A DNA stretch of 63,612 nt, counting the filler. It is 6 parts of 6 records of this genome, joined end to end, with 100 filler letters (N's around TTAATTAATTAA, not from the genome) between each part and the next. Parts side by side here need not be neighbours in the genome. Positions count along the whole stretch, not along the records: positions 55,581 to 63,612 come from SRR31156797_52468; 5 more parts are not named here. The stretch is one strand, 5' to 3'. The notes under the pieces were generated by a model. That model did not search any database and was not told the DNA's origin. It saw nothing but the letters and a program-made list of their open reading frames with translations. The translations under genes and the position numbers were made by a program. Numbering within the stretch: the stretch's first letter is position 1; the number at the start of each line of letters is the position of its first letter. Positions 1-63,612 of the stretch are shown one piece after another.

Positions 1-50
1 AAGCGAAAATCCTCATTTATGGACAGACACGAACTAATTAAATAAAACTA

Positions 51-1103
51 TTACATTGACAGAGGAGTTAAAGCTTTTGCATCGGCTGCAAACTTCGCGC
101 GTTCTTCAGCTGGTGCAGGAATCAACCCTTTTTCAGTAAGGTAACCATCTTCTCCCCAGGTGCGGTCACTGGAAAATTCAGCAAGGAACTCTGCAATGCC
201 TGGGATAACGCCAACATGTGCTTTTTTAACGTAAAAGTAGAGCGGACGTGAAACAGGGTAGTTGCCATCTGCAATGTTTTCAAAGGTCGGTGCCTGCCCA
301 TCAACGATGGAACCCTGAATTTTGTCTCCATTCTGATCCAAAAAGCTGAATCCGAAAATACCCAGGCTCTGTGGGTTGGCTTCAAGCTTCTGCACAATCA
401 GGTTATCGTTTTCACCTGCCTCAATATACGCACCGTCTTCACGAACCGTGTGACAAATTCCCTTGTAGGCTTTTTTGTCTTTTTTCTTCATTGCCTTAAT
501 AAAATCAAATTTCTTACACCCGCCTTCCATGGCAAGTTCCACAAAGGCATCACGGGTACCAGAGGTAGGAGGAGGTCCCAGAACTTCAATCGTTGTTGCC
601 GGCAGTTCCGGGTTAACGTCCTTCCAGGTTTTATAAGGATTAGGTACCAGGCTCTCTCCACCTTTAGGATCAGGTACATCCTTGGCTAATGCAAGAAAGA
701 GATCTTTACGGCTTAATTTCAACTGCTCAGCCTTTTTGGAATTGGCAACAACGATCCCATCGTACCCGATCTTGATTTCAACAATATCCTTTACTCCGTT
801 ATCCTGACATTTTTTATATTCAGAGGATTTGATACGGCGAGAAGCATTGGAGACATCAGGGGTCTCAACACCAACACCGGCACAAAACAATTTCATCCCC
901 CCGCCGGAACCGGTGGACTCAATTTTTGGAGTCTTAAAGGTGGTGGTCTTACCAAACTGTTCAGCAACTGTGGTTGCAAAAGGGTAGACAGTTGATGAAC
1001 CGACAATGGAAATATAGTCTCTTCCACCAGCTGCCAGAGAGGTATTTGCAGCAGACACAGCCAGTAAAGATGCTGCTCCAAAAATGAAACTTTTCTTCAA
1101 CAT
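51..1103 (-). CDS. pstS: Phosphate ABC transporter substrate-binding protein (PstS, GSSTV type)
   Basis: Signal peptide; motifs IVGSSTVYPF, STGSGGG, PPTSGTRD, YPVSRPLYFY; downstream of pstC/pstA. Confidence 0.93.
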   Translation of the reverse strand: MLKKSFIFGAASLLAVSAANTSLAAGGRDYISIVGSSTVYPFATTVAEQFGKTTTFKTPKIESTGSGGGMKLFCAGVGVETPDVSNASRRIKSSEYKKCQDNGVKDIVEIKIGYDGIVVANSKKAEQLKLSRKDLFLALAKDVPDPKGGESLVPNPYKTWKDVNPELPATTIEVLGPPPTSGTRDAFVELAMEGGCKKFDFIKAMKKKDKKAYKGICHTVREDGAYIEAGENDNLIVQKLEANPQSLGIFGFSFLDQNGDKIQGSIVDGQAPTFENIADGNYPVSRPLYFYVKKAHVGVIPGIAEFLAEFSSDRTWGEDGYLTEKGLIPAPAEERAKFAADAKALTPLSM

Positions 1104-1199
1104 TACTTTTCTCCTAAGAATTATTTTTCAATCCAATTGTTAGTGAAGGGCTGTCCTGCCGCTTCACGATAAACACGTTTTGCCAACACTTTTTCTCTA

Positions 1200-2471
1200 T
1201 TACCAGCGACGCTCGAACTTCTTTCTCAAAAATACAGCTGCCCCATTCATACAAATCAGGAAGGTAAGCAGCACCATGATAGCGGCAGAGGTACGTTCAA
1301 CAAAAGCACGCTCTGGTGAGTCGGCCCAAAGATAAATCTGGACCGGCAGTACTGTGGCAGGATCAGTCAAAGAGCCTGGCACGTCCACGATAAAGGCTAC
1401 CATACCAATCATTAACAGAGGCGCTGTCTCGCCAAGGGCCTGGGCCATACCAATAATGGTGCCAGTCATCATCCCTGGCATGGCAAGCGGCAGTACGTGA
1501 TGGGTAATGGCCTGCATCTTTGATGCCCCGACCCCAAGGGCTGCCTCTCTAATTGAAGGCGGTACAGACTTAAGCGAGGCCCTGCTTGCTATTATAATGG
1601 TCGGCAGGGTCATCAGGGTCAGTACCAATCCTCCAACGAGCGGTGCAGACCGGGGTAAACCAAAAAAATTAAGAAATACAGCCAGGCCAAGAAGGCCGAA
1701 AACAATCGAAGGAACCGCAGCAAGATTGTTGATATTGACCTCAATCAAGTCTGTCCACTTATTGGAAGGAGCAAATTCCTCAAGGTATACTGCCGCAGAA
1801 ACGCCAATGGGAAAAGAGAGAGCCAGAGTAATCAACAGGGTGAACATAGACCCCATTATAGCTCCCTTGATACCTGACAGCTCAGGTTCCCTGGAGTCAC
1901 CTGCCGTAAAAAAAGTGGTATTAAATTTAAGTTCCAGACGCCCTGCTTCAACCAACTGATCCACCCACCCAATCTGATCATCTGAAATGCGTCGTTCCGC
2001 CTCGGGAACGTCACGGGAAATATGCCCCTTAAGAAGCATATCCACCTCGTCATCGGCAGGTAAACGAACAAGTTTGGTAGTACCGATAAGGGTCGGGTCT
2101 TTCAGCACCATATCCTGCAATTCAAATGCAGCACCAGAGCTGACGAGTTTGTTCAACCGGCGCGTCTTCGACCTGCCGCTAACATCAGGAAAAAGCTCGC
2201 CCATGGAGGTTTTAATTAACTTCGCATAATTGGCATTTCGAAGGTTTTCAACCTGCAGTATCTGCTCATCAAAGGTAATATCGAGATAAATTGCTGCCTG
2301 CCGAAAAGCTGTCCAGCCGTTTGCTGCGATTGAACCAAACAAAAAAGCCAGAAACAACATGCTGACGACAATTGCCGCCAGACCAAACAGTTTGAATCGT
2401 TTTTCCTTACGGTATCGCCGGGCAAGGCCGCGATTGACGACATCCATGGTAGAGGGGGCTTGCTTTTCCAT
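1200..2471 (-). CDS. pstA: Phosphate ABC transporter permease PstA (long form)
   Basis: NLAAVPSIVFG, EAALGVGAS, GETAPLL. Start reassigned to ATG 2471 (MEKQ..., GGA upstream) to avoid overlap with pstC. Confidence 0.92.
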   Translation of the reverse strand: MEKQAPSTMDVVNRGLARRYRKEKRFKLFGLAAIVVSMLFLAFLFGSIAANGWTAFRQAAIYLDITFDEQILQVENLRNANYAKLIKTSMGELFPDVSGRSKTRRLNKLVSSGAAFELQDMVLKDPTLIGTTKLVRLPADDEVDMLLKGHISRDVPEAERRISDDQIGWVDQLVEAGRLELKFNTTFFTAGDSREPELSGIKGAIMGSMFTLLITLALSFPIGVSAAVYLEEFAPSNKWTDLIEVNINNLAAVPSIVFGLLGLAVFLNFFGLPRSAPLVGGLVLTLMTLPTIIIASRASLKSVPPSIREAALGVGASKMQAITHHVLPLAMPGMMTGTIIGMAQALGETAPLLMIGMVAFIVDVPGSLTDPATVLPVQIYLWADSPERAFVERTSAAIMVLLTFLICMNGAAVFLRKKFERRW

Positions 2472-2496
2472 ATTTTTTCCAAATAACAGGTGGGTC

Positions 2497-3882
2497 TTAT
2501 TCGTATTCTTCGCGGTATTTGCGAACCACGTGAAGAGCGATGACATTGAGTATCAGAGTGATCACAAATAACAGCAGCCCCAAGGCAAAGGCTGCCAAGG
2601 TCTTGGGACTGTCAAATTCCTGGTCACCTACAAGCAGAGTGACGATCTGTACCGTAACGGTGGTTACAGCCTGCAGAGGGTTTGCAGTCAGATTAGCTGA
2701 AAGACCGGCAGCCATCACCACGATCATTGTCTCACCAATGGCTCTGGAAGCTGCCAGCAGAATGGAACCAACGATTCCAGGCAGTGCTGCCGGCAGGATA
2801 ACATTTGTGATAGTTTCGCTCTTGGTTGCACCTAGACCGTAGGAGCCATCACGTAGCGACTGGGGAACGGCGTTAATAACATCATCAGACAGTGATGACA
2901 CAAAGGGAATGATCATCACGCCCATTACAAGACCTGCGGCAAGAGCGCTTTCAGATGAAACTGACAGGCCAAAGGTTACCCCAGCATTACGAATGAGCGG
3001 AGCAACAACAAGTGCTGCAAAAAAACCGTAAACAACCGTAGGAACCCCGGCCAGAATTTCAAGCAGCGGCTTCACGATTGCTCGAAATCGTTTGCCTGCA
3101 TATTCTGAAAGATAAACCGCTGCCATCAGCCCTATTGGTACAGCCACCGCCATGGCAATCCCTGAAATCATAAAGGTTCCTGCAAGAACAGGAATCGCAC
3201 CAAAACTACCGGAACTCCCTGCCTGGTCTGCCCTGATAGCCATTTGCGGACTCCATTTAAGGCCAAACAAAAAATCAGTAAATGGAACCTGCTGAAAAAA
3301 ACGATATGATTCAAAAATGACAGACAGGACAATGCCGATGGTGGTAAAAATAGCTATTGCAGAGCACAAAATGAGGATAACCTTTACGACACCTTCCACA
3401 TGGTTCCTGGCTCTCATGGTTGGCTTAATCCGCGAATAGATAAATAAACATCCAACCATGGCACAGGAAAACATAACCACGGCCAGCGCCACGCTGCCGA
3501 TACGCTCCATGGCAATATATCTATCTGCAGCTAGCTGCAGCTGTGGGTCAACCTCACCTGAAAAGAAATTTCCAGAGACCAGATTGCGTAAATCATTGAC
3601 CAGCAGGTTTAGGTGTGCATTATCAACGGTCTCTCCATGGCCGACAATTGCCCCCATAACCATGTTGGTGAGGACAGTATCTGACAGAGACTGCCAGACA
3701 ACAAAAATAAGCAGCGCAGGAATTGCGCACCATAGGGCTGTAAGCATCCCATAATACCCAGGCCGGGAGTGCAGCTTTGTTGAATGCGCCTTGCCGGCAA
3801 CAGCAAAGGCTTTCTTCTTCCCCACCATATAGGCAAGGGAAGAAAGGATGAGGGTGATAATGACAAGTAGGTTTGGCGACAT
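2497..3882 (-). CDS. pstC: Phosphate ABC transporter permease PstC (long form)
   Basis: LEILAGVPTVVYG, GSYGLGAT, RAIGETMIV; multiple TM segments. Confidence 0.92.
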   Translation of the reverse strand: MSPNLLVIITLILSSLAYMVGKKKAFAVAGKAHSTKLHSRPGYYGMLTALWCAIPALLIFVVWQSLSDTVLTNMVMGAIVGHGETVDNAHLNLLVNDLRNLVSGNFFSGEVDPQLQLAADRYIAMERIGSVALAVVMFSCAMVGCLFIYSRIKPTMRARNHVEGVVKVILILCSAIAIFTTIGIVLSVIFESYRFFQQVPFTDFLFGLKWSPQMAIRADQAGSSGSFGAIPVLAGTFMISGIAMAVAVPIGLMAAVYLSEYAGKRFRAIVKPLLEILAGVPTVVYGFFAALVVAPLIRNAGVTFGLSVSSESALAAGLVMGVMIIPFVSSLSDDVINAVPQSLRDGSYGLGATKSETITNVILPAALPGIVGSILLAASRAIGETMIVVMAAGLSANLTANPLQAVTTVTVQIVTLLVGDQEFDSPKTLAAFALGLLLFVITLILNVIALHVVRKYREEYE

Positions 3883-3942
3883 TTTGCGTGTCCGTTAAAA
3901 AATAAGAAATCAAGTGATAGTGGAATATATTATCGCCCCTTT

Positions 3943-3981
3943 ATTAACCAACAGTTCGGCAACTGTTAGGATTGCGTTAAG
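3943..3981 (-). promoter_or_regulatory. Putative Pho box array upstream of pstC
   Basis: + strand hexamers attaac(3943), gttcgg(3954), gttagg(3965), gttaag(3976) at exact 11-bp period; same motif upstream of pstS2 and phoU. Confidence 0.7.
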
Positions 3982-4216
3982 ACGGTTGCCATCACAGCTC
4001 TTTTGCGCTTATGGTACGGACACAGTGCAGGGCCACTTCATAAACTTTATTTATCCGGCACCTCAGGCAAGACGACTTTGCCCAAGCACAAACTTTAATG
4101 ATTGCAATCTATTACCTTCACGTTTTCACTGCGCTCTGGCAAAATGCATGAATGATGTATATATTTTTTGCCTGCCTTTCAATCGTAGGTAATGACGACA
4201 TAAAAAGGAGAACAGA

Positions 4217-5362
4217 ATGGGAAAATGCATAGGCGTATTAACAGCAGGTGGTGACAGTCCAGGACTGAATGCCGCTATTCGCGCCATTGGTAAAAGTGCT
4301 CTCAGCTCGTATAAGATGCAGGTAATTGGCTTCAGAGACGGTTTTCGGGGGCTCATGGAAAACCGAACAGTACAGCTGGAAGGCGATATTCTCTCGGGCA
4401 TCCTCACCCGTGGCGGTACAATTCTTGGCACCAGTCGCGACAAACCACATAAAATGCCTGTAGGGTCAAAGATGCAGGATATGACAGAGGTTATGCTCGA
4501 TAACTATCATCGTCATCACCTTGAAGCACTCATCTGTATCGGCGGCGGTGGAACCCAAAAAAATGCGCTCCGTTTAGCCCAGGCCGGGATGAATATCGTG
4601 ACCCTTCCCAAGACTATAGATAACGATGTCGCCCAAACAGATATCACCTTTGGTTTTGACACTGCTCTTTCCATCGCCACAGATGCGATCGACCGGCTGC
4701 ATTCGACAGCCCATAGCCACCACCGCATCATTGTCGTCGAAATAATGGGACACAATGCCGGCTGGCTAGGACTCGGTGCAGGCATGGCCAGCGGCGCCGA
4801 CGTGATCCTCATCCCTGAAATCCCTTATGACGTAAGCTTAGTGGCAGAGGCCATTCGCAGAAGACGGCACAGAGGGAAAAACTTCAGCATTGTTGCAGTT
4901 TCAGAAGGTGCCCTGGCAAAAGAGGATGACCAGGTATTGGCAGAGCTTCAGGCAAAAAAGAAAAAAGCCAAAGAAAATGGTGATGGAAAAAAACTTAAAA
5001 AGGCTGCAGACTCACTCACACACTTTAAGTCGATTCAGAAAGAAAACACCCTGCTCCTTTCCAGCAAACTTGAAGCCATGACAGGACTGGAGAGCCGAGT
5101 CACCATTTTGGGCCATCTCCAACGGGGCGGAACCCCTTCAGCTGCAGACCGCATTTTGGCAACCCGCCTTGGCACAAAAGCGGTTGAAGCCATCGACAAA
5201 AAACAGTATGGCCACATGGTGGCTGTCAATGGGGAAACAACCTGCCTGATTCCCTTGGAAGAGGTCGCCGGACAGCGAAAAATCATCCCCCTTAATCACC
5301 CTTGGATACGTTCTGCTATCGAGACCGGAACATGCCTGGGAGCTGAAATACCCTTAAAGTGA
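4217..5362 (+). CDS. pfkA: 6-phosphofructokinase (group III / mixed-substrate type)
   Basis: [49 protein letters not shown]. Confidence 0.9.
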
Positions 5363-5510
5363 GTAGTTTTAAATTTGTTCTGACAAACCCTGAAAGTAGT
5401 TTGGATCACACCTTAATCCCTGGTTTGACAGCATCCCTGATCACAATCAATACCTTCGCAGGCAATGCCCAAGCTGCATAGTTTGTGAATAGTGCCTACT
5501 AACATGCGCG

Positions 5511-5617
5511 GTAACTACTCACAGGCCCCCATCTCTGGACGGTCACGATCTCCCGCATAGAAGGGCTATAGCGAAAAATCGCGCCTGTCCAAATATGAGG
5601 CACCTGTGAGCAGTTAC
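5511..5617. repeat. 107-bp imperfect palindrome, MITE/REP-like element
   Basis: Termini GTAACTACTCACAGG / CCTGTGAGCAGTTAC (14/15 complementary); nested inner arms tggac/gtcca, cgat/atcg, atag/ctat. Confidence 0.65.
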
Positions 5618-5666
5618 AGATTTTAGGGTATAACAAACCAAAGAGTTACCAACCCCGTGAGTTACA

Positions 5667-6347
5667 ATGCGCGTATTTATAATTGAATGCCCCAATCCAA
5701 TAGATTTGCTTCAAGGAAGAAACGAAGGAAAAAGTCTGGAACAGATCTGTAAATTAGTCGGCCACGAGGTTGTCAGCTTTCAACCTAAATCAAAAAATGA
5801 CTTTTCAACCGTATGCAAATATATCTCAAGCATAGACAGGGACCACGATGGCTCTGACAACCCTGATCTTCCACTCTGTATCCATATTTCCAGCCATGGC
5901 GAAGAAGACGGATTATGGTTTGGAAAAGATCTGATCAGTTGGAACGAATTGCTTGAGGCACTTGAACCAATCTGTACCAAAAAATCCATCTATAAGGGTG
6001 AAAAGATACTGACAATATCGGCATGTGAGGCAAAAGAACAGCAGCTAACTAAAAAAATAGAGAAAAAGTGGATGATAAACACAGCCTTCCAACCACCACG
6101 ACACCTGTTTGTCACGGCCGATGAGGAGGTATACTGGAAAGACGCTGTAGTGGCCTGGGCATTATTCTACAATAAAATTCCCAAAACAAATTTATCCAAA
6201 AAAAAGAAGATATTAACCATACTGACACTCATCCGTAAAGCGGAACTGGGATGCATCCATTATTACCGATGGTCGACAAAGAAAGGAAAATACAAAGGCT
6301 ATTGCTCACAAGGGTCGCTCAAAAAAATAAGCGTAGGCATATGTTGA
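5667..6347 (+). CDS. Hypothetical protein, caspase/CHAT-like cysteine protease fold
   Basis: IHISSHG (His77) and LTISAC (Cys120) match the clan CD His-Gly...Ala-Cys dyad pattern and spacing. Confidence 0.6.
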   Translation: MRVFIIECPNPIDLLQGRNEGKSLEQICKLVGHEVVSFQPKSKNDFSTVCKYISSIDRDHDGSDNPDLPLCIHISSHGEEDGLWFGKDLISWNELLEALEPICTKKSIYKGEKILTISACEAKEQQLTKKIEKKWMINTAFQPPRHLFVTADEEVYWKDAVVAWALFYNKIPKTNLSKKKKILTILTLIRKAELGCIHYYRWSTKKGKYKGYCSQGSLKKISVGIC

Positions 6348-6437
6348 TATCAGAGACTACACTTCCATTCGCACTTATTTATGGGCACAGCCATATGCCC
6401 AGTGCATTGTAATATCCGCAGCAGAAGCTGCAAAATA

Positions 6438-7100
6438 TCAAAGCGGTAACAGAAATTGTTCTCTGGCTTGTTTTTTGAGAAACTTAGCAAACTTCTTGTT
6501 TATTTTCGGAAGAGTATAGTATTTCCCTACAATAGTTTTATGGGTGCTTTTAGCAAGACTTGAAGGGTCAAAATATCCTTTTGCATTTTCAACACTCAAA
6601 ACAAATGGCGGCTTCCCGTGACGCACAAGGATAGAGCTCATCATCAGCCCACCAGTTCGATGATTTCCCTCAAAAAAAAGCTGAGGCCTGCTCACATGCT
6701 GGATATAGAGTCCTGAAGCTATTTTCCAAGGAGAATCGTCTTTATGTCTTTGGGCCCATTTTCGAAGATCAGTGATGCAAAAATCTTTTTGATGGTAGAA
6801 GCGCTCTGTTGTTGCCTGTATATGTTCCAGGTAATTTTTTCGCCTTTTCTTATCAGTCCCACAAAGAACAATGTTATTTAATTCAAGAAAATGATGGAGG
6901 TTGGATCTCTCCAGCAGATTGAGATCTCTGGAAATCAGATAATTTGTATATTGATACCCTTCTAGAAGATTGTTGAGAATTTCATCACGCAGCGGCTCAC
7001 GCAGCATATCCAACGTTTCATTGATTTTATCAAAATCACGCTGGACCTGGCGAAGTGATTTTTCCACCTCATCCATATTTATAGTGTAAGCTGATGCCAT
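6438..7100 (-). CDS. Fic/Doc-like protein with degenerate active-site motif
   Basis: QLFFEGNHRTGG aligns to the Fic motif HPFx(D/E)GN(G/K)RxxR; followed by a helix and GKPPF. Confidence 0.7.
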   Translation of the reverse strand: MASAYTINMDEVEKSLRQVQRDFDKINETLDMLREPLRDEILNNLLEGYQYTNYLISRDLNLLERSNLHHFLELNNIVLCGTDKKRRKNYLEHIQATTERFYHQKDFCITDLRKWAQRHKDDSPWKIASGLYIQHVSRPQLFFEGNHRTGGLMMSSILVRHGKPPFVLSVENAKGYFDPSSLAKSTHKTIVGKYYTLPKINKKFAKFLKKQAREQFLLPL

Positions 7101-7104
7101 AGAT

Positions 7105-7134
7105 AAGAAAACCCACGAGGCAAGGCCCCTTGGG
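7105..7134 (-). terminator. Terminator/attenuator-like hairpin between pstS3 and the Fic-like gene
   Basis: Minus strand CCCAAGGGG-ccttg-CCTCGTGGG-TTTTCTT (one mismatch, one G-U). Confidence 0.45.
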
Positions 7135-7165
7135 AAAAGGGTTAATCCAGCTTTTACATTCTCTT

Positions 7166-8209
7166 TTAGTGTACCATCTTTAGTACTTCAATACCTGCGG
7201 TCGTTACAGACGCCGGCAAAGGTACATATCCAAGTTCATCAGCATACTGTTGCCCATCGGTAAGGGCCCACCGAACAAACTGCTTTACTTTCTCTCCCTT
7301 GGCACCATCAACATATTTTTTATACAACAGAAGCCAACTATAGGTGATGATAGGATAGGAAGAAATGCCATCTGGATCCGGGAGAAACATGCGCAGGTTG
7401 GCTGGCATTGCTGCGGCTGTATCAGCCAGGGTTTTGGAACCTGCCGCTCCAGACGGCCTGACATACTCGCCACTTTTGTTTTCCAATATAGCCATTGCAA
7501 GTCCAGCTCGCCGCGCAACCCCATATTCAACGTACCCAATGCTGCCCCAGGAATGACTGATTTTTACAGCGACGCCTTCATTGTATCGTCCGGACATCGA
7601 GTTCCCTGGCCAGTCCACCTTTTTTCCAACGCCAGGCCCTTCTGTTTTCCAGGCAGGGCTAATACTGTTCAGGTGATTGGTAAACGCCCAGGTTGTACCT
7701 GATGAGTCACTTCTGCTTACCGTCACAATATTGAGTTTAGGTAATTTTTTTCCAGGGTTTAACGTCAAAATACGTTCATCGTTCCAGTATCTGATTTTGC
7801 CAAGAAAAATATCCGTATAAACATCACGGCTGAGTTTTAAATCGCCTTGAATTCCAGGGATATTATACCCGAGTACAATGAGACCTGCCGTTGCAGGAAT
7901 GAGTTGAACTCCAGCCTTAACCTGACTGATCTGCCTATCGCTCATTGCTGCATCACTGGCTCCAAAGTCAATGGTGCCTGCCATAAAACGTTTGGTACCG
8001 GCTCCACTGCCTACCGCATCATAATACAGTGAAAAATCACTGTGGTGTTGGCTAAATTCCTTAATCCAGCGTTGATAGAGTGGTGCTGGAAATGTAGCCC
8101 CGGCACCGATGATATCTGCATTATCAATTGTCACCTTAGGTGCTGCAAATGCAGCTGAGGTAGACAGTAAAAGCAGAAAAGAAAATATAACGTTTGTAAC
8201 TCTTTTCAT
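7166..8209 (-). CDS. pstS: Phosphate-binding protein PstS (GAGATFP type)
   Basis: GAGATFPAPLY, VGSGAG, DFGASD, RSDSSGTT; start moved to ATG 8209 after GGAGGGTGAGG. Confidence 0.93.
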   Translation of the reverse strand: MKRVTNVIFSFLLLLSTSAAFAAPKVTIDNADIIGAGATFPAPLYQRWIKEFSQHHSDFSLYYDAVGSGAGTKRFMAGTIDFGASDAAMSDRQISQVKAGVQLIPATAGLIVLGYNIPGIQGDLKLSRDVYTDIFLGKIRYWNDERILTLNPGKKLPKLNIVTVSRSDSSGTTWAFTNHLNSISPAWKTEGPGVGKKVDWPGNSMSGRYNEGVAVKISHSWGSIGYVEYGVARRAGLAMAILENKSGEYVRPSGAAGSKTLADTAAAMPANLRMFLPDPDGISSYPIITYSWLLLYKKYVDGAKGEKVKQFVRWALTDGQQYADELGYVPLPASVTTAGIEVLKMVH

Positions 8210-8225
8210 ATCCTCACCCTCCAGT

Positions 8226-9071
8226 TTAGGAGAACTCACCGTGCAGGTATTCTTGTGTCAATTGTTCCTGTGGATTTTGAAAAAGATCCTTGGTCTTATT
8301 CATTTCAACCAGGTAACCGGTTCGGCCACCTTTGGATATGTCGACTGCAAAAAAGGCTGTCTGGTCAGCTACACGCATGGCCTGCTGCATGTTATGGGTA
8401 ACAATAGCAAGCGTGTATTTTTGTTTGAGCTCAGTCATTAAGTCTTCAACCTGTCGGGTTGCAATGGGGTCAAGGGCCGAACATGGTTCATCCATGAGCA
8501 ATACGCGAGGCTCGGTAGCAATAGCGCGAGCAATGCATAAGCGCTGCTGCTGTCCACCGGAAAGTGACAAGCCATTATTTTTGAGTTTGTTTTTTACTTC
8601 TTTCCACAACGCAGCACCTCGTAATGCCTTTTCCACTTTTTCATCCATATCACCTTTAAATCGGTTCAGTCTGAGGCCAAAGGCAACATTTTCATAAATG
8701 GACATGGAAAAAGGATTTGGTTGCTGGAAGACCATCCCAATGTTTCTCCGAACCGAAACCGGATCAATTTTTTTATCATAGATATCTACACCATGAAAAT
8801 GTACCTGACCTTCAAAGCGAAAACCTCTAATAAGGTCGTTCATACGGTTAATGCTTTTCAGTACCGTACTTTTTCCGCAGCCTGATGGCCCGATAAAACC
8901 GGTGATCTGATTTTTAGTAATTGGAACATAACTATCCCGGACAGCAAGGAAATCTGAATAATAGATACGATCGGCCCGACAATCCAGTGCAATATCACTA
9001 GGCAATTCATCTGCCTGTGCCGCTGTTTCATTTGTGCTTGGGGTTGTATCGTTTTGCATCTGTAACTCCAT
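8226..9071 (-). CDS. pstB: Phosphate ABC transporter ATPase PstB
   Basis: [34 protein letters not shown]. Confidence 0.95.
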
Positions 9072-9081
9072 TTACCATATA

Positions 9082-9969
9082 TTAAATGCGTTTACGCTGA
9101 CCGATCATTCGGCTCATGATGTTAAGTAAAAAGACCATTACAACCAAGACAAGGGATGCAGCCCAGGCAAGTTCAATCTGGTTCTCAAAGGGCATACCTG
9201 AGTAGTTATAAATAAGAACCGCCAAAGAAGCGGTAGGTTCGTTAGCGTTCACCCAGTAATCGGAAAAGAGTGCAGTAAACAAGAGGGGTGCAGTCTCACC
9301 GGCAGCCCTTGCTACGGCAAGTACAACCCCAGTTATTATGCTTGGCATTGCAACAGGCAGCGTAACCTTGAGCAGACTTTGGGTTGAGGTACACCCCATA
9401 CCAAAAGCAGCCTCTTTCATTGGGAGTGGTACCATTTTAATAGCCTCTTCAGCAGTAAGCATAACAACAGGTACCATTAAGAGGGCGAGTGCGATACCAC
9501 CTGCCCATGCAGAGTAATGTCCCATGGCCAGAACGACCGCAGCATAGGCAAACACACCAGCTAGAATTGATGGCAATCCTGTCATAGTCTTAGCGCAGAA
9601 TCGTGCAATGTTAGCAACTTTGCTATGAGGACCAAGTTCTGCAAGATAAATAGCAGCAAGCACCCCAAAAGGAACACTAATGAGAGCAGCAAGCCCAACC
9701 ATGAACAGCGTACCGAGGATTGCATTAGCAAAACCACCCCCGGTTTCAAATGCTGTAGGCGGCAGTGCATAAAAAAGCTCTAAGCTCAGTCGCTTACCAC
9801 CACGATAAATGAGCATTATCAAAACTGAAAACAGGGGTAGACAAGCCCAAACAGCAGCAGTTACTGTCACGGCACTGAGAACAATTGACTTGAGAGCACG
9901 CGGCTCAAAAGCCTGCCTTTCTAGATTCGGTAGATGGAATTCATCCGTTACCTTATGTTTGCTACTCAT
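9082..9969 (-). CDS. pstA: Phosphate ABC transporter permease PstA (short form)
   Basis: GLPSILAG, EAAFGMG, ARAAGETAPLLFT. Confidence 0.93.
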   Translation of the reverse strand: MSSKHKVTDEFHLPNLERQAFEPRALKSIVLSAVTVTAAVWACLPLFSVLIMLIYRGGKRLSLELFYALPPTAFETGGGFANAILGTLFMVGLAALISVPFGVLAAIYLAELGPHSKVANIARFCAKTMTGLPSILAGVFAYAAVVLAMGHYSAWAGGIALALLMVPVVMLTAEEAIKMVPLPMKEAAFGMGCTSTQSLLKVTLPVAMPSIITGVVLAVARAAGETAPLLFTALFSDYWVNANEPTASLAVLIYNYSGMPFENQIELAWAASLVLVVMVFLLNIMSRMIGQRKRI

Positions 9970-10937
9970 TATTTTCCTCCCGAGGTGGTCTTGGAGATGA
10001 TGATAGCACCGAGCACATTAACAGCCAGAGTAATAAGCAGAAGAACGCAGGCAGCATACATCAAGACCGAGGCCTCATACTCACTAGCTTCAGGAAAGTT
10101 AAGTGCCAGCAGAGTCGCCAGAGTATTACCTGGAGCAAACAGCGAGAGGCTGATTTGATTGGAGTTACCAACCAGCATTGCCAATGCCATTGTTTCACCA
10201 AGCGCCCGACCAAACCCGAGAACCATAGCTCCAAAGATACCACTGGAGGCAGTGGGGAGCATAACCCGTAGAATTGCTTCCCACCGAGTTGTTCCCATTC
10301 CAAAAGCGGCTTCTTTTGTTTTATGCGGGATAGCAAGAAATGCGTCTTGAGAAATAGCCGCGATGGTGGGCAAAATCATAATTGCCAGTACCAGTGACGC
10401 CGGAAGCATACCTGGCCCACTGAGGCTGGTAGAGAAAAAAGGAATCCATCCAAGATGAGTATGTAAATAATCTGTTAGAGGTCTGATAAGGGGGATAAGA
10501 ACAAAAATACCCCAGAGACCGTAAACAACACTTGGGATAGCGGCCAACAGTTCGATGATATTTTTAAGGACGACTTGAACGGGATATGGCAGAAAATCCT
10601 GGGTAAGAAATATGGCGATGGATACACCGAAAAACCCACCAATAATAAGTGCAAGAAACGAACTATAGAGTGTTCCCCATATCTCTGGAAGGATACCAAA
10701 CTTGTCAGCATTCACATCCCAATTGGTCGTGTAAAGAAAACTAATGCCGTGTTCTGCGATAGCCGGCAGCGCTTGCCCCCCAATTTTATAAACAATAAAG
10801 GCGAGCAGTAGAATGGTTGCAAAAGTAAACGTATAGGTCAACCCGCGAAAACTTTTATCAAAAAGTTTATCACCAGTAGAGGGCGGCTTAGAAATCGACT
10901 GGGAATCATCAAATTCAACAAAATCATTTTGTGCCAT
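9969..10937 (-). CDS. pstC: Phosphate ABC transporter permease PstC (short form)
   Basis: ELLAAIPSVVYGLWG, EAAFGMGTTRWE, GRALGETMA; TAATG coupling to pstA. Confidence 0.93.
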   Translation of the reverse strand: MAQNDFVEFDDSQSISKPPSTGDKLFDKSFRGLTYTFTFATILLLAFIVYKIGGQALPAIAEHGISFLYTTNWDVNADKFGILPEIWGTLYSSFLALIIGGFFGVSIAIFLTQDFLPYPVQVVLKNIIELLAAIPSVVYGLWGIFVLIPLIRPLTDYLHTHLGWIPFFSTSLSGPGMLPASLVLAIMILPTIAAISQDAFLAIPHKTKEAAFGMGTTRWEAILRVMLPTASSGIFGAMVLGFGRALGETMALAMLVGNSNQISLSLFAPGNTLATLLALNFPEASEYEASVLMYAACVLLLITLAVNVLGAIIISKTTSGGK

Positions 10938-10957
10938 ATCTATGATGCTCCGTAGAT

Positions 10958-10998
10958 AAAAAAAAGGGTGTATCCTTATTGAAAACTGGATACACCCT
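10958..10998 (-). terminator. Intrinsic terminator / stabilising hairpin between pstS2 and pstC2
   Basis: Perfect 11-bp stem AGGGTGTATCC / GGATACACCCT followed by a U-tract on the minus strand. Confidence 0.75.
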
Positions 10999-11023
10999 CA
11001 AGCTGAAAAAGACTCAATGCCTA

Positions 11024-12061
11024 TTACTGAATGTTTTGAGCAGCAGCCTTTACTTTTTCGATAACATTTGCCGGAAGTGGAATGTATCCCGCCTTGTCAG
11101 CAATCTTCTGCCCTTCATCAAGGCAGTAGGTTATCATCTTGCGCAGAGCCTCTGCCTTTTTAGCATCATCATACTTCTTGTAGAAAACCATCCAGGTGTA
11201 AGTTGCGATGGGGTAAGATTGCTCACCCGCTGGATCGGAAAGCCAAACAATCATGTCTTCTGGAATCACAGCGTTGGCCAGCGCAGCCTGCCCGCCTTCA
11301 AGACCAGGAGCGATAAATTTCCCATCTTTATTTTCGATACTTGCCATGGCAAGTTTAGCCATACGTGCAAAGCCGAATTCAATATAACCAATTGCTCCAG
11401 GGGTCTGCATAATGGTTGCAGTTACACCGTCATTTTTTGGTGATTTAACCATTTTTGTATCTTTAGGCCAATTGATGGTTTTACCAAAGCCCGGTCCACT
11501 TTTAAATTCTTCAGAAATGGTACTGAGGTGCTTGGTAAAAACAAAGGTGGTTCCTGAACTGTCAGCCCGAGAAACAACGGTGATTTCTTTGTCTGGAAGA
11601 GAGATGCCAGGATTAGCAGCTGCAATTGCAGGGTCGTTCCACTTCTTTACCTGGCCAAGGAAAATTTTGGGATAAACTTCACGAGGCAGCTTCAGCTCGT
11701 TCACGCCTTTCAGGTTGTAGGCAAGAACAACTTCGCCAGCAGTCATTGGTAGCAACTGAACGCCTTCTGGTACCTTGGCGATCTCCTTTTCAGACATGGC
11801 TGCATCACTTGCTGCAAAATCTACCATGTGATTTTGAAAATCACGGATACCGGCACCTGAGCCCTTTGATTGGTAATTCACCTGAATATCTTTGTTTGCG
11901 CGGCTAAACTGTTTAAACCAGGTCGTATAAATTGGCGCAGGAAAACTTGCGCCAGAACCAACAATTTTTGTGGTTGCACAAACTGCAGGCTGGATAACCA
12001 GTAAAGATGCTGCAGCACCTAAAATGAGTCCACTAAAAATTTTATTCAATTTCATTGTCAT
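11024..12061 (-). CDS. pstS: Phosphate-binding protein PstS (GSGASFP type)
   Basis: Signal peptide; GSGASFPAPIY, KGSGAG, DFAASD, RADSSGTT. Confidence 0.94.
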   Translation of the reverse strand: MTMKLNKIFSGLILGAAASLLVIQPAVCATTKIVGSGASFPAPIYTTWFKQFSRANKDIQVNYQSKGSGAGIRDFQNHMVDFAASDAAMSEKEIAKVPEGVQLLPMTAGEVVLAYNLKGVNELKLPREVYPKIFLGQVKKWNDPAIAAANPGISLPDKEITVVSRADSSGTTFVFTKHLSTISEEFKSGPGFGKTINWPKDTKMVKSPKNDGVTATIMQTPGAIGYIEFGFARMAKLAMASIENKDGKFIAPGLEGGQAALANAVIPEDMIVWLSDPAGEQSYPIATYTWMVFYKKYDDAKKAEALRKMITYCLDEGQKIADKAGYIPLPANVIEKVKAAAQNIQ

Positions 12062-12135
12062 TCCCTATAACGTTTTAATGTAGAAATTCTGACCAGAAGC
12101 GTATACTAGAAACATGAGTAATCGGATATATTTAT

Positions 12136-12152
12136 GTTAGGTTTTCGTTAGG
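12136..12152 (-). promoter_or_regulatory. Putative Pho box upstream of pstS2
   Basis: Minus strand CCTAAC-gaaaa-CCTAAC (11-bp period). Confidence 0.7.
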
Positions 12153-12327
12153 TCGAAAGAGTGGGACAAGATTGCCACATTGAATTCCAGCATACCACCT
12201 TCTCTCTGTGAGGATTAGGTCAAGGCTGAGCTGCTGCACCTTACAGGTCCGTCATACCAAACAACAGACTTCCGCAGCACCAGACATCGAGTGACGAGAG
12301 CTGCGCTTTCTAGCGCTAAAAGGGTTA

Positions 12328-12996
12328 TTAATCCCCTCCCCCACGGACGATTTCCCCTTCCACCAAATAAATAACTTCTTCGGCTATGTTATTGGTTCGG
12401 TCGCCAATACGTTCGAGATGGCGTGCTATGAGATACAGGTTCAATAAACCTGCCCCTATCCCTTCCTCTTTGTTCTTGTCCAGTTCCTCTGTCACGGCTT
12501 TGTAGGCCAGGTTACGATACCTGTCGACCTCCTCGTCCATATGAAAGACCTTGCGTGCAAGGTCAGCATTTTCTGAAACCAAGGCATCAAGGCTGATTTT
12601 GACCATCTCCAGTGCCTTTTCAGCCATCGGCTGATAATCAAAATTGAAACCGAGCTTGTCCTTCTTTTCAATGGTCAGAACCCGCTTGCAAATATTGACA
12701 GCTAAATCTGCAATACGCTCCAACTCGCTATTTATCTTTATGATCGCAACTATAAGACGCAGGTCTCTTGCCACAGGTTGATGCAGAGCCAAAATCTTTA
12801 GACACTCCTCCTCAACCATAATCTCCATGTCATCGATTTCCCAATCCGAGGTGAGCAGGTTGTGTGCTAGCTCCTGATCGCGACCGGCAAGAACACTACA
12901 GGCTTGACGTACTCTGTCTTCCACCAAGCCACCTAGCTCAAGAACCTTCTTTTTCAATAATTCAATTTCACGATGAAAATGCATGTGTCTACTCAC
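12328..12996 (-). CDS. phoU: Phosphate signalling protein PhoU
   Basis: LALHQPVARDLR, ELERIADLA, HLERIGD..NIAE; GTG start after GGAGGG. Confidence 0.95.
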   Translation of the reverse strand: MSRHMHFHREIELLKKKVLELGGLVEDRVRQACSVLAGRDQELAHNLLTSDWEIDDMEIMVEEECLKILALHQPVARDLRLIVAIIKINSELERIADLAVNICKRVLTIEKKDKLGFNFDYQPMAEKALEMVKISLDALVSENADLARKVFHMDEEVDRYRNLAYKAVTEELDKNKEEGIGAGLLNLYLIARHLERIGDRTNNIAEEVIYLVEGEIVRGGGD

Positions 12997-13053
12997 GATA
13001 CCCTCCTGTGGGTGGGATAATTTCAAATGAGCCAAATAATAAAATCACCGGAC

Positions 13054-13092
13054 GTTACTACGTTGTTAAGAAATGATTAAGAATGTATTAGC
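13054..13092 (-). promoter_or_regulatory. Putative Pho box array in the phoU/phoB divergent region
   Basis: + strand gttact(13054), gttaag(13065), attaag(13076), attagc(13087) at exact 11-bp period. Confidence 0.7.
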
Positions 13093-13172
13093 ATTTTTCT
13101 TTTTTATTGCAACAGCACGGCCAAAGGCCGTAAAGTATTTGTTATTTGCTAAGAGAAACAAAAGGATAGAAA

Positions 13173-13871
13173 GTGACCAAACTCCGCATTTTGATCGTCG
13201 AAGATGACGCCGACATCCAGCAGCTTGTCAGTTATAACCTGATCAAGGCAGGTTATAATGTCACCTGTGCTGATACAGGTGAAGAAGCACTGCAGGTATT
13301 GAACAGCGAGCCCATTGATGCCATGCTCCTCGACCTTATGCTGCCTGGAAAAGACGGCATGGAAGTGTGCAGCACTGTCAGGGCTACCGAAAAAACACGG
13401 GCCCTGCCCATCATCATGCTCACCGCAAAGGGTGAAGAGGATGACGTTGTCTCTGGACTAGACTATGGTGCAGACGATTATGTTACCAAACCTTTCAGCC
13501 CGCGGGTTCTGCTTGCCCGAATAGAAGCTGTGCTGCGCCGAAAACCTGGCCAGCAGGAAGACGACCAAGGCAACGAAAAGGACGGCATCCTACTTCATTC
13601 CATGGAAATCCATCCAGGACGCCATGAAGTACGCATTGAAGGCGAGAAAATCCACTTAACCATCACCGAATTTACAATCCTCACCCTGCTTGCCAGCCGA
13701 CCTGGGTGGGTTTTTTCCAGGCAGCAGATTATTGATCACGTTCGCGGCTATGACTACATGATTACCCCTCGCGCAGTGGATGTGCAAATTTTTGGCCTTC
13801 GCAAAAAACTCGGCCCATCAGGCAGCTACATTGAAACCGTACGAGGTATCGGTTACAGAATCAAAGAGTAG
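13173..13871 (+). CDS. phoB: OmpR-family response regulator PhoB
   Basis: VEDD, LDLMLP, GADDYVTKPF, winged helix ETVRGIGY; pho context. Confidence 0.9.
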   Translation: MTKLRILIVEDDADIQQLVSYNLIKAGYNVTCADTGEEALQVLNSEPIDAMLLDLMLPGKDGMEVCSTVRATEKTRALPIIMLTAKGEEDDVVSGLDYGADDYVTKPFSPRVLLARIEAVLRRKPGQQEDDQGNEKDGILLHSMEIHPGRHEVRIEGEKIHLTITEFTILTLLASRPGWVFSRQQIIDHVRGYDYMITPRAVDVQIFGLRKKLGPSGSYIETVRGIGYRIKE

Positions 13872-13957
13872 ACCATCCCTTGTCATTTCCAGAATACGGA
13901 CACCTGGCAGATCACATCAGCCATTCAATTCTTCCTCCTCAACTATCCACCTAAGCT

Positions 13958-15766
13958 ATGAAAAACATACGTCTTTTTTGGCAAATATTCCCAGCAATCC
14001 TCCTAACCACCATTATTTCTCTTGCTGCTGTGGTCTGGTATATTTCAGCGACAGGTCGTGATTTTTACCTGGAACAACTCCAGGAAGGACTCAAAAACAG
14101 AGCGCTGCTCATTGAGTCGCCCATTGTAACGTATGCGGACACGTCCCAGGAAGACCTGCAGAAATTCATTCGGACTGCAGGAAGACGGGCAGCAACCCGC
14201 ATTACCCTTATAGACAAAACAGGCATAGTTTTGAGCGACTCCAATGAAGACCACAAACAAATGGAGAACCATGCCAACCGGCCAGAGATCAAGCAAGCCC
14301 AGCAAGGAAAAACAGGGGCTTCCATCCGGTTTAGCAAAACCCTGCAACACTCCATGCTTTATATCGCTATTCCGATCAAACTTAAAAATGGCGATCCAGC
14401 CACTCTCCGCCTTTCAGTACCCACTACATCTTATGAAGAAAAACTTACCTCAATCAGCACCAAAATAGGACTAATAGGTATCGGCATATTCATTATTGCC
14501 GCACTGCTCGCCCTCCTCAGTGCACGCCGCATCAGCCGCCCACTGGAAAAGATGAAACAAGGGGCAGAGCAGTTAACCAAAGGACGTATCGATCAACTGA
14601 TAAAGATCAGCAGCGACCACATGTCAGTGGAAATGGCAGGCCTTGCCGGAGCCCTTAATCAGATGGCCGATGAAATAAACCGTCGGGTACGGGTCATTAT
14701 CCAGCAACGTAATGAGCTGGAAGCAGTTTTCGCCAGCATGGCCGACTCGGTAGTGGCCATTGATGCGGATCAGAAAATCCTGCGCATGAACAAGGCCGCG
14801 ACCGGGCTTTTTACCCTCTCTTCTGATGCTGTAAAAGGAGCGCCCATCCATGGGGTAATCCGCAACCAGGAACTGCTCAGTCTTATAGAGCAGGCACTAC
14901 AGGAAAACGTCACCATAAAGGAAGATGTTACTCTTTTCGACGGTACCAAGCCGCTTATTCTGCAGGTCCATGTGGTACCCCTCTGTGACGAACAGCAACC
15001 CATGGGGGTACTGCTTGTCATGCACGATCTCACCAAACTCAACCGCCTTGAAAACATCCGCCAGGATTTTGTCGCCAATGTTTCCCATGAACTCAAGACC
15101 CCGATTACAGCAATCAAAGGCTATGTCGAGACCCTTCTGGACGGTGCGCTGGAAAACCATGACGATGCTGTCCAGTTCCTGACGATCGTTTCCAAGCAAA
15201 CAACGAGGCTGAACTCGATTATTGACGACCTCCTGGCCCTTTCACGCATAGAAAACAAACATGAGTCAGGGGAGGTGGAGTTGAATCCCCTGCCGGTAAC
15301 GCCGGTTTTTGAAGCGGCAATGCAGACATGCAGCAGTCATGCTGAGAAGAAAAAGATGACGATTACAATTGAAAGTGATGATGCACTCGTGGTTCCCATG
15401 AATCAGCCTTTACTTGAACAGGCCATAATCAATTTGCTCCAGAATGCCATCACCTATAGTCCTGAACAGTCAACAGTGACTCTCAAGGGTACAAGCAGCC
15501 AGACCATGACAGGCGGACAGATGGTCAATCTCAGTGTTATTGATCAAGGGTCGGGGATTGCCAAGGAGCACATTCCGCGGCTCTTTGAACGATTTTATCG
15601 ATGTGATAAGGCAAGAGGCAGGGATTTAGGGGGTACCGGCCTGGGCTTGGCTATTGTCAAGCATATAGCCCATACCCATAACGGCAGGGTGGATGTGATC
15701 AGCTCTCCTGATACGGGTTCAACTTTTACCCTGAGTATACCAGTCAATGCAGCAGAGCTGAGTTAG
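13958..15766 (+). CDS. phoR: Sensor histidine kinase PhoR (TM-HAMP-PAS-HisKA-HATPase)
   Basis: DFVANVSHELKTP, NLLQNAITY, DQGSGI, FERFYR, GGTGLGLAIVK. Confidence 0.9.
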   Translation: MKNIRLFWQIFPAILLTTIISLAAVVWYISATGRDFYLEQLQEGLKNRALLIESPIVTYADTSQEDLQKFIRTAGRRAATRITLIDKTGIVLSDSNEDHKQMENHANRPEIKQAQQGKTGASIRFSKTLQHSMLYIAIPIKLKNGDPATLRLSVPTTSYEEKLTSISTKIGLIGIGIFIIAALLALLSARRISRPLEKMKQGAEQLTKGRIDQLIKISSDHMSVEMAGLAGALNQMADEINRRVRVIIQQRNELEAVFASMADSVVAIDADQKILRMNKAATGLFTLSSDAVKGAPIHGVIRNQELLSLIEQALQENVTIKEDVTLFDGTKPLILQVHVVPLCDEQQPMGVLLVMHDLTKLNRLENIRQDFVANVSHELKTPITAIKGYVETLLDGALENHDDAVQFLTIVSKQTTRLNSIIDDLLALSRIENKHESGEVELNPLPVTPVFEAAMQTCSSHAEKKKMTITIESDDALVVPMNQPLLEQAIINLLQNAITYSPEQSTVTLKGTSSQTMTGGQMVNLSVIDQGSGIAKEHIPRLFERFYRCDKARGRDLGGTGLGLAIVKHIAHTHNGRVDVISSPDTGSTFTLSIPVNAAELS

Positions 15767-15810
15767 TATGAGCTGAGTTAGTTATTACCGAAGCGACGCA
15801 GGCAACAGAG

Positions 15811-15850
15811 TTAACAAAGAAAGTGCCGATAACGGCACCTTCTTTGTTAA
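15811..15850. terminator. Bidirectional terminator between convergent phoR and oadB
   Basis: TTAACAAAGAAAGTGCCG-ataa-CGGCACCTTCTTTGTTAA (17/18 paired). Confidence 0.8.
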
Positions 15851-15859
15851 TTTTTCAAC

Positions 15860-17191
15860 CTATTTCAGCAATGCCAGCAGCACTCCAGCGGCAACAGCAG
15901 AACCGATCACGCCGGAAACATTTGCTCCCATGGCGTGCATAATTAAATGATTATGCGGATTAGCTTCCATTCCCACTTTATTGACAACCCTTGCAGCCAT
16001 AGGAACAGCTGAAACGCCTGCCGCACCAATCAGTGGATTAATGGGTGAACGCGACAATTTATTCATCAATTTGGCTATCAAAATACCGGTAGCTGTGCCA
16101 ATACAGAATGCAACCATGCCCAGGAGCAAAATACCCAAAGTCTCCATATTCAAAAATTTATCGGCAGAGAGTTTACTGCCCACACCAAGGCCAAGGAAGA
16201 TGGTTACGGTGTACATGAGAGAATTCTTGATCGTATCCGACAATCGGTCCACCACTCCGCACTCTTTGGCAAGATTGCCCAGCATAAACATACCGATAAG
16301 CGGTGCAGCAGACGGCAGCAGCAGTGCACAAATTCCGAGCACCACCAACGGCAGCACAATTTTTTCCACCCTTGATACATGCCTGAGCTGAACCATTTTA
16401 ATTTTGCGTTCCTCTTCAGTGGTAAGCCATTTCATGATCGGAGGCTGAATAAGAGGGACCAAGGCCATATACGAATAGGCAGCAATGGCAATAGAACCGA
16501 GTAACCTGGGAGAGAGCTGACTGGAGAGGAAAATAGCGGTTGGTCCATCTGCACCACCGATAATCCCAATTGATGCTGCATCGCGAAGGGAAAAATCAAT
16601 CCCGGGAATCAGATCCGTAAGCACCAAGGCACCAAGCAACGTAGAAAAAATACCGAATTGAGCAGCTCCGCCAAGAAGAATGGTTTTAGGATTGGCAATC
16701 ATAGGCCCGAAATCGGTCAATGCCCCCACCCCCATAAAGATCAACAGAGGGAAAATGCCGGTGACAATCCCCACTTCATAAATATAATAAAGAATACCAC
16801 CAGGATCAGCAATCCCTGCAAAGGGAATATTGGCAAGAAGGGCACCGTAGCCTATGGGAATTAATAAAAGCGGTTCAAACTGCTTAAAAATGCCCAGATA
16901 TATTAATACCAGACCAACTCCCAGCATCAACAACCTGCCTACCCCTAGAGTCCATCCATTAAGTCGTTGGCCATCCATGAGCCCATAGAGCCCTGTGGTT
17001 TTATATAAATTTACAGCGAGGGTGGGCACATCGGGCAACGACACATCGGCACCAGTTTCTGTCTCATTAACCACGCCCGTTTCTTGTACAGGGACGGTCT
17101 TGGCGGCTGTTGCAGTTCCGGCCCCTGCCACACTGCAGGCAAGTCCCAAAGCCACCATCAGAAAAACAAGATGAAAAACAAACAACTTCAT
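15860..17191 (-). CDS. oadB: Na+-translocating decarboxylase beta subunit
   Basis: [47 protein letters not shown]. Confidence 0.93.
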
Positions 17192-17254
17192 ACGTACATC
17201 TCCATTACAGCCGCTGGAACCAGGCCGCAGGCATTGAAAACTGTGAGCACCTGA

Positions 17255-19045
17255 TCAGCCGATGGTCAGAAGCATATCCCCAGCCTGCACCGTATCCCCG
17301 GCCTGCACATGGACGCCGAGTACCTTACCAGCAGCCGGTGCCTTAACCTCAGATTCCATTTTCATGGCTTCCAGGGTGACGATTGGTTGATTTTCTTTTA
17401 CAGTCTGCCCGACTTCAACAAAAACCTTGAGCACGTTACCTGGTGTCGGTGCTTCGACCACCTCGCCGACGCCAGTGTTCGCTTCCCCCCCGGATGTCTG
17501 CTCAACCGGTGTAGCCTTGATTCCTCCGCTATCGGTAACAGAAACCTGATAGGATCTATCATTCACCACGATGGCGTAATTCCTCTGCCCCATTTGGGGA
17601 GCAGGTGCCTGCGATACATCCTTTTGCTTTTTCGGTTCCACAGATGTTTCAGTCGATATTTTTCGAATACTGGTCTGGGCTTTACCAAGCAGAAAATCGA
17701 GTCCTTTTTGCTCACAGCTGGCAATGATAAAAATATTCTCATCATTCACCGGCAGGTTGTTATCCTGTAACACCTTGGTTGCTTTGGGAATACCTGATTC
17801 AAGGATATCAAGCGGATCTCCAGTAAAGACCTCTTTGCCCAGCTGCTCTGAGGCAAGCTTTACAATTTCCGGGTTCGGAGGGGCAGGAGTACGTCCAAAA
17901 TAGCCCAAAACCATATTGCCGTAGCTGGGATTGATTTTTTTCCATTTTCCCTGGGTGACGTTGAGGTAGGCCTGCTGAAAATAAAACTGTGAAACAGGAG
18001 TTACCGAGGCACCAAACCCACCCTTGGCAACCACCTCAGACATCTCCTTTATGACCTTGGGGTACAGATGGAGAGTACCGGTATCACGCATCATCATGGT
18101 ATTAGCCGTCAGTGCCCCTCCTGGCATAGGAGAAAGCGTCACCTTAGGCGAAATCATCTTAGCTTCCGGTGGAAAGAAGTAATCCTTCATCACCTCTTCA
18201 AAGACCTCCGATGCCTTCAACACCTTCAGGTAATCCAGATCAAGCGTATAGTCGGTCCCCTTCAGGGCATGCATCATGGACAAAATATCAGGTTGGCAGG
18301 TTCCACCGCTGACTGGAGCTTTTGCCAGATCAATTCCGTCGGCACCGCCGTTAATAGCAGCAAGATTCTGGGCAATACCAAGATCAGCTGTGTCATGGGT
18401 ATGAAACCAAAGGATAGTTTCAGCCGGCACCAGTTGCCTGGCAGCCTTGAAGGTATCATGCACCTTCTTTGGGTTGGCGGTCCCGGAGGCATCTTTAAAA
18501 CAAATAGAATCAAAGGGGACATCTGCTGCAAGCAGTTTACCCAATCTGTCCATATAAAATTCTACCGTATGAGCGCCTGTACATCCTGGAGGAAGGTCCA
18601 TGATGGAAATGACCACCTGGTGTTTTAACCCGTGATGAGCTATGCGCTGTCCTGAGTATTCCAGGTTTCGAATATCATTAAGTGCATCAAAGTTACGGAT
18701 CGTGGTCATACCATGTTTTTTAAACATCTTGGCATGCAGATCGATAATGTCCCGTGGACACTGACTTAGCGCCACAACATTAATACCACGGGCAAGGGTC
18801 TGCAGTTCTGCGTCATTTCCCACTTCCAGGCGAAAACGATCCATCATGTCAAAGGCTGACTCGCCGCAATAAAAAAACAGGCTCTGAAACCTGGCACCAC
18901 CGCCTGCTTCAAGGTGGGTAATGCCAGCATCCACCGTTGCCTTGACAGCGGGCAGGAAGTCATTGGTCAGGACTCTGGCTCCAAAAACAGATTGAAAGCC
19001 GTCTCGAAAGGATGTGTCCATGAATCGTATCAGTTTTTTTGCCAC
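17255..19045 (-). CDS. oadA: Pyruvate/oxaloacetate carboxyltransferase with biotin carrier (decarboxylase alpha subunit)
   Basis: DTSFRDGFQS, FKDASG, HTHDT, MPGG, VTPVSQ, C-terminal EAMKM; flanked by oadB and oadG. Confidence 0.85.
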   Translation of the reverse strand: MAKKLIRFMDTSFRDGFQSVFGARVLTNDFLPAVKATVDAGITHLEAGGGARFQSLFFYCGESAFDMMDRFRLEVGNDAELQTLARGINVVALSQCPRDIIDLHAKMFKKHGMTTIRNFDALNDIRNLEYSGQRIAHHGLKHQVVISIMDLPPGCTGAHTVEFYMDRLGKLLAADVPFDSICFKDASGTANPKKVHDTFKAARQLVPAETILWFHTHDTADLGIAQNLAAINGGADGIDLAKAPVSGGTCQPDILSMMHALKGTDYTLDLDYLKVLKASEVFEEVMKDYFFPPEAKMISPKVTLSPMPGGALTANTMMMRDTGTLHLYPKVIKEMSEVVAKGGFGASVTPVSQFYFQQAYLNVTQGKWKKINPSYGNMVLGYFGRTPAPPNPEIVKLASEQLGKEVFTGDPLDILESGIPKATKVLQDNNLPVNDENIFIIASCEQKGLDFLLGKAQTSIRKISTETSVEPKKQKDVSQAPAPQMGQRNYAIVVNDRSYQVSVTDSGGIKATPVEQTSGGEANTGVGEVVEAPTPGNVLKVFVEVGQTVKENQPIVTLEAMKMESEVKAPAAGKVLGVHVQAGDTVQAGDMLLTIG

Positions 19046-19323
19046 TCTAATCTCCTTGCGCTAGGAATTCCCTGGTCGCGTTACTCTTATTGGTCCAAAC
19101 CTATTTCGAACTCCGCAAGCGTTTGTCCGTTTGTACTGTTTTATGTAAGAATCTGCAGATCGCTCTTTTTCCGAAAACGACGTCACGCCTGTAAAGCGTT
19201 GCGAACGAAAAAACACCACAGATATAGATTCAATATCAAAATCTCACGTTGTTCGCTTATCTTGGTAGATATCTTTTGAGTATGACGCCGATGTTGCGTG
19301 AAATAATCGTCTGTACACAGGCA

Positions 19324-19602
19324 CTAGTGAGTGGCAAGCGATTCAGCCTCGTAAGCAGCAACTGCAGCTGCAATCACGGCAATATCATCTTCAAAATCTG
19401 AGATGGGAGGGGTTATTGCTCCTGCTGTCTGGCGTTGAGCAATCCCGCGTCGCTCACGTTCCAAGCGAATCGCATCCAGCTCTCTTGCGGCGGCTCCGCG
19501 AGCCAGTCGGGATACAAACTGAATGAGCAAGATGGTAAAGGATAAAAACAATAAAACCGTCGTCATACCGACGAACATTAACTTTACACCTTCAAAAAGC
19601 AT
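19324..19602 (-). CDS. oadG: Decarboxylase gamma subunit (OadG family)
   Basis: N-terminal TM GVKLMFVGMTTVLLFL; C-terminal IAVIAAAVAAY. Confidence 0.85.
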   Translation of the reverse strand: MLFEGVKLMFVGMTTVLLFLSFTILLIQFVSRLARGAAARELDAIRLERERRGIAQRQTAGAITPPISDFEDDIAVIAAAVAAYEAESLATH

Positions 19603-19811
19603 GGTCGCTTGCCCCTAAAACTCTAAACAATAAGTAATTATGATCACCCTGCCAGCACACCACAGTGTTGTACTACGCAGGGAGCAGTTTTATGGTGCAA
19701 TAAGAATACCAATTCCATATGTTCGATCAACATCCTGAGAATATAAACCGCTAGATAACTGTTCATCAGGGCTCCAGATGTGTACAAGCAGGCTGGATAA
19801 CTATAGTAATG

Positions 19812-19911
19812 NNNNNNNNNNNNNNNNNNNNNNNNNNNNNNNNNNNNNNNNNNNNTTAATTAATTAANNNNNNNNNNNNNNNNNNNNNNNNNNNNNNNNN
19901 NNNNNNNNNNN
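19812..19911. other. Artificial contig linker
   Basis: N-run + TTAATTAATTAA (stops in all six frames) + N-run. Confidence 0.98.
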
Positions 19912-20477
19912 TCCTTGCCCACCCCGGTTTCCCCGAAAATCAGCACCGGCATGGAGGACGGTGCAATGGCCTCGATATAATGAAAGACGGAATGCATCTT
20001 CGGGTCCTGGGTAATGATATGCCTGAATGCATCGGGATTTTTAATCCGGGCCGGAACATCCATAGAGGGGGAGTTTTCTCCCTCCCGGTTGCCATAGGAC
20101 AAAACCGTTTCAACAGCCGCAAGAAGCTTCTCCTCTTCCACGGGCTTCATCAGGTAATCCATGGCGCCGATTTTCATACAATTGACAGCCGTATTCACTT
20201 CCATGCTGGCGGTGAGGACAATCACCGGAATCCGGGGCCAGGTTTTCCGGACAATCTTCAATATCTGCACACCGTTGATATGGGGCATATTGAGATCCAG
20301 AAGTATAAGACTGGGGATCCGGCGCTCGATCCGCCGAATCACATCACGGGCATCGCTGATGGTGATGATATGCTCCATGCCGGCCGTCCTGAGGATGCGT
20401 TCCACGGCCCCAAGGATTTCAGGTTCATCATCCACGATGAGAATGGGTCTTTCCATAGTGGCGGTATTGTTCTTCAT
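19912..20477 (-). CDS. Sigma-54-dependent (NtrC-family) response regulator, 3'-truncated by contig end
   Basis: REC domain (IVDDE, LDLNMP, GAMDYLMKP), then start of AAA+ domain PVLIFGETGVGK. Confidence 0.88.
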
Positions 20478-20625
20478 CTTTTTGGTCCTGAGCTCTTCTC
20501 CCCCATATGAAATGGAAAAGCGGCGTATCATCCGTTCCCGTCATCGCCACTGACTCCATTTCTTTTAATTTAATCAATGAAAGAAACGGATATTAAATTA
20601 TGCTCCTGGCTTTTTCAAGCTCTAC

Positions 20626-23600
20626 TTAAAAATATTCCGCCTCGGGATGGAAACAGACCAATGCGGAGGTGGTGCTCAGGGGCAGGAACCCATGGGCCTC
20701 GGTCATGGTGATGCCAAGCTCGTCCGCTTTCAGCAGATCATGGATTACCCTATTGTTTTCCAGTTTCAGTCCCGGATAACCGGGGCTGAATCTTTTTCCG
20801 GACGTATCATCCGATCCGGCGCTTGTTTTAAGTTCATGGTGGAGCATTCCGGCAAAGTCCTCCGCCACCCTGTTGGCCAGGCCGTATAACAGATGGGCGG
20901 ACTCAGAGTCTCCGTTTTCCCGGAACATCTCCACCGCTTCTCCCGAACCCGTCCCTGCGGTGGCGATCTGAAACCCCACAATGTCCTTTTTCCCGGACGC
21001 CTTTGGCAGAAAATATCGGGCGACACTTGCCGGTTTCCGGGTGTCATTGTTCCCCGGCGCTTCAAAATCCAGCCTGGCAATCTCTTTTTCTTCGTCCGAA
21101 GGATCGTATATGACCAGGGAATCACCGTCACGGTTACATCTGAAAAGCCCGATTCGTCCCTTGGGTTCGACCCAGCCGTTCCTGTCCGCTTCATGGATCC
21201 AGTGATCCATGAGACGATTCGAGGCGTCTTCCGTTATGCCCTGCCTTTTCCTTGTAACGGCGCTGCCGGCCTTCCAGTTCAGGGATTGAAGGGCGTTTCT
21301 GTTGATCTCGATGTCTGCGACCCTTGGGGTGAAGTCACGGACCGCCACGGGGCATTCCGCCACCGTGTACCGGCTGAAATCCACCTTTTTACGGGCAGGC
21401 TTTTTTGAACTGCCGTTCCTCGCCTTTTCCTGGGCCTCAAGATATGTCTTTTTAAGCAACGCGCCGTTATGGTCTATATATTCAGCCCGTTTTTCGGAAA
21501 AAAAATTTTCAAGCACATTGATGCACCCCATGGCGGAGGCGCAATAGAAGACATCTTTTTTCATTTCACCGGGCGCTTTTCCGCCTGCGTGGGCGACATG
21601 GGCGGCATGCCTCAGGTTTACCGGAGCACCCCCGATGAGGATGGGGATCTCCAGTCCCTCTTTTGCCATCATTTCGGCAACCGTAATCATATGGTTTGCC
21701 GTCTGCACCAGGAGGGAACTCATGCCGACGGCGTCCGCCTTTTCCCGTTTGGCGGTTTCGATAAACGTCTCCAGGGGCACCTGGACACCCAGGTCGATCA
21801 CCCTGTACCCGTAATTTTCAAGCAGGGTCCTGGTGAGATCCTTGCCAATACTGTGAACGTCCTGGTGAACGGTTCCAAGGACGATGGTTGCCCTGTGATG
21901 CTTCATGCCGTCGCTTGAACGGTTCATGACGGCTTCAATGAATTCCATCACCTGCTTCATCACATCCGCCGACTTTAACAGGTGGGGCAAAGAAACTTCT
22001 CCGGCGGCGAATTTATCCCCGAGGGCCTCCATGGCCGTCATCAAATAGCGATTGATAAATGTGAGGGGATCAATTGCCCCAAGGGCCTTTGAAGCGTCTA
22101 GGACAATGGTGTCGCTATACGTGTAGGTTTTATCATTAAAAACAAGTTCCCCCCGCTGCTTGTTTTTAATGCCGTCTTTTATTTTTTCGCACACGGCGTC
22201 GGCAGGCGCCAGGTCATCATATCGCTTTTTCGCAACCACCCTTTTGCCCTGCTTCAGCCGGGCGGTCTCTTCAAGGGCGGCATAGGCGTCCATGTCCCTG
22301 TTGAGGATGACCGCCAGGGCAAGCCCGTAATCCTTTTCGTCAATGCTTGACACGGGCACATAGTGATTGGGATTGACAATGGCGGCATCAAGCCCCCTCT
22401 TCCTTGCTTCATCCAGGAACACAGACGTTAAAACCATTCTCATGTAGGGCTTTTTTGCAAGGCCGTTGGTAAGATTGCTGACCCCGATGGTTGTCTTAAG
22501 GCCCTTGCCGAGTTTTTTTATTTCCGGGATGGATTCAAGTGATTCCAGGGCGAAGTTCAGTGAATCCGAAGATTCCGAACCAATGGGAAACGCATTGATA
22601 TCGATCAGGAGCTGGGCCGGCGGAATATTAAATCGTCCGCATGTGTCCACAAGCTGTTCCGCGATCCTGATTTTCTCTTCCCTTATCTGGGCAGGCCCCT
22701 TGTCATCCGCCGCAAGCCCGATATATGCGGGGGAATGAAAGGCGGTAAGTTCAAGGATCTTCTCGGCCTTGCTCTTTCCCTGGGAGTCGTTCTCCATGGA
22801 GATGGAATTGATCAAAGGCCTGCCCGGATAGACCTTGACCGCATCCCCAAGGGCCTGGGGATCAAAGGAGTCCAGGCACAACACCCCCTTGAAATCGGTG
22901 GTCACGGACTTGATGACCTCCCCCAGGATTTTCCTCGTGTCAACAACGGCGGAATCCATGCAGATATCGATCACGGACGTCCCCAGATCCTCCAACTGCT
23001 CCCGGACGACCTCTTCAAGGCCGTTGAAATTGATGCCGGTGCCGGACTCCACCGCCTCCCTGACCTTTTTGGAACCGCGCACATTAAGCCTTTCCCCGAT
23101 CCGGATGAGCTCTTTTCCCCCATCGATTTCAACGGCGTTCTGGGGGCCGGAAAGAAACAGTCTTACATTTTTTCCGCGAGGTTCAGGTTTAATGTCTTTG
23201 ACACCGGCCCGTATTTGCCGGATATGCTCCGGGGTGGTTCCGCAGCAGCCTCCCACGATATTCACCCCGTATTTTTCCACAAAGGCGCCCAGGTACCGGG
23301 CAAGTTCTTCGGGGGTGAGCCTGTAAACAGTGCGGCCGTCCTCCGAATCCGGAAGTCCCGCGTTGGGAAGCACGGAGATGGGGAGATCGGAAAACCCGGA
23401 CAGTTTTCTAATACTCGGCTCCATGAGATCAGGGCCCAGGGAGCAATTTATGCCAAAAGCGTCAATGCCGATATCCTTCACCGTTGTCAGGGCGGCGGTA
23501 ATATCGGTATTGAAGATCTGCATCCTGGTGAATTCATCCACGGTCACCTGGACCATGACGGGCAGTTTTGTCCCGGCGGCTTCCATGGCCCTTTTCGCCC

Positions 23601-24228
23601 CGGCAACGGCCGCCTTGACCTCGAGGATATCCTGCTGGGTCTCAAAAAGGATGATGTCCGCACCGCCCTCGATCAACCCCGTAACCTGTTTGAAGAAATT
23701 ATCTTCCACCTGGTCCCAGGTGCCTTTTTTGAGATCCGCTTCCGTGGAGGAAAGCACATAATTGGACGGCCCCAAGGACCCCGCCACAAACAGCTCCCTG
23801 CCGTCATATTCGGAAGTGTTTTTATACGCCTCGATGGCGGCCCTGGCTACCTTGCACGAGGCAATATTCAAATGACAGGCGATTTCGTCATAAGAGGCGG
23901 TTCGAATATCGAAACCGGCGGCATCCTCCTTTAAAAAATCCGGATCAATCCGTGAAAAATCATATTCCATGAGTCTCAGGGCCGAGGCACCGAAGGTATT
24001 GGTTTCAATACAGTCCGCTCCGGCTTTCAAGTATTCCATGTGGACATTATTCAGGGCTTCGGGTCTTGAAATGGACAGGATGTCACTCAGCATTTCAAAT
24101 TCCGGCCCCCCGAAATCCTTCGAAGACAGACCCAGCTTCTGGAGCATTGTTCCCATTGCTCCGTCAAAAATGATTACTCGTTCCTTCAGTACGTTCTTAA
24201 ACCGCTCATATTTTTCCATGAAACCCAT
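20626..24228 (-). CDS. metH: Cobalamin-dependent methionine synthase
   Basis: DGAMGT, INCSLGP, GGCCGTTPEH; pterin domain IGERLN; cap LPHLLKSA; B12 motif DVHSIG; activation domain RFSPGYP. Confidence 0.93.
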   Translation of the reverse strand: MGFMEKYERFKNVLKERVIIFDGAMGTMLQKLGLSSKDFGGPEFEMLSDILSISRPEALNNVHMEYLKAGADCIETNTFGASALRLMEYDFSRIDPDFLKEDAAGFDIRTASYDEIACHLNIASCKVARAAIEAYKNTSEYDGRELFVAGSLGPSNYVLSSTEADLKKGTWDQVEDNFFKQVTGLIEGGADIILFETQQDILEVKAAVAGAKRAMEAAGTKLPVMVQVTVDEFTRMQIFNTDITAALTTVKDIGIDAFGINCSLGPDLMEPSIRKLSGFSDLPISVLPNAGLPDSEDGRTVYRLTPEELARYLGAFVEKYGVNIVGGCCGTTPEHIRQIRAGVKDIKPEPRGKNVRLFLSGPQNAVEIDGGKELIRIGERLNVRGSKKVREAVESGTGINFNGLEEVVREQLEDLGTSVIDICMDSAVVDTRKILGEVIKSVTTDFKGVLCLDSFDPQALGDAVKVYPGRPLINSISMENDSQGKSKAEKILELTAFHSPAYIGLAADDKGPAQIREEKIRIAEQLVDTCGRFNIPPAQLLIDINAFPIGSESSDSLNFALESLESIPEIKKLGKGLKTTIGVSNLTNGLAKKPYMRMVLTSVFLDEARKRGLDAAIVNPNHYVPVSSIDEKDYGLALAVILNRDMDAYAALEETARLKQGKRVVAKKRYDDLAPADAVCEKIKDGIKNKQRGELVFNDKTYTYSDTIVLDASKALGAIDPLTFINRYLMTAMEALGDKFAAGEVSLPHLLKSADVMKQVMEFIEAVMNRSSDGMKHHRATIVLGTVHQDVHSIGKDLTRTLLENYGYRVIDLGVQVPLETFIETAKREKADAVGMSSLLVQTANHMITVAEMMAKEGLEIPILIGGAPVNLRHAAHVAHAGGKAPGEMKKDVFYCASAMGCINVLENFFSEKRAEYIDHNGALLKKTYLEAQEKARNGSSKKPARKKVDFSRYTVAECPVAVRDFTPRVADIEINRNALQSLNWKAGSAVTRKRQGITEDASNRLMDHWIHEADRNGWVEPKGRIGLFRCNRDGDSLVIYDPSDEEKEIARLDFEAPGNNDTRKPASVARYFLPKASGKKDIVGFQIATAGTGSGEAVEMFRENGDSESAHLLYGLANRVAEDFAGMLHHELKTSAGSDDTSGKRFSPGYPGLKLENNRVIHDLLKADELGITMTEAHGFLPLSTTSALVCFHPEAEYF

Positions 24229-24281
24229 TACTCCATTTACCGCACCTGGAATCGGCGAATCCGGCCGGATCGCGTTTTTGC

Positions 24282-25238
24282 TTAAGACTTAATATTCCCA
24301 GGCCCTGTTTTTCTATCCCTGATTTTTACTTTTACCCCGCAGGCGAGAATCACCTTGAACAGATCTTTTTCTCCGCTTCCCATCACTTCCGAATGGGCTA
24401 CTTCAAACCCGGCCTGCCTGATAATCTTTTTCAGGCAGGAAGGCTTGAATCCCGGATGCCTGTGCCCGAGCTTGTCCATTACCCAGGTTTCCCCGTGCTC
24501 CACAAGCTCCATGATAATGACCCTGCCGCCGTCTTTTAGAACCCTTGCGGCGACTTCAAGCCCCATCACCGGATTTTCAAGGTGGTGAAGTGTCTGGGAA
24601 AGAAAGACAATATCAATGGAATCCGGAGCGATGGAAATCTCCTCGAGATTTTCCTCAAGCAGGATAACGTTATTGACCCCGGCCCGGGCGATCATTTTCC
24701 TTGTCTGGGCGACACACTTGCTGTTGTTGTCGATACTGACAACGGATTTGGCGAACCGCGCCATTTCAAGGCTCAAAACACCGTCCCCGCATCCGAAATC
24801 CGCGACATCAAGACCGGGTAACAGAAGCGCAAGGGTCCTTGACCACACCTGCCATGACTGGCCGGGCTCCAGCAGCCTTTCATTCAAGCCCCTTGTGCCG
24901 GCCTCCCTTTTCTTGATCACTTCCATGAGTTTGAGATGATCGGCATGGTCATTATCGGTAATGTCGATCCTTGAATCAAGGTAGGCATTGAAGGCCCTGA
25001 TCTCCTCATCCCCCTCGTTTTGATTCATGGGGTAATAGTAGTTCCACATGCCCTCCCGCTGTTCTTTTATGAGCCCGGCTTTTTTCAGATGCCCCAGGTG
25101 CCTTGAGATGCCGGACTGGGCAAACCCCAGGATCTCCGTAAGCTCACTGACGTTGAGGGGATATTTTTTTATGAGCCGGATGATTCTGAGCCTTGTCTCA
25201 TCCCCGGCGGTCTTTAAAAGTTCGGCAAACCGTTGCAT
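24282..25238 (-). CDS. ArsR-HTH plus SAM-methyltransferase-fold regulator (SahR-like)
   Basis: ArsR DETRLRI...QSGISRHL..L..AGL; DFGCGDG; upstream of metH; ATG 25238 after GAGGAG. Confidence 0.85.
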   Translation of the reverse strand: MQRFAELLKTAGDETRLRIIRLIKKYPLNVSELTEILGFAQSGISRHLGHLKKAGLIKEQREGMWNYYYPMNQNEGDEEIRAFNAYLDSRIDITDNDHADHLKLMEVIKKREAGTRGLNERLLEPGQSWQVWSRTLALLLPGLDVADFGCGDGVLSLEMARFAKSVVSIDNNSKCVAQTRKMIARAGVNNVILLEENLEEISIAPDSIDIVFLSQTLHHLENPVMGLEVAARVLKDGGRVIIMELVEHGETWVMDKLGHRHPGFKPSCLKKIIRQAGFEVAHSEVMGSGEKDLFKVILACGVKVKIRDRKTGPGNIKS

Positions 25239-25286
25239 TGCGCTCCTCTGTTCCTTGAAAATCCTTACCACAACACCCAAATCACA

Positions 25287-25322
25287 AGATCAACATATAG
25301 TGATTTGATTCGTTTTTGTCAA
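25287..25322 (-). promoter_or_regulatory. Sigma70-type promoter of the regulator-metH operon with overlapping palindromic operator
   Basis: Minus strand TTGACA(25322-25317)-17 nt-TATATG; ATCAA-catata-GTGAT at 25289-25304 overlaps the -10. Confidence 0.65.
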
Positions 25323-25365
25323 GCGCCATTCCCCGGGCACCTGCCGGGGAAGTGCGCCCAAGTGG

Positions 25366-25394
25366 TTGACAGGCCCAATGAACGCCTGTACTAT
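25366..25394 (+). promoter_or_regulatory. Sigma70 promoter for the DUF362 operon
   Basis: TTGACA-17 nt-TACTAT. Confidence 0.7.
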
Positions 25395-25427
25395 TCAGAA
25401 AATAGAATCCGGATTCAAGGAGGCACC

Positions 25428-26363
25428 ATGGACCCCCGAGACACCCGAAGAACATTCCTGAAAAAGAGTCTTACCTATTCAACCGTTGCCGCCGGCACCC
25501 TCATGTTCCACGGCATCGACGTCCTTTGGGGACAGGTCAGTCCCGAAACCCCGCCCGATCTTGTGGCCGTGAAGAATGGCGAACCGGGTGCCATGTTTGA
25601 CGCCGCCATTGCCCGGGCAGGGGGCATGGGCCGCTTTGTCCGACGGGGCCAGACCGTTGTGATCAAGCCGAACATCGGCTGGAACCGCCCCCCCGAAACC
25701 GGCGCCAACACCCATCCGGAACTTGTGGAGCGCATTGTTGCCCACAGTCTCGACGCAGGGGCGAAAAAGGTGTATGTGTTTGACCATTCCGTGGACAAGG
25801 GCGAAAAATGCTATAAGAAAAGCGGCATCGCATCTGCCGTGAAATCCGCCGGGGGCATCATGGTGCCGGGAGACCATAAAAAATATTTCCAGAAAGTCGA
25901 CATTCCCCAGGGCGAAAAACTCACCTCCACCCGGGTGCATGAGCTGATCCTGGAGTCGGATGTCTATATCAATGTGCCGGTGCTCAAGCATCACTCCTCA
26001 TCAGGGCTGACCCTTGCCATGAAGAACCAGATGGGCGTGGTCTGGAACAGGGGGTATTACCATTTAAAGGGGCTGCACCGCTGCATCGCGGATTTCTGCC
26101 ATGTGAGAAAACCGGATCTCAATGTCATGGACGCCTACCGGATCACCCTGCGCAACGGCCCGAGCCGGGCCGGCAAAGATGATGTGGTGATCCGCAAGAC
26201 TTTGCTGCTCTCCAGCGACATCGTTGCCCTTGACGCGGCCGCGGCCCGGATCTTCGGTAAAAATCCCGAAGAGATCAACCACATCCTGTATGGCCACCAG
26301 GCCGGTATCGGCACCATGGACCTTTCAAGTCTCAACATCCGGAAGATCAATCTGGCCGGATGA
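25428..26363 (+). CDS. Tat-exported DUF362-family protein
   Basis: AAGGAGG SD; TRRTFLK Tat motif; VVIKPNIGW, NVPVLKHH, LAMKNQMG, DIVALD. Confidence 0.85.
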   Translation: MDPRDTRRTFLKKSLTYSTVAAGTLMFHGIDVLWGQVSPETPPDLVAVKNGEPGAMFDAAIARAGGMGRFVRRGQTVVIKPNIGWNRPPETGANTHPELVERIVAHSLDAGAKKVYVFDHSVDKGEKCYKKSGIASAVKSAGGIMVPGDHKKYFQKVDIPQGEKLTSTRVHELILESDVYINVPVLKHHSSSGLTLAMKNQMGVVWNRGYYHLKGLHRCIADFCHVRKPDLNVMDAYRITLRNGPSRAGKDDVVIRKTLLLSSDIVALDAAAARIFGKNPEEINHILYGHQAGIGTMDLSSLNIRKINLAG

Positions 26364-27955
26364 CCGAACGGGTTCGAAAAAAACCGGGGCGTTCGCTGAA
26401 AACCGGGAAAGGCGCCATCCGCGCATTTTTCGCAGCCGGCATGATGCTTGTGTTCACCCTCTATTTCCTGGATATCTTTCCGGCGGCAACCGGGTTCCTG
26501 GGGCAAACCGCGGCCGGGTTTCAATTTTTTCCATCCCTTGCCGGTGCGGTTTCAGGAAGCGCAAAAGCCATCCTGCTCTTTACCCTGCTTCTCCTGCTGT
26601 CCCTGGTGTTTGGCCGGATCTACTGCGCCGTGCTCTGTCCCCTTGGCATTTTCCAGGATATGATGATCTTCCTTTCCCGGCGGTATGGAAAAAGAAAAGG
26701 CATTTTGCCATACCGCCGGAAAACCTACCCCTTTTTATGGTATGCCGTCCTGGTTCTCACGGCCCTGCTCTTTTTCGCTGGATCACTGATTCTCATCAAC
26801 CTTCTGGACCCTTTTTCCATCTTTGGCAGGTTCTGCACCCTTCTGATACGGCCGGTGCTCTCCGGCATCAACAATCTGCTGACCGCCTTTGCCGAGCACT
26901 TTGATCTCTACATCCTTACCCCGGTCACCCCGGGTCCGGTCCAATGGCCCCTGTTCCTGCTCGCCTATGGCTGGTTCATCACGGTAATCGCCATGGCCTT
27001 TTACCACGGCAGGCTCTACTGCAACACCCTCTGCCCGGTGGGCGCTTTTTTCAGCCTTTTTTCAAGGTCGGCCCTGTTCAGGTTCTCCATTGACGAAAAC
27101 CGGTGCACCGCCTGCGGAAAATGCGGCAGGATATGCAGGGCTGGCTGTGTGGACCCGGAGAAAGGAGAAATCGATCTGTCACGATGTGTCGCCTGCTTTG
27201 ACTGCATGGATGTCTGCCCGGAAAAGGCGGTCTATTACAGGGCAACCGCCCTGGCTCCCAGGGGCCTGCCCCGGAATCAAAGAAGAAAGTTCCTCACCGC
27301 CCTTGCCGCAGGGGCCGGTGTCGTGGCCATGGGCCTGCCCCTTAGAACGGCCCTGGGCAGACTCACCCGGGAGCCCCTTCCCCTGCCCCTGCCTGTCACA
27401 CCGCCGGGCTCCCTGGGAATCGAACATTTCTCCCGGCACTGCGTGGCCTGCCTGGCCTGTGTCAGTGTTTGTCCGGAAAAGGTGCTGGTGCCGGGCCTTG
27501 CCGGCCATGGCTTGAACGGCATCATCCAGCCCGGCCTTGATTTTACCCAAAGCCGGTGCGCCTATACCTGCCATGCCTGCACCCAGGTCTGCCCATCCGG
27601 GGCCATTCTCCCCATCTCCCTGGAGAAAAAGCAGAAAACCCGGATCGGACGGGTGGTGTTCCTGGAGAAAAAATGCCTGGTATATACCCATAAAAGGGAC
27701 TGCGGGGCCTGTGCGGAAGTGTGTCCCACCCATGCGGTGCACACGGTAAAGGAAAACAATGTCCACCATCCCCGGCTGAAACCGGACGCCTGCATCGGAT
27801 GCGGGGCCTGCCAGCTGGTCTGCCCGGTAACGCCCAAGGCCATTTATGTGGCGGCTGTCGGGGTTCATGAAACTGCGGGCCCGCCATTTTTCCAAAAGCA
27901 GGACGGCACCTCCCCGGCAAAAATCATGGGACCTGGGGATGACTTTCCCTTTTAA
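26360..27955 (+). CDS. Membrane polyferredoxin (NapH/MauN-like plus NapF/MauM-like 4Fe-4S domains)
   Basis: TM helices with YCAVLCPLG and YCNTLCPVG; repeated CxxCxxCxxxC(P); ATGA overlap with DUF362. Confidence 0.88.
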   Translation: MTERVRKKPGRSLKTGKGAIRAFFAAGMMLVFTLYFLDIFPAATGFLGQTAAGFQFFPSLAGAVSGSAKAILLFTLLLLLSLVFGRIYCAVLCPLGIFQDMMIFLSRRYGKRKGILPYRRKTYPFLWYAVLVLTALLFFAGSLILINLLDPFSIFGRFCTLLIRPVLSGINNLLTAFAEHFDLYILTPVTPGPVQWPLFLLAYGWFITVIAMAFYHGRLYCNTLCPVGAFFSLFSRSALFRFSIDENRCTACGKCGRICRAGCVDPEKGEIDLSRCVACFDCMDVCPEKAVYYRATALAPRGLPRNQRRKFLTALAAGAGVVAMGLPLRTALGRLTREPLPLPLPVTPPGSLGIEHFSRHCVACLACVSVCPEKVLVPGLAGHGLNGIIQPGLDFTQSRCAYTCHACTQVCPSGAILPISLEKKQKTRIGRVVFLEKKCLVYTHKRDCGACAEVCPTHAVHTVKENNVHHPRLKPDACIGCGACQLVCPVTPKAIYVAAVGVHETAGPPFFQKQDGTSPAKIMGPGDDFPF

Positions 27956-28285
27956 AAAGCCTCAACAGCTTTCCACGCCCCGGGCATTTCCGAAAAAATA
28001 GTTATTGAACGGGCCGGGGAAATATTTTAGTATAACCCATTGCTCTCATCCTGGAACAATAGAATTTCACATCGCCGGAGGATAATCTCAACGGACGATT
28101 ACCTTGCTCCCCCAATGCAGGTCCGAATGTCCGTCGCCCTGCCCTCTTCCAGGAGACCAAACCGATCTGCGAAAACCTGTCGCGGCGCCACCGGTCCGTG
28201 ATTATCAGTTTTTAGACAACAGCATTCAAACAAAAAACCGCACCCCCTGAAAACACGCCGGGGCAACGGTTGCAAAGGAGGCAAA

Positions 28286-30487
28286 ATGCCGGAAATGCCG
28301 GAAACAAAAAACCCCTTTTCCATGTTTGACCCGTTTTCCATGGCCGAATATATGGTGGATGCCGCCCAGCGGTCGGTGCTGTTCTGGGACGTGCAGAACC
28401 AGCGGGGCAACCAGTACCTGGAGCACATGTCCCGGACCGCGCCCCACGTCCTCACCTTTGAACACGAACTGATCATGGACGGCCGGACCCTGGCCGAACC
28501 CGTCAACTACGGCCTCGTGAGGATCGTTCCCCCCGAGGGGATAAAGATTGAAGAACACAGGCGCCCCTTTGTTGTTATCGATCCCCGGGCGGGCCACGGA
28601 CCGGGCATCGGCGGTTTCAAGGCCGACAGCGAGATCGGCATGGCCCTGAAAGAAGGGCATCCCTGCTATTTTGTGGGGTTTCTGCCCGATCCCGAGCCGG
28701 GACAGACCATTGAAACCATCATGCGGGCGGAGGCACAGTTCCTGGAACAGGTCATCTCACTGCATCCCGAGGCGGAAGAGAAACCCGTGATCATCGGCAA
28801 CTGCCAGGCGGGATGGGCCGTCATGCTCCTGGCCGCGACACGGCCCGAACTCTGCGGCCCCATCATCGTGGCCGGTTCTCCCCTCTCCTACTGGGCCGGA
28901 GAACGGGGCGAAAACCCCATGCGCTACTCCGGGGGACTTCTGGGGGGCAGCTGGATGACGGCCCTTGCCTCGGACCTGGGCAACGGGAAATTCGACGGGG
29001 CCAGCCTGGTCCAGAACATGGAGGGACTCAACCCGGCCAACACCCTTTGGGACAAGCAGTACAACCTCTATGCCAATATCGACACGGAAGCGCCACGTTA
29101 CCTGGGCTTTGAACGCTGGTGGGGAGGACACGTTCTCCTTAACGGCGAGGAGATGCAGTATATCGTGGACAACCTGTTCGTGGGCAACCACCTTGCCCCG
29201 GCCGAGATAACCACCGACGACGGCATCCGGGTGGACTTCCGGAAGATCCGCTCCCCCATCGTCTGCTTCTGCTCCAAAGGCGACAACATCACACCGCCCC
29301 AGCAGGCCCTCGGCTGGATCCTCGATCTCTACGGCAGTGTCGACGACATCCGCGCCGCCGGCCAGACAATCGTCTATGCCGTCCACGACCGCATCGGCCA
29401 CCTGGGAATTTTCGTGTCCGGCGGTGTTGCCAAAAAGGAGCACCAGGAGTTCACCCAGAACATCGACTTCATCGACTGCCTTCCGCCGGGCCTTTACGAG
29501 GCGATCATTGAGGATGTCACCGACGAAACCGTCCATCCGGAACTGGTGGGGGCAGGCCATATCTCCCGTTTTGCCGCCCGGACCCTTGACGATATCCGGG
29601 AGCTGGGCGGCAACGACATTGACGAGGAGCGCTGTTTTGAGGCCGTGTCCCGCATGTCCGATCTCGCCCTGGACCTCTACCGTTCCACGGCCCAACCCCT
29701 GGTCAGGTCCCTGGTGACCGAGGAGAGCGCCGAGTGGATGCGAAGGATGCACCCCAACCGCCTGAGCTACGAGCTGGTCTCCGACAATAACCCGGCCATG
29801 GCCCCCGTCAAGGCGGCCGCGGAGGTGGTGCGGGAATACCGCCGGCCCGCGGATCCGGATAACATCTTTCTCCAGTGGGAGAAAGTCTTCGCCACCGGGA
29901 TAACCAACAGCCTGAACATCTTCCGGGACTTCCGGGACATGATGGTGGAACACATGTTTTTCGGCATTTTCGATCAGCCGTGGCTCCAGGCCTGGCTGGG
30001 TCTTCCCCCCGCCGGCGAGCCCCCCCGGACAAGACCGGACCAGGACCCCGACCACAAGGCCTTTGTAAAACGCAGGATCTCCGAGCTTCTGGGTGCCCTG
30101 GAACAGGGCGGCCTGCGCGAGGCGGCCATCCGGGGACTCCTGTATGTACGCATGGCCGAAGGCGTCTCCGACGAGCGGGGGTTTGAAATGCTTCAGAGAA
30201 TCCGGCAGGAGCGGGGCGCGGACATCTCCCTGGGCCAATTCAAGATGCTGGTCCGGGAGCAGTTCTTCATGCTCCTTCTGGATGAAAAAGGGGCGATCGA
30301 TGCCATACCAGCCCTCCTGAAGGGCCATGAAAAGGAGGCCCCCAAATGGCTGGAAGATATCCGAAAGATCGCCACGGCAGCCGGGCCCCTGGGCAAAACC
30401 GGGCAAAAACGGATGGCGGCCATGGAGAAAATATTCGCCCCTAAAGAACCGAAATCCAAGGGTAAAAAAGCATCCAAATCCAAATAG
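28286..30487 (+). CDS. DUF3141-family alpha/beta hydrolase, PHA synthase-like
   Basis: DPRAGHGPGIGGFK; lipase-box GNCQAG; KGDNITPP; GHLGIF; AAGGAGG SD. Confidence 0.85.
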   Translation: MPEMPETKNPFSMFDPFSMAEYMVDAAQRSVLFWDVQNQRGNQYLEHMSRTAPHVLTFEHELIMDGRTLAEPVNYGLVRIVPPEGIKIEEHRRPFVVIDPRAGHGPGIGGFKADSEIGMALKEGHPCYFVGFLPDPEPGQTIETIMRAEAQFLEQVISLHPEAEEKPVIIGNCQAGWAVMLLAATRPELCGPIIVAGSPLSYWAGERGENPMRYSGGLLGGSWMTALASDLGNGKFDGASLVQNMEGLNPANTLWDKQYNLYANIDTEAPRYLGFERWWGGHVLLNGEEMQYIVDNLFVGNHLAPAEITTDDGIRVDFRKIRSPIVCFCSKGDNITPPQQALGWILDLYGSVDDIRAAGQTIVYAVHDRIGHLGIFVSGGVAKKEHQEFTQNIDFIDCLPPGLYEAIIEDVTDETVHPELVGAGHISRFAARTLDDIRELGGNDIDEERCFEAVSRMSDLALDLYRSTAQPLVRSLVTEESAEWMRRMHPNRLSYELVSDNNPAMAPVKAAAEVVREYRRPADPDNIFLQWEKVFATGITNSLNIFRDFRDMMVEHMFFGIFDQPWLQAWLGLPPAGEPPRTRPDQDPDHKAFVKRRISELLGALEQGGLREAAIRGLLYVRMAEGVSDERGFEMLQRIRQERGADISLGQFKMLVREQFFMLLLDEKGAIDAIPALLKGHEKEAPKWLEDIRKIATAAGPLGKTGQKRMAAMEKIFAPKEPKSKGKKASKSK

Positions 30488-30521
30488 AAGCGTCACCGGG
30501 CCCCCAAAGAGGAGACACCCA

Positions 30522-31931
30522 ATGATCACCAACAAAACATATGATGAAATCAGCGTGGGTGACAGCGCCGCCATGGAGCGCACCCTGACCAAAAAGGATA
30601 TCGATCTTTTCGGGGTGCTCAGCGGCGACCTGAATCCCACCCACTTCAGCGACGCCTACGCCGAAATGCTCCTGGAACGGCAGAAGGTGGTGGGGCACAG
30701 CATGTGGGGCGGGGCCCTGGTATCCAGCCTCCTGGGCAACGACCTGCCCGGGCCGGGAACGGTCTACGAGTCCCAGAGTTTCACCTTCCACGGCGCCGTG
30801 GAACTGGGGGACACCGTGACCGTCACCGTCACGGTCCGGGAAAAAATACCCCAAGGGCCCGGGGTCCTGTTGGACTGCCGGGTGGTCAACCAGCGCGGCG
30901 AAGATATCATCACCGGAACGGCCCGGGTCAGGCCCCCGGTGAAAAAACCCGTGGAGGCCGAATCTCCCTGGATCGACATGGAATATCACCGGAAGGAGAT
31001 CTTTGCCCAGTTTATCGAAAAGGTGGTCAAACTGCCGCCCATCTCGGTGGCGGTCTGCCATCCCTGCAGCGAGGATGCCCTGCTGGGGCCCCTTTCGGCG
31101 GCCCAGGCGCAGATCATCGACCCGATCCTCGTGGGGCCGGCACAACGAATCCGTGCCCTTGCGGAAAAGCTGTCCGTGGACATCGACGCCTTCCGCATGG
31201 TGGACACCCGGCACAGCCATGAATCCGCGTCCCGTGCCGTTGCCCTTTGCCGCAGCGGGGAGGCGGAGACCCTCATGAAGGGCAGCCTCCATACGGACGA
31301 GTTCATGCGCGCGGTGGCCAAAAAGGATACGGGCCTTCGCACCGACCAGCGCATCAGCCACGTTTTCATCATGGAGGTTCCCACCTACCCCCGGCCCCTG
31401 TTCATAACCGACGCCGCCATCAACATCTACCCCACCCTGGAGGACAAGGTATCCATCCTCAAAAACGCCATCGGCCTGGCCCAGGCCCTGGGGATCCACA
31501 CCCCCAAGGTGGCGATCCTCTCAGCGGTGGAAAGCGTCAACCCCCGGATCGCCTCCACCCTGGAGGCCGCGGCCCTCTGCAAAATGGTGGACCGGGGCCA
31601 GATCACCGGGGCCGTGGTGGACGGTCCCCTGGCCTTTGATAACGCCATCAGCGGGGAAGCGGCCCGGATCAAGGGGATCGTCTCCCCGGTGGCCGGGGAG
31701 GCCGACATCTTCCTCGTTCCGGACCTCGAGGCCGGCAACATGCTGGCCAAGCAGCTCACCTACCTTGTGAAGGCCGACTCGGCCGGCGTGGTCATGGGGG
31801 CGCGGGTTCCCATCATCCTCACCAGCCGGGCAGACAGCGCACAGGCCCGCCTGGCCTCCTGCGCGGTGGCGGCGGCCTTTGCCCATTCCAGGCAGAAGGG
31901 CAATCCGGCCCGGGAGGAGATCCAGTTATGA
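30522..31931 (+). CDS. Bifunctional MaoC-type (R)-enoyl-CoA hydratase / phosphate acetyl(butyryl)transferase
   Basis: SGDLNPTH, LPGPGT (MaoC); LMKGSLHT, TDAAINIYP, DGPLAFDNA, TSRAD (PTA/PTB); ATG 30522 after GAGGAG. Confidence 0.9.
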   Translation: MITNKTYDEISVGDSAAMERTLTKKDIDLFGVLSGDLNPTHFSDAYAEMLLERQKVVGHSMWGGALVSSLLGNDLPGPGTVYESQSFTFHGAVELGDTVTVTVTVREKIPQGPGVLLDCRVVNQRGEDIITGTARVRPPVKKPVEAESPWIDMEYHRKEIFAQFIEKVVKLPPISVAVCHPCSEDALLGPLSAAQAQIIDPILVGPAQRIRALAEKLSVDIDAFRMVDTRHSHESASRAVALCRSGEAETLMKGSLHTDEFMRAVAKKDTGLRTDQRISHVFIMEVPTYPRPLFITDAAINIYPTLEDKVSILKNAIGLAQALGIHTPKVAILSAVESVNPRIASTLEAAALCKMVDRGQITGAVVDGPLAFDNAISGEAARIKGIVSPVAGEADIFLVPDLEAGNMLAKQLTYLVKADSAGVVMGARVPIILTSRADSAQARLASCAVAAAFAHSRQKGNPAREEIQL

Positions 31932-32927
31932 AGGACGCGATTGCCGTTATCAACGGCGGCTCATCGAGCATCAAGTTTTCCCTGTATGAAATCGGCAAAG
32001 ACCGGCACCTCGAATCCTGCTGCAGTGGGCACATCGAGGGGATCGGCGTCGACCCCAACTTTACGGCCAAGTCAGGAGACGGAAAGGTGATGGGGAAAAA
32101 ACGCTGGAAAAACCATCCGGACGTGAACCACAGGTTTCTCCTCTCCTATCTGATCGAGTGGACCAGTGAAAACCTCAAAGATCTTCAGGTAAAGGCGGTG
32201 GGACACCGGGTGGTTCACGGAGGCGCCCATTACAGGGAACCGGTCCGGGTGGACGAAAAGGTCATCGAACACCTGGAAGCCCTTGCCCCCCTTGCGCCCC
32301 TGCACCAGCCCCACAACCTCGCCCCCATTTCCGCCATCGCGGGTCTGGTGCCCAATATTCCCCAGGTGGCCTGCTTCGACACCGCCTTTCACAGCACCCA
32401 CACCGGGCCGGAGTGTTTCTTTCCCCTGCCCCGGGAACTTACGGCCCAGGGCGTGCGCCGCTACGGTTTCCACGGCTTGTCCTACGAATATATCGCAAGC
32501 AGCCTGCCCGACTATGACAAAAAGGCGGCCGCGGGCAGGACAGTGGTGCTGCACCTGGGAAGCGGAGCCAGCATGTGCGCCCTCAAGGCGGGAAAAAGCA
32601 TCGCCTCCACCATGGGATTTTCCGCATCCGACGGCCTGCCCATGGGCACCCGCACCGGCGCCATGGATCCCGGTGTCCTCCTCTACCTGATGCAGGAAAA
32701 GAAGATGGGGCCCCGGGAGATGGAAACCTTGCTCTACAGGGAGTCGGGCCTTCTGGGGGTGTCGGGCATCAGCAACGACATGCGGGTCCTGCTCAAGAAC
32801 CGGTCCCCCAAGGCAATGGAGGCCGTGGATCTTTTCGTGTACCGCATCCGAAAGGAGCTGGGGGGATTTGCTTCGGTTCTGGAAGGGCTGGACGCCGTGG
32901 TGTTCACCGCCGGCATCGGCGAAAATT
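31928..32927 (+). CDS. ackA: Acetate/propionate-family kinase, 3'-truncated
   Basis: INGGSSSIKF, GHRVVHGG, FDTAFH, RRYGFHGLSY, FTAGIGEN. Confidence 0.92.
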
Positions 32928-33027
32928 NNNNNNNNNNNNNNNNNNNNNNNNNNNNNNNNNNNNNNNNNNNNTTAATTAATTAANNNNNNNNNNNNNNNNN
33001 NNNNNNNNNNNNNNNNNNNNNNNNNNN
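32928..33027. other. Artificial contig linker
   Basis: N-run + TTAATTAATTAA + N-run. Confidence 0.98.
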
Positions 33028-33051
33028 GTTCGAATCTCCCCTTCGGCACCA
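33028..33051 (+). tRNA. 3' end of a tRNA (T-loop, acceptor stem, CCA), probably tRNA-Leu; partial
   Basis: GTTCGAATCTCCC-CTTCGGC-A-CCA; acceptor implies a 5' end GCCGAAG; anticodon not visible. Confidence 0.8.
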
Positions 33052-33063
33052 CCTCAATTCAAG

Positions 33064-33095
33064 ATCCCGGAAGGAAAGCCTTCCCGGGATTTTTT
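33064..33095 (+). terminator. Intrinsic terminator after the tRNA
   Basis: ATCCCGGAAGG-aaag-CCTTCCCGGGAT followed by a T-tract. Confidence 0.8.
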
Positions 33096-33255
33096 GGTTG
33101 TGGAATCCTTCTTAAAATCCCCATTGCACAAAATCCAGTTATAGCCAGTGCTGCACCGCTTATGCCTTGGTGAGCCTAAAAACCTTTAAATGCAGGCTTC
33201 TTCCCCTATTATAGTAGTACCTCCTGCAGTCCGAAATATTGTCGATGTACGTGAA

Positions 33256-36200
33256 TTAATTTTTATCGGCCTGGCGTGAAATTATAATTTCATCTGAATC
33301 TTTTTTAAAATCAAACAATCCGGGTTGTTGAACATTTAATTGTTTGCGCTGGGTTTTGTCAGATCCCAGATAAAGAATTTTTCCCCGATCCATTGGCTGG
33401 ACATTACCGGATCTGATTTCATTATATAAAATCGGAACCCTGTTCATTCCATAGGAAAGCATTTCTTTTACCGAAATTGCCTGATCTTTGGGGCGCAGGT
33501 CTGCGGCAAAGGCCTGAACCCCTTCCCGGATCAGGGCATAGGTTAATGCGCCATGCTGTAATTGGTCGCTTTCCAGGGCCACCATTTCCGCCTGGCTTGC
33601 TGTCAGGATTCGCATCCCCTTATCATAAGCCAGTTGACCAAGCCCCCGGCTGCCCATGGGTCCGGGCTTGAACCCTTGACTTTGAATGCTGGCGGCAGAG
33701 TTGCAGGCATCAATGATAAAAACAACTTCCCCTGCGTCCACCCCCCGCAACCAGGAGTAAAGATCGTCGGTTGTAATGGTATTAGCAAGTAAATCAGGGG
33801 TAATTTTTCTGGTGGTATGGGAACCGATATCAGAAGGAAACAGGTGAAATTTTCCATTTTGGTCTGCATACCCGTGCCCGGAGTAACTGATTAAAACAAA
33901 ATCCCAGGGTCCTGCAGGTTTAAGGTCTTTTGTGCCCGGGATCGGGGCAATCTCTTTTTTTGTTCCGGAATCAGAGCCAAGCATCTTGAGTATGGCACGG
34001 ATATTCTTTTTGGACGCTTTTATTTGATCGAGTTGCTCCTTGTTGTCGGATATCAGTTTGACAGGGATGACAGAGTCAAAATTTTTTGTTGCCAAAAGGC
34101 TGCTTACCATCTGACGGCTCATCACCTTGGCATCATTGACAGCGTGTCTTAGATCCCATGCCGGGGTTTGGTAGCTGTTTACACCCATGGAAATGACATA
34201 GGCCCTGGGCTTTTCTTTTTTGGATACCTTAAGCGGTTTGTAATATTTGCGGGCGGTTTCGCTTTTAATACCATCCCGGTTAAATGCATATGCAGTGAAC
34301 AAAATGTGTTTGTCTTTGTCTTTAACCGGAAGGGGGATTGAATCAAATACCACTGTTCCGGTTCCGGATTTTTTGTTAAAAATAACCTGCCCACCGTCAC
34401 GGGGAGACATTCCAACCATTTTGCCGTTCCTAAAGAGCTTGACATCAAATATTCCGCTGTCCTGAACAGCTGTTTTCCGGTTTTTGGTTTGTTTGCCGTG
34501 TATATTTTTTACGGTCAGGGTGACCTTTGCCCTTCCAGGTGTTTGAGGTTGTTCTTCCACGCTCTCAATTTTGATCAAAGGCTGTATTCGATTTACCTGT
34601 GTCGGCAGTTTGACCGGTGAAAATTTTTCTTTGGCTAACAGGCGGGCGAGGAGTCTGGGCTCATAATACTCTTTATAAAAAATTTCAACCGGATACGGGG
34701 TAAGCGGCTCATCAGACAGGACCCAGGATAAACCGGGAATATCCCCGGGCAAACTTGCGTCGTACCGGCCATCGCCTGCAACCACGGCCCAACTGCCGTC
34801 TAAGAATTCTACGAGCCTGGCCAGGGGAGTGTTGTTTTTTAAATCCATCAGCAAGATACTTCCATCGTCATTCATGACGGCTAAACGGGTTTGATCCTTG
34901 TTGATTGCCAGATGGTTGGGGGATACAAAGAGCTTTACGACCCTGGGTGTGTTCTTGCTGCTGGGTTGGATTTGAATTAATTCTTTGGATTTAGATGCAA
35001 TCCAAAGGGTGCCGCCTTTGTCTTCTATGGCGTAAACCGGCTGAACATTATCGATAATTGTCTGGTAGACAATCTCTTGTGAGGATATATCAATAACAGA
35101 CAAGGTGCCGTCCCATTGGGATTTCACCAGGTAATTTGCACAATGTCCATTTAACGCTGGGATATAACTTTCTCCTTCACTCTTCAAGACAGGATTTATC
35201 TCAATTTGAGTGCCGGTCTCAGCCCCAAGCAAGGATATTTGTCCAAACATGCCGGATAACATGCCCAATGCCAGAATATGTTTCCCGTCAGAAGTGAACA
35301 ACAAGGCTTTTGCATCAAAATCAAGAGCAGTGCGCCATAGCTCCCGGTTGCTGCCAATATCAAAGGCCACTATTTCATCGTGCTTGTTTTTCATAGCAAC
35401 AATATTGCTGTCAGGAGAAAAGGCATGGCAAACACCGACCTCGAGTTCTTCGGTGGTCTTAAGCACGGCTTTTCCCTTGGATATGCCATATAGTTGCTGG
35501 AGATGTTCTTCAAAGATGCATAAGTAACTGCCGTCTGGAGAAAATCCAAGTTTCTGGATGTAGTTGATTACACCTTCTGCTGTTACCGGGTGCTTGACCC
35601 AGGTGGGGACTGTGATCGCTTTTACGGCACCGGACCCCGGTGACCAGAATTGGACTATTTGTTGATTTTGTACGGCGTTATTGCCTGGGACAAGAAGTAA
35701 ACCAAGTCTTTTCGGATGGCTTTGAAAGAGGCTTGATTTTTGGGAAAGCTGTCTGGTTTCGATCCCGCCGTTATCAAAGTCCCAGATGGAAAAGGCGCCT
35801 GGGCGTGATACAATCAGGGCACGGTCTTCCGGGCTGAATCGAACTTGTCCACCGGTTACACTGTGGGACACAAAACTCGGCCTTTTGGTGGCATTACCCG
35901 GCTCAATGATGCGTATGAACGGCTGCTCTAATGCGCACCTTTGGAATAAAGTTTTACCGTCAGGTGATATTAACAGCTCCTGGGTCCAATCAATGGAGTC
36001 TTTTTGTTTCCATGGCCCATAGGTTATCTGGTCCTCTTTTTTACTAAAGTCGATAACAGCAATATCCCGATCAGCGCCTGCAGCTATAATAATGGATTCA
36101 GGGCCATGGACGGCTATAGTTCGGATGTATTGAAGACGGGTTTTAAAGTGTCCTGCAATTTTGTGATCCCGGATATTGTAAAGGACAATGTCAGTAGAGG

Positions 36201-37917
36201 TGGCCGTGACTAGGAAACGATTGTCCACACTGAATGCATGGGCCCTTATCTCTCCTCCCGGGCCGGGCATTTTAGCTGTAATTTGTCCGGTTTCAGTATC
36301 CACCAGAACAATGTTTTCCTTGTCCCGGGTACCAACGGCTATTTGACCATTGGGTGAGATTTCCATTGGCAGGTCAAGTTTCATTCCATCTTCTGCATGG
36401 ATGTGTTTGGCAACGGTTTCACCCTGGAGATCGCCGTGAACAATGAAAGCCGCGCTCATGTTTGGTGATATGGTGACATAATGGTTTGTTCCGGGGATTA
36501 TGACAGCTTTTTCCCCAAACGTGGCCCATCCTTCACCCTGGATCATCCTGGCCGGTGCATCGGTGAGGGACCATAAAAAGGTCCCATTCTGGGTCAGGAT
36601 AAGCAGTTCCGGGCGGCTGGGGTTAAATGCCAATGCCTTGATTTGCACCTGATCGAGCTGTTTGACGGACAGGTCTAATTTTCGGATGGCCCTGCCTTTT
36701 TGGGTTTGCCATAGCCAAATGGTGCCATTGGTATCAGCTGTGGCTAAAATTTGCCCGTCCCCGGATACGGCCATGGCTTTGACCGGAGAACTGTGACCGG
36801 TCTGGATAACCAGGCGTTGACTAACCGCTTCCTTTGAGGAAACCTTCTCAGTTGCCTGGGGGCTTTTACTGAAGATTTGGGTGTTATATCGGCCATTATT
36901 TTTTGAAGTAATGGCAATTAAATTTGCATCCAAAGAAAACACACCTGCGTGGGGAGTGCCAGGAGTGGTTATGGTCTGCACGGCTGGTTTTTGATTTGGG
37001 CTCCATATGCTTGTGAATCCGTTAACCGAAAACAACATGGCCTCTTGTCCGTCCCCTGAAGCAGATATTGCCTTGAGCCCCTTAACATCAACCTGACTTT
37101 GTATCTCTCCGGTTTTAGATTGTATCTGCAAAACTTTGAATGAAGTCTTGTTCACTTTGCCCTTATGCTTTGTTGTTTCTTTTTGATCAGAGTACCCTAC
37201 AAACAAATATGCACCGTCCCTGGAAAGAGTTGCATGGGAGATACTGGCTGTTAAAGGTAAATCAAGATTCCATTGGAGGTGCTTTTTTTTAATATCAAAA
37301 GCGACTATCCCGGTTGTGTGCCCTATGATGATCACGCCCTGGTCTGAAATCGCCAGGGGGGTTGTATAGAAGTAGCTGTCCGGGTCATGACTGATAAATT
37401 CAGCAGGTAGTAACTGATGCTTTGATTTTCCATTGATCTGCTGAACAAAAATCTTTTCGCTGAAGGGTTCGGAGCAGGCAAGCATTTTGCCTGCCGGTGA
37501 GCACAGATAAGTATTAAATCCATTTTCTATTGGCAAAGGTACATTTGGGAGGGGATGATTTAAGTTTTCAGATTCAAGGTTGACAATTTGAATTTCCTGT
37601 TCGCGAAAAAGAACGGCCCTGCCATATTCCGGATGGAGAAAAACTTTGGTGTTCATTGGTGATTTCTGCACAACCCGGCGAATGATTTTCCGGCTGCTTT
37701 GAATATCAAATGCTTCAAAAGCAATAGCATCCAAACCGTATCTTGCGGCAATATATAAGTGGTTGCCCTGCTTATTGAATGCAGGCTTGCTGCAAGGGTA
37801 ATCATGTGCAATGACAGACATAGGTTGGGTGCTGAACGGGTTTGCACTTATACTTAAGGGGGCCATCAACAACACAACCATTACCCAGGATATTATCTGA
37901 ACGTTTTTTACTATCAT
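33256..37917 (-). CDS. Secreted WD40-repeat protein with C-terminal caspase (peptidase C14) domain
   Basis: Signal peptide; WD40 GHSSPVKAMAVSGDGQILATADTNGTIWLW and many FSPD repeats; GVNSY..LRHAVNDA, YSGHG, IIDACNS, HGALTYAL. Confidence 0.88.
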   Translation of the reverse strand: MIVKNVQIISWVMVVLLMAPLSISANPFSTQPMSVIAHDYPCSKPAFNKQGNHLYIAARYGLDAIAFEAFDIQSSRKIIRRVVQKSPMNTKVFLHPEYGRAVLFREQEIQIVNLESENLNHPLPNVPLPIENGFNTYLCSPAGKMLACSEPFSEKIFVQQINGKSKHQLLPAEFISHDPDSYFYTTPLAISDQGVIIIGHTTGIVAFDIKKKHLQWNLDLPLTASISHATLSRDGAYLFVGYSDQKETTKHKGKVNKTSFKVLQIQSKTGEIQSQVDVKGLKAISASGDGQEAMLFSVNGFTSIWSPNQKPAVQTITTPGTPHAGVFSLDANLIAITSKNNGRYNTQIFSKSPQATEKVSSKEAVSQRLVIQTGHSSPVKAMAVSGDGQILATADTNGTIWLWQTQKGRAIRKLDLSVKQLDQVQIKALAFNPSRPELLILTQNGTFLWSLTDAPARMIQGEGWATFGEKAVIIPGTNHYVTISPNMSAAFIVHGDLQGETVAKHIHAEDGMKLDLPMEISPNGQIAVGTRDKENIVLVDTETGQITAKMPGPGGEIRAHAFSVDNRFLVTATSTDIVLYNIRDHKIAGHFKTRLQYIRTIAVHGPESIIIAAGADRDIAVIDFSKKEDQITYGPWKQKDSIDWTQELLISPDGKTLFQRCALEQPFIRIIEPGNATKRPSFVSHSVTGGQVRFSPEDRALIVSRPGAFSIWDFDNGGIETRQLSQKSSLFQSHPKRLGLLLVPGNNAVQNQQIVQFWSPGSGAVKAITVPTWVKHPVTAEGVINYIQKLGFSPDGSYLCIFEEHLQQLYGISKGKAVLKTTEELEVGVCHAFSPDSNIVAMKNKHDEIVAFDIGSNRELWRTALDFDAKALLFTSDGKHILALGMLSGMFGQISLLGAETGTQIEINPVLKSEGESYIPALNGHCANYLVKSQWDGTLSVIDISSQEIVYQTIIDNVQPVYAIEDKGGTLWIASKSKELIQIQPSSKNTPRVVKLFVSPNHLAINKDQTRLAVMNDDGSILLMDLKNNTPLARLVEFLDGSWAVVAGDGRYDASLPGDIPGLSWVLSDEPLTPYPVEIFYKEYYEPRLLARLLAKEKFSPVKLPTQVNRIQPLIKIESVEEQPQTPGRAKVTLTVKNIHGKQTKNRKTAVQDSGIFDVKLFRNGKMVGMSPRDGGQVIFNKKSGTGTVVFDSIPLPVKDKDKHILFTAYAFNRDGIKSETARKYYKPLKVSKKEKPRAYVISMGVNSYQTPAWDLRHAVNDAKVMSRQMVSSLLATKNFDSVIPVKLISDNKEQLDQIKASKKNIRAILKMLGSDSGTKKEIAPIPGTKDLKPAGPWDFVLISYSGHGYADQNGKFHLFPSDIGSHTTRKITPDLLANTITTDDLYSWLRGVDAGEVVFIIDACNSAASIQSQGFKPGPMGSRGLGQLAYDKGMRILTASQAEMVALESDQLQHGALTYALIREGVQAFAADLRPKDQAISVKEMLSYGMNRVPILYNEIRSGNVQPMDRGKILYLGSDKTQRKQLNVQQPGLFDFKKDSDEIIISRQADKN

Positions 37918-38071
37918 GCCGGCTCCTTGGAATTAAGAAAAGGCCATCGAAGTATCGCTTGACAGCCTGTCGATACGGTGAACTCTATCAATTATTGCAA
38001 AATAATAAAGAAAAATGTAGTTTGATTCAATTCGTTCTACTTTTTTATATGAAAGTTCCAATAAGTTACTG

Positions 38072-38171
38072 NNNNNNNNNNNNNNNNNNNNNNNNNNNNN
38101 NNNNNNNNNNNNNNNTTAATTAATTAANNNNNNNNNNNNNNNNNNNNNNNNNNNNNNNNNNNNNNNNNNNN
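38072..38171. other. Artificial contig linker
   Basis: N-run + TTAATTAATTAA + N-run. Confidence 0.98.
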
Positions 38172-38396
38172 AAGTAACTTATCGATGTGAAAGGGTTTGT
38201 AGCGAGGGTTTCGATTCCACAGGGTATGGTGATGAGCACGCTGAACGGCTGAGATAGTATCTATCTGGACGTAGCCAAGATGTTCAATAGCTGACAGTGT
38301 GGCTGCAATTGCACTACCACTTTGCTTTGCCGGAGGTAATCTCTGTGAAAGCAGCACCAGTTTTCTGGCTTGTTGAATGGAAAGCGATTTTGTCAT
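38172..38396 (-). CDS. YcaQ/AlkZ-family (HTH_42) crosslink-repair DNA glycosylase, 3'-truncated
   Basis: LSIQQARKLVL..Q; LGYVQIDTISAVQRAHH..LWNR (QxD motif). Confidence 0.8.
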
Positions 38397-38422
38397 TTTG
38401 TTATTGGAATAAAAATTGTTGA

Positions 38423-38833
38423 TCAGGATTGCACAATCTCTTTTGCAAAAATAGCAGCATCTTGAATATCTTCCTCGTCTGGTTTTCCTATGTTCCTCTT
38501 GCCATAAGAACCCAGACAATGGTATTCTTTATCGGATATTTTTATTCCTTTGTCATCTGCAAGCTTTTTTACTCGTTCGTATGTAGATTTAGACGATGCA
38601 GAAGTACTGAAATTGACAAGTGTTCCAATAGAGCAGTCAATTGAAGCTATGAATTTTTTAACATCAGCTGCAACTCCAGATGCATAGACCGAACTTCCCA
38701 GAAAAAGAATATCCACATTCTCATTAATTGGCTGAGTGACTGGCAACGCCTCTACCCCAACTGCTTCCGCAATCGCATCTGCAAGTTTTTTCGTGTTTCC
38801 TGATCTGGTATAGTATCTGACGGCTATTTTCAT
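38423..38833 (-). CDS. Flavodoxin-family protein
   Basis: YYTRSGNTKKLADAIA, LFLGSSVY, C-terminal GKPDEEDI. Confidence 0.85.
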   Translation of the reverse strand: MKIAVRYYTRSGNTKKLADAIAEAVGVEALPVTQPINENVDILFLGSSVYASGVAADVKKFIASIDCSIGTLVNFSTSASSKSTYERVKKLADDKGIKISDKEYHCLGSYGKRNIGKPDEEDIQDAAIFAKEIVQS

Positions 38834-39285
38834 GTCCGTTCTCCTTTGTTCTTTATATCCATGCCTTTTTTTATTGCTTCACTGAAGACTTTAGTACAGC
38901 GTTTTCCGGTAGGATTTTTGGCCTTGCATCGTATTCTGGCCTTTCCGTTGATCGAGACAATGACATCCCTCATGTTGCAAAGGCCCTGATTGACCACTGC
39001 ATCAATTACCTGTTCTTCAGTTATGTTGTTACAATAGCATGCGTATTTTGGATCAGCATCTTTCTTGAACCAGATCGGAATTTTGATGTCTTCAAGATTA
39101 AATTTGGTACCTGATTCAGTGTAGTATGCTACTTCGCATTCCTCACTCATGCAAATCCAATGATCATCCTCAGTCAACTCATCCACAAACTCTTCTTTTA
39201 CCATTTGTTCTACTGTCAAATTCTCAACAGGAATTCCTGTTTTTCTACAGATTGGACAAAGTACTTCCTTTGCTTTATCGGCCAT
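38830..39285 (-). CDS. CopZ N-terminal-like Zn/[2Fe-2S] protein
   Basis: CPIC, CMSEEC, ACYC, CKAKNPTGKRC; ATGA overlap with the flavodoxin gene. Confidence 0.75.
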   Translation of the reverse strand: MADKAKEVLCPICRKTGIPVENLTVEQMVKEEFVDELTEDDHWICMSEECEVAYYTESGTKFNLEDIKIPIWFKKDADPKYACYCNNITEEQVIDAVVNQGLCNMRDVIVSINGKARIRCKAKNPTGKRCTKVFSEAIKKGMDIKNKGERT

Positions 39286-39451
39286 TTTAGCACTCCCTAC
39301 AACAGATTCCAAATAAGTTACTTGACACACTCATATGATATTTCTTCCCCTGCTTCCTTCAATCCTTATTGTTGTGTATTTTCGCAAATACAGTTTCTGG
39401 CGGGGGAGTTACACACTACTTGAAATGGATTAGTGTCTGGGTATCAAGGAA

Positions 39452-39605
39452 TTCTACAGAGCCTAAACAAAACACAATCATCCCCTTTGTGTTTTCGGTG
39501 GCAAATAATACTCAGGAGATGATCCTTTTTAAATTATTACGTTAAAATAAAATGTGAAGTAGGTTTTCTACAGAGCCGAAAATACATTGCTAAGGCTCTT
39601 TGCAG
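39452..39605. mobile_element. Remnant IS/MITE terminal-repeat-like sequences
   Basis: TTCTACAGAGCC at 39452 and 39566; inverted degenerate copy GGCTCTTTGCAG at 39594. Confidence 0.4.
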
Positions 39606-39704
39606 TATAATTTATAATTAAAAACAAAATTCAATAGAAAAGTAAAGATGGAAAACCAATGTTTTGGTTTTCACACATATTTAGTTAATTGTTAGTTGAA
39701 AGAA

Positions 39705-39908
39705 TTAAGCTAATTCGCCAAATGCGAACTTGCGCATTACTTTTGTAACTTTAATTGTAACTTCGTCGCCAACTGAAGTGTCTGGCACAAAGATAACAAA
39801 TCCGCTTACTCTTGCGATTCCGTCGCCTTCTCTTGCAAGGTCTTCAATTGTCACATCATAACTTTCTCCAGCTTCTACTGGAGCATTTGAATCTGTATTG
39901 TTAAACAA
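39705..39908 (-). CDS. Single TRAM-domain RNA-binding protein (archaeal cold-shock type)
   Basis: APVEAGESYDVTIEDLAREGDGIARVSGFVIFVP; TTG start after SD-like GGACGTGA. Confidence 0.92.
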   Translation of the reverse strand: MFNNTDSNAPVEAGESYDVTIEDLAREGDGIARVSGFVIFVPDTSVGDEVTIKVTKVMRKFAFGELA

Positions 39909-40112
39909 ATATTTCACGTCCTTTAAGTATTAGCTTAAAAAGAATACAACCATTTGGTCAAGATACGAAAAAACAGTAAACGTGATTAAGGTAATACCAT
40001 CCAGACATATAATTATCAAAGTAGTTTAAGCCTCTAAAAGCAACCCTACTAAGCAAGGATACTATATAAATCTATTTGTGTATGTTCGTGTGCGCCCGAA
40101 CTAACTTTACTA

Positions 40113-40590
40113 CTATTCAAAACTTATCATTTTAGCCAGAAGGAACAGCAGAACCTCAGTATCCTCTGTGGAGATAATCTCAGCCAGTTCCTTGTCGAAA
40201 TATATGCTTAGCTCAGGAGGAAGCTCTTCATCACCATACCAGAGCACGATCCTGGTAAGAACATTCGGCAAGGCTAGCAGTTCAATCGAGACATCACCTC
40301 CTTCCACTATCCTGCCTTCAAGGCGCTCTGTCAAATAATTTATCAGATCATCCGGGTTATCATTAAGGCTTTTCAGTATCGGTCTGATCGTGTTTTCCTG
40401 AAGGGCCGGATAATAACTTTGACCGTCCTGAATCCCTTTGAAAGAGATCCATCTCCTTTTAATCATAGCCACGCTTCAGGCTTCCTGTGGGGTATTGAAG
40501 GATAATTATGGATACATCTTTGTTTGCAGGAGCGTTAAATGAGCCTGACAGTATCATCCTGACTTTTACTTCGTAGAATTAGCATAATTC
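40113..40590 (-). pseudogene. DUF3786-like gene, frameshifted
   Basis: C-terminal frame WISFKGIQDGQSYYPA...WYGDEELPP...STED; upstream segment YEVKVRMILSGSFNAPANKDVSIIILQY is in another frame and stops near 40460. 5' boundary approximate. Confidence 0.55.
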
Positions 40591-40647
40591 CAGATGTCCG
40601 TAATCGCTACCTGATTTTCACTTTCAATGACAACAACAAAAAGACCT

Positions 40648-41202
40648 TCACTCTCTCCAATGCTCCGGCTTATTCAAAGCATCCGCACAAACAATTCTTC
40701 CCTTGATGCCATCAAGAGCTTCTGAACTAAGAGGGTAGACCATCCATGCACCTGCATGTTCTTCCGGTATAGGATATGGTGCAGCAAAACCCATACTTCC
40801 TGCATCCTGCTTAAATCCGTATTTTGGGTAGTAGCTTTCATGCCCGAGGACAAAGACCATTTCAGCACTATTTGCTTTTAACTTCCTCAAACCCTCAGTG
40901 ATCAGCATCCCGCCTATTCCCTGTCTCTGACATTCTGGCTTGACTGCAAGAGGTGCAAGAAGATAGATCAAGGGAGATGCCTCTTTTCCATCAATAGTTG
41001 CTCTTGTAAACAAAATATGTCCGACTGCTTCATCTTCCTTGAAAGCCACTAACGACATAATCGGTTCTGCACTTTCATCATTAAGAAGCTGAGATACCAG
41101 AATTGCTTCTTTTTCATAGCCGAAAGCTTCCTTTTCGACTTGCATTACATCATCATAGTCGGATTTCTTCGCTTCTCTTATGTGAATATCATTCTTTGCC
41201 AT
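40648..41202 (-). CDS. GNAT N-acetyltransferase (YhbS-like)
   Basis: VGHILFT, LAPLAVKPECQRQGIG, VLGHESYYPKYGF. Confidence 0.9.
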   Translation of the reverse strand: MAKNDIHIREAKKSDYDDVMQVEKEAFGYEKEAILVSQLLNDESAEPIMSLVAFKEDEAVGHILFTRATIDGKEASPLIYLLAPLAVKPECQRQGIGGMLITEGLRKLKANSAEMVFVLGHESYYPKYGFKQDAGSMGFAAPYPIPEEHAGAWMVYPLSSEALDGIKGRIVCADALNKPEHWRE

Positions 41203-41376
41203 TTTGTCCCCTCGAAAAATGTTATGAGCTATATTTAGTATAACTTTAATGAATTTAGTTATATATTTGCATCTCTTTGTTTTTGTTTATTAATTAGCAA
41301 TAGTCTTAAGTATTAAGACCTCAGTAAATGCTTTCCGTAGATATGTCATTAAGGCATAGTTCTAAGGAGGCTCACC

Positions 41377-41685
41377 ATGCAAAAACCAGAAACTCATATA
41401 TTCGTTTGCGCAAGCACAAGACTGAACGGAATAGTAAAGGGCGCATGTCAGAACAAATCATCACACAACCTTGTAGCAATGATTTCCGAAGAAGTAATGG
41501 ACAGGGATCTTGAAGGCGAAGTAATGGTCACTGCCACCGGATGTGTTGGTATTTGCGAAAAAGGGCCAATAGTGATGATCTATCCTCAGCAGACATGGTA
41601 TGGCGAAGTCACTGAAGGTGACATAGAGGACATACTTGATGCAGTAGAGGCAGGAGAAACTGTAGATAGGCTGCTCATATCCTGA
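41377..41685 (+). CDS. Thioredoxin-like [2Fe-2S] ferredoxin
   Basis: HIFVC..GAC, TGCVGICEKGP..IYP..WY; AAGGAGG SD. Confidence 0.9.
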   Translation: MQKPETHIFVCASTRLNGIVKGACQNKSSHNLVAMISEEVMDRDLEGEVMVTATGCVGICEKGPIVMIYPQQTWYGEVTEGDIEDILDAVEAGETVDRLLIS

Positions 41686-41709
41686 AGATCGAATACGATA
41701 CTAAGAAAC

Positions 41710-41742
41710 GGGTTGTTCGACTTGATCGGATGACCCTTTTTT
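41710..41742 (+). terminator. Hairpin plus T-tract after the ferredoxin gene
   Basis: GGGTTGTTCGA-cttga-TCGGATGACCC-TTTTTT (with G-U pairs). Confidence 0.6.
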
Positions 41743-41949
41743 ACTCAATTACTAAATAATATTCTTTTATTTTCTCTTCTATAATTCTAACATTCATAGA
41801 TTAGTTATAATTCAATCTCAGTTTTTAATAAGTATAACTACATAAATTGTAATATTTATACAGTTTCTAGTATATTATGTAATGTCGTTAAACCGGGAAA
41901 AAAACGGAAAGTTTATAACCACTAAAATTATCTGGAAAGTGGTGGTTAT

Positions 41950-43080
41950 TTGGTTCAAAACGAGAAAATGGTATACATCAAGCGGAGCTTTAAAAAAGAA
42001 GTTATTTTTTACGACACAAGCACCAAAAAGATTCATTATACCAAACCTGAAAATGCAACACGAAAAAACACATTAACTCTTACGACATTTGTTTCAGATG
42101 CACCACTTAGGGTATATTTTGATCCTACATACAGGTGTAATTTAAGATGCAGACATTGTATTACTTCTTCTTCTCCTGATGCAAAAGACCCTGAAGAATT
42201 AGGTCTTCGGCGTACGAAGCAGTTGTTTAAAGAACTTGCAGCTATTGGTGTTCTTGAACTATCTATTACAGGAGGAGAACCTTTTGTGCATCCCCGTATA
42301 ATTGAATTGATAAAATGTGCCCAGGATAATGGACTAAATCTTACAATTGCAAGTAATGGGACACTAATAACTTCTGAAAAAGCAGGGAAACTGGCAGATC
42401 TTGGTGTAAATGATATCAGAATCAGTATTGATGGTTATGAGCATATCAATGATGGTATTCGAGGAGCAGGCACATATAAAAAAGCTATTGAAGGTGTCAA
42501 GAACCTTGTTCATGCAGGTGTGCCTGTTTCTGTGAGAATGACCCTGACTAAAAATATCGATGAAGGGCTGGAATTAATGTTTAAGGACTTGAAAAATACA
42601 GGAGTTGAGAACCTTAAAGCTGCAATAATTAAGGAAGCAGGGAAAGCAAAATTAGAAGAGAATGCAGACCTGTTCGGTTATCAGGCCAACAAAGAAACAA
42701 TGCAGCATCTTCTGGAACTTGGTAAAAAGAATGACATAACTGTGGAGTTATCCAGTGATGATTTCGATTTTGATCTTACAATTACTGCAGACAAGAAACT
42801 GAGAAGAAACGAAAATAAAACGTGTGGAGCAGGATCCGAAACTGCATATATATCACCAAAGGGTGAAGTGCTTATGTGCTCAACAATACCGCATGTAATT
42901 CTTGGAAGTATAAGAAACTCCGGTTTCAGCGAAGTCTGGAATGGGAAAATTGCAAAGAACTATAGATCCCAGGCACTTGCTGCTGGAATAAAGAAGGTTT
43001 GTAGTATCAATTTCGTTAATGTCTTGCCAAAACAGGATATTTCCCCAGAAAGCATACCCAATGAGCCTATTGCATTGTGA
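41950..43080 (+). CDS. Radical SAM protein with SPASM/twitch domain
   Basis: CNLRCRHC, ITGGEP, ISIDG; CGAG....ISPKGEVLMC...GSIRNSGFSEVW. Confidence 0.9.
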   Translation: MVQNEKMVYIKRSFKKEVIFYDTSTKKIHYTKPENATRKNTLTLTTFVSDAPLRVYFDPTYRCNLRCRHCITSSSPDAKDPEELGLRRTKQLFKELAAIGVLELSITGGEPFVHPRIIELIKCAQDNGLNLTIASNGTLITSEKAGKLADLGVNDIRISIDGYEHINDGIRGAGTYKKAIEGVKNLVHAGVPVSVRMTLTKNIDEGLELMFKDLKNTGVENLKAAIIKEAGKAKLEENADLFGYQANKETMQHLLELGKKNDITVELSSDDFDFDLTITADKKLRRNENKTCGAGSETAYISPKGEVLMCSTIPHVILGSIRNSGFSEVWNGKIAKNYRSQALAAGIKKVCSINFVNVLPKQDISPESIPNEPIAL

Positions 43081-43150
43081 ATAGCATTTGAGGGTTCTTT
43101 AACATTCCGATGCCATGTTCTGGTGCCCTTATTGCTTGTTCCGTACGGTC

Positions 43151-43996
43151 TTATATTGATACAAGGACAATAGCTGTCAGGGCGGCTATTATTCCTATCC
43201 ATTGATGCGAATCAAGTTTATCCTTTAATAGTATACATGCCAGCAATACTGTAACAGCAGGACTTAGCGATGACAGGATAGTTGCGATATCCAGTCTTCC
43301 GGCTTCAGCAGCCAGGGCAAACAAAGTCACACCTCCAGTATTAAAGATTCCTGCAAGAATAACTGCCGGAACTACATTTGATGCGGGTTTAGTGACAGTC
43401 TTAGTTGACATTATAAATCCTGCGAGCATGATAAGTGCCGTAATTCTTGAAGCTGTTAATGGCCAGTAAATTGCAGTTGCACTGAAGCTATCAATGGATA
43501 TAAAAAACAAGCCGAATAGCAAACCTGCAATTAGAGGATATTCCAGATCTTTTGCTTTAAAATTTGATCCGCCACCTGTACTAACAATAAACCGTATTCC
43601 AATTAAGGCAAAAATAAATCCCGTGACCTTAAAAACGGAAGGAATGCCTTCGATTAAAGCTGAATAAAGTACAGGTATGATAACCGAGATTACTGCAGCC
43701 AGAGTAGCAATTATACTCATTTTTCCTTTTGCCATACCTTTGTAGAATACTATCAAACCTGTTGATCCAAAAAATCCTGCTAAAACACCCCACATAAGAT
43801 CATTTAGTGAAGGCAGGCTCTCTGAAAACACATATGCAAGAGTTGGGAATGCAATAATACCCATAACCTGTGTACCGAGAACTACAGAATAAGCACTAGT
43901 CCTTTTGGCAGCCCAGCCTCCTACAAAATCCCCTGCACCCCACGATAATGCAGACGCAAACCCAAAAATAATCGCAAGAGTTTCAATAGGTAACAT
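43151..43996 (-). CDS. DMT/EamA-family transporter
   Basis: About 10 TM helices; ALSWGAGDF, LSSLSPAVTVLLA. Confidence 0.85.
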   Translation of the reverse strand: MLPIETLAIIFGFASALSWGAGDFVGGWAAKRTSAYSVVLGTQVMGIIAFPTLAYVFSESLPSLNDLMWGVLAGFFGSTGLIVFYKGMAKGKMSIIATLAAVISVIIPVLYSALIEGIPSVFKVTGFIFALIGIRFIVSTGGGSNFKAKDLEYPLIAGLLFGLFFISIDSFSATAIYWPLTASRITALIMLAGFIMSTKTVTKPASNVVPAVILAGIFNTGGVTLFALAAEAGRLDIATILSSLSPAVTVLLACILLKDKLDSHQWIGIIAALTAIVLVSI

Positions 43997-44065
43997 TTCT
44001 TTCTCCAGTATCCCTGATAGTTCAAAAGTCAGGCATTTTAAAAATAGTTCTGGTTCAGCTTCTTT

Positions 44066-44419
44066 TCAGACTAGTTTTTTCATATAAACCCGGTTTTCAT
44101 CACGACTGATCTCCGACCATCCCAGATGAAGATAAAAAGCAACATTCTCGTTCAATAGTACATGAGTTGCTAAATGAATTTCTGAATATCCTCTGCGCTT
44201 AATTTCTAACTCAGCAAAATCCATTAAGTCCCGCCCTAAACCTGTTCCCTGAAGATCAGGATGTACTGCTATATTTGCTATTGAAGCAAACTCATCTTCA
44301 AACATTAAAATCAAGCCACCGATTACTTTCTTGTTAGATTCCACAACCCAGACCGGAAAAGAGGAGATCTCTTCTTTGTAATCAAGGTCCATGGGTGGCA
44401 AACGTTCCCCGTTGAGTCT
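44066..44419 (-). CDS. GNAT N-acetyltransferase, 5'-truncated
   Basis: NIAVHPDLQGTGLG, ENVAFYLHLGW; frame open to contig edge. Confidence 0.85.
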   Translation of the reverse strand, partial: RLNGERLPPMDLDYKEEISSFPVWVVESNKKVIGGLILMFEDEFASIANIAVHPDLQGTGLGRDLMDFAELEIKRRGYSEIHLATHVLLNENVAFYLHLGWSEISRDENRVYMKKLV

Positions 44420-44519
44420 NNNNNNNNNNNNNNNNNNNNNNNNNNNNNNNNNNNNNNNNNNNNTTAATTAATTAANNNNNNNNNNNNNNNNNNNNNNNNN
44501 NNNNNNNNNNNNNNNNNNN
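44420..44519. other. Artificial contig linker
   Basis: N-run + TTAATTAATTAA + N-run. Confidence 0.98.
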
Positions 44520-44915
44520 GGCGAACTCGGGATCGTTCTTCTTCTCGGCCTTGTGGTAGCGGGTGTTTTCCAGCAGCAGGATCTCGCCGGCCTTCAGGCC
44601 TGCGGCCATGGCCTCGACCTCGGCGCCGACGCAGTCGGGAGCCGTCTTTACGGGAACTCCGGCGATCTCAGCCAGATGGGCCTCAAGCTGCTTCATGCTG
44701 AACTGGGGCTCTCTTTCCTCCGAGGGGCGGCCCAGGTGGCTCATAACGACCAGAGAAGCACCTTCCTGCTCCAGGATGTACTTCAGGGTGGGCAGGGCTC
44801 TCTGCATTCTCGTATCATCGGTGATCTTTCCCTCTTTCAGGGGCACGTTAAAGTCCACGCGGACCAGTACGCGCTTGTTTTTAAGATCCAGATCCTTAAC
44901 GGTTACAACACTCAT
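44520..44915 (-). CDS. pgk: Phosphoglycerate kinase, 3'-truncated
   Basis: RVLVRVDFNVP, MSHLGRP, LLENTRYH. Confidence 0.95.
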
Positions 44916-44986
44916 ATATCTTACTCCTTGTCTTCTGTATGGGGAGATCTCGCATCATAACGATCTTCCCGGTATCTATCCATTGC

Positions 44987-45985
44987 TTATGCAAGCTTCT
45001 GCGCCAAATCCACTACCCGGGTCGAGTATCCGATCTCATTGTCATACCAGGAGATGATCTTGAAGAACCCCTCTCCCATCTTCATGGTACAGGCCGCATC
45101 GAATACGGAAGAAGCGGGGTTCCCTTTGATATCCATGGAGACGACCGGATCCTCGGTGTACTCCAGGATCCCCTCCAGAGGGCCCTCGGCGGCGGCCCTG
45201 ACAGCCGCATTGAGCTCTTCCACACTGCAGTCTTTTTCCAGCTGAACCGTCAGATCCACAACCGATCCCGTGGGAGTGGGGACGCGCATGGCCATGCCGT
45301 TGAGCCTTCCGTTGAGCTCGGGGATAACCTTGCCCACCGCTGCCGCGGCGCCCGTAGAAGTAGGGATGATGTTCAGCGCCGCAGAGCGGGCTCTTCTCAG
45401 GTCCGCATGGGGAGTATCAAGGATAACCTGATCGTTGGTATAGGCGTGAACCGTGGTCATCAGCCCCTTCCTGACACCGAAGGCATCGTTCAGGACCTTG
45501 GCAACGGGCGCCAGGCAGTTGGTGGTGCAGGAAGCATTGGAATAGGCCTCCACACCGTCGTTGATCCTCTCCTCATTGACGCCCAGGACCACCGTCTCGA
45601 TTTCGTCCTTCGCGGGGACGGTGAGGATAACCTTCCGCGCTCCCGCGGCGATATGATCCAGGTATCCGCCCTTGCCGCTCTGAGCCGAGCGGAAGATCCC
45701 GGTGGACTCTATGGCCACATCCACACCCAGCTCCGCCCAGGGGAGCTCGGCGGGTGTCCTGACGGCAAATACGGGGATTTCCAGACCGTCAACGGTGATG
45801 CTCTTCTCACCGGCTTTCACCTCCTTGCTGTAAACGCCGAAGGTCGAGTCATACTTTAACAGATGAGCCAGGGTGGCGGCATCGGTCAGATCGTTGATTC
45901 CCACGATCTCGACGCCCTCCCGTTCCATGGCGATCTTAAAGACGTTCCTGCCGATTCGTCCGAATCCGTTGATTGCGATTTTCAA
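44987..45985 (-). CDS. gap: Type I glyceraldehyde-3-phosphate dehydrogenase
   Basis: INGFGRIGR, SNASCTTNCLAP, IIPTSTGAA, SWYDNE. Confidence 0.97.
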   Translation of the reverse strand: MKIAINGFGRIGRNVFKIAMEREGVEIVGINDLTDAATLAHLLKYDSTFGVYSKEVKAGEKSITVDGLEIPVFAVRTPAELPWAELGVDVAIESTGIFRSAQSGKGGYLDHIAAGARKVILTVPAKDEIETVVLGVNEERINDGVEAYSNASCTTNCLAPVAKVLNDAFGVRKGLMTTVHAYTNDQVILDTPHADLRRARSAALNIIPTSTGAAAAVGKVIPELNGRLNGMAMRVPTPTGSVVDLTVQLEKDCSVEELNAAVRAAAEGPLEGILEYTEDPVVSMDIKGNPASSVFDAACTMKMGEGFFKIISWYDNEIGYSTRVVDLAQKLA

Positions 45986-46023
45986 GAAAATCCTCCAGAA
46001 TTCTTTAAAATTTTATTGATTTT

Positions 46024-46052
46024 AATATAGACAAAGAAAGGACACAGGTCAA
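46024..46052 (-). promoter_or_regulatory. Sigma70 promoter of gap-pgk
   Basis: Minus strand TTGACC-17 nt-TATATT. Confidence 0.65.
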
Positions 46053-46066
46053 TATGGCTCAATCCC

Positions 46067-48034
46067 TCAGTAGAGCCTGAGCAACTGCTCCTTCAGCTCT
46101 TCGTTGACCCTCGATTCCTCCAGAAGGGGCAGCTCCCTATCTTCCGGCAGGATATAGATTTCATCTCCCGCGTTCACAAGATCGAAGGGCGAGTTCCTGC
46201 TGATCTCGGCCAGGGTGAAATTCTCCTGCAGCTCCAGGGCCTTCACCGTGCCCAGAAGATTCTTCACATCGTACTCAAGATAGGGACTCTCATCGCCCCA
46301 ACGCCCCGTTCCCTTTCGCAGCAGGATGAACTCCTGCTCCTCTTCCAGACCGTCCAGTTCGCCCAGGTCGATAAGGGCCCGGTCGCCGTCCACGCCGACG
46401 AGGGTTCCCTTCAAGGGAAGCATCTCAACGATACGGTCGGCCGACTTCCTCAGCAACTCGGTAACCCTGAGATTCCCCGAGCGCAGGATCTGAAAATCGT
46501 CCAGCTTCACCCCCGTTCTGGAAAGATAAAGGGAAACCTCAATCCCTACGGTCCTCTCCGTTTCCACCAGATTCAGTATGAGATAGAAATCCGCTCCCCT
46601 CCTATGACTGCTTCTGTAGGCCTCCGACTCATCGCGGATGATTTTTTTTTCACTGATCTCATAATGGGGATTCCGGATGATCTCGTCGCTCAGATAGTTC
46701 ATCAGGGAACTCTCCATACCCTCATGTATCAGCCTGCTTCCAGAGCCGTTAAAGAAAAATGAGACAGAAACGGGATCGGAACTTCGTACCAGAGGGGCTT
46801 CCCAGGCAGCGAGAAGCGAAGGATTGTCGCTGCTCTCCAAGAGCTCCATGGTTCTGAGAAAACTCTCCTTGCCATAGCCCTCTCTTTTAAGGGCGGCCAT
46901 CTCTTCCCTGTAGCGATTGTCATAGCCCAGGGAACGCTGTATCCCGGCATAGTCCTCCCACAGGCCGTGGTCAAGAGGCGAGAGGAGCCTGCCCTTTCTG
47001 TATTCGTCGAAGGCTTTGTCGAAGAGGTAGCGTCTCTCATAGGCCCGGCCGGCCAGCCTGTGATACTCCCCGGCGGCCTCCCGCTCCGGATCTCCTATGG
47101 GATAGTTGTTCATCAGCAGATCCTCCATGGCGATCCTCGCCATCTCATCCCCGGGAGCGATCAGGGCGATAGTCTTGAAGCTGAGCAGGGCGTCCGCATG
47201 ACGGCCTAGCGCCTCGTAACTGCGCCCCAGCCTGTACCAGAGAAGAGGATCTTCCTGCCAGACGGCAAGGACATCATTGAAGGAGCTCACCGCCTCTTCA
47301 TGCCGTCCCATACGCTGATAGACCGTTCCCAGAACGACCTTTACCTCTCTGTTCTCTCCATCCAGGGCCATCCACTTCAGGCAGAGATCCTCCGCACGGC
47401 CCCAGTCTTCCCTTCTCAAAAAGTAACCGACGCCGAACTCAAGAACAGACGCGTCCTGGGGAAAGTACTCGAGGGCCCGATTCAGATAGGAAAGGGAACG
47501 ATCGAGATCCCCCGCTTCCTCCTGCAGAAGCGAAAGGGACAGCAGGGCCCTCCGGCTGTCCGGGTTGACTGCCAGGCTCCGTTCAAACAGGGCCGTCCCT
47601 TCCGAATAATTTCCCCGGAAAACAGCTATTTCGGCCCTGCCGTAAGCGGCCTCGGCGTTGTTCGGCTCTATGGACAGGGCCCTCTGAAAATAGCGTTCCC
47701 CCTCATCAAGGCGATTCATCCCCAGATAAATCCGTCCTATCAGGGTGAGAAGGTCGACCCGCCCCTTCGCCCCCTTCAGAGCCTCCAGCGCATGGCCGAG
47801 GGCCTCGGAATACTCGCCCAAAAGGAAGTAAGCTTCCGCCGTCCCCTTGCGGGCGTCAACATAGGAGGGATTCTGCTCAAGGGCCTGCTTGAACAGCTCC
47901 AGGGACCTGTAGTACGCCCGGTTCCGAAGGGCCTGCCGTCCCTCTTCATAGAGCTCCAGAGGATCCTCCGCGGCCCACAGAAAGCCTGAGATGCTGAAAA
48001 TCAGTAATAGTAAAGGCCTACTCTTTTTCCTCAT
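46067..48034 (-). CDS. Exported tetratricopeptide-repeat protein
   Basis: Signal peptide; repeated TPR units (ALEQNPSY, ALSIEPNN, SLAVNPDS). Confidence 0.85.
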   Translation of the reverse strand: MRKKSRPLLLLIFSISGFLWAAEDPLELYEEGRQALRNRAYYRSLELFKQALEQNPSYVDARKGTAEAYFLLGEYSEALGHALEALKGAKGRVDLLTLIGRIYLGMNRLDEGERYFQRALSIEPNNAEAAYGRAEIAVFRGNYSEGTALFERSLAVNPDSRRALLSLSLLQEEAGDLDRSLSYLNRALEYFPQDASVLEFGVGYFLRREDWGRAEDLCLKWMALDGENREVKVVLGTVYQRMGRHEEAVSSFNDVLAVWQEDPLLWYRLGRSYEALGRHADALLSFKTIALIAPGDEMARIAMEDLLMNNYPIGDPEREAAGEYHRLAGRAYERRYLFDKAFDEYRKGRLLSPLDHGLWEDYAGIQRSLGYDNRYREEMAALKREGYGKESFLRTMELLESSDNPSLLAAWEAPLVRSSDPVSVSFFFNGSGSRLIHEGMESSLMNYLSDEIIRNPHYEISEKKIIRDESEAYRSSHRRGADFYLILNLVETERTVGIEVSLYLSRTGVKLDDFQILRSGNLRVTELLRKSADRIVEMLPLKGTLVGVDGDRALIDLGELDGLEEEQEFILLRKGTGRWGDESPYLEYDVKNLLGTVKALELQENFTLAEISRNSPFDLVNAGDEIYILPEDRELPLLEESRVNEELKEQLLRLY

Positions 48035-48803
48035 TGTCCCTGAAAATAATCTTAACGGTTTTTATCTTGTGCCCGTCCATGGTCTGGATGATAAAATCCA
48101 GCTTCTCATAACGGACCTTCTCAAAACGAACGGGGATCTTTCCGAACAGATCGAATACGAACCCGCCCAGGGAATCGAACTTCTCCTCCGGGAGTTCCAG
48201 GTCGAGTTTTTCATTCAGATCCTCCAGGTTCAGACGGGCGTCGCAGAGATAGGTTCCGTTCCCGATCTCCAGGATCTCATCGTCCTCCTTGTCGAACTCG
48301 TCCTGAATATCGCCCACGATCTCCTCGATAATATCTTCCATACAGACGATGCCCGAAACGCCCCCGTACTCGTCGACCACGATGGCGATATGCACCCGGC
48401 GATGCTTGAATTCCTTGAGAAGGACATCCAGCCTCATGCTCTCGGGCACGAAATAGGGCTTCCGCATAAGGTCGCGGATAACGAAGCCCCTTCCCTTTAC
48501 CATATGCACCAGAAGGTCTTTGACATAGAGAACGCCGATCACATTATCGATGGTATCCTCATACACGGGGAAACGGGAGTAGCCTGACTCGACGAGGATA
48601 TCGTAGAGCTCGTCCACCTTGATATCCACAGGAACAAAAGCCACATCGATACGGGGTATGATAACCTCTTTGATCTTGGTATCAGAGAGTTCGACGACCC
48701 CTTTGATCATGCCCTTTTCTTCTATATTGAGATCCGACAGATCCTGAGGATCCAGCTCGGCCTTGGATTCCTTCCTTTTAAACAGAGACAATAAATACTT
48801 CAC
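48018..48803 (-). CDS. CBS/CorC-HlyC domain protein (CorC/TlyC-like)
   Basis: GYSRFPVY, VDEYGG, EDIIEEIVGDIQDEFD. Confidence 0.9.
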   Translation of the reverse strand: MKYLLSLFKRKESKAELDPQDLSDLNIEEKGMIKGVVELSDTKIKEVIIPRIDVAFVPVDIKVDELYDILVESGYSRFPVYEDTIDNVIGVLYVKDLLVHMVKGRGFVIRDLMRKPYFVPESMRLDVLLKEFKHRRVHIAIVVDEYGGVSGIVCMEDIIEEIVGDIQDEFDKEDDEILEIGNGTYLCDARLNLEDLNEKLDLELPEEKFDSLGGFVFDLFGKIPVRFEKVRYEKLDFIIQTMDGHKIKTVKIIFRDNEEKE

Positions 48804-49264
48804 CCTTCCAGTACCTTGATCTTCCCCAGGCTCTCGAGCAGGGCCTCCTGATGCCTGAGCATATCCTCTTCGGGATCTCTCGTTTCATGTACCATTCCCT
48901 TCAGATGAAGGATGCCGTGTATGGTAACCCGTTTGAGCTCCTCATCCACCGGCACCTTATACTCTTCCGCATGACGCACCAGGGTATCCATGGAGATGAT
49001 GATGTCGCCGGCGCTTAGCTGCTGACCGGGGAAGCTCATGACCTCCTCCCCTTCGTTCTGACAGAAGGAGAGGACGTCGGTAGGCTCGTCCTTATCCCTG
49101 TACCGGGCATTGAGCTCCCGGATGAATCCATCATGGCAGAGGGTCAGAGAGATCTCCCAATCCTCAAGTCCTTCGGCATCCAGAACGGAGATCACGAAAC
49201 CTTCGTAGCGCTCCAGCCAGTCAGGTTCATTCTCAAGCCGTGAGATGATGTCAATTTCTGTCAT
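48800..49264 (-). CDS. ybeY: rRNA maturation endoribonuclease YbeY
   Basis: LNARYRDKDEPTDVLSF, HGILHLKGMVH. Confidence 0.92.
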   Translation of the reverse strand: MTEIDIISRLENEPDWLERYEGFVISVLDAEGLEDWEISLTLCHDGFIRELNARYRDKDEPTDVLSFCQNEGEEVMSFPGQQLSAGDIIISMDTLVRHAEEYKVPVDEELKRVTIHGILHLKGMVHETRDPEEDMLRHQEALLESLGKIKVLEG

Positions 49265-51452
49265 TCTGATTCCTTTCCGCACGATCAGGGTATTCGATTC
49301 TCGTATGATAATGCCCTGTCAGGACATGCACGAAAGATGATTTCACACTCTCCAGCTCCTTCAGGGTCATACCGCATTCGTTCAACTCTCCGTCCTTGAA
49401 GCGCACCATTATCAGATCCCAGAGGAACTTCTCAAGCTTGTTCACCGTTGGCTTCACCATGCTTCGGGTCGCCGCTTCGGCCATATCGGCCAGCATCACG
49501 ACAGCGGCCTCCTTGCTCTGGGGGCGGGGGCCGCTATGGGAGTAATCCTCCAGAGAGACGTTCTCCGCCCCCTTTTCCTTGACTGCCTGCTGATAGAAAT
49601 ATTCGAGAACGCTGGTCCCGTGATGCTGGGCGACGATATCGATCACACCCTCAGGAAGATTCAGGTTTCTGGCCATCTCTATACCGATTTTAACATGAGA
49701 TTTGATGACGGCAACAGAAAGTGTCGTTTTCATGTCGTCATGTTTATTATACTCTTTCTGATTCTCGCTGAAATACTTGGCCTGGTCTATCTTTCCGATA
49801 TCGTGGTAGTAGGCGCCCACCCGGGCCAGCAGAGCGTTGGCTCCGATGTTCCGGCAACCCGTTTCAGCCAGATTGGCCACATTCAGGGAGTGGGAGTAGG
49901 TGCCGGGAGCCAGAGCCAGCATCCTCTTGATAATAGGAGTGTTCAGATCCGACAGTTCCTGGAGCCGGAAGGTGGTAACAGGATTCAGAATATGTTCGAA
50001 CAGGGGCAGTACGGTCAGAGAGAGAAAACCGCTCAGAGCGCCGTTTATGGCCGCCACGAGGAGAGAGAAAAGCATCACCTTGAGGGAGACGGGAAGCATC
50101 AGAAGCATCAACAGCCCCAGCGCGAGCTCTACCAGGGCCAGGAACATCCCGCCCTTGATAAGATCTATCCTCTTTTCGGCCCCTTCGATAACGAGACAGG
50201 AACCCAATCCCGTAAACAGAGTCATATAGAGGGCCTGGGCGTTAAAATTCAGGACAAAGAAAATAAACACCGACTGAACGAGGGCGAAGATAATGGTCTC
50301 CCTCCGGTTTCTGAGAAGAGACATCAGGATGCAGATCAGTCCGGTAGGCATGAACAGAACCGCCGGCACGCCGCCGGGAAGGGTCATGAAACGGAAGATC
50401 AGCAGGGTGGCTATCAGATGGAACCAGGAAAGGAAGAAGAGAAGATGGGGATTCTCCAGCAATCCGGCGGTTCCCGGAAAGGCTATGAGAAGCACCAGTG
50501 TCAGGATAAAGACCAGAAGGGTGTAGAGAAAGGGAGCCAGCAGGGAGTGGACGCTGATCCTTCCCCTCATATCCATATAGGCGTCTATCTTCTCCATCTC
50601 AAGGCCGGTGATGACCGTATCCTTCGTGAGAAGGGTATCCCCCGGTTCCAGATGGATCCAGACCGGGGTCATGGTCTTCATGACCTCCTGTTTCTTCAGA
50701 TCCGTCAGTTCGGTGCTGAAGAAGCAGTTGGGCTCGAGAAAGTAGTACACGATCATCTCGATAAACTTCTCTTCCCCCCTGGTAAAGTCGTAGTGGGAAA
50801 GATACTCCCTCACCTGTTCCTGCCAGTTGTCCATCAGAAAGGCTTTCTCAGCCGTCAGGGTGGTCTTCTCCCCCATGTCGGAGTGGATGATCTCGATCAG
50901 TCCGGTCGCCCCCGAACGGCTCTCGTTCAGATGGCTGAGAAGCCCGTTCCGCAGTATCGTCTCCAGCGAATCCCTCGCCCCCGATAGCATAAGGTTCAGA
51001 CGCACCGGATCCACATCCCTCAGATGCCCCAGATACTGTATGCCGGGATAGCGGCTCTCCATCTCGAAGAGGAGCTTTGAGAACTCATCATCGTCGGCGA
51101 CCGAGGTGATTCCCGTATAAAAATCCTCAAAGCTGTCTGATATCCTTTTGGAAATGTCGTCTTTGATCACATAAACCGGCAGGATAAGATCCATGGCCAG
51201 TTTCATCTTCTTCTCGGTCGCATCCTGGTTGATAAAAGCCAGTGATTTGCTGAGCAGGACATCCTCGGCCACCCTGTCTCCTTCCCTATAGCTGTAAAAA
51301 GCCTCTCTGAGAAAGATCTTGTCGAATTGGGTGATCAGAATAATGGTCAGGACGAGGACGAAGTAATAAACCAGAATGACCCTCCGGTTTATAGTCTTGT
51401 TCTCCCTGAGAAGAGGATGCTCCAGAAAATTCGCTCTAATGTTCCTGTTCAT
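49251..51452 (-). CDS. 7TM HD-family phosphohydrolase (PgpH-like)
   Basis: Extracytoplasmic domain, TM bundle, APGTYSHS, YYHDIGK, QHHGT, VMLAD..EAA. Confidence 0.88.
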   Translation of the reverse strand: MNRNIRANFLEHPLLRENKTINRRVILVYYFVLVLTIILITQFDKIFLREAFYSYREGDRVAEDVLLSKSLAFINQDATEKKMKLAMDLILPVYVIKDDISKRISDSFEDFYTGITSVADDDEFSKLLFEMESRYPGIQYLGHLRDVDPVRLNLMLSGARDSLETILRNGLLSHLNESRSGATGLIEIIHSDMGEKTTLTAEKAFLMDNWQEQVREYLSHYDFTRGEEKFIEMIVYYFLEPNCFFSTELTDLKKQEVMKTMTPVWIHLEPGDTLLTKDTVITGLEMEKIDAYMDMRGRISVHSLLAPFLYTLLVFILTLVLLIAFPGTAGLLENPHLLFFLSWFHLIATLLIFRFMTLPGGVPAVLFMPTGLICILMSLLRNRRETIIFALVQSVFIFFVLNFNAQALYMTLFTGLGSCLVIEGAEKRIDLIKGGMFLALVELALGLLMLLMLPVSLKVMLFSLLVAAINGALSGFLSLTVLPLFEHILNPVTTFRLQELSDLNTPIIKRMLALAPGTYSHSLNVANLAETGCRNIGANALLARVGAYYHDIGKIDQAKYFSENQKEYNKHDDMKTTLSVAVIKSHVKIGIEMARNLNLPEGVIDIVAQHHGTSVLEYFYQQAVKEKGAENVSLEDYSHSGPRPQSKEAAVVMLADMAEAATRSMVKPTVNKLEKFLWDLIMVRFKDGELNECGMTLKELESVKSSFVHVLTGHYHTRIEYPDRAERNQNDRN

Positions 51453-52371
51453 AAGCCTCTAGTATTTTGGTTACGAGGGGATGGCGGACCACATCCCTTC
51501 TCTGAAAGGATGAGAATCCGATGCCCTCGACATTTTTGAGAATGCGCTCGGCCTCCAGCAGGCCGGACTTCTCTTTATGGGGGAGGTCGATCTGAGTCAG
51601 ATCGCCCGTTACAATGGCACGGGAGCCCTCCCCGAGCCGCGTCAGGAACATCTTCATCTGTTCCTGGGTTGTGTTCTGAGCTTCGTCGAGTACGATGATG
51701 CAGTCCTTCAGGCTCCGTCCCCGCATATAGGCCAGGGGGGAGATCTCGTACAGGTTCATCTCCTGCATTTTCTGAAACACGGGAACGGGCAGCAGGTCCT
51801 CCATGGCATCGAAAAGGGGCTTCAGATAGGGGTCCAGTTTCTGGGTGAGATCGCCGGGCAGATAACCGAGATTCTCTCCCGCCTCGACAACGGGCCTGGA
51901 GAGTATCAGCTTCCTGTATTTTCTGCTGAGGATCTCCGAAAGGGCGTAGGCAACGGCCAGATAGGTCTTTCCCGTACCGGCCGGTCCGATTCCGAAACTG
52001 AGGTCGTGGCGGCCCATCTGTGCCATATACCGGGCCTGACTGAGATTGCGAGGGCGGATGACCGATCTCCCCCCCGGGATATTGATGGACCTGTCGGCGC
52101 CGTCGTCGGAAGATCCGTCCGATTCGCTTACGGCCTGGTAGATGGTATCGATCATATACCTGTCGGGGATTTTTTTCTCTTTTACCGAAAGCAGAAGCTT
52201 ATCCAGAATGACTTGGAATACGGGAGATTTTTCATTGTTTTCCGGCACGAGATGTATCTCGTTTCCCTTGGTAAAGATCCTGGTCTTCAGCAGGCTTTCC
52301 AGCTGCTTCAGATTCCGGTCGTTGGGGCCGCAGATTTTGCCCAGGGCATCCGGATCCTCAATTACGATCAT
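51436..52371 (-). CDS. phoH: PhoH-family ATPase
   Basis: GPAGTGKT, RPVVEAGENLGYLPGD, AYMRGRSL, LDEAQN. Confidence 0.93.
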   Translation of the reverse strand: MIVIEDPDALGKICGPNDRNLKQLESLLKTRIFTKGNEIHLVPENNEKSPVFQVILDKLLLSVKEKKIPDRYMIDTIYQAVSESDGSSDDGADRSINIPGGRSVIRPRNLSQARYMAQMGRHDLSFGIGPAGTGKTYLAVAYALSEILSRKYRKLILSRPVVEAGENLGYLPGDLTQKLDPYLKPLFDAMEDLLPVPVFQKMQEMNLYEISPLAYMRGRSLKDCIIVLDEAQNTTQEQMKMFLTRLGEGSRAIVTGDLTQIDLPHKEKSGLLEAERILKNVEGIGFSSFQRRDVVRHPLVTKILEAYEQEH

Positions 52372-52447
52372 ATCAGTGTTTGTTCATTCCCATTGGGACT
52401 CAGTTTAACGTCACAGGACAAGCCTAGTCAAGAACTCTCATTAGAAC

Positions 52448-55400
52448 TCATTTATCCTCTTTGGTCTTAACGGTCCATTCGTCATCGGAACGCTGAATAT
52501 CGGTCATGATCTTGGGTATGGGATTCCACTGGAGGAGTATGCTGAGTTCGTTTTCCCACTCATAGCTGCTGTTTTCCAGCTTGGGAAACCCCTTATAGCC
52601 GACCGTCAGATCCCACTCCCCCAGATGATGCACCAGGGCCAGGTCGATCTTGCTGACATTAAAGTGGGAGTCGTAGCGGTCCTTCTGGCCTGAATCGAAG
52701 ATATTGAAGGACTTCATCAGATCGGAGAAAAAGTTGTAGTCCTTCTCGATCCCCAGCTTGTCCCGATAGGGTTCAAAGTAGAGGTACATGTTCTTATTAC
52801 CTGAGGTCATGCTGTATTTCAGATCCATAAACTCATGGATCCGGTAGTTGAAGGCCCAGGTAAAGCTCAATTCGTTATTATTGAACTGCTGCAGGTTGAC
52901 CGTATAGTCTATGTTCAGATCTGTCGTGAAGCGCATCCTGTTCTTCCAGAAGGGCATCTTTGTAAAATCAAGATCATAGCCCGTACTGATCTTGGAGGGA
53001 ACGAAGGCCTCCTCTTCCGACTCCCAGGAGTACTCCTCCTTATCCCAGGTATAGGGCGTGGTGTACTCATGGGTGTAAGCGAAATAGAATCCGTAAAGAT
53101 CCGCACGGGAATAGCTTTTCGACCACTCCTCAAGCTCGAAGTCATAGTCCAGGGTCTGCTGAAGCTTGATATGCTCCGTAGGCGTATAGGTGGATGAAAA
53201 CTTCAGGGGCTCGAAGGTCCACTCCTCTTCCTCCTTGTACATGGTCTGTTCGATCTTGTTCTCCCAGTGAAAAATGTCCACGCCTGCCTTATGGGTATAG
53301 CTCTCCCTGGGATCCAGGGGAGGCAGATTGTAACTGAGCTCTTCGGAAACGAAGAAGTACTCAGGCTTGTACTGGACGAAAGCTCCCGTTTTGTGCTCCG
53401 TGACGTCCTCGTCGTTCCACTCGCCCCAGGATTCGTCGAAGACGGGATCCTCCCCCTCCGTATAGCTCTCGAAGGTTTTCGAGTAGATCTCGTTCTTGAT
53501 ATTGTAGTTGATATTGGATGCCGAAAACGCGTCGAAAAACTTCAGGGGATAGTAGTGGGAACTGAGGCTGTTGTCCCAGTCCACCGAGGTGGCCTGATAA
53601 TCGCTCAGCTCCATAGCGTAGGTCACATCCTCCTCTTCCAGACCGAAGGCGTTCAGATGGGTTCTGTAGTTGGTGGTGTAGCTGTTGACATTCTTCAGGT
53701 CCACCCGTTTATCCCAAAAGTAGTTATCGAGTGTGGTGGTCAGGCTGTTGGTGGTCAGAATGTAGCTCTCTTCCATCTCAAAATCCACATCCTCGGGCTC
53801 GTCCCATTCATCGCTGTTCGTGGTCCCTTCCACGTCCATCATGGTGGTAAAGCTGTAGCTGAAGCTGTTCTCGTAGAATACGGGGCTGCTGTTCTGAAAG
53901 AGGGCGGACCAGTACTCTCCCGGTTTCAGATCCCGGTCCCCGGCTTCCTCCTCAGTCGCCTCTTCCTCATCCCTGTCCCAGGGTGGGCTCAATTCATCCT
54001 TCTCAGCCTCCTCCCCGTCTTCGGTCTCCCTTCCCCAGTCCCAGCCGTCCCGGCTGGAGTAGGAGAAAGGCGTCCCCTTGAGGGAGATCTGCACATAGGG
54101 AAACTTGAAGCTGTCGGGATAGAAAAAGGTTCTGGCCGGAGACAGAGAGTCATCGCTCAGGACCTCGTTATTCGTCTTCTTGTCCCATTCAAGGGTTGCC
54201 TTGAGATTGCTGACCGTTATGGACTCGAGAAAGGGCGCCGTCAGCTCGGGCTGAAAGGTTTTGGTATAGCCGAGAGTCCAGTCCATATCGGAGATCTCAT
54301 CGGAATCATCCTCGTCATCCTCGTCCTCCTCTTCCGATGTCATCAGGCTGCTCACCCAGTCGAAGTTTTCCTCCCGATCCATAAAATCATCATTGAAATA
54401 AGGATCCGAATAGAAGGGGATCTCCCCTTTCACGCCGAAGATATCGAAACTCAGTTCGTTCCCCCAGCGGAAGGGATAGTCGTCGTCTCCCCAGTAAATG
54501 GTATGCCAATTGCTGCTGTACTCGCCGTCATCATCCATAAAATAGATATTGTCGCCCTCATCGACGCTCCGGCTGACGCCTATCCCGTTTCTGAACTCCA
54601 CACGTCCCGGTTTCCCGCTGAAACGGCCTTCCACACCCGAATAAGTCCCCAGGCGGGAGTACCAGTCCGCCATGACCTTCAGATAGTCCTCATCCTTGCC
54701 GTCCCCTTCCAGCTCATCCATCTTCATCAGATAGAGGCCCTCCCTGACCAGCTCGTAACGGCCTGTGGAGTCACCCAGGCTGAAGAGGGACTCGTCCTCC
54801 TCCGCCTCTTTCTGTCCCACCAGATAGGTGGTTGTCTGAATAAAGCTTCCGTAGCCCGTCTTGGTCCCCACCGCCGGATTGAAGATCATCTCGTTTCCCG
54901 GCTTGAAATAGAAGGGGATGTAGAACATGGGAACGTGTCCCACATAGAGGATGCCGTGGAGAATGCCCCACTCCTTCGGGCCCAGCATCCAGAGCTTGTC
55001 CGACTTGATATGGAAGGCCGGATCCTCACGGTCCTGGGTCTTGATGATACCGTCCTCCATGACAAATATCCTGCCGCTGCCGGATTTCCTGAGGATATCT
55101 CCGCTGAAGTAAAAGGTCTGCTCCTCCCCGTCGTCATTCTCGCGAACCCTGACAGAGGTGCCTTTGTAGATCAGACCGTTCCAGCTGTTGACGGAGAACT
55201 GAAGGCTGTCGCCGTAAAACACATCCTCCCTGTCCCCGCTGATCATGGTGTACTGCAGGTCTCCCCTGGCCGTAATGGTTTGCCTGGCCTGATTGAACAC
55301 CAGCTCTTCCGCCCTGATGATATGCCGACGTTTGTCGCCGTCCTGCTCCTCCATCTCGACCTCGACCCCTCCCTTGAGAACGACCATCTGCTGATCCGTC

Positions 55401-55480
55401 TCTTCCACGGTGAAGTAATCGCTGTTGCTTGCGGATTTTACGGAGATGACCGAGACGTTCTGATTGATCTGCTTATCATC
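52448..55480 (-). CDS. Spirochaete LptD-like outer-membrane protein, 5'-truncated
   Basis: OstA-like N-terminus, LYVGHVPMFYIPFYF.PG, aromatic-rich beta C-terminus; frame open to contig edge. Confidence 0.6.
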   Translation of the reverse strand, partial: DDKQINQNVSVISVKSASNSDYFTVEETDQQMVVLKGGVEVEMEEQDGDKRRHIIRAEELVFNQARQTITARGDLQYTMISGDREDVFYGDSLQFSVNSWNGLIYKGTSVRVRENDDGEEQTFYFSGDILRKSGSGRIFVMEDGIIKTQDREDPAFHIKSDKLWMLGPKEWGILHGILYVGHVPMFYIPFYFKPGNEMIFNPAVGTKTGYGSFIQTTTYLVGQKEAEEDESLFSLGDSTGRYELVREGLYLMKMDELEGDGKDEDYLKVMADWYSRLGTYSGVEGRFSGKPGRVEFRNGIGVSRSVDEGDNIYFMDDDGEYSSNWHTIYWGDDDYPFRWGNELSFDIFGVKGEIPFYSDPYFNDDFMDREENFDWVSSLMTSEEEDEDDEDDSDEISDMDWTLGYTKTFQPELTAPFLESITVSNLKATLEWDKKTNNEVLSDDSLSPARTFFYPDSFKFPYVQISLKGTPFSYSSRDGWDWGRETEDGEEAEKDELSPPWDRDEEEATEEEAGDRDLKPGEYWSALFQNSSPVFYENSFSYSFTTMMDVEGTTNSDEWDEPEDVDFEMEESYILTTNSLTTTLDNYFWDKRVDLKNVNSYTTNYRTHLNAFGLEEEDVTYAMELSDYQATSVDWDNSLSSHYYPLKFFDAFSASNINYNIKNEIYSKTFESYTEGEDPVFDESWGEWNDEDVTEHKTGAFVQYKPEYFFVSEELSYNLPPLDPRESYTHKAGVDIFHWENKIEQTMYKEEEEWTFEPLKFSSTYTPTEHIKLQQTLDYDFELEEWSKSYSRADLYGFYFAYTHEYTTPYTWDKEEYSWESEEEAFVPSKISTGYDLDFTKMPFWKNRMRFTTDLNIDYTVNLQQFNNNELSFTWAFNYRIHEFMDLKYSMTSGNKNMYLYFEPYRDKLGIEKDYNFFSDLMKSFNIFDSGQKDRYDSHFNVSKIDLALVHHLGEWDLTVGYKGFPKLENSSYEWENELSILLQWNPIPKIMTDIQRSDDEWTVKTKEDK

Positions 55481-55580
55481 NNNNNNNNNNNNNNNNNNNN
55501 NNNNNNNNNNNNNNNNNNNNNNNNTTAATTAATTAANNNNNNNNNNNNNNNNNNNNNNNNNNNNNNNNNNNNNNNNNNNN
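55481..55580. other. Artificial contig linker
   Basis: N-run + TTAATTAATTAA + N-run. Confidence 0.98.
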
Positions 55581-56294
55581 TTCTCCAATAAAGAACATAC
55601 CCCATCTCATTCCTGAATACTCTGTAGCATATCCTGCAACAACCTCTGCTTCATGCTCAAGAAGATCAAATGGTGTTCTATTAGTCTCAGCGTATCCAGC
55701 AATTAAAAATAGGAAAAATGCAACTGGTTGAGACCAGATCATCCAATCAGTAATTCCACCTGCTTGATAGTTATTAATATCAATTAAAGATAATGAACCA
55801 ACTAGCATAAGCGGTGCTAATAATGAAAGCCCCGTTACAACTTCATAAGATAAAAGTTGAATCGCTGTTCTAGCTCCTCCAAGAAGTCCCCACTTATTTG
55901 CTTGAGACATACCTCCAAGAAGTGGACCATATAATCCTGTAGCCATCACACCAAGTACAAAAAGTACTCCAACATTTACATCTGATACAATTACTCCAGG
56001 AACAAAAGGAACAGCTGTCATTGCAATAAATGCGGTTGCAGCTGTAATAATTGGAGCGATCATAAAAATCAATCTATTTGCATGTTGAGGAATAAAATCC
56101 TCTTTTGTAAATAGTTTTGCACCATCTGCTAAGATTTGAAGAAGTCCATAAGGCCCAACATGCATTGGTCCTGGTCGTCTTTGCATAAATGCAAGTACCT
56201 TTCTTTCAATATAGGTTGTAAACCCTGCTAATGCAGAGAATACTGCTAATATAACAACTACTTTTACGAGCGTCATTAAAATATCATTATCCAT
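55581..56294 (-). CDS. nuoH: Complex I subunit NuoH, 3'-truncated
   Basis: ERKVLAFMQRRPGP, AETNRTPFDL, EVVAGYATEYSG. Confidence 0.95.
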
Positions 56295-56297
56295 CTT

Positions 56298-58751
56298 TTA
56301 CACCTTCTTAATATTTGCTGTAGTAAATCTACTATTGTCAAATAAGTTTCTAGTCTCACAAGTTTTATCAAACGTTGCAACATACGGTATCTCACCAGTA
56401 AGATCACTATCAATCATAACAGGTAATGTAATACTTACCCCATTTGCTGAAATCTCTGCATATTCATTTTCACTTGTTTCTAACTTGTCTGCGAGTTCTT
56501 TTGAAACATACAGAGCAACTATATCATTTTTTAGTTGATTTGCACGTGCTGTAAACTCATTGAACTGATTAATTGGATTTCCACTGTAGATAAAATACTC
56601 ACTTTCCTGTTTTGAAAGTGTTTTTAACTCATTTGTAATATCACCAATATCCTCATTAATAGTAGTGTTTTCAAGGTTATATCCTCTATGTTCTACTCTA
56701 TCATTTGAGTAGTGGTTTTCAAGATCATCAAATGCTACATTATGAAACAATTCACTAGTATACTCTATAGTGTGTTCTTTTTTACTTGTCAGTATCTCAT
56801 TAGCGATATCATTTAAACAATACCCATCATATGCTACAGCAGCATTTGTTGGGACTACTGTTTTATTAATATTTACAAATGTTCCTTCTTGTTGGGCAAG
56901 AACTGGCATATCAAGATCACCATCACCTAGGGCGCTCAGTTGATAATCTGCTACCATATTGTATCCAACAGTTTTTCCTGTAGATAATACATCAAGATCA
57001 CAAAGTAAACTTACTCCTAGAGTATTTGTTTGAGAAGGGATAATGAGTACTTTAAAGTTTGTATATTTTTGTACAGATGCTGCTAGTTTAGCAATATTAG
57101 AACTATTTGGATGGTTGATACAATCTTCACCAATAATTAAGCTATATGTATCTTTTTTTGCAAGCATTGCTTCTAAGGTTTCTAAAAATGATTCATCAGT
57201 TCCTATTACATCTAAAAGTTTTGTATAAGTATATTCTACTTCTGTTTGCACCTTTTTAGGTACCATCTTTTTCTTCACTGTCTCTTCACCAGTCTCAGGA
57301 TCAACAACAGTTTCTTCCACTTCTTCTTTGATAGTTTCTGTTACTGTTTTTGTTCTAGTCTCTCTTTGAGAGTCTAAAAAGCTTTGAATATTTTCAGGTA
57401 AGTTTTCACCAAATTGATCAAGGATAAAATATAAAATAGCTTCTTCACTCAGTGGATTTGAAACAATTGTTTCAATTGTTTTCCCTTTTTTTCCTAGACC
57501 TTCAATATGCTTATCTCCCATTGGATGAAAATAGATCCCTGCACCTTTATTCATCCCTATTGCATTATTAAATGCATATTTTACACTTGGTGCATCAGAT
57601 TTTAAGAATGATCCAACTGAGATAATAAAGTTACTGTTATGAATATCTTCTAAAGTTCCATTATAAAAACTTGACCCTGCAGTTTCTCCAAAAGTATTCA
57701 TAAACTCTTTAAATTTAAAAGCATCCATATTCACAAGTTTTACACCTGTTTTCTCTTTTAGAAGTTGTAATATTTTTACCTCTTCATTTGTGATAAATGA
57801 GTTAAAAAGAATTGAATCAGCATTTTTTACAGCATCTACTGCTTTTTTAAATTCTACTTCGTCTTTTGAAGCTTTATTAATAACATCAAATCCAAATCGT
57901 GCAGCTCCACTTAAACTTACATAGTGAGCATCATTTGTTACTCTATATATTCTTTTTTCAGTATTATTAGCAATTGTGTCATGTTTTACTTCATAGTACA
58001 TCAATGAACAATCTGAACTGTATGGATTTGAAGCTGGTACTTTTGTAAGCTCCCATGCATTTGAAGTATATTGGAAATCAGAACTTACAAGTGCTCCAAC
58101 TGGGCAAACTGCAATACACTCACCGCAATCGATACATTTGTCTTCTGTAAATCCGATAAGGTTTTTATTCAGCTTATTCCACATTGCATATGCATCTTTT
58201 GGCATACACTCTTTATACGCTTTATCGAGAGCATCCGCTCCTCTTTTTACAGTACCAAGTGCGTTTGATCCTATCATATCTTTACAGATTGTTACACACT
58301 TCTCACATACGATACAAAGACCTGGGTCATATTTCATTACTCCCCAGTTTGATGCTGGTCTATTTACATCTTTTACTGCATAGCTTTGAGAATCAACTTT
58401 CATGTACAATGAATAGTTTTGAAGTTCACACTCTCCACTTTGATCACAAACACCACATTGTAATGGATGGTTTACATCATAAACCTCCATAATGGCTCGT
58501 CTCTCTTTTTCAATGTTTTCAGTATCTACTTGTATTACCATTCCATCTTTTGATTTGGCATTACAAGCATATACTTGTTTTCCATCAGCTTCTACTAAAC
58601 AGAGTCGACACGCTAGTGTTGGTGTACACTTTGTTTGATAACAAACTGCTGGTATAAAAATACCATTTGCTCTTGCAACATTGAGAATAAATTCACCCTC
58701 ATTTGCTTGACACTCTTTCCCATTAATCGTTATATTGATCATATTCCCCAT
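56298..58751 (-). CDS. nuoG: Complex I subunit NuoG, Campylobacterota type
   Basis: ACRLCLVE, HPLQCGVCDQSGECELQ, CIVCEKC, CIDCGECIAVCP; MPKDAYAMW insert and acidic insert. Confidence 0.92.
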   Translation of the reverse strand: MGNMINITINGKECQANEGEFILNVARANGIFIPAVCYQTKCTPTLACRLCLVEADGKQVYACNAKSKDGMVIQVDTENIEKERRAIMEVYDVNHPLQCGVCDQSGECELQNYSLYMKVDSQSYAVKDVNRPASNWGVMKYDPGLCIVCEKCVTICKDMIGSNALGTVKRGADALDKAYKECMPKDAYAMWNKLNKNLIGFTEDKCIDCGECIAVCPVGALVSSDFQYTSNAWELTKVPASNPYSSDCSLMYYEVKHDTIANNTEKRIYRVTNDAHYVSLSGAARFGFDVINKASKDEVEFKKAVDAVKNADSILFNSFITNEEVKILQLLKEKTGVKLVNMDAFKFKEFMNTFGETAGSSFYNGTLEDIHNSNFIISVGSFLKSDAPSVKYAFNNAIGMNKGAGIYFHPMGDKHIEGLGKKGKTIETIVSNPLSEEAILYFILDQFGENLPENIQSFLDSQRETRTKTVTETIKEEVEETVVDPETGEETVKKKMVPKKVQTEVEYTYTKLLDVIGTDESFLETLEAMLAKKDTYSLIIGEDCINHPNSSNIAKLAASVQKYTNFKVLIIPSQTNTLGVSLLCDLDVLSTGKTVGYNMVADYQLSALGDGDLDMPVLAQQEGTFVNINKTVVPTNAAVAYDGYCLNDIANEILTSKKEHTIEYTSELFHNVAFDDLENHYSNDRVEHRGYNLENTTINEDIGDITNELKTLSKQESEYFIYSGNPINQFNEFTARANQLKNDIVALYVSKELADKLETSENEYAEISANGVSITLPVMIDSDLTGEIPYVATFDKTCETRNLFDNSRFTTANIKKV

Positions 58752-61033
58752 TATGCTTCAACCTTTTGGATTTGTACCTTTTTATATCTATAACCATCTT
58801 CAATTAGATCATTGTGAAAATTGTTATCAAACGTAGGATATAAGGCTACGGTACCTTTTATATTTTTATCAATTTTAAATACTTTTTTTGTAATTTGATT
58901 ATTATAGCTTATGTTAACTTCATCTCCGTCTTTTATCTTTGCCGCTGTAGCAAAGGCTGCACTTCCTCGAAGTTGCTTGTTTGTTTGAAGGAGTAAAGAC
59001 TTACCTGTATTTTTATTAAATTGATGTAATGGCTCACATCTATAAACTATTGTTCCATTATAAGTTTCAATATCTGAGATTTCTTCTAAAGAGATATTTT
59101 CATCTGCTTTTTCTATTGCGTCTAGATTCAGATAGTACCCTCTTTTATCATTTCCTCTTTTATCGTATCCATTTTGTAAAGAATCAAATTCCATAGAGAT
59201 AAAACCTTTATTTTTAGGTAATATTGAAGTATATTCAATAGTATTATGTTTTTTCTCTTTTAAAATCTCATTAGCGATATCATTCAAACAATATCCATCA
59301 AAACTCAAAGCAACATTTGTATTGACTACTTTTTTATCAATATTTACAAATGTTCCCTCTTGTTGATTTAAAGCTGGTACTTCAATATCTCCAACACCAC
59401 TACTACTAATGATAAAATCACCCTCTTCATTATATCCAACTACTTTAGAGCCAATCTCACTATCAAGATCACAGATCAAACTCACCCCTAAAGTATTTGT
59501 TTGAGATGGGATAATAACTACTTTAAAGTCTGTATATCTATTAATAGCTCCAGCTAATTTTGCAATTTGAGAAGCTCTTGGGTGTGCTAAAAGATCTTCA
59601 CCAAGTACAAGAGTTTTATTTTTTCTTCTTATGAGTTTTTTGCTAATAAGTTCAAACTCTTCCTCACCAACACTACACTCACCACTTAAATATCCAATAT
59701 CAAGATCATCAAAATACTCTTTTAATTCACTTGGTATCTCTTTAATAAGATAGCTAGCAAGCATTGCCATTACACCCTCTTCACTTCCCACTTCATATTT
59801 TACAAATTGGTTGTATTTATTTTGTAAGGCAATATCATCAATTGGATGCATATAGATAAAATCTGCTCTTTGTTTTTTTGTTGCAATATTTACTGAATAT
59901 TTTACGACTGGATTATCTCTACTAATTCTAGTTCCAATCATAATAATAGCATCACTTTTTCTAATAGTCTCATTTGTACCGTCATATAAAGCTTTAGCAC
60001 TAATAGTTTCATAGTTTTTAATAAAATTTTGAAAATTCATAGCATCTGGATTTACAAGTTTTATTCCAGTTTGCTCTTTTAGCTTTTGTAAGATCATCGC
60101 TTCTTCATTTGTAATAAAAGAATTAAATCGAATAGCATCACTCTTTTTTATAGCTTCAACTGCAGATGCAAGTTTCTGTGGATCTTTTCCCGTCTCTTGA
60201 TTTTCAAAATGGAAACCAAATCTTCCAGCTCCACATATCTCACTAAATTCAAAATCGTTTGTTACTCTAGTGATCTTCTTTTCATATGGATTAGAAACTC
60301 CAGCATGTTTTACTTCATAATATAAGGCACATCCACTACTACAGTGAGCACAGGTCGCTGGAACTTTTCCAGACTCCCATGAGTTTGAAGTATATTTATA
60401 TTCATTTGAGATCAATGCTCCAACAGGACATACAGAGATACAATCTCCACACTGTTCACAACGTGAAAATTTCATATCTATAATAGACTTATATCCACCT
60501 GGTTTTACATATAGTGCAGCACTCCCAATCACTTCATTACAAGTATGTACACACTTTTCACACATGATACATAAAGATGGATCGTATCCTAAGATTCCCC
60601 ATTTTTTCTTTTTTCTTGCAGGTTCTTTTACTGCAAACTCTTGAGAATCTACTGCAAACTCTAAGGTTTTATTTTGAAGATCACATTCCCCACTTTTATC
60701 ACAAACTCCACATTGTAATGGATGATTTACATCATACATCTTCATAATATTTTGTCTATGTTTAAAAAGTTCAGGATTATTTGTAATAATATTAGCACCA
60801 TCTACTGCTTTTTCTTGACAAGAAAGCACGTGTCCATCTACACCTTCAACTTCAACTACACACATTCTACATGCAGTAATTGGAGATACTTTTGTAAGAT
60901 AACACATAGTTGGGATATAGATATCATTTGCTCTAGCAATATCTAGGATAGTTTCCCCATATACTCCTGTGCACTCTACACCATCAATAGTGATAGTAAT
61001 TACTTTTCCTCTATGTTGTACTCGTTCGCTCAT
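58751..61033 (-). CDS. nuoG: Second NuoG-like Fe-S subunit (possible SfrA-like partner)
   Basis: ACRMCVVE, HPLQCGVCDKSGEC, CEQCGDCISVCP, intact CAHCSSGC...C; ATG 61033 overlaps the upstream TGA. Confidence 0.85.
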   Translation of the reverse strand: MSERVQHRGKVITITIDGVECTGVYGETILDIARANDIYIPTMCYLTKVSPITACRMCVVEVEGVDGHVLSCQEKAVDGANIITNNPELFKHRQNIMKMYDVNHPLQCGVCDKSGECDLQNKTLEFAVDSQEFAVKEPARKKKKWGILGYDPSLCIMCEKCVHTCNEVIGSAALYVKPGGYKSIIDMKFSRCEQCGDCISVCPVGALISNEYKYTSNSWESGKVPATCAHCSSGCALYYEVKHAGVSNPYEKKITRVTNDFEFSEICGAGRFGFHFENQETGKDPQKLASAVEAIKKSDAIRFNSFITNEEAMILQKLKEQTGIKLVNPDAMNFQNFIKNYETISAKALYDGTNETIRKSDAIIMIGTRISRDNPVVKYSVNIATKKQRADFIYMHPIDDIALQNKYNQFVKYEVGSEEGVMAMLASYLIKEIPSELKEYFDDLDIGYLSGECSVGEEEFELISKKLIRRKNKTLVLGEDLLAHPRASQIAKLAGAINRYTDFKVVIIPSQTNTLGVSLICDLDSEIGSKVVGYNEEGDFIISSSGVGDIEVPALNQQEGTFVNIDKKVVNTNVALSFDGYCLNDIANEILKEKKHNTIEYTSILPKNKGFISMEFDSLQNGYDKRGNDKRGYYLNLDAIEKADENISLEEISDIETYNGTIVYRCEPLHQFNKNTGKSLLLQTNKQLRGSAAFATAAKIKDGDEVNISYNNQITKKVFKIDKNIKGTVALYPTFDNNFHNDLIEDGYRYKKVQIQKVEA

Positions 61034-63042
61034 ACTGCCACCATCCCTAGGTAATAACATCTCATACATCTCTCAGCTTCAGCTTGTGCTTCTTCGGCTG
61101 TAAATCCAAGGTTTACCTCTTTATTATTATCTTTTCGAATTTCAGTTGCAAGCTTTTCACTCTCTTCTCGTGGAAGCCCAGGCATCCATCCAGTGATCTT
61201 TTCAGCTTTGTTATACACTTTCATTCTATTCATGTGATCTTCCATGATCTCATTATCTAAAAGTGAACACTCACCATTATAGATATATCTTGAGATAACT
61301 GAAGCTGCTCTTTTTGCTTGACCAACTGCATTTACAATAGTCATTGGACCATATTCACAGTCTCCTGCAGCAAAAAGCCCTTCTTTATTTGTCATATAAT
61401 CTTTACCATTTGTTTGGATCGATGACCATGATGTCATCTCTATATTCCACTCTTCAGGGATAATTTGAAGATCTAATGCTTGAGATACTGCTGGAACAAC
61501 GTAATCACATTCAATCTTCTCTGAAGCACCTTCAATCTTTACAAGCTGTGGTCTTCCACCATTTGGATCTGGAACTTGTTCATACTTATCTACAATAACT
61601 GCCGTGATCTTTCCATTATCATCAATAATAGTATCAATTGCAGAATAGAAAATAAACTCTACTCCCTCCTCAACAGCTTCTGTGTACTCTTCTAAAGTTG
61701 TATTTCTAATGATCGTTTTTTCATCACGTCTATAGAGCATCACTACTCTTTTTGCACCCTCTCTAATTGAACATCTTACAACATCCATAGAGGTAAATCC
61801 ACCACCGACACATACAACTGTTTTATCTTTAAGCTCAACTGATGCAGACTCACCGATCCCATATTTATTCCAAAGGTTTACTTTATCAAGCATCTCAATT
61901 GCTCCCCAGTACCCTTCAAAACTTGGATCTTCATTTTCACATCTGATTTTTTTAGAAAGTCTTGCTCCAAAAGCTAAAAGCGTTGCATCAAACTCTTCAT
62001 GGATCTCTTTTAATCTATTGGCATCTACTCTATGATTTCGAATAATCTCTACAGACGGCAAGTCTTCAACTAACTGAATATCTATATTATATTTTTCTAC
62101 AGGCATTCTATATTGAGGAACTCCAACTGCAACCTCTCCACCAAGAACTGGAAGCTCTTCAAAGATAGTTACTGAGATCCCTTCAATTCCTAGATAATAT
62201 GCAGCTGTAAGTCCAGCAGGTCCCGCTCCAATAATCGCAACTTTTTTTCCATCATTTCTAGGCTTTTTAGGCTTTACTGGATGAAACCATTCAAGTTCAT
62301 GATCAGTTTCATAATCAGCCCCTATTCTTTTAAGCTCCATAATAGAGATAGGGTCATCTAGATTTCCTCTTCTACATGCATCTTCACATGGATGAGGACA
62401 CACTCTACCACATGTATGTGATAAAGGCATTGTTTGTCTTGTTGATTTTAAAGAGTTTTCAAAATCAAGCTCCCTTACCCCTTCAATATATCCTGGAATA
62501 TCCACATGGGCTGGACACATATCTGTACATGGTGCAGTTACATTGGCGATATATTTTTCATCATTTGTTTCATACCAAGGAGACTTGCTTTTATTTTCTA
62601 TTAAAGAGATAAATTGATCTTCAAATGCTTCAATCATAGCTAAAATAGGGACTGGTACAGTTTTTCCTATCTCACATTTACTTGTAGCAGTCATCGTAGA
62701 ACTTATCTCTTTAATATGTTCTAGATCACTTCGCTCACCCTCACCTCTAGCAATCTTATCAAGCATATCAAAAAGGATCTGTCCACCCCATCGTCCAGGA
62801 GTACATCTACCACATGCCTCACTGTACTCTTGATACTGTCTTGCATAATTCATCGCTAGCTTTACAACATCCACATCTTGCTCAAAAAGGGCAAATCCAT
62901 CCCATCCTACAAATGCTTTTGTTGTCTCACTACTTGTATAATTTACAGGGAGTTTTGCAGATACATCCGCCCACTCTTCAGCAGACACACCTCTATTATC
63001 AACAATCTCTCCTTGCCAATTAGAATAATACACTTTACTCAA
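61030..63042 (-). CDS. SfrB/GltD-like FAD Fe-S NAD(P)H oxidoreductase with N-terminal NuoF-like Fe-S domain
   Basis: AFVGWDG, CGRCTPG..KC, APCTDMCPAHVDIPGYI, CGRVCPHPCE, GAGPAG, VGGGFT, LYRR, EAERCMRC; TTG start after GGAAGGA. Confidence 0.85.
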   Translation of the reverse strand: MSKVYYSNWQGEIVDNRGVSAEEWADVSAKLPVNYTSSETTKAFVGWDGFALFEQDVDVVKLAMNYARQYQEYSEACGRCTPGRWGGQILFDMLDKIARGEGERSDLEHIKEISSTMTATSKCEIGKTVPVPILAMIEAFEDQFISLIENKSKSPWYETNDEKYIANVTAPCTDMCPAHVDIPGYIEGVRELDFENSLKSTRQTMPLSHTCGRVCPHPCEDACRRGNLDDPISIMELKRIGADYETDHELEWFHPVKPKKPRNDGKKVAIIGAGPAGLTAAYYLGIEGISVTIFEELPVLGGEVAVGVPQYRMPVEKYNIDIQLVEDLPSVEIIRNHRVDANRLKEIHEEFDATLLAFGARLSKKIRCENEDPSFEGYWGAIEMLDKVNLWNKYGIGESASVELKDKTVVCVGGGFTSMDVVRCSIREGAKRVVMLYRRDEKTIIRNTTLEEYTEAVEEGVEFIFYSAIDTIIDDNGKITAVIVDKYEQVPDPNGGRPQLVKIEGASEKIECDYVVPAVSQALDLQIIPEEWNIEMTSWSSIQTNGKDYMTNKEGLFAAGDCEYGPMTIVNAVGQAKRAASVISRYIYNGECSLLDNEIMEDHMNRMKVYNKAEKITGWMPGLPREESEKLATEIRKDNNKEVNLGFTAEEAQAEAERCMRCYYLGMVAV

Positions 63043-63066
63043 AACAAATCCTTCCACTAAAGAGTA

Positions 63067-63345
63067 CTACTCTGTAGCTTCTTCCTCTTCACTTACAGGA
63101 AGTTCATCAACCGGTGGTTGCTCTTTTTTAATAACTACTGTCCAGTCAACCTCATTGAATTTTAAAGAGTTCATTAATCTCCAGTTATTCTCTTTTACCG
63201 TATCAGTTGCTGCTTGAACTGAAGAAAAGTCACCGATCTCAAAAAGAAAAATACCATTTTCCCCTTCAGAAATTTCACTATTCATTAGTTCAACCATTCT
63301 TGGGATAAAGTTCTCTTTATGCCCTCTTAAATCATATCTTTTCAT
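63067..63345 (-). CDS. Campylobacterota NuoE-substitute small subunit
   Basis: MKRYDLR...FLFEIGDFS...LMNSLKFNEVDWTVVIKK; directly after nuoD; contains no Cys. Confidence 0.8.
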   Translation of the reverse strand: MKRYDLRGHKENFIPRMVELMNSEISEGENGIFLFEIGDFSSVQAATDTVKENNWRLMNSLKFNEVDWTVVIKKEQPPVDELPVSEEEEATE

Positions 63346-63612
63346 TACCTATCAATCTCCCCAAATACAATATTAAGGTTACCAATAATTGTAACAACAT
63401 CGGCTAACTGGTGACCTGGTAGCATATCTTGTAATAATCCTGTATGCCAAAAACTTGGAGCTCTACATTTTAACTTGTATGGATAAGGTGATCCATCACT
63501 TACGATATAAAATCCTAACTCCCCTTTTGGAGACTCAGTAGCAACGTAAACTTCACCAACTGGTGGTCTCATCCCTTGTGTTACTAATACAAAGTGTTGC
63601 ATTAAAGAGTAG
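63345..63612 (-). CDS. nuoD: Complex I subunit NuoD, C-terminal part
   Basis: [21 protein letters not shown]. Confidence 0.93.

What the first reader, a model, noticed from the sequence alone, without database searches (positions are those of the whole stretch)
6438..7100. Pseudo-Fic protein as last gene of the pstSCAB-pstS run: candidate new phosphate-regulon component
Seen: co-oriented, 65 bp after pstS3; motif Q140-LFFEGNHRTGG. Established: Fic/Doc enzymes use HPFx(D/E)GN(G/K)RxxR, where His is the catalytic base and GNxR forms the phosphate-binding anion hole. Here His is Gln, G/K is His and the last Arg is Gly, while the anion hole is kept. No antitoxin gene is adjacent. Inference: not a standard AMPylase, but possibly a Pi/PPi/nucleotide sensor or an enzyme with different chemistry (His147) acting on the Pst/Pho machinery.
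Basis: partly seen in the sequence, partly recalled or inferred. Interest (0 to 1): 0.72.

Follow-up and report, generated by a model that had tools for sequence, protein, structure and literature searches.

The report
Histidine-less Fic protein in phosphate-uptake operons
A small conserved protein with the shape of a Fic enzyme, but with glutamine where the catalytic histidine should be, sits at the end of phosphate-uptake (pst) operons in several bacterial groups, so it is probably an undescribed, non-AMPylating part of the phosphate-starvation machinery.

Summary
Window 6438-7100 (minus strand) is a 220-aa ORF starting 65 bp after pstS3 and carrying P139-Q-L-F-F-E-G-N-H-R-T-G-G151.

- **Fold.** It is Fic. 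The AF2 model has pLDDT 86.9, and VIA-align ranks 1-23 are all Fic/Doc/AvrB (Z 11.6 to 6.2, then 5.0).
- **Gln conservation.** Gln is not decay. It holds the His position in 39 of 39 close relatives and 50 of 54 distant ones, and none has His. The last Arg is always missing, while E-G-N-x-R is kept.
- **Linkage.** In the main clade, 124 of 131 assessable loci have pstS or pstB directly adjacent on the same strand. This holds in a Desulfobulbales sample, a gammaproteobacterial order sample and metagenomes. Exceptions lie beside PIN-PhoH or a phosphate porin.

No paper linking Fic to pst was found.

My best reading is a cytoplasmic, basic pseudo-Fic made with Pst. It would bind a small phosphoryl ligand rather than AMPylate a protein. 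Mechanism, partner and Pho control are inferred, not shown.

The parts
6438..7100 (-). ficL (working name): a 220-aa single-domain, histidine-less Fic-fold protein, pI 9.5, with no signal peptide or membrane segment
   Evidence: ORF and translation. Homologues. AF2 model pLDDT 86.9, pTM 0.86. Fic/Doc/AvrB fill VIA ranks 1-23 (Z 11.6-6.2). pI and hydropathy (max 19-residue Kyte-Doolittle mean 0.92).
6648..6686 (-). Remodelled Fic active-site loop P139-Q-L-F-F-E-G-N-H-R-T-G-G151. Q140 stands in place of the catalytic His, H147 in place of G/K (the G2 position), and G151 in place of the last Arg.
   Evidence: Sequence. Ungapped register against FICD. Conservation.
7101..7165 (-). 65-bp spacer between pstS3 and ficL, with no convincing terminator
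   Evidence: Only a 5-pair stem is found. The fold is no better than shuffles, z +0.86.
7166..8239 (-). pstS3, the second substrate-binding protein at the end of the pstSCAB run and the gene directly upstream of ficL
   Evidence: TIGR00975 328 bits, cut-off 205. PBP_like_2.
8226..9071 (-). pstB (ATPase)
   Evidence: TIGR00972 371.7 bits, cut-off 343.2.
9082..9969 (-). pstA (permease)
   Evidence: TIGR00974 259.6 bits, cut-off 193.45.
9969..10937 (-). pstC (permease)
   Evidence: TIGR02138 304.9 bits, cut-off 196.45.
11024..12061 (-). pstS2, first gene of the pstSCAB-pstS-ficL run
   Evidence: TIGR00975 396.7 bits, cut-off 205.
12136..12152 (-). Candidate Pho box (CCTAAC-N5-CCTAAC) about 75 nt upstream of pstS2. 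It is the likely control point of the whole run, ficL included (inferred).
   Evidence: The pattern was derived from this and two sister sites, so its count is not an independent test.
12328..13035 (-). phoU, same strand, upstream of pstS2
   Evidence: TIGR02135 191.2 bits, cut-off 130.25.

Best explanation
ficL encodes a soluble, basic, cytoplasmic single-domain protein of the Fido (Fic/Doc/AvrB) fold. It is a fixed member of high-affinity phosphate-uptake (pstSCAB) operons, usually as the last gene after pstB or after a second pstS.

Its active-site loop has been remodelled and then frozen by selection:
- The general-base His is Gln.
- The Arg that holds the gamma-phosphate and pairs with the inhibitory Glu is gone.
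- A His side chain fills the G2 position of the anion nest.
- The Mg2+-binding Glu, the Asn and the first Arg are kept.

I therefore think it no longer transfers AMP to a protein hydroxyl. It more likely uses the remaining nest to bind a small phosphoryl ligand with Mg2+: Pi or PPi, or possibly an NDP or a polyphosphate end. It would be made together with Pst when phosphate is scarce. In that reading it reports or buffers the cytoplasmic phosphoryl state towards Pst/PhoR signalling, as an accessory protein beside PhoU rather than in its place.

Shown here: the gene is real and conserved, the fold, the motif changes and their conservation, and the operon position in several lineages. Inferred: co-transcription and PhoB control, cytoplasmic location, loss of AMPylation, ligand binding, and action on Pst/Pho signalling.
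For: **Fold.** The AF2 model has pLDDT 86.9. Foldseek's top rows are Fic proteins (3cuc, FICD 4u04; E 3.6e-3, TM about 0.48). In VIA-align against 48,161 chains, ranks 1-23 are all Fic/Doc/AvrB. The best is 4u04_A at Z 11.6, rmsd 3.5, 170 aligned; the next unrelated chain has Z 5.0. The A1 profile hits C. elegans FIC-1 at E 1.5e-4 across the motif.

**Motif.** Among 39 relatives of 48-79% identity, P139, Q140, L141, E144, G145, N146, H147, R148 and G150 are invariant. Among 54 sequences of 25-56% identity, N75, P139, N146 and R148 are invariant. Q140 is found in 50 of 54 (E in 3, P in 1), E144 in 52, and H147 in 48. Position 151 is never Arg, and position 138 (the alternative register) is never His.

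**G2 position.** Passages of PMC8401265 say that a side chain at G2 (Glu in Bep8) appears to make triphosphate-nucleotide binding impossible. They also say that BepC, with a non-canonical motif, has no detected enzymatic activity yet binds a partner.

**Context.** Of 119 non-duplicate loci at >=42% identity, 65 have pstS directly upstream, 21 have pstB directly upstream, 6 have pstS directly downstream and 5 have pst within 6 kb. Eight have at least 1 kb of upstream flank and no pst, and 14 cannot be assessed. With the gammaproteobacterial sample added, 124 of 131 assessable main-clade rows are pst-adjacent. In that sample, 25 of 27 assessable loci are adjacent.

**Gaps.** In 27 of 59 loci the pstS-to-ficL gap is 25 nt or less. 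No significant terminator precedes ficL in the window.

**Exceptions.** These are also phosphate-flavoured. PIN-PhoH lies directly upstream in L122 and L124, and porin O/P in L047. phoB-phoR lies upstream in 3 of 12 divergent-clade loci. ppk1 lies just downstream in L060 (a cluster of 3 loci).

**Location and PhoU.** pI is 9.5 with no hydrophobic segment. PhoU is also present in the window and elsewhere in 3 of 5 genomes that carry ficL.
Against: - No ligand, partner or phenotype was tested, and a retained E-G-N-x-R nest is equally what an enzyme would keep.
- H147 is invariant in the pst-linked clade, which could mean catalysis rather than binding.
- The flap hairpin's absence rests on a predicted model only.
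- Pho control is inferred from position. The candidate Pho box was derived from the same three sites it 'finds', and a crude search of 36 related upstream regions gave no shared repeat.
- Seven assessable main-clade loci are not pst-adjacent. One (L024 = L116) sits in an acetate kinase/PTA/dehydrogenase cluster with no phosphate-uptake gene.
- Most of the divergent clade (about 33% identity) is not pst-linked. That shows the fold and motif can work away from Pst.
- Many metagenome loci are close relatives and were kept because they were most like the query, so the 124 loci are not 124 independent events.
Confidence: 0.45

Rival explanations
1. ficL is an active enzyme with chemistry other than AMPylation. 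It could be a Mg2+-dependent hydrolase or phosphotransferase acting on a phosphoryl compound (PPi, polyP, a nucleotide or an alarmone). E144/Mg2+ would activate water or an acceptor, and H147 and Q140 would position the phosphate, much as Doc became a kinase with Lys at the same G2 position.
For: The polar set N75, Q140, E144, N146 and R148 is conserved down to 25% identity, as active sites are. H147 is invariant in 39 of 39 pst-linked relatives and in 133 of 134 motif contexts. Fic folds with non-canonical motifs do other chemistry: phosphocholination and phosphorylation (passages of PMC8401265). Neighbours include ppk1 and a weak HAD-like hydrolase match.
Against: No invariant nucleophile or general base other than E144 survives in the wider family. 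H147 is replaced in 6 of 54. Gln cannot take the proton that His takes. The gamma-phosphate Arg is lost in all sequences examined.
Confidence: 0.25
2. ficL is a pure adaptor with no small ligand. The dead Fic domain would serve as a protein-binding module, as reported for BepC. It might tie PstB, PhoU, PhoR or another Pho protein into a complex, or anchor it to the membrane or polyP through its basic C-terminal helix.
For: [quoted passage not shown] It has a conserved Lys-rich helix at 197-210. Its operon position is fixed beside transporter genes.
Against: An adaptor would have little reason to keep E144, N146 and R148 nearly invariant over such distances. The gene also occurs away from pst, beside PIN-PhoH, phoBR or acetyl-CoA synthetase-like genes. 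That argues against one fixed Pst partner.
Confidence: 0.15
3. ficL is a Fic/Doc-type toxin of a toxin-antitoxin or prophage-maintenance module, as some databases name its relatives ('prophage maintenance system killer protein').
For: The fold is shared with FicT, VbhT and Doc. JGI gives that name to several relatives.
Against: The catalytic His is absent in all sequences examined. No small adjacent ORF is present in the window. No recurrent small partner appears downstream; the largest downstream cluster covers 9 of 94 loci. The context is pst operons, not phage genes. PHROGs and PADLOC give only weak matches, E 4.4e-4 and 1.8e-3.
Confidence: 0.02
4. ficL is a decaying or hitch-hiking gene without function.
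For: Its distribution is patchy: 44 of 401 genomes of the Desulfobulbales-type order sample, 7 of 401 of the phylum sample, 58 of 301 of a gammaproteobacterial order, and 3 of 401 of an alphaproteobacterial class sample.
Against: Frames are intact and about 220 aa, with 45 invariant columns among 39 sequences. Position and motif are kept across phyla.
Confidence: 0.01

Closest known systems
FICD/HYPE and bacterial class II Fic AMPylases (PDB 4u04, 3cuc, 5jj6)
   Same: They are the best structural matches (Z 11.6 and 11.3) and the best sequence matches. They share the helical Fic core, the catalytic loop followed by a helix, E/D-G-N and the first Arg, and the G-x-P-P-[FI] strand after the loop helix.
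   Different: ficL has Gln for the catalytic His, His for the second Gly, and no last Arg. It has no conserved (S/T)xxxE(G/N) inhibitory motif and no beta-hairpin flap in the model. It has no TPR or other extra domain, and its genomic setting is pst operons.
Doc (Phd-Doc; kinase of EF-Tu; PDB 3dd7)
   Same: It has the Fido fold (Z 9.0). It carries a basic side chain at the G2 position of the motif (Lys in Doc, recalled; His here). That goes with a non-AMPylating use of the site.
   Different: Doc keeps the catalytic His and has an antitoxin. ficL has neither.
Bartonella BepC and Bep8 FIC domains with degenerate motifs
   Same: The Fic fold and loop are kept while the signature is degenerate. 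A side chain at G2 is thought to block triphosphate binding. [quoted passage not shown]
   Different: These are secreted host-targeted effectors with OB and BID domains, derived from FicTA modules. ficL is a housekeeping-type cytoplasmic protein in a nutrient-uptake operon.
AvrB (PDB 1nh1)
   Same: It is a Fido-fold protein without the Fic signature and is structurally close (Z 10.6, rmsd 3.8, 173 aligned).
   Different: AvrB lacks the whole motif. ficL keeps E-G-N-x-R. AvrB is a plant-pathogen effector.
PhoU (accessory regulator encoded at the end of pst operons)
   Same: It holds the same operon slot, after pstB. The abstract of PMC13170248 reports that bacteria pair distinct accessory regulator families with distinct phosphate importers.
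   Different: There is no sequence or fold relation: the only Pfam matches are weak ones to DUF5995, Fic and IMEF_Flp. PhoU is present as well, in the window and in 3 of 5 ficL genomes searched. ficL is therefore an addition, not a replacement.

Membership tests
Fido superfamily (Fic/Doc/AvrB fold) | Helical Fic core with a catalytic loop leading into the central helix | tested here: met
   AF2 pLDDT 86.9. VIA ranks 1-23 are all Fic/Doc/AvrB, Z 11.6-6.2, covering model residues about 8-215, then Z 5.0. Foldseek's top 33 rows are Fic proteins.
Pfam Fic (PF02661) | Score at or above the gathering cut-off (24 bits) | tested here: not met
   The window protein scores 16.1 bits, E 0.021. Of 54 family members, 18 match at E<=0.01, best 1.4e-5.
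Canonical Fic AMP transferase | Catalytic His at the first motif position, HxFx(D/E)GN(G/K)RxxR | tested here: not met
   Q140. Gln in 39 of 39 and 50 of 54, with E in 3 and P in 1. No His at 138 or 140 in any sequence.
Canonical Fic AMP transferase | (D/E)-G-N and the first Arg of the anion nest | tested here: met
   E144 in 52 of 54, G145 in 53 of 54, N146 in 54 of 54, R148 in 54 of 54.
Canonical Fic AMP transferase | Gly (or Lys) at the G2 position and the last Arg (gamma-phosphate) | tested here: not met
   H147 in 48 of 54 (Q 4, N 1, R 1). Position 151 is A, S, T, N, V, C or G and never Arg.
Canonical Fic AMP transferase | Inhibitory helix motif (S/T)xxxE(G/N), in the protein or in an antitoxin | tested here: inconclusive
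   No conserved match. N43-x-x-x-E47-G48 resembles it in the window protein, but residue 47 is E, D, A, L or R among the 39 relatives, and G48 holds in only 34 of 54. The region that aligns weakly with the FICD inhibitory helix (about residues 54-62) is variable.
Canonical Fic AMP transferase | Beta-hairpin flap that docks the target peptide | tested here: inconclusive
   DSSP of the model shows helices at 84-89 and 91-103 and no strand between 65 and 137. This is a predicted model only.
Fic/Doc toxin-antitoxin module | Adjacent small antitoxin gene | tested here: not met
   None in the window. No recurrent small neighbour in 94 loci.
Pho regulon / pst operon member | Conserved same-strand position inside or at the end of pst operons | tested here: met
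   124 of 131 assessable main-clade loci. Gaps of 25 nt or less in 27 of 59 pstS-ficL pairs.
Pho regulon / pst operon member | PhoB binding site controlling the transcription unit | tested here: inconclusive
   A candidate 11-nt-spaced repeat lies upstream of pstS2, of the second pst set, and between phoU and phoB. The pattern was derived from these sites. No E. coli-type box was found.
Pho regulon / pst operon member | Induction under phosphate limitation | not testable with these tools
   Needs RNA or protein data from phosphate-limited cells.
PhoU family | PhoU domain (PF01895) | tested here: not met
   No PhoU hit for the protein. The fold is Fic.

The most novel reading that the evidence does not exclude
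ficL founds a new class of transporter-coupled accessory sensor. In this reading it is a pseudoenzyme descended from Fic whose frozen Q...E-G-N-H-R nest reads the cytoplasmic phosphoryl state (Pi, PPi or a nucleotide). It would use that reading to gate Pst import or PhoR signalling, alongside PhoU. This would be a second, unrelated solution to the old question of how bacteria sense internal phosphate through the Pst system.
Probability: 0.25. Interest if true: 0.8.

Novelty: new variant of a known kind. Interest (0 to 1): 0.62.

Why it matters
How the Pst transporter and the cell's internal phosphate level are reported to PhoR is still argued over, and PhoU-type proteins are the only accessory regulators generally considered (abstract of PMC13170248).

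This is a second conserved cytoplasmic protein fixed in the same operon slot across Desulfobacterota, purple-sulfur-type Gammaproteobacteria, some Alphaproteobacteria and many soil and sediment metagenome contigs. That makes it a concrete new handle: one small gene to delete, express and soak with ligands.

For the Fic field it is a clean natural case of a histidine-less Fic domain under strong purifying selection in a housekeeping setting. It could show what the Fic nest does when it no longer transfers AMP.

It also corrects database names. Relatives are labelled 'hypothetical protein', 'Fic family protein' or 'prophage maintenance system killer protein'.

Tried and rejected
- **Complex prediction, PstB with ficL.** Verdict 'no answer', score 0.01 against a mark of 0.34, and the alignments were not used. 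This is no evidence either way. PhoU, PhoR and PhoB could not be tried because the cap is one job.
- **Sequencing runs.** No RNA holder is listed, so co-transcription and induction could not be checked.
- **Whole genome of the window.** Not held.
- **E. coli-type Pho box with up to 3 mismatches.** Three matches against 5.4 expected, none in a promoter.
- **Crude search for 11-nt-spaced hexamer repeats in 36 pstS upstream regions.** No repeat was shared by more than 6 regions.
- **Terminator between pstS3 and ficL.** Only a 5-pair stem. The scan found 9 terminator-like sites against 7.8 in shuffles, and the spacer folds no better than shuffles.
- **Giant proteins that contain the domain (P0171, P0207, P0250, P0258, P0264; P0195 was too long to scan).** They carry unrelated domains (methyltransferases, HTH_8, APH, phosphorylase, peptidase M50). 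I read them as read-through gene calls, not as fusions, and did not pursue them.
- **Best profile hit in the PDB, CpcN (8imn).** It comes from five weak repeats of an ELNH..L.G-like stretch, each with i-E-value of 53 or more. I treat it as chance.
- **PADLOC and PHROGs.** Only weak matches.
- **ESM Atlas.** The nearest clusters are unnamed hypothetical proteins, followed by Fido clusters.
- **'ficL replaces PhoU'.** Rejected: PhoU is in the window and in 3 of 5 ficL genomes. The other two are MAGs, where a miss proves nothing.
- **Conserved downstream partner.** None. The largest cluster covers 9 of 94 loci.
- **Literature.** No paper held Fic or Fido terms together with pstSCAB, pstB, Pho regulon, pst operon or PhoU. 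One search's best 20 rows had no 'Fic family protein' occurrence. One search gave 0 papers, and one search gave nothing relevant. Papers outside the library and supplements were not seen.
Full report
**What is there**

Window 6438-7100 holds a 220-codon ORF on the minus strand. On the same strand upstream lie, in transcription order, phoU, pstS, pstC, pstA, pstB and a second pstS. phoB-like and phoR-like genes diverge from phoU.
- The six pst/phoU genes score above NCBIfam's curated cut-offs.
- The phoB-like and phoR-like genes are best hits below the cut-offs.
- The ORF starts 65 bp after the last pstS.
- Its product carries S137-R-P-Q-L-F-F-E-G-N-H-R-T-G-G151.

With E144-G-N as anchor, Q140 falls on the catalytic His of HxFx(D/E)GN(G/K)RxxR. 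H147 falls on G/K and G151 on the last Arg. HMMER's ungapped alignment to FICD gives the same register. A gapped alternative puts residue 138 on the His, but that residue is never His either.

**Is it a real, conserved gene?**

Yes.
- 476 of 569 candidates are homologues at E<=0.001, and the 120 listed are 47-80% identical and about 220 aa.
- An exhaustive HMMER pass over 1.84 billion cluster representatives gives 355 at E<=0.001 and 58 at E<=1e-30.
- Named sources include Desulfogranum, Desulfobulbus, Desulfopila, Desulfobacter, Desulfosarcina and Desulfovibrio inopinatus.
- Others are Leptospiraceae, and a Geminicoccaceae MAG, a Thiohalocapsa MAG and a Chromatiaceae MAG.
- Relatives are labelled 'hypothetical', 'Fic family protein' or 'prophage maintenance system killer protein'.

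The gene is patchy:

| Sample | Genomes with a match |
|---|---|
| Order around Desulfogranum | 44 of 401 |
| Its phylum | 7 of 401 |
| Order around the Thiohalocapsa MAG | 58 of 301 |
| Class around the Geminicoccaceae MAG | 3 of 401 |

These are samples, many of them incomplete genomes, so they show 'not found' rather than absence.

**Fold**

Sequence alone is borderline. Pfam Fic scores 16.1 bits against a cut-off of 24. Of 54 family members, 18 match at E<=0.01. NCBIfam has nothing.

An AF2 model built from 39 relatives has pLDDT 86.9 and pTM 0.86.
- Foldseek's best rows are all Fic proteins, with modest scores: E 3.6e-3, TM about 0.48.
- VIA-align against 48,161 representative chains, independent of Foldseek, puts Fic, Doc and AvrB chains in ranks 1-23. 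These run from Z 11.6 (FICD 4u04_A, rmsd 3.5, 170 aligned) to Z 6.2, before dropping to Z 5.0.
- Z values near 11 are not by themselves decisive for helical proteins. The clean separation, the near full-length coverage and the motif falling on the Fic loop make the assignment safe.
- The model shows helices where canonical Fic proteins have the target-docking beta-hairpin. I treat that as a hint only.

**Motif conservation**

Among 39 relatives of 48-79% identity, 45 columns are invariant. They include P139, Q140, L141, E144, G145, N146, H147, R148 and G150.

Among 54 sequences reaching 25% identity:
- N75, P139, N146 and R148 are invariant.
- Q140 is kept in 50 (E in 3, P in 1).
- E144 is kept in 52 and G145 in 53.
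- H147 is kept in 48 (Q 4, N 1, R 1).
- Position 151 is never Arg.

In 134 distinct motif contexts translated from the fetched loci, 132 have Gln, 133 have His at G2, and none has the last Arg.

So the loss of the general base and of the gamma-phosphate Arg is ancient and fixed, while the Mg2+/phosphate nest is kept. Passages of PMC8401265 state that a side chain at G2 (Glu in Bep8) appears to exclude triphosphate nucleotides. They also state that BepC, with a non-canonical motif, has no detected activity but binds a partner. That fits a site too small for ATP in the canonical pose.

**Genomic context**

I scored 131 non-duplicate loci by tblastn with the window's own Pst and Pho proteins. The loci were 6 from genomes, 80 from metagenomes and the rest cut from GTDB genomes. 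Of the 119 whose ficL is at least 42% identical:

| Context | Loci |
|---|---|
| pstS directly upstream, same strand | 65 |
| pstB directly upstream, same strand | 21 |
| pstS directly downstream (ficL first) | 6 |
| pst within 6 kb | 5 |
| At least 1 kb upstream flank, no pst | 8 |
| Flank too short to judge | 14 |

Two pairs in this count, L024/L116 and L015/L016, are near-identical.

In the best 30 loci of the gammaproteobacterial sample:
- 25 are adjacent.
- One has pstB about 0.6 kb upstream.
- One has nothing in 1.5 kb.
- Three cannot be judged.

I placed 160 rows on a FastTree tree, with duplicates removed and slightly different thresholds.
- The main clade has 145 rows: 92 pstS-upstream, 24 pstB-upstream, 8 pstS-downstream, 14 not assessable and 7 other. 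That is 124 of 131 assessable.
- A random gene would sit directly after pstS or pstB well under once in a thousand. This is my estimate from a few pst operons per roughly 4,000 genes, not a computed control.
- Many metagenome rows are close kin, so the count overstates independent events. The pattern nevertheless holds across the deep branches of the tree and in two separately sampled orders.

Gaps are operon-like. Of 59 pstS-ficL pairs, 27 are 25 nt apart or less, several only 2-5 nt.

**The exceptions are informative**
- PIN-PhoH lies directly upstream in L122 and L124, and nearby in L137.
- A phosphate-selective porin lies upstream in L047.
- L024 sits in an acetate kinase/phosphotransacetylase/dehydrogenase cluster.
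- L138 and L139 show nothing telling.

A divergent clade of about 33% identity has 12 loci, all from the Desulfobulbales-type order.
- It follows phoB-phoR in 3 loci.
- It lies 4-9 kb from pho/pst genes in 1 locus.
- It follows acetyl-CoA-synthetase-like genes in 2 loci.

Downstream neighbours vary. The largest cluster covers 9 of 94 loci and has a weak HAD-hydrolase match. ppk1 and corA each form clusters of 3.

**Regulation**
- No significant terminator separates pstS3 from ficL.
- Three promoters in the window share an 11-nt-spaced direct repeat, CYTAAY-N5-CYTAAC: upstream of pstS2, upstream of the second pst set, and between phoU and phoB.
- There is no other exact match in 63.6 kb, where 0.03 is expected.
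- The pattern was read off these sites, so this is a candidate Pho box, not a test.
- Two related loci carry it at equivalent places: L096 upstream of pstS, and L132 between phoU and phoB (positions compared).
- None lies before ficL.

I therefore infer that ficL is read from the pstS2 promoter.

**Location and relation to PhoU**
- The protein has no hydrophobic stretch (maximum 19-residue hydropathy 0.92) and no signal peptide. Its pI is 9.5, and the family median is 9.47. It should therefore be cytoplasmic, unlike the PstS that precedes it.
- PhoU is present in the window and elsewhere in 3 of 5 ficL genomes. ficL therefore adds to PhoU rather than replacing it.

**How it most likely works**
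- Shown: a Fic fold; the His and last Arg lost while the E-G-N-x-R nest is kept under selection; membership of pst operons.
- Inferred: it is made with Pst at low phosphate, it does not AMPylate, and it binds a small phosphoryl ligand with Mg2+. Through that ligand it would inform or restrain Pst/PhoR signalling.

I put this at 0.45. The rivals are an enzyme with new chemistry (0.25), a ligand-free adaptor (0.15), a toxin (0.02) and a decaying gene (0.01). About 0.1 is left for something not thought of.

**Comparison and novelty**

ficL works like a degenerate Fic domain and is a member of the Fido fold. It fails three defining features of Fic AMP transferases (His, G2, last Arg) and falls below Pfam's cut-off, so I do not file it as a Fic enzyme.

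Four searches for Fic or Fido terms together with pst or Pho terms found no paper on such a protein. Subscription papers and supplements were not seen.

I rate it a new variant of a known kind, with interest 0.62. It is a concrete, testable new component of a much-studied regulon, found across phyla, but its function is still inferred.

Noticed in passing
window 3954-3981, 12136-12152, 13065-13081 (minus strand): A candidate Pho box, CYTAAY-N5-CYTAAC, with direct repeats 11 nt apart, lies in the three phosphate promoters of the window. A third repeat follows at 3954-3970 with one mismatch. There is no other exact match in 63.6 kb (0.03 expected). The pattern was derived from these same sites. 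Exact matches also lie at L096 496-512 (upstream of pstS) and L132 6440-6456 (between phoU and phoB).
   Followed up: partly
window 5667-6347 (+): A 226-aa ORF convergent on ficL has no Pfam, NCBIfam or PHROGs match and only a chance-level PADLOC row. No homologue was seen in the related loci. Its 'HISSHG ... ISACEA' stretches recall a caspase-like His/Cys dyad. That is a recalled resemblance and was not tested.
   Followed up: no
window 51-5362: A second, long-form phosphate ABC set lies on the minus strand. PstC is 461 aa and PstA 448 aa, both with N-terminal extensions. A PstS-family protein follows, below the subfamily cut-off (150.8 bits against 206.6). A phosphofructokinase gene diverges from this set. 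Together with phoU, phoB and phoR, the first 16 kb form a phosphate island.
   Followed up: partly
proteins P0171, P0195, P0207, P0250, P0258, P0264: Database 'proteins' of 1,785-6,777 aa contain the ficL domain internally. Five were scanned, and they carry unrelated domains: methyltransferases, HTH_8, APH, phosphorylase and peptidase M50. They look like read-through gene calls, perhaps from contigs called with the wrong genetic code.
   Followed up: partly
L125-L136 (GTDB genomes of the Desulfobulbales-type order): A divergent paralogous clade (about 33% identity, same PQL[FY]xEGNHR motif) is not pst-adjacent. It follows phoB-phoR in 3 of 12 loci and acetyl-CoA-synthetase-like genes in 2.
   Followed up: partly
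G686:C69, G567:C130, G664:C68 (L122-L124): The genome search flags one stop codon inside each of these three matches. An intact 215-aa ORF nevertheless covers the family's residues about 5-219 in L122 and L124, so the stop may lie before the true start. These are the copies that follow PIN-PhoH rather than pst.
   Followed up: partly
PDB 8imn chain 5 (CpcN): The family profile's best PDB E-value (2.4e-6) comes from five weak repeats of an 'ELNH..L.G...' stretch in a phycobilisome linker. Each repeat is insignificant on its own. It is probably chance, but it coincides with the invariant N75 helix.
   Followed up: no

Follow-up and report, generated by a model that had tools for sequence, protein, structure and literature searches.

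In canonical complex I, the C-terminal domain of NuoF carries cluster N3 and contacts NuoG and NuoE. In Campylobacter jejuni, complex I reportedly functions with flavodoxin, and in C. jejuni and Helicobacter pylori the operon runs nuoD, cj1575c/HP1264, cj1574c/HP1265, nuoG. SfrAB of Geobacter sulfurreducens is an Fe(III)/ferredoxin oxidoreductase that is soluble and depends on NADPH, and its genes are located outside a nuo operon.

The Campylobacterota using the reductive TCA cycle (rTCA) are major contributors to primary production at vents and in sulfidic waters, and the operon analyzed here is the published prime suspect for their supply of NADPH and reduced ferredoxin. A 2019 preprint (bioRxiv 10.1101/717884) describes the same layout in Sulfurimonas denitrificans (Suden_1822-1824), with Suden_1824 as a "NuoF replacement," Suden_1823 as the short NuoG, and Suden_1822 as the long NuoG. 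In the same text, the NADPH-phosphate residues of the S. denitrificans flavoprotein are given as conserved, reverse electron flow is proposed for the layout, and the first remark on two NuoG copies is credited to Weerakoon and Olson 2008. The first-pass annotation of our locus presented it as a candidate dual-input complex. This status is outdated, as both the layout and the reverse-flow hypothesis are found in that preprint, and the locus adds an Arcobacteraceae-like lineage to the carriers. A literature search for biochemical or structural data on any carrier of the operon found none, and no such complex was present among the PDB sequence matches.

Layout of the locus and distribution of the gene order

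The window, that is, the whole stretch of DNA analyzed (63,612 nucleotides), consists of six joined contig pieces with a GC content of 0.34–0.57. Six genes are located on the minus strand of the last piece (55581-63612). Pfam, TIGR, and NCBIfam profile matches confirmed their content and order as originally annotated: the end of nuoD, NuoX, the flavoprotein, the short NuoG, the long NuoG, and nuoH.

63345..63611, minus strand: 3' end of nuoD (PF00346 E 4.9e-34; TIGR01962 E 2.5e-37); the window ends within the gene
63067..63345, minus strand: NuoX, 92 aa, HP1264-type (PF16514 E 3.5e-33; PDB 2lxr_A E 2.6e-17; no Cys)
61030..63057, minus strand: Fe-S flavoprotein, 675 aa, GTG start (PF10589 at aa 68-149, PF14691, and PF07992)
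58751..61033, minus strand: short NuoG (NuoG'), 760 aa from the ATG at 61033 (PRK08493, 881.8 bits in two stretches)
56298..58751, minus strand: long NuoG, 817 aa (NCBIfam PRK08493, 1074.1 bits, aa 4-816 against model positions 1-817 of 819)
55581..56294, minus strand: 5' part of nuoH (PF00146 E 1.6e-83, profile positions 2-223 of 298)
55481..55580, no strand: artificial joint N44-TTAATTAATTAA-N44 between contig pieces

The open reading frame of the short NuoG spans 58751-61069, and the ATG at 61033 is most likely its true start. The annotated overlaps were found at three junctions: TAATG at nuoD/nuoX, where the TAA stop of nuoD runs over the ATG of nuoX, and at short NuoG/long NuoG, and ATGA at the flavoprotein stop and short NuoG start. 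The stop/start overlaps of the linked genes are thus one and four bases, and gaps of 9 nt and 3 nt precede the GTG start of the flavoprotein and nuoH, respectively. A biological truncation of nuoH was ruled out because the cut is made by the artificial spacer. Locus L001 matches the window piece at 97.8% DNA identity over all 8032 bases and carries the full 319-aa nuoH and the complete order nuoABCD-X-flavoprotein-Gs-Gl-HIJKLM (Gs and Gl, short and long NuoG). The host is an Arcobacteraceae-like member of Campylobacterota, with a Campylobacterales MAG (99%) and an Arcobacteraceae MAG (90%) as its best relatives by protein identity, and is probably autotrophic via the reductive TCA cycle.

The gene order was surveyed in 37 Campylobacterota loci, and the counts were based on loci reaching far enough up- or downstream. 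NuoX is located upstream of the flavoprotein in 32/32 loci, the short NuoG adjoins the flavoprotein in 34/34, and the long NuoG follows the short NuoG in all 27 loci reaching further; the same order was found in 8/8 further loci. The flavoprotein was present in 67 of the 301 sampled Campylobacterota genomes, so the expectation that the gene order is common in free-living members of the phylum held. The ATP-citrate lyase marker PF16114 was detected in 54/67 flavoprotein genomes compared with 12/234 others, as raw counts not corrected for shared ancestry; the exceptions are 13 flavoprotein genomes without PF16114 and 12 PF16114 genomes without the flavoprotein. This strong co-occurrence fits the link to reverse electron flow suggested at first pass.

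The distribution also bears on whether the flavoprotein and the short NuoG belong to complex I. They could be an SfrAB-like NADPH:ferredoxin/flavodoxin oxidoreductase, soluble or attached only loosely, that shares no more than its transcript with complex I; NuoX, the long NuoG, NuoA-D, and NuoH-N would then be a flavodoxin/ferredoxin:quinone oxidoreductase as in C. jejuni, and a diffusible carrier would connect NADPH and the membrane complex. The majority of operons in the phylum sample have neither the flavoprotein nor the Fe-S half of the short NuoG, which speaks for such a side enzyme. However, every locus examined has both genes between nuoX and the long nuoG, with overlapping stop/start codons, and within these loci the pair was seen only in nuo operons. 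We consider this explanation unlikely.

Proteins in the NuoE and NuoF slots

NuoE is replaced by NuoX, a Cys-free PF16514 protein encoded immediately 3' of nuoD as in Sulfurimonas-type operons. The flavoprotein in the NuoF slot gave no match to the FMN/NADH domain PF01512 of canonical NuoF at E ≤ 0.01, and NuoF models match its aa 29-150 only. The earlier statement that the operon contains no true NuoE or NuoF is therefore correct. In the flavoprotein, the C-terminal domain of NuoF is joined to an FAD/NADPH module of the GltD/NfnB type in circularly permuted form.

62587..62958, minus strand: NuoF/HydB C-terminal (N3-cluster) domain, flavoprotein aa 34-157 (phmmer alignments with 9n5u_B, 7t2r_B, 8a6t_B, 9bov_B, and 2fug_1)
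61054..62541, minus strand: circularly permuted GltD/NfnB-type module, flavoprotein aa 173-668 (colinear with StnC/NfnA ~100-567/594)

The N3-like site retains three of the four Cys of the canonical CxxCxxC...C motif (C82, C85, and C128), with Gly88 at the third position, and C82, C85, G88, and C128 are invariant in 23/23 orthologues. Because the third N3 Cys is Gly in all of them, an N3 cluster bridging the flavoprotein to a NuoG is not assured. The part of NuoF that is retained is precisely the one docking on NuoG and NuoE in canonical complex I, which argues against a side enzyme. On the other side, a GltD-like protein of ~670 aa with a NuoG/FdhA-like subunit corresponds to the make-up of SfrB/SfrA in the literature, and the Stn paper relates the halves of StnC to SfrB (39.9% identity) and SfrA (27.8%).

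The GltD/NfnB-type module has ligands for two [4Fe-4S] clusters, FAD, and NADPH, including YRR at aa 442-444 and CxxC at aa 664-667; the eight Cys for the two clusters (C177, C181, C216, C220, C224, C228, C664, and C667) are invariant. Fer4_20 (PF14691) and PF07992 were both detected, and T. maritima NfnB (4ylf_B) matched with E 7.3e-64, with C-terminal aa 636-667 of the flavoprotein aligned to N-terminal aa 11-42 of 4ylf_B. The order is the permuted one of StnC/NfnA, not the linear one of GltD/NfnB, in which the Fe-S domain has its CxxC N-terminally, and the GltD-like parts of 9bov_A, 9n5u_A (NfnA), and 8oh5_C gave the best PDB matches. The flavoprotein also contains GWDG at aa 51 and CGRCTPG at aa 82. 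Its orthologues from 22 loci are 51-90% identical, and those in MAGs labelled Sulfurimonas and Sulfurovum are 70-73% identical. Y442, R443, and R444, the residues for the NADPH phosphate, are invariant in 23/23 orthologues, which supports the predicted identity of an NADPH-type GltD/NfnB-like Fe-S flavoprotein. A homologue search with flavoprotein aa 1-172 matched 1501 proteins. The 120 listed, 390-672 aa in length, were without exception close orthologues and carried the name "FAD-dependent oxidoreductase" or, from JGI, "formate dehydrogenase (NADP+) beta subunit", and no SfrB-named record was among these 120 of 1501 matches.

Since the module is homologous to the NfnSL subunit with the bifurcating FAD (4ylf_B), the bifurcating or confurcating complex I of McNichol and Sievert has to be considered, in which a pmf-driven backward reaction would reduce ferredoxin and NAD(P)+ 1:1 at a site in a NuoG or at the NfnB-like FAD. 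The proposal is accompanied by a growth-yield argument in the preprint (bioRxiv 10.1101/717884), and the extra [4Fe-4S] site of the long NuoG (21/21 orthologues) is in keeping with it. However, the Bfu type (HydABC, NfnABC, StnABC) needs an FMN-containing NuoF/HydB core and a [2Fe-2S] NuoE-like subunit, and here PF01512 is absent and NuoX has no Cys; an NfnA/NfnS-like small subunit is not encoded in the operon either. We regard the model as quite unlikely for this locus.

Two NuoG paralogues and the ancestry of NuoY

The features of the two NuoG proteins, with the inserts defined by pairwise MAFFT alignment, are as follows.

60329..60352, minus strand: CAHCSSGC, first three N7 ligands of the short NuoG (the fourth, C267, is invariant)
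59417..59971, minus strand: short NuoG aa 355-539, first NuoY-homologous segment (BLASTP against L047 NuoY 44%, E 4e-47; hhalign E 3.6e-48)
58757..59092, minus strand: short NuoG aa 648-759, second NuoY-homologous segment (BLASTP 35% identity, E 7e-18; hhalign)
58170..58235, minus strand: long NuoG insert 1 (aa 173-194), located between its two ferredoxin-type motifs
58008..58037, minus strand: PASNPYSSDC, degenerate N7 site of the long NuoG with one Cys left
57243..57371, minus strand: long NuoG insert 2 (aa 461-503), with a high content of charged residues

Both paralogues have the marks of a NuoG (PF13510, PF10588, PRK08493, sites for N1b, His-ligated N5, and N4, and a C-terminal part like that of molybdopterin oxidoreductases), and their identity is 43.9% across 743 columns of the alignment. 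Cys ligands for N1b, N5, and N4 are retained in 21-22 of 22 short and 21/21 long NuoG orthologues, and the N5 histidine is invariant in both (His104 in the short NuoG, His95 in the long NuoG). The N7 ligands of the short NuoG are likewise retained in 21-22 of 22, whereas Cys occupies the four N7 positions in only 7-9 of 21 long NuoG orthologues. The second ferredoxin-type cluster is retained in 15/22 short NuoG orthologues, the window included, and both CxxCxxCxxxC motifs of the long NuoG in 21/21. The first of the tandem NuoGs lacks two regions of the second, as in the Sulfurimonas type, and the alignment agrees with the annotated contrast between a long NuoG with inserts and PASNPYSSDC and a short NuoG with CAHCSSGC and no inserts. 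In a tree built from 39 NuoG sequences, a branch with a support of 100 sets the short NuoGs apart, and all five single NuoGs group on the long-NuoG side (support 100). By this tree, the single NuoG in flavoprotein-less operons has the long NuoG as its orthologue.

The first-pass annotation also raised the idea of interchangeable or stacked input heads. In the strong form of the interchangeable version, the short NuoG plus flavoprotein (NADPH) and the long NuoG (flavodoxin/ferredoxin) would alternate on one NuoCDI site. As both NuoGs keep the N1b/N5/N4 ligands, either could in principle pass electrons to NuoI. However, the long NuoG is orthologous to the single NuoG, and the short NuoG always accompanies the flavoprotein; the two would therefore not be alternatives for one site. 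The tight translational coupling predicts equal amounts of both NuoGs, and similar transcript levels of the two S. denitrificans genes are given in bioRxiv 10.1101/717884. Furthermore, lineages that lost the NADPH arm kept the long NuoG whole and the short NuoG as a cofactor-free piece, a pattern that fits a fixed canonical role of the long NuoG and an add-on role of the short NuoG. Interchangeable heads are thus very improbable.

In place of the flavoprotein and the short NuoG's Fe-S half, flavoprotein-less operons have NuoY (224-351 aa), which was equated with cj1574c/HP1265 by gene position and the gene order in the literature, not by named sequence. NuoY is homologous to short NuoG aa ~355-539 and ~648-759, and its AlphaFold2 model (mean pLDDT 93) has a molybdopterin-oxidoreductase fold. 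On this homology, the second substitute in Campylobacter-type operons, NuoY, is a short NuoG in truncated form. The annotation that no second Campylobacter-type substitute gene is present was literally true, but it missed that the BLASTP and hhalign matches identify this substitute with part of the short NuoG. No report of NuoY as a truncated short NuoG was found in the papers searched, and no fold or homology was assigned to cj1574c/HP1265 in the literature examined. An exact-sequence look-up of three operon NuoY proteins gave no match, probably due to the choice of start codon.

Taken together, we consider it likely for the lineages sampled that the two-NuoG, NADPH-linked complex I is older and that the flavodoxin type arose from it by deletion, leaving NuoY as a remnant with its own function. 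The deletion would have taken out the flavoprotein together with the short NuoG's Fe-S half to give the Campylobacter-/Helicobacter-type operons, and NuoY would be a cofactor-free remnant of two molybdopterin-fold subdomains. This probably happened more than once, mainly because of the NuoG tree (AU p 3e-63) and also because the truncation boundaries differ; on the NuoY columns alone, a single origin of NuoY was not rejected (AU p 0.069). NuoY is retained in four genomes where the NuoA search found none, which suggests a function of its own, possibly flavodoxin handling, that the C-terminal half of the window's short NuoG may also carry. The same four genomes indicate that this part of the short NuoG need not bind complex I, and such a life apart from the complex is a point for the side enzyme. 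The argument that retention of NuoY proves the short NuoG to be structural in complex I was dropped when these orphan genes were found.

The ancestry of NuoY provides an evolutionary and structural handle on the Campylobacter/Helicobacter complex I, of which both proteins in the NuoE/NuoF slots now have a known ancestry or family, and the comparison of full and reduced complexes is a natural experiment.

Electron input and comparison with known systems

The best reading of the region, which we hold with moderate confidence, is the electron-input module of a Sulfurimonas-type non-canonical complex I that forms one stacked NADP(H)-linked complex. NuoX, the flavoprotein, and both NuoGs would all be on one membrane complex, with the long NuoG in the canonical position beside NuoI/NuoCD and the short NuoG and flavoprotein stacked on it as an NADP(H) arm. 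Electrons would pass from NADPH-FAD through two [4Fe-4S] clusters and the N3-like site to the short NuoG, the long NuoG, NuoI, NuoB, and quinone. In rTCA autotrophs the arm would mainly run backwards, from quinol with the proton-motive force to NADPH. A C. jejuni-type flavodoxin/ferredoxin site is probably retained, giving two outlets or inlets. A point against the stacked reading is that flavoprotein-less operons manage without the NADP(H) arm, the C. jejuni enzyme reportedly with flavodoxin, so that the long-NuoG complex is self-sufficient.

The window and S. denitrificans share the gene order, an NfnB-like flavoprotein with the Tyr-Arg-Arg NADPH motif, and the link to rTCA autotrophs. The Suden proteins were compared by their description in the preprint, the nearest named stand-in being a Sulfurimonas sp. 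MAG locus (L019, 73%). The regions absent from the short NuoG are aa 173-194 and 461-503 of the long NuoG here and aa 175-204 and 466-532 of Suden_1822. Unlike the S. denitrificans system, the long NuoG has lost N7 in the window's lineage, and the host is Arcobacteraceae-like, whereas the preprint states conservation for Sulfurimonas and Sulfurovum.

The C. jejuni/H. pylori-type complex I resembles that of the window in NuoX (PF16514), the orthologous long NuoG, and the extra ferredoxin-type cluster site in NuoG, but NuoY stands where the window encodes the flavoprotein and the short NuoG's Fe-S half. SfrAB, compared by description, has a similar GltD-like NADPH subunit and a NuoG/formate-dehydrogenase-like Fe-S subunit; the pair here, in contrast, sits between nuoX and the second nuoG in all loci examined. 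Among solved structures, StnC/NfnA (8oh5_C, 9bov_A, and 9n5u_A) contain the best matches to the GltD-type module (E 1e-70 to 4e-79), and they share with the flavoprotein the circular permutation and the CxxC after the flavin domains. In StnC/NfnA, however, the module is inserted in a NuoG-like chain and works with FMN NuoF-like and [2Fe-2S] NuoE-like subunits, whereas the window's operon has the module joined to the C-terminal domain of NuoF alone and encodes no FMN subunit.

Gene content of the locus

The window consists of six stretches separated by artificial spacers; where a gene lies at a joint, as nuoH does, it is the joining itself that interrupts it. GC content across the six pieces ranges from 0.34 to 0.57, and they may stem from more than one organism. 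All genes of the finding are confined to the last stretch (55581-63612, GC 0.343), which is 97.8% identical across all 8032 bases to contig L001 from a Campylobacterales MAG; L001 and the genome G001 were used as stand-ins for the window's genome. On the adjoining, unrelated piece (GC 0.54), a minus-strand ORF at 52448-55408 encodes a very acidic, D/E/W/Y-rich protein of 986 aa and is overlapped by a long antisense ORF.

The first-pass annotation had proposed a complex I operon with an SfrB-like NADPH module and two NuoG genes. Every gene that it named was found on the minus strand of the last piece, and its motifs GWDG, CGRCTPG, YRR, CAHCSSGC and PASNPYSSDC were all confirmed. The genes are real and the original observation is correct.

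Features of the window
19812-19911, 32928-33027, 38072-38171, 44420-44519, 55481-55580: five artificial joints, N44-TTAATTAATTAA-N44
63345-63611, minus strand: end of nuoD
63067-63345, minus strand: NuoX, the HP1264-type protein in the NuoE slot, 92 aa, PF16514 at E 3.5e-33, zero cysteines
61030-63057, minus strand: Fe-S/FAD flavoprotein in the NuoF slot, 675 aa
ORF to 61069, ATG at 61033, minus strand: short NuoG, its ATG overlapping the flavoprotein stop as ATGA
56298-58751, minus strand: long NuoG, 817 aa
Start of nuoH, minus strand: interrupted by the spacer

The junctions between these genes are, in order, TAATG, a 9-nt gap, ATGA, TAATG and a 3-nt gap.

Cofactor sites of the flavoprotein and the two NuoG paralogues

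Residues 34-157 of the flavoprotein correspond in alignments to the domain that carries cluster N3 at the C-terminus of NuoF, HydB and NfnB(Bfu). C82, C85 and C128 are kept, and glycine replaces the third N3 cysteine (CGRCxPG) in 23/23 orthologues. The Pfam profile search gave no match to the FMN/NADH domain PF01512 in the flavoprotein. Bfu-type bifurcation was ruled out because the FMN domain and a [2Fe-2S] NuoE-like subunit are both missing.

Residues 173-668 form a GltD/NfnB-type module. Among solved structures it is closest to the GltD-like portions of 9bov_A (E 3.6e-79), NfnA (9n5u_A) and StnC (8oh5_C), with T. maritima NfnB (4ylf_B, E 7.3e-64) next. The flavoprotein is circularly permuted, with its last 32 residues before the end aligning to the first residues of NfnB (4ylf_B), an arrangement colinear with that of StnC and NfnA. 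These C-terminal residues hold an invariant CxxC, which brings the invariant cysteines of the module to eight, enough for two predicted [4Fe-4S] clusters. The Tyr-Arg-Arg motif, invariant among orthologues, has been equated with the NADPH-phosphate site of NfnB in a preprint (bioRxiv 10.1101/717884).

Short and long NuoG share 43.9% identity, and the long protein has extra segments at aa 173-194 and 461-503. The Campylobacter/Helicobacter-type NuoG model PRK08493 matches long NuoG end to end (1074 bits) and short NuoG in two stretches (882 bits). In the alignment of short NuoG orthologues, 21-22/22 retain the Cys ligands of N1b, N5, N4 and N7, with an invariant His at N5; 15/22, the window's included, retain the second ferredoxin-type cluster site, which 7/22 have lost. 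All 21 aligned long NuoG orthologues keep N1b, N5 and both CxxCxxCxxxC motifs, and the N7 positions are Cys in just 7-9 of the 21, roughly a third, with one Cys in the window. The cluster content of both NuoGs differs between lineages. We regard the cofactor sites, the NuoF docking domain and the orthology of long NuoG as established.

It is reasonably probable that these proteins belong to one complex, in which long NuoG would occupy the canonical position and short NuoG and the flavoprotein would make up an NADP(H) arm. This arm would operate mainly in reverse, and the flavodoxin/ferredoxin site of the reduced complexes would probably be kept. A bifurcating form of this single-complex model, which overlaps with it, is quite unlikely. 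The first-pass annotation had suggested a dual-input complex; an arrangement of alternating NuoG heads is very unlikely.

Distribution in the Campylobacterota

The search for related loci gave 37 loci from Campylobacterota (labelled Arcobacteraceae, Sulfurovum, Sulfurimonas, Nitratifractor and others) and 3 unrelated GltD matches from Opitutia. In the gene maps of the 37, NuoX lies upstream of the flavoprotein in 32/32 loci extending that far, short NuoG lies downstream in 34/34 loci with sequence on that side, and long NuoG then follows in all 27 that extend further; three of the 37 stop within the flavoprotein gene. Short NuoG is divided into two ORFs in one of the 27 loci with long NuoG. 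Locus L023 has short NuoG as ORFs of 333 and 420 aa, and L049 has long NuoG as ORFs of 309 and 537 aa; a frameshift, misassembly or genuine decay could account for these split genes. The complete operon in L001 reads nuoABCD-X-flavoprotein-Gs-Gl-HIJKLM, where Gs and Gl are the short and long NuoG.

Of 301 genomes sampled evenly across the phylum, 67 contained a flavoprotein orthologue (E <= 1e-100) and 248 had any NuoG match, and the gene order was identical in 8/8 further flavoprotein loci from this sample. The ATP-citrate lyase marker PF16114 was present in 66/301 genomes, including G001. Both flavoprotein and marker were found in 54 genomes, the flavoprotein only in 13, the marker only in 12 and neither in 222 (Fisher p 3e-35, a value that ignores the relatedness of the genomes). 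We also regard the strict synteny and coupling of the genes, as well as the association with this rTCA marker, as established.

A true NuoF domain was found in 1/5 further flavoprotein carriers. At L041 (G001:C20) and L042 (G001:C176), G001, the genome of the 99%-identical relative, also encodes HoxE-HoxF-HoxU and, on a 2.5-kb contig, nuoD-nuoE-nuoF; the GC of this contig, 0.36, fits the organism. This contig possibly represents a second, canonical NADH-type complex I or MAG contamination. Divergent modules were seen at L051:4885-13965 (genome G280), where the NuoG paralogues after a 962-aa flavoprotein measure 1046 and 1012 aa, and at L052:5518-7692 (genome G047). The 724-aa flavoprotein of L052 resembles that of the window only from aa 163 onward, so its N-terminal domain is different.

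Origin of NuoY and comparison with known systems

Six loci, L043-L048, lack the flavoprotein; in them a 234-339-aa protein, NuoY, sits between NuoX and a single NuoG. By position, NuoY corresponds to the cj1574c/HP1265 slot of the literature. Pfam named no domain in these proteins, and NCBIfam gave sub-threshold matches to the NuoG model PRK08493 and nothing else. By sequence comparison, NuoY is homologous to the C-terminal half of short NuoG. The L047 NuoY matched the window's short NuoG by BLASTP at aa 355-539 (44% identity, E 4e-47) and aa 648-759 (35%, E 7e-18), and long NuoG at E 6e-13. Profile-profile comparison gave a probability of 100% (E 3.6e-48) for short NuoG and 97.6% (E 3.4e-12) for long NuoG; with L047 left out of the profile, short NuoG was still matched at 99.9% (E 3.6e-35). 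One NuoY was modelled with AlphaFold2 (mean pLDDT 93.2), and Foldseek matched the model to formate dehydrogenases, DMSO reductases and NuoG/Nqo3 chains of complex I, with query-normalised TM-scores of up to 0.63. The NuoY profile matches 283/301 genomes, and the best 150 rows (ORFs of 227-351 aa, E <= 1.4e-40) include none from flavoprotein-positive genomes.

A quick IQ-TREE analysis of 39 full-length NuoGs placed the short NuoGs on one side of a branch (support 100) and all five single NuoGs at three distinct positions within the long NuoGs (support 100); forcing the five together was rejected (AU p 3e-63). A careful search with the 239 columns common to NuoG and NuoY recovered the long NuoGs as one clade (100/99) and all five NuoYs among the short NuoGs, in three places mirroring the NuoG tree, one of the three joins carrying a long-branch warning. 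The NuoYs were united in 0/200 bootstrap trees, but their monophyly is not rejected by the AU test (p 0.069). The truncation boundaries of NuoY differ among the three groups. The trees indicate that short and long NuoG go back to an old duplication and that the single NuoG is the long one; together with the differing boundaries, they suggest that NuoY was probably derived from short NuoG by deletion two or three times. This origin, of which literature searches found no mention, is a new side result.

Twenty further NuoY loci were chosen for diversity. NuoG lies downstream in 12, two have no large ORF within the fetched stretch, and in six the genes that come next are unrelated and encode a TPR/DUF7494 or Maf-like protein. 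Among five orphan-NuoY genomes searched for NuoA (PF00507), one had it and four gave no match. NuoY-like genes of 224-238 aa without a nuo operon, with a TPR/DUF7494 or Maf-like gene next to them, were seen in L107, L089, L092, L093, L098, L100 and L101, the first as follows.

L107:8540-9256, minus strand: orphan NuoY, no nuo operon

This gene adjoins ubiA and miaA, the site of the nuo operon in relatives, and public records of its protein name it only as a hypothetical protein. Since orphan NuoY genes occur in genomes where no NuoA was found, the relic has a role independent of complex I. Therefore, the retention of NuoY cannot be used as proof that short NuoG is attached to the complex. A soluble SfrAB-like NADPH:ferredoxin/flavodoxin oxidoreductase, co-transcribed with complex I, is unlikely, and we favor the single complex with an NADP(H) arm.

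Full-text literature searches found no biochemical or structural study of this complex, and Campylobacter-type complex I was absent among PDB sequence matches. The kind of system and the leading hypothesis are already in print. The preprint (bioRxiv 10.1101/717884) describes Suden_1824 as an NfnB-like NuoF replacement with conserved NADPH residues, and Suden_1823 and Suden_1822 as short and long NuoGs that differ in two regions and have similar transcription levels. The same source gives this composition as universal across Sulfurimonas and Sulfurovum, credits Weerakoon and Olson (2008) with an earlier remark on the two NuoG copies, and proposes that the rTCA cycle receives ferredoxin and NAD(P)H from a reversed, possibly bifurcating complex I.
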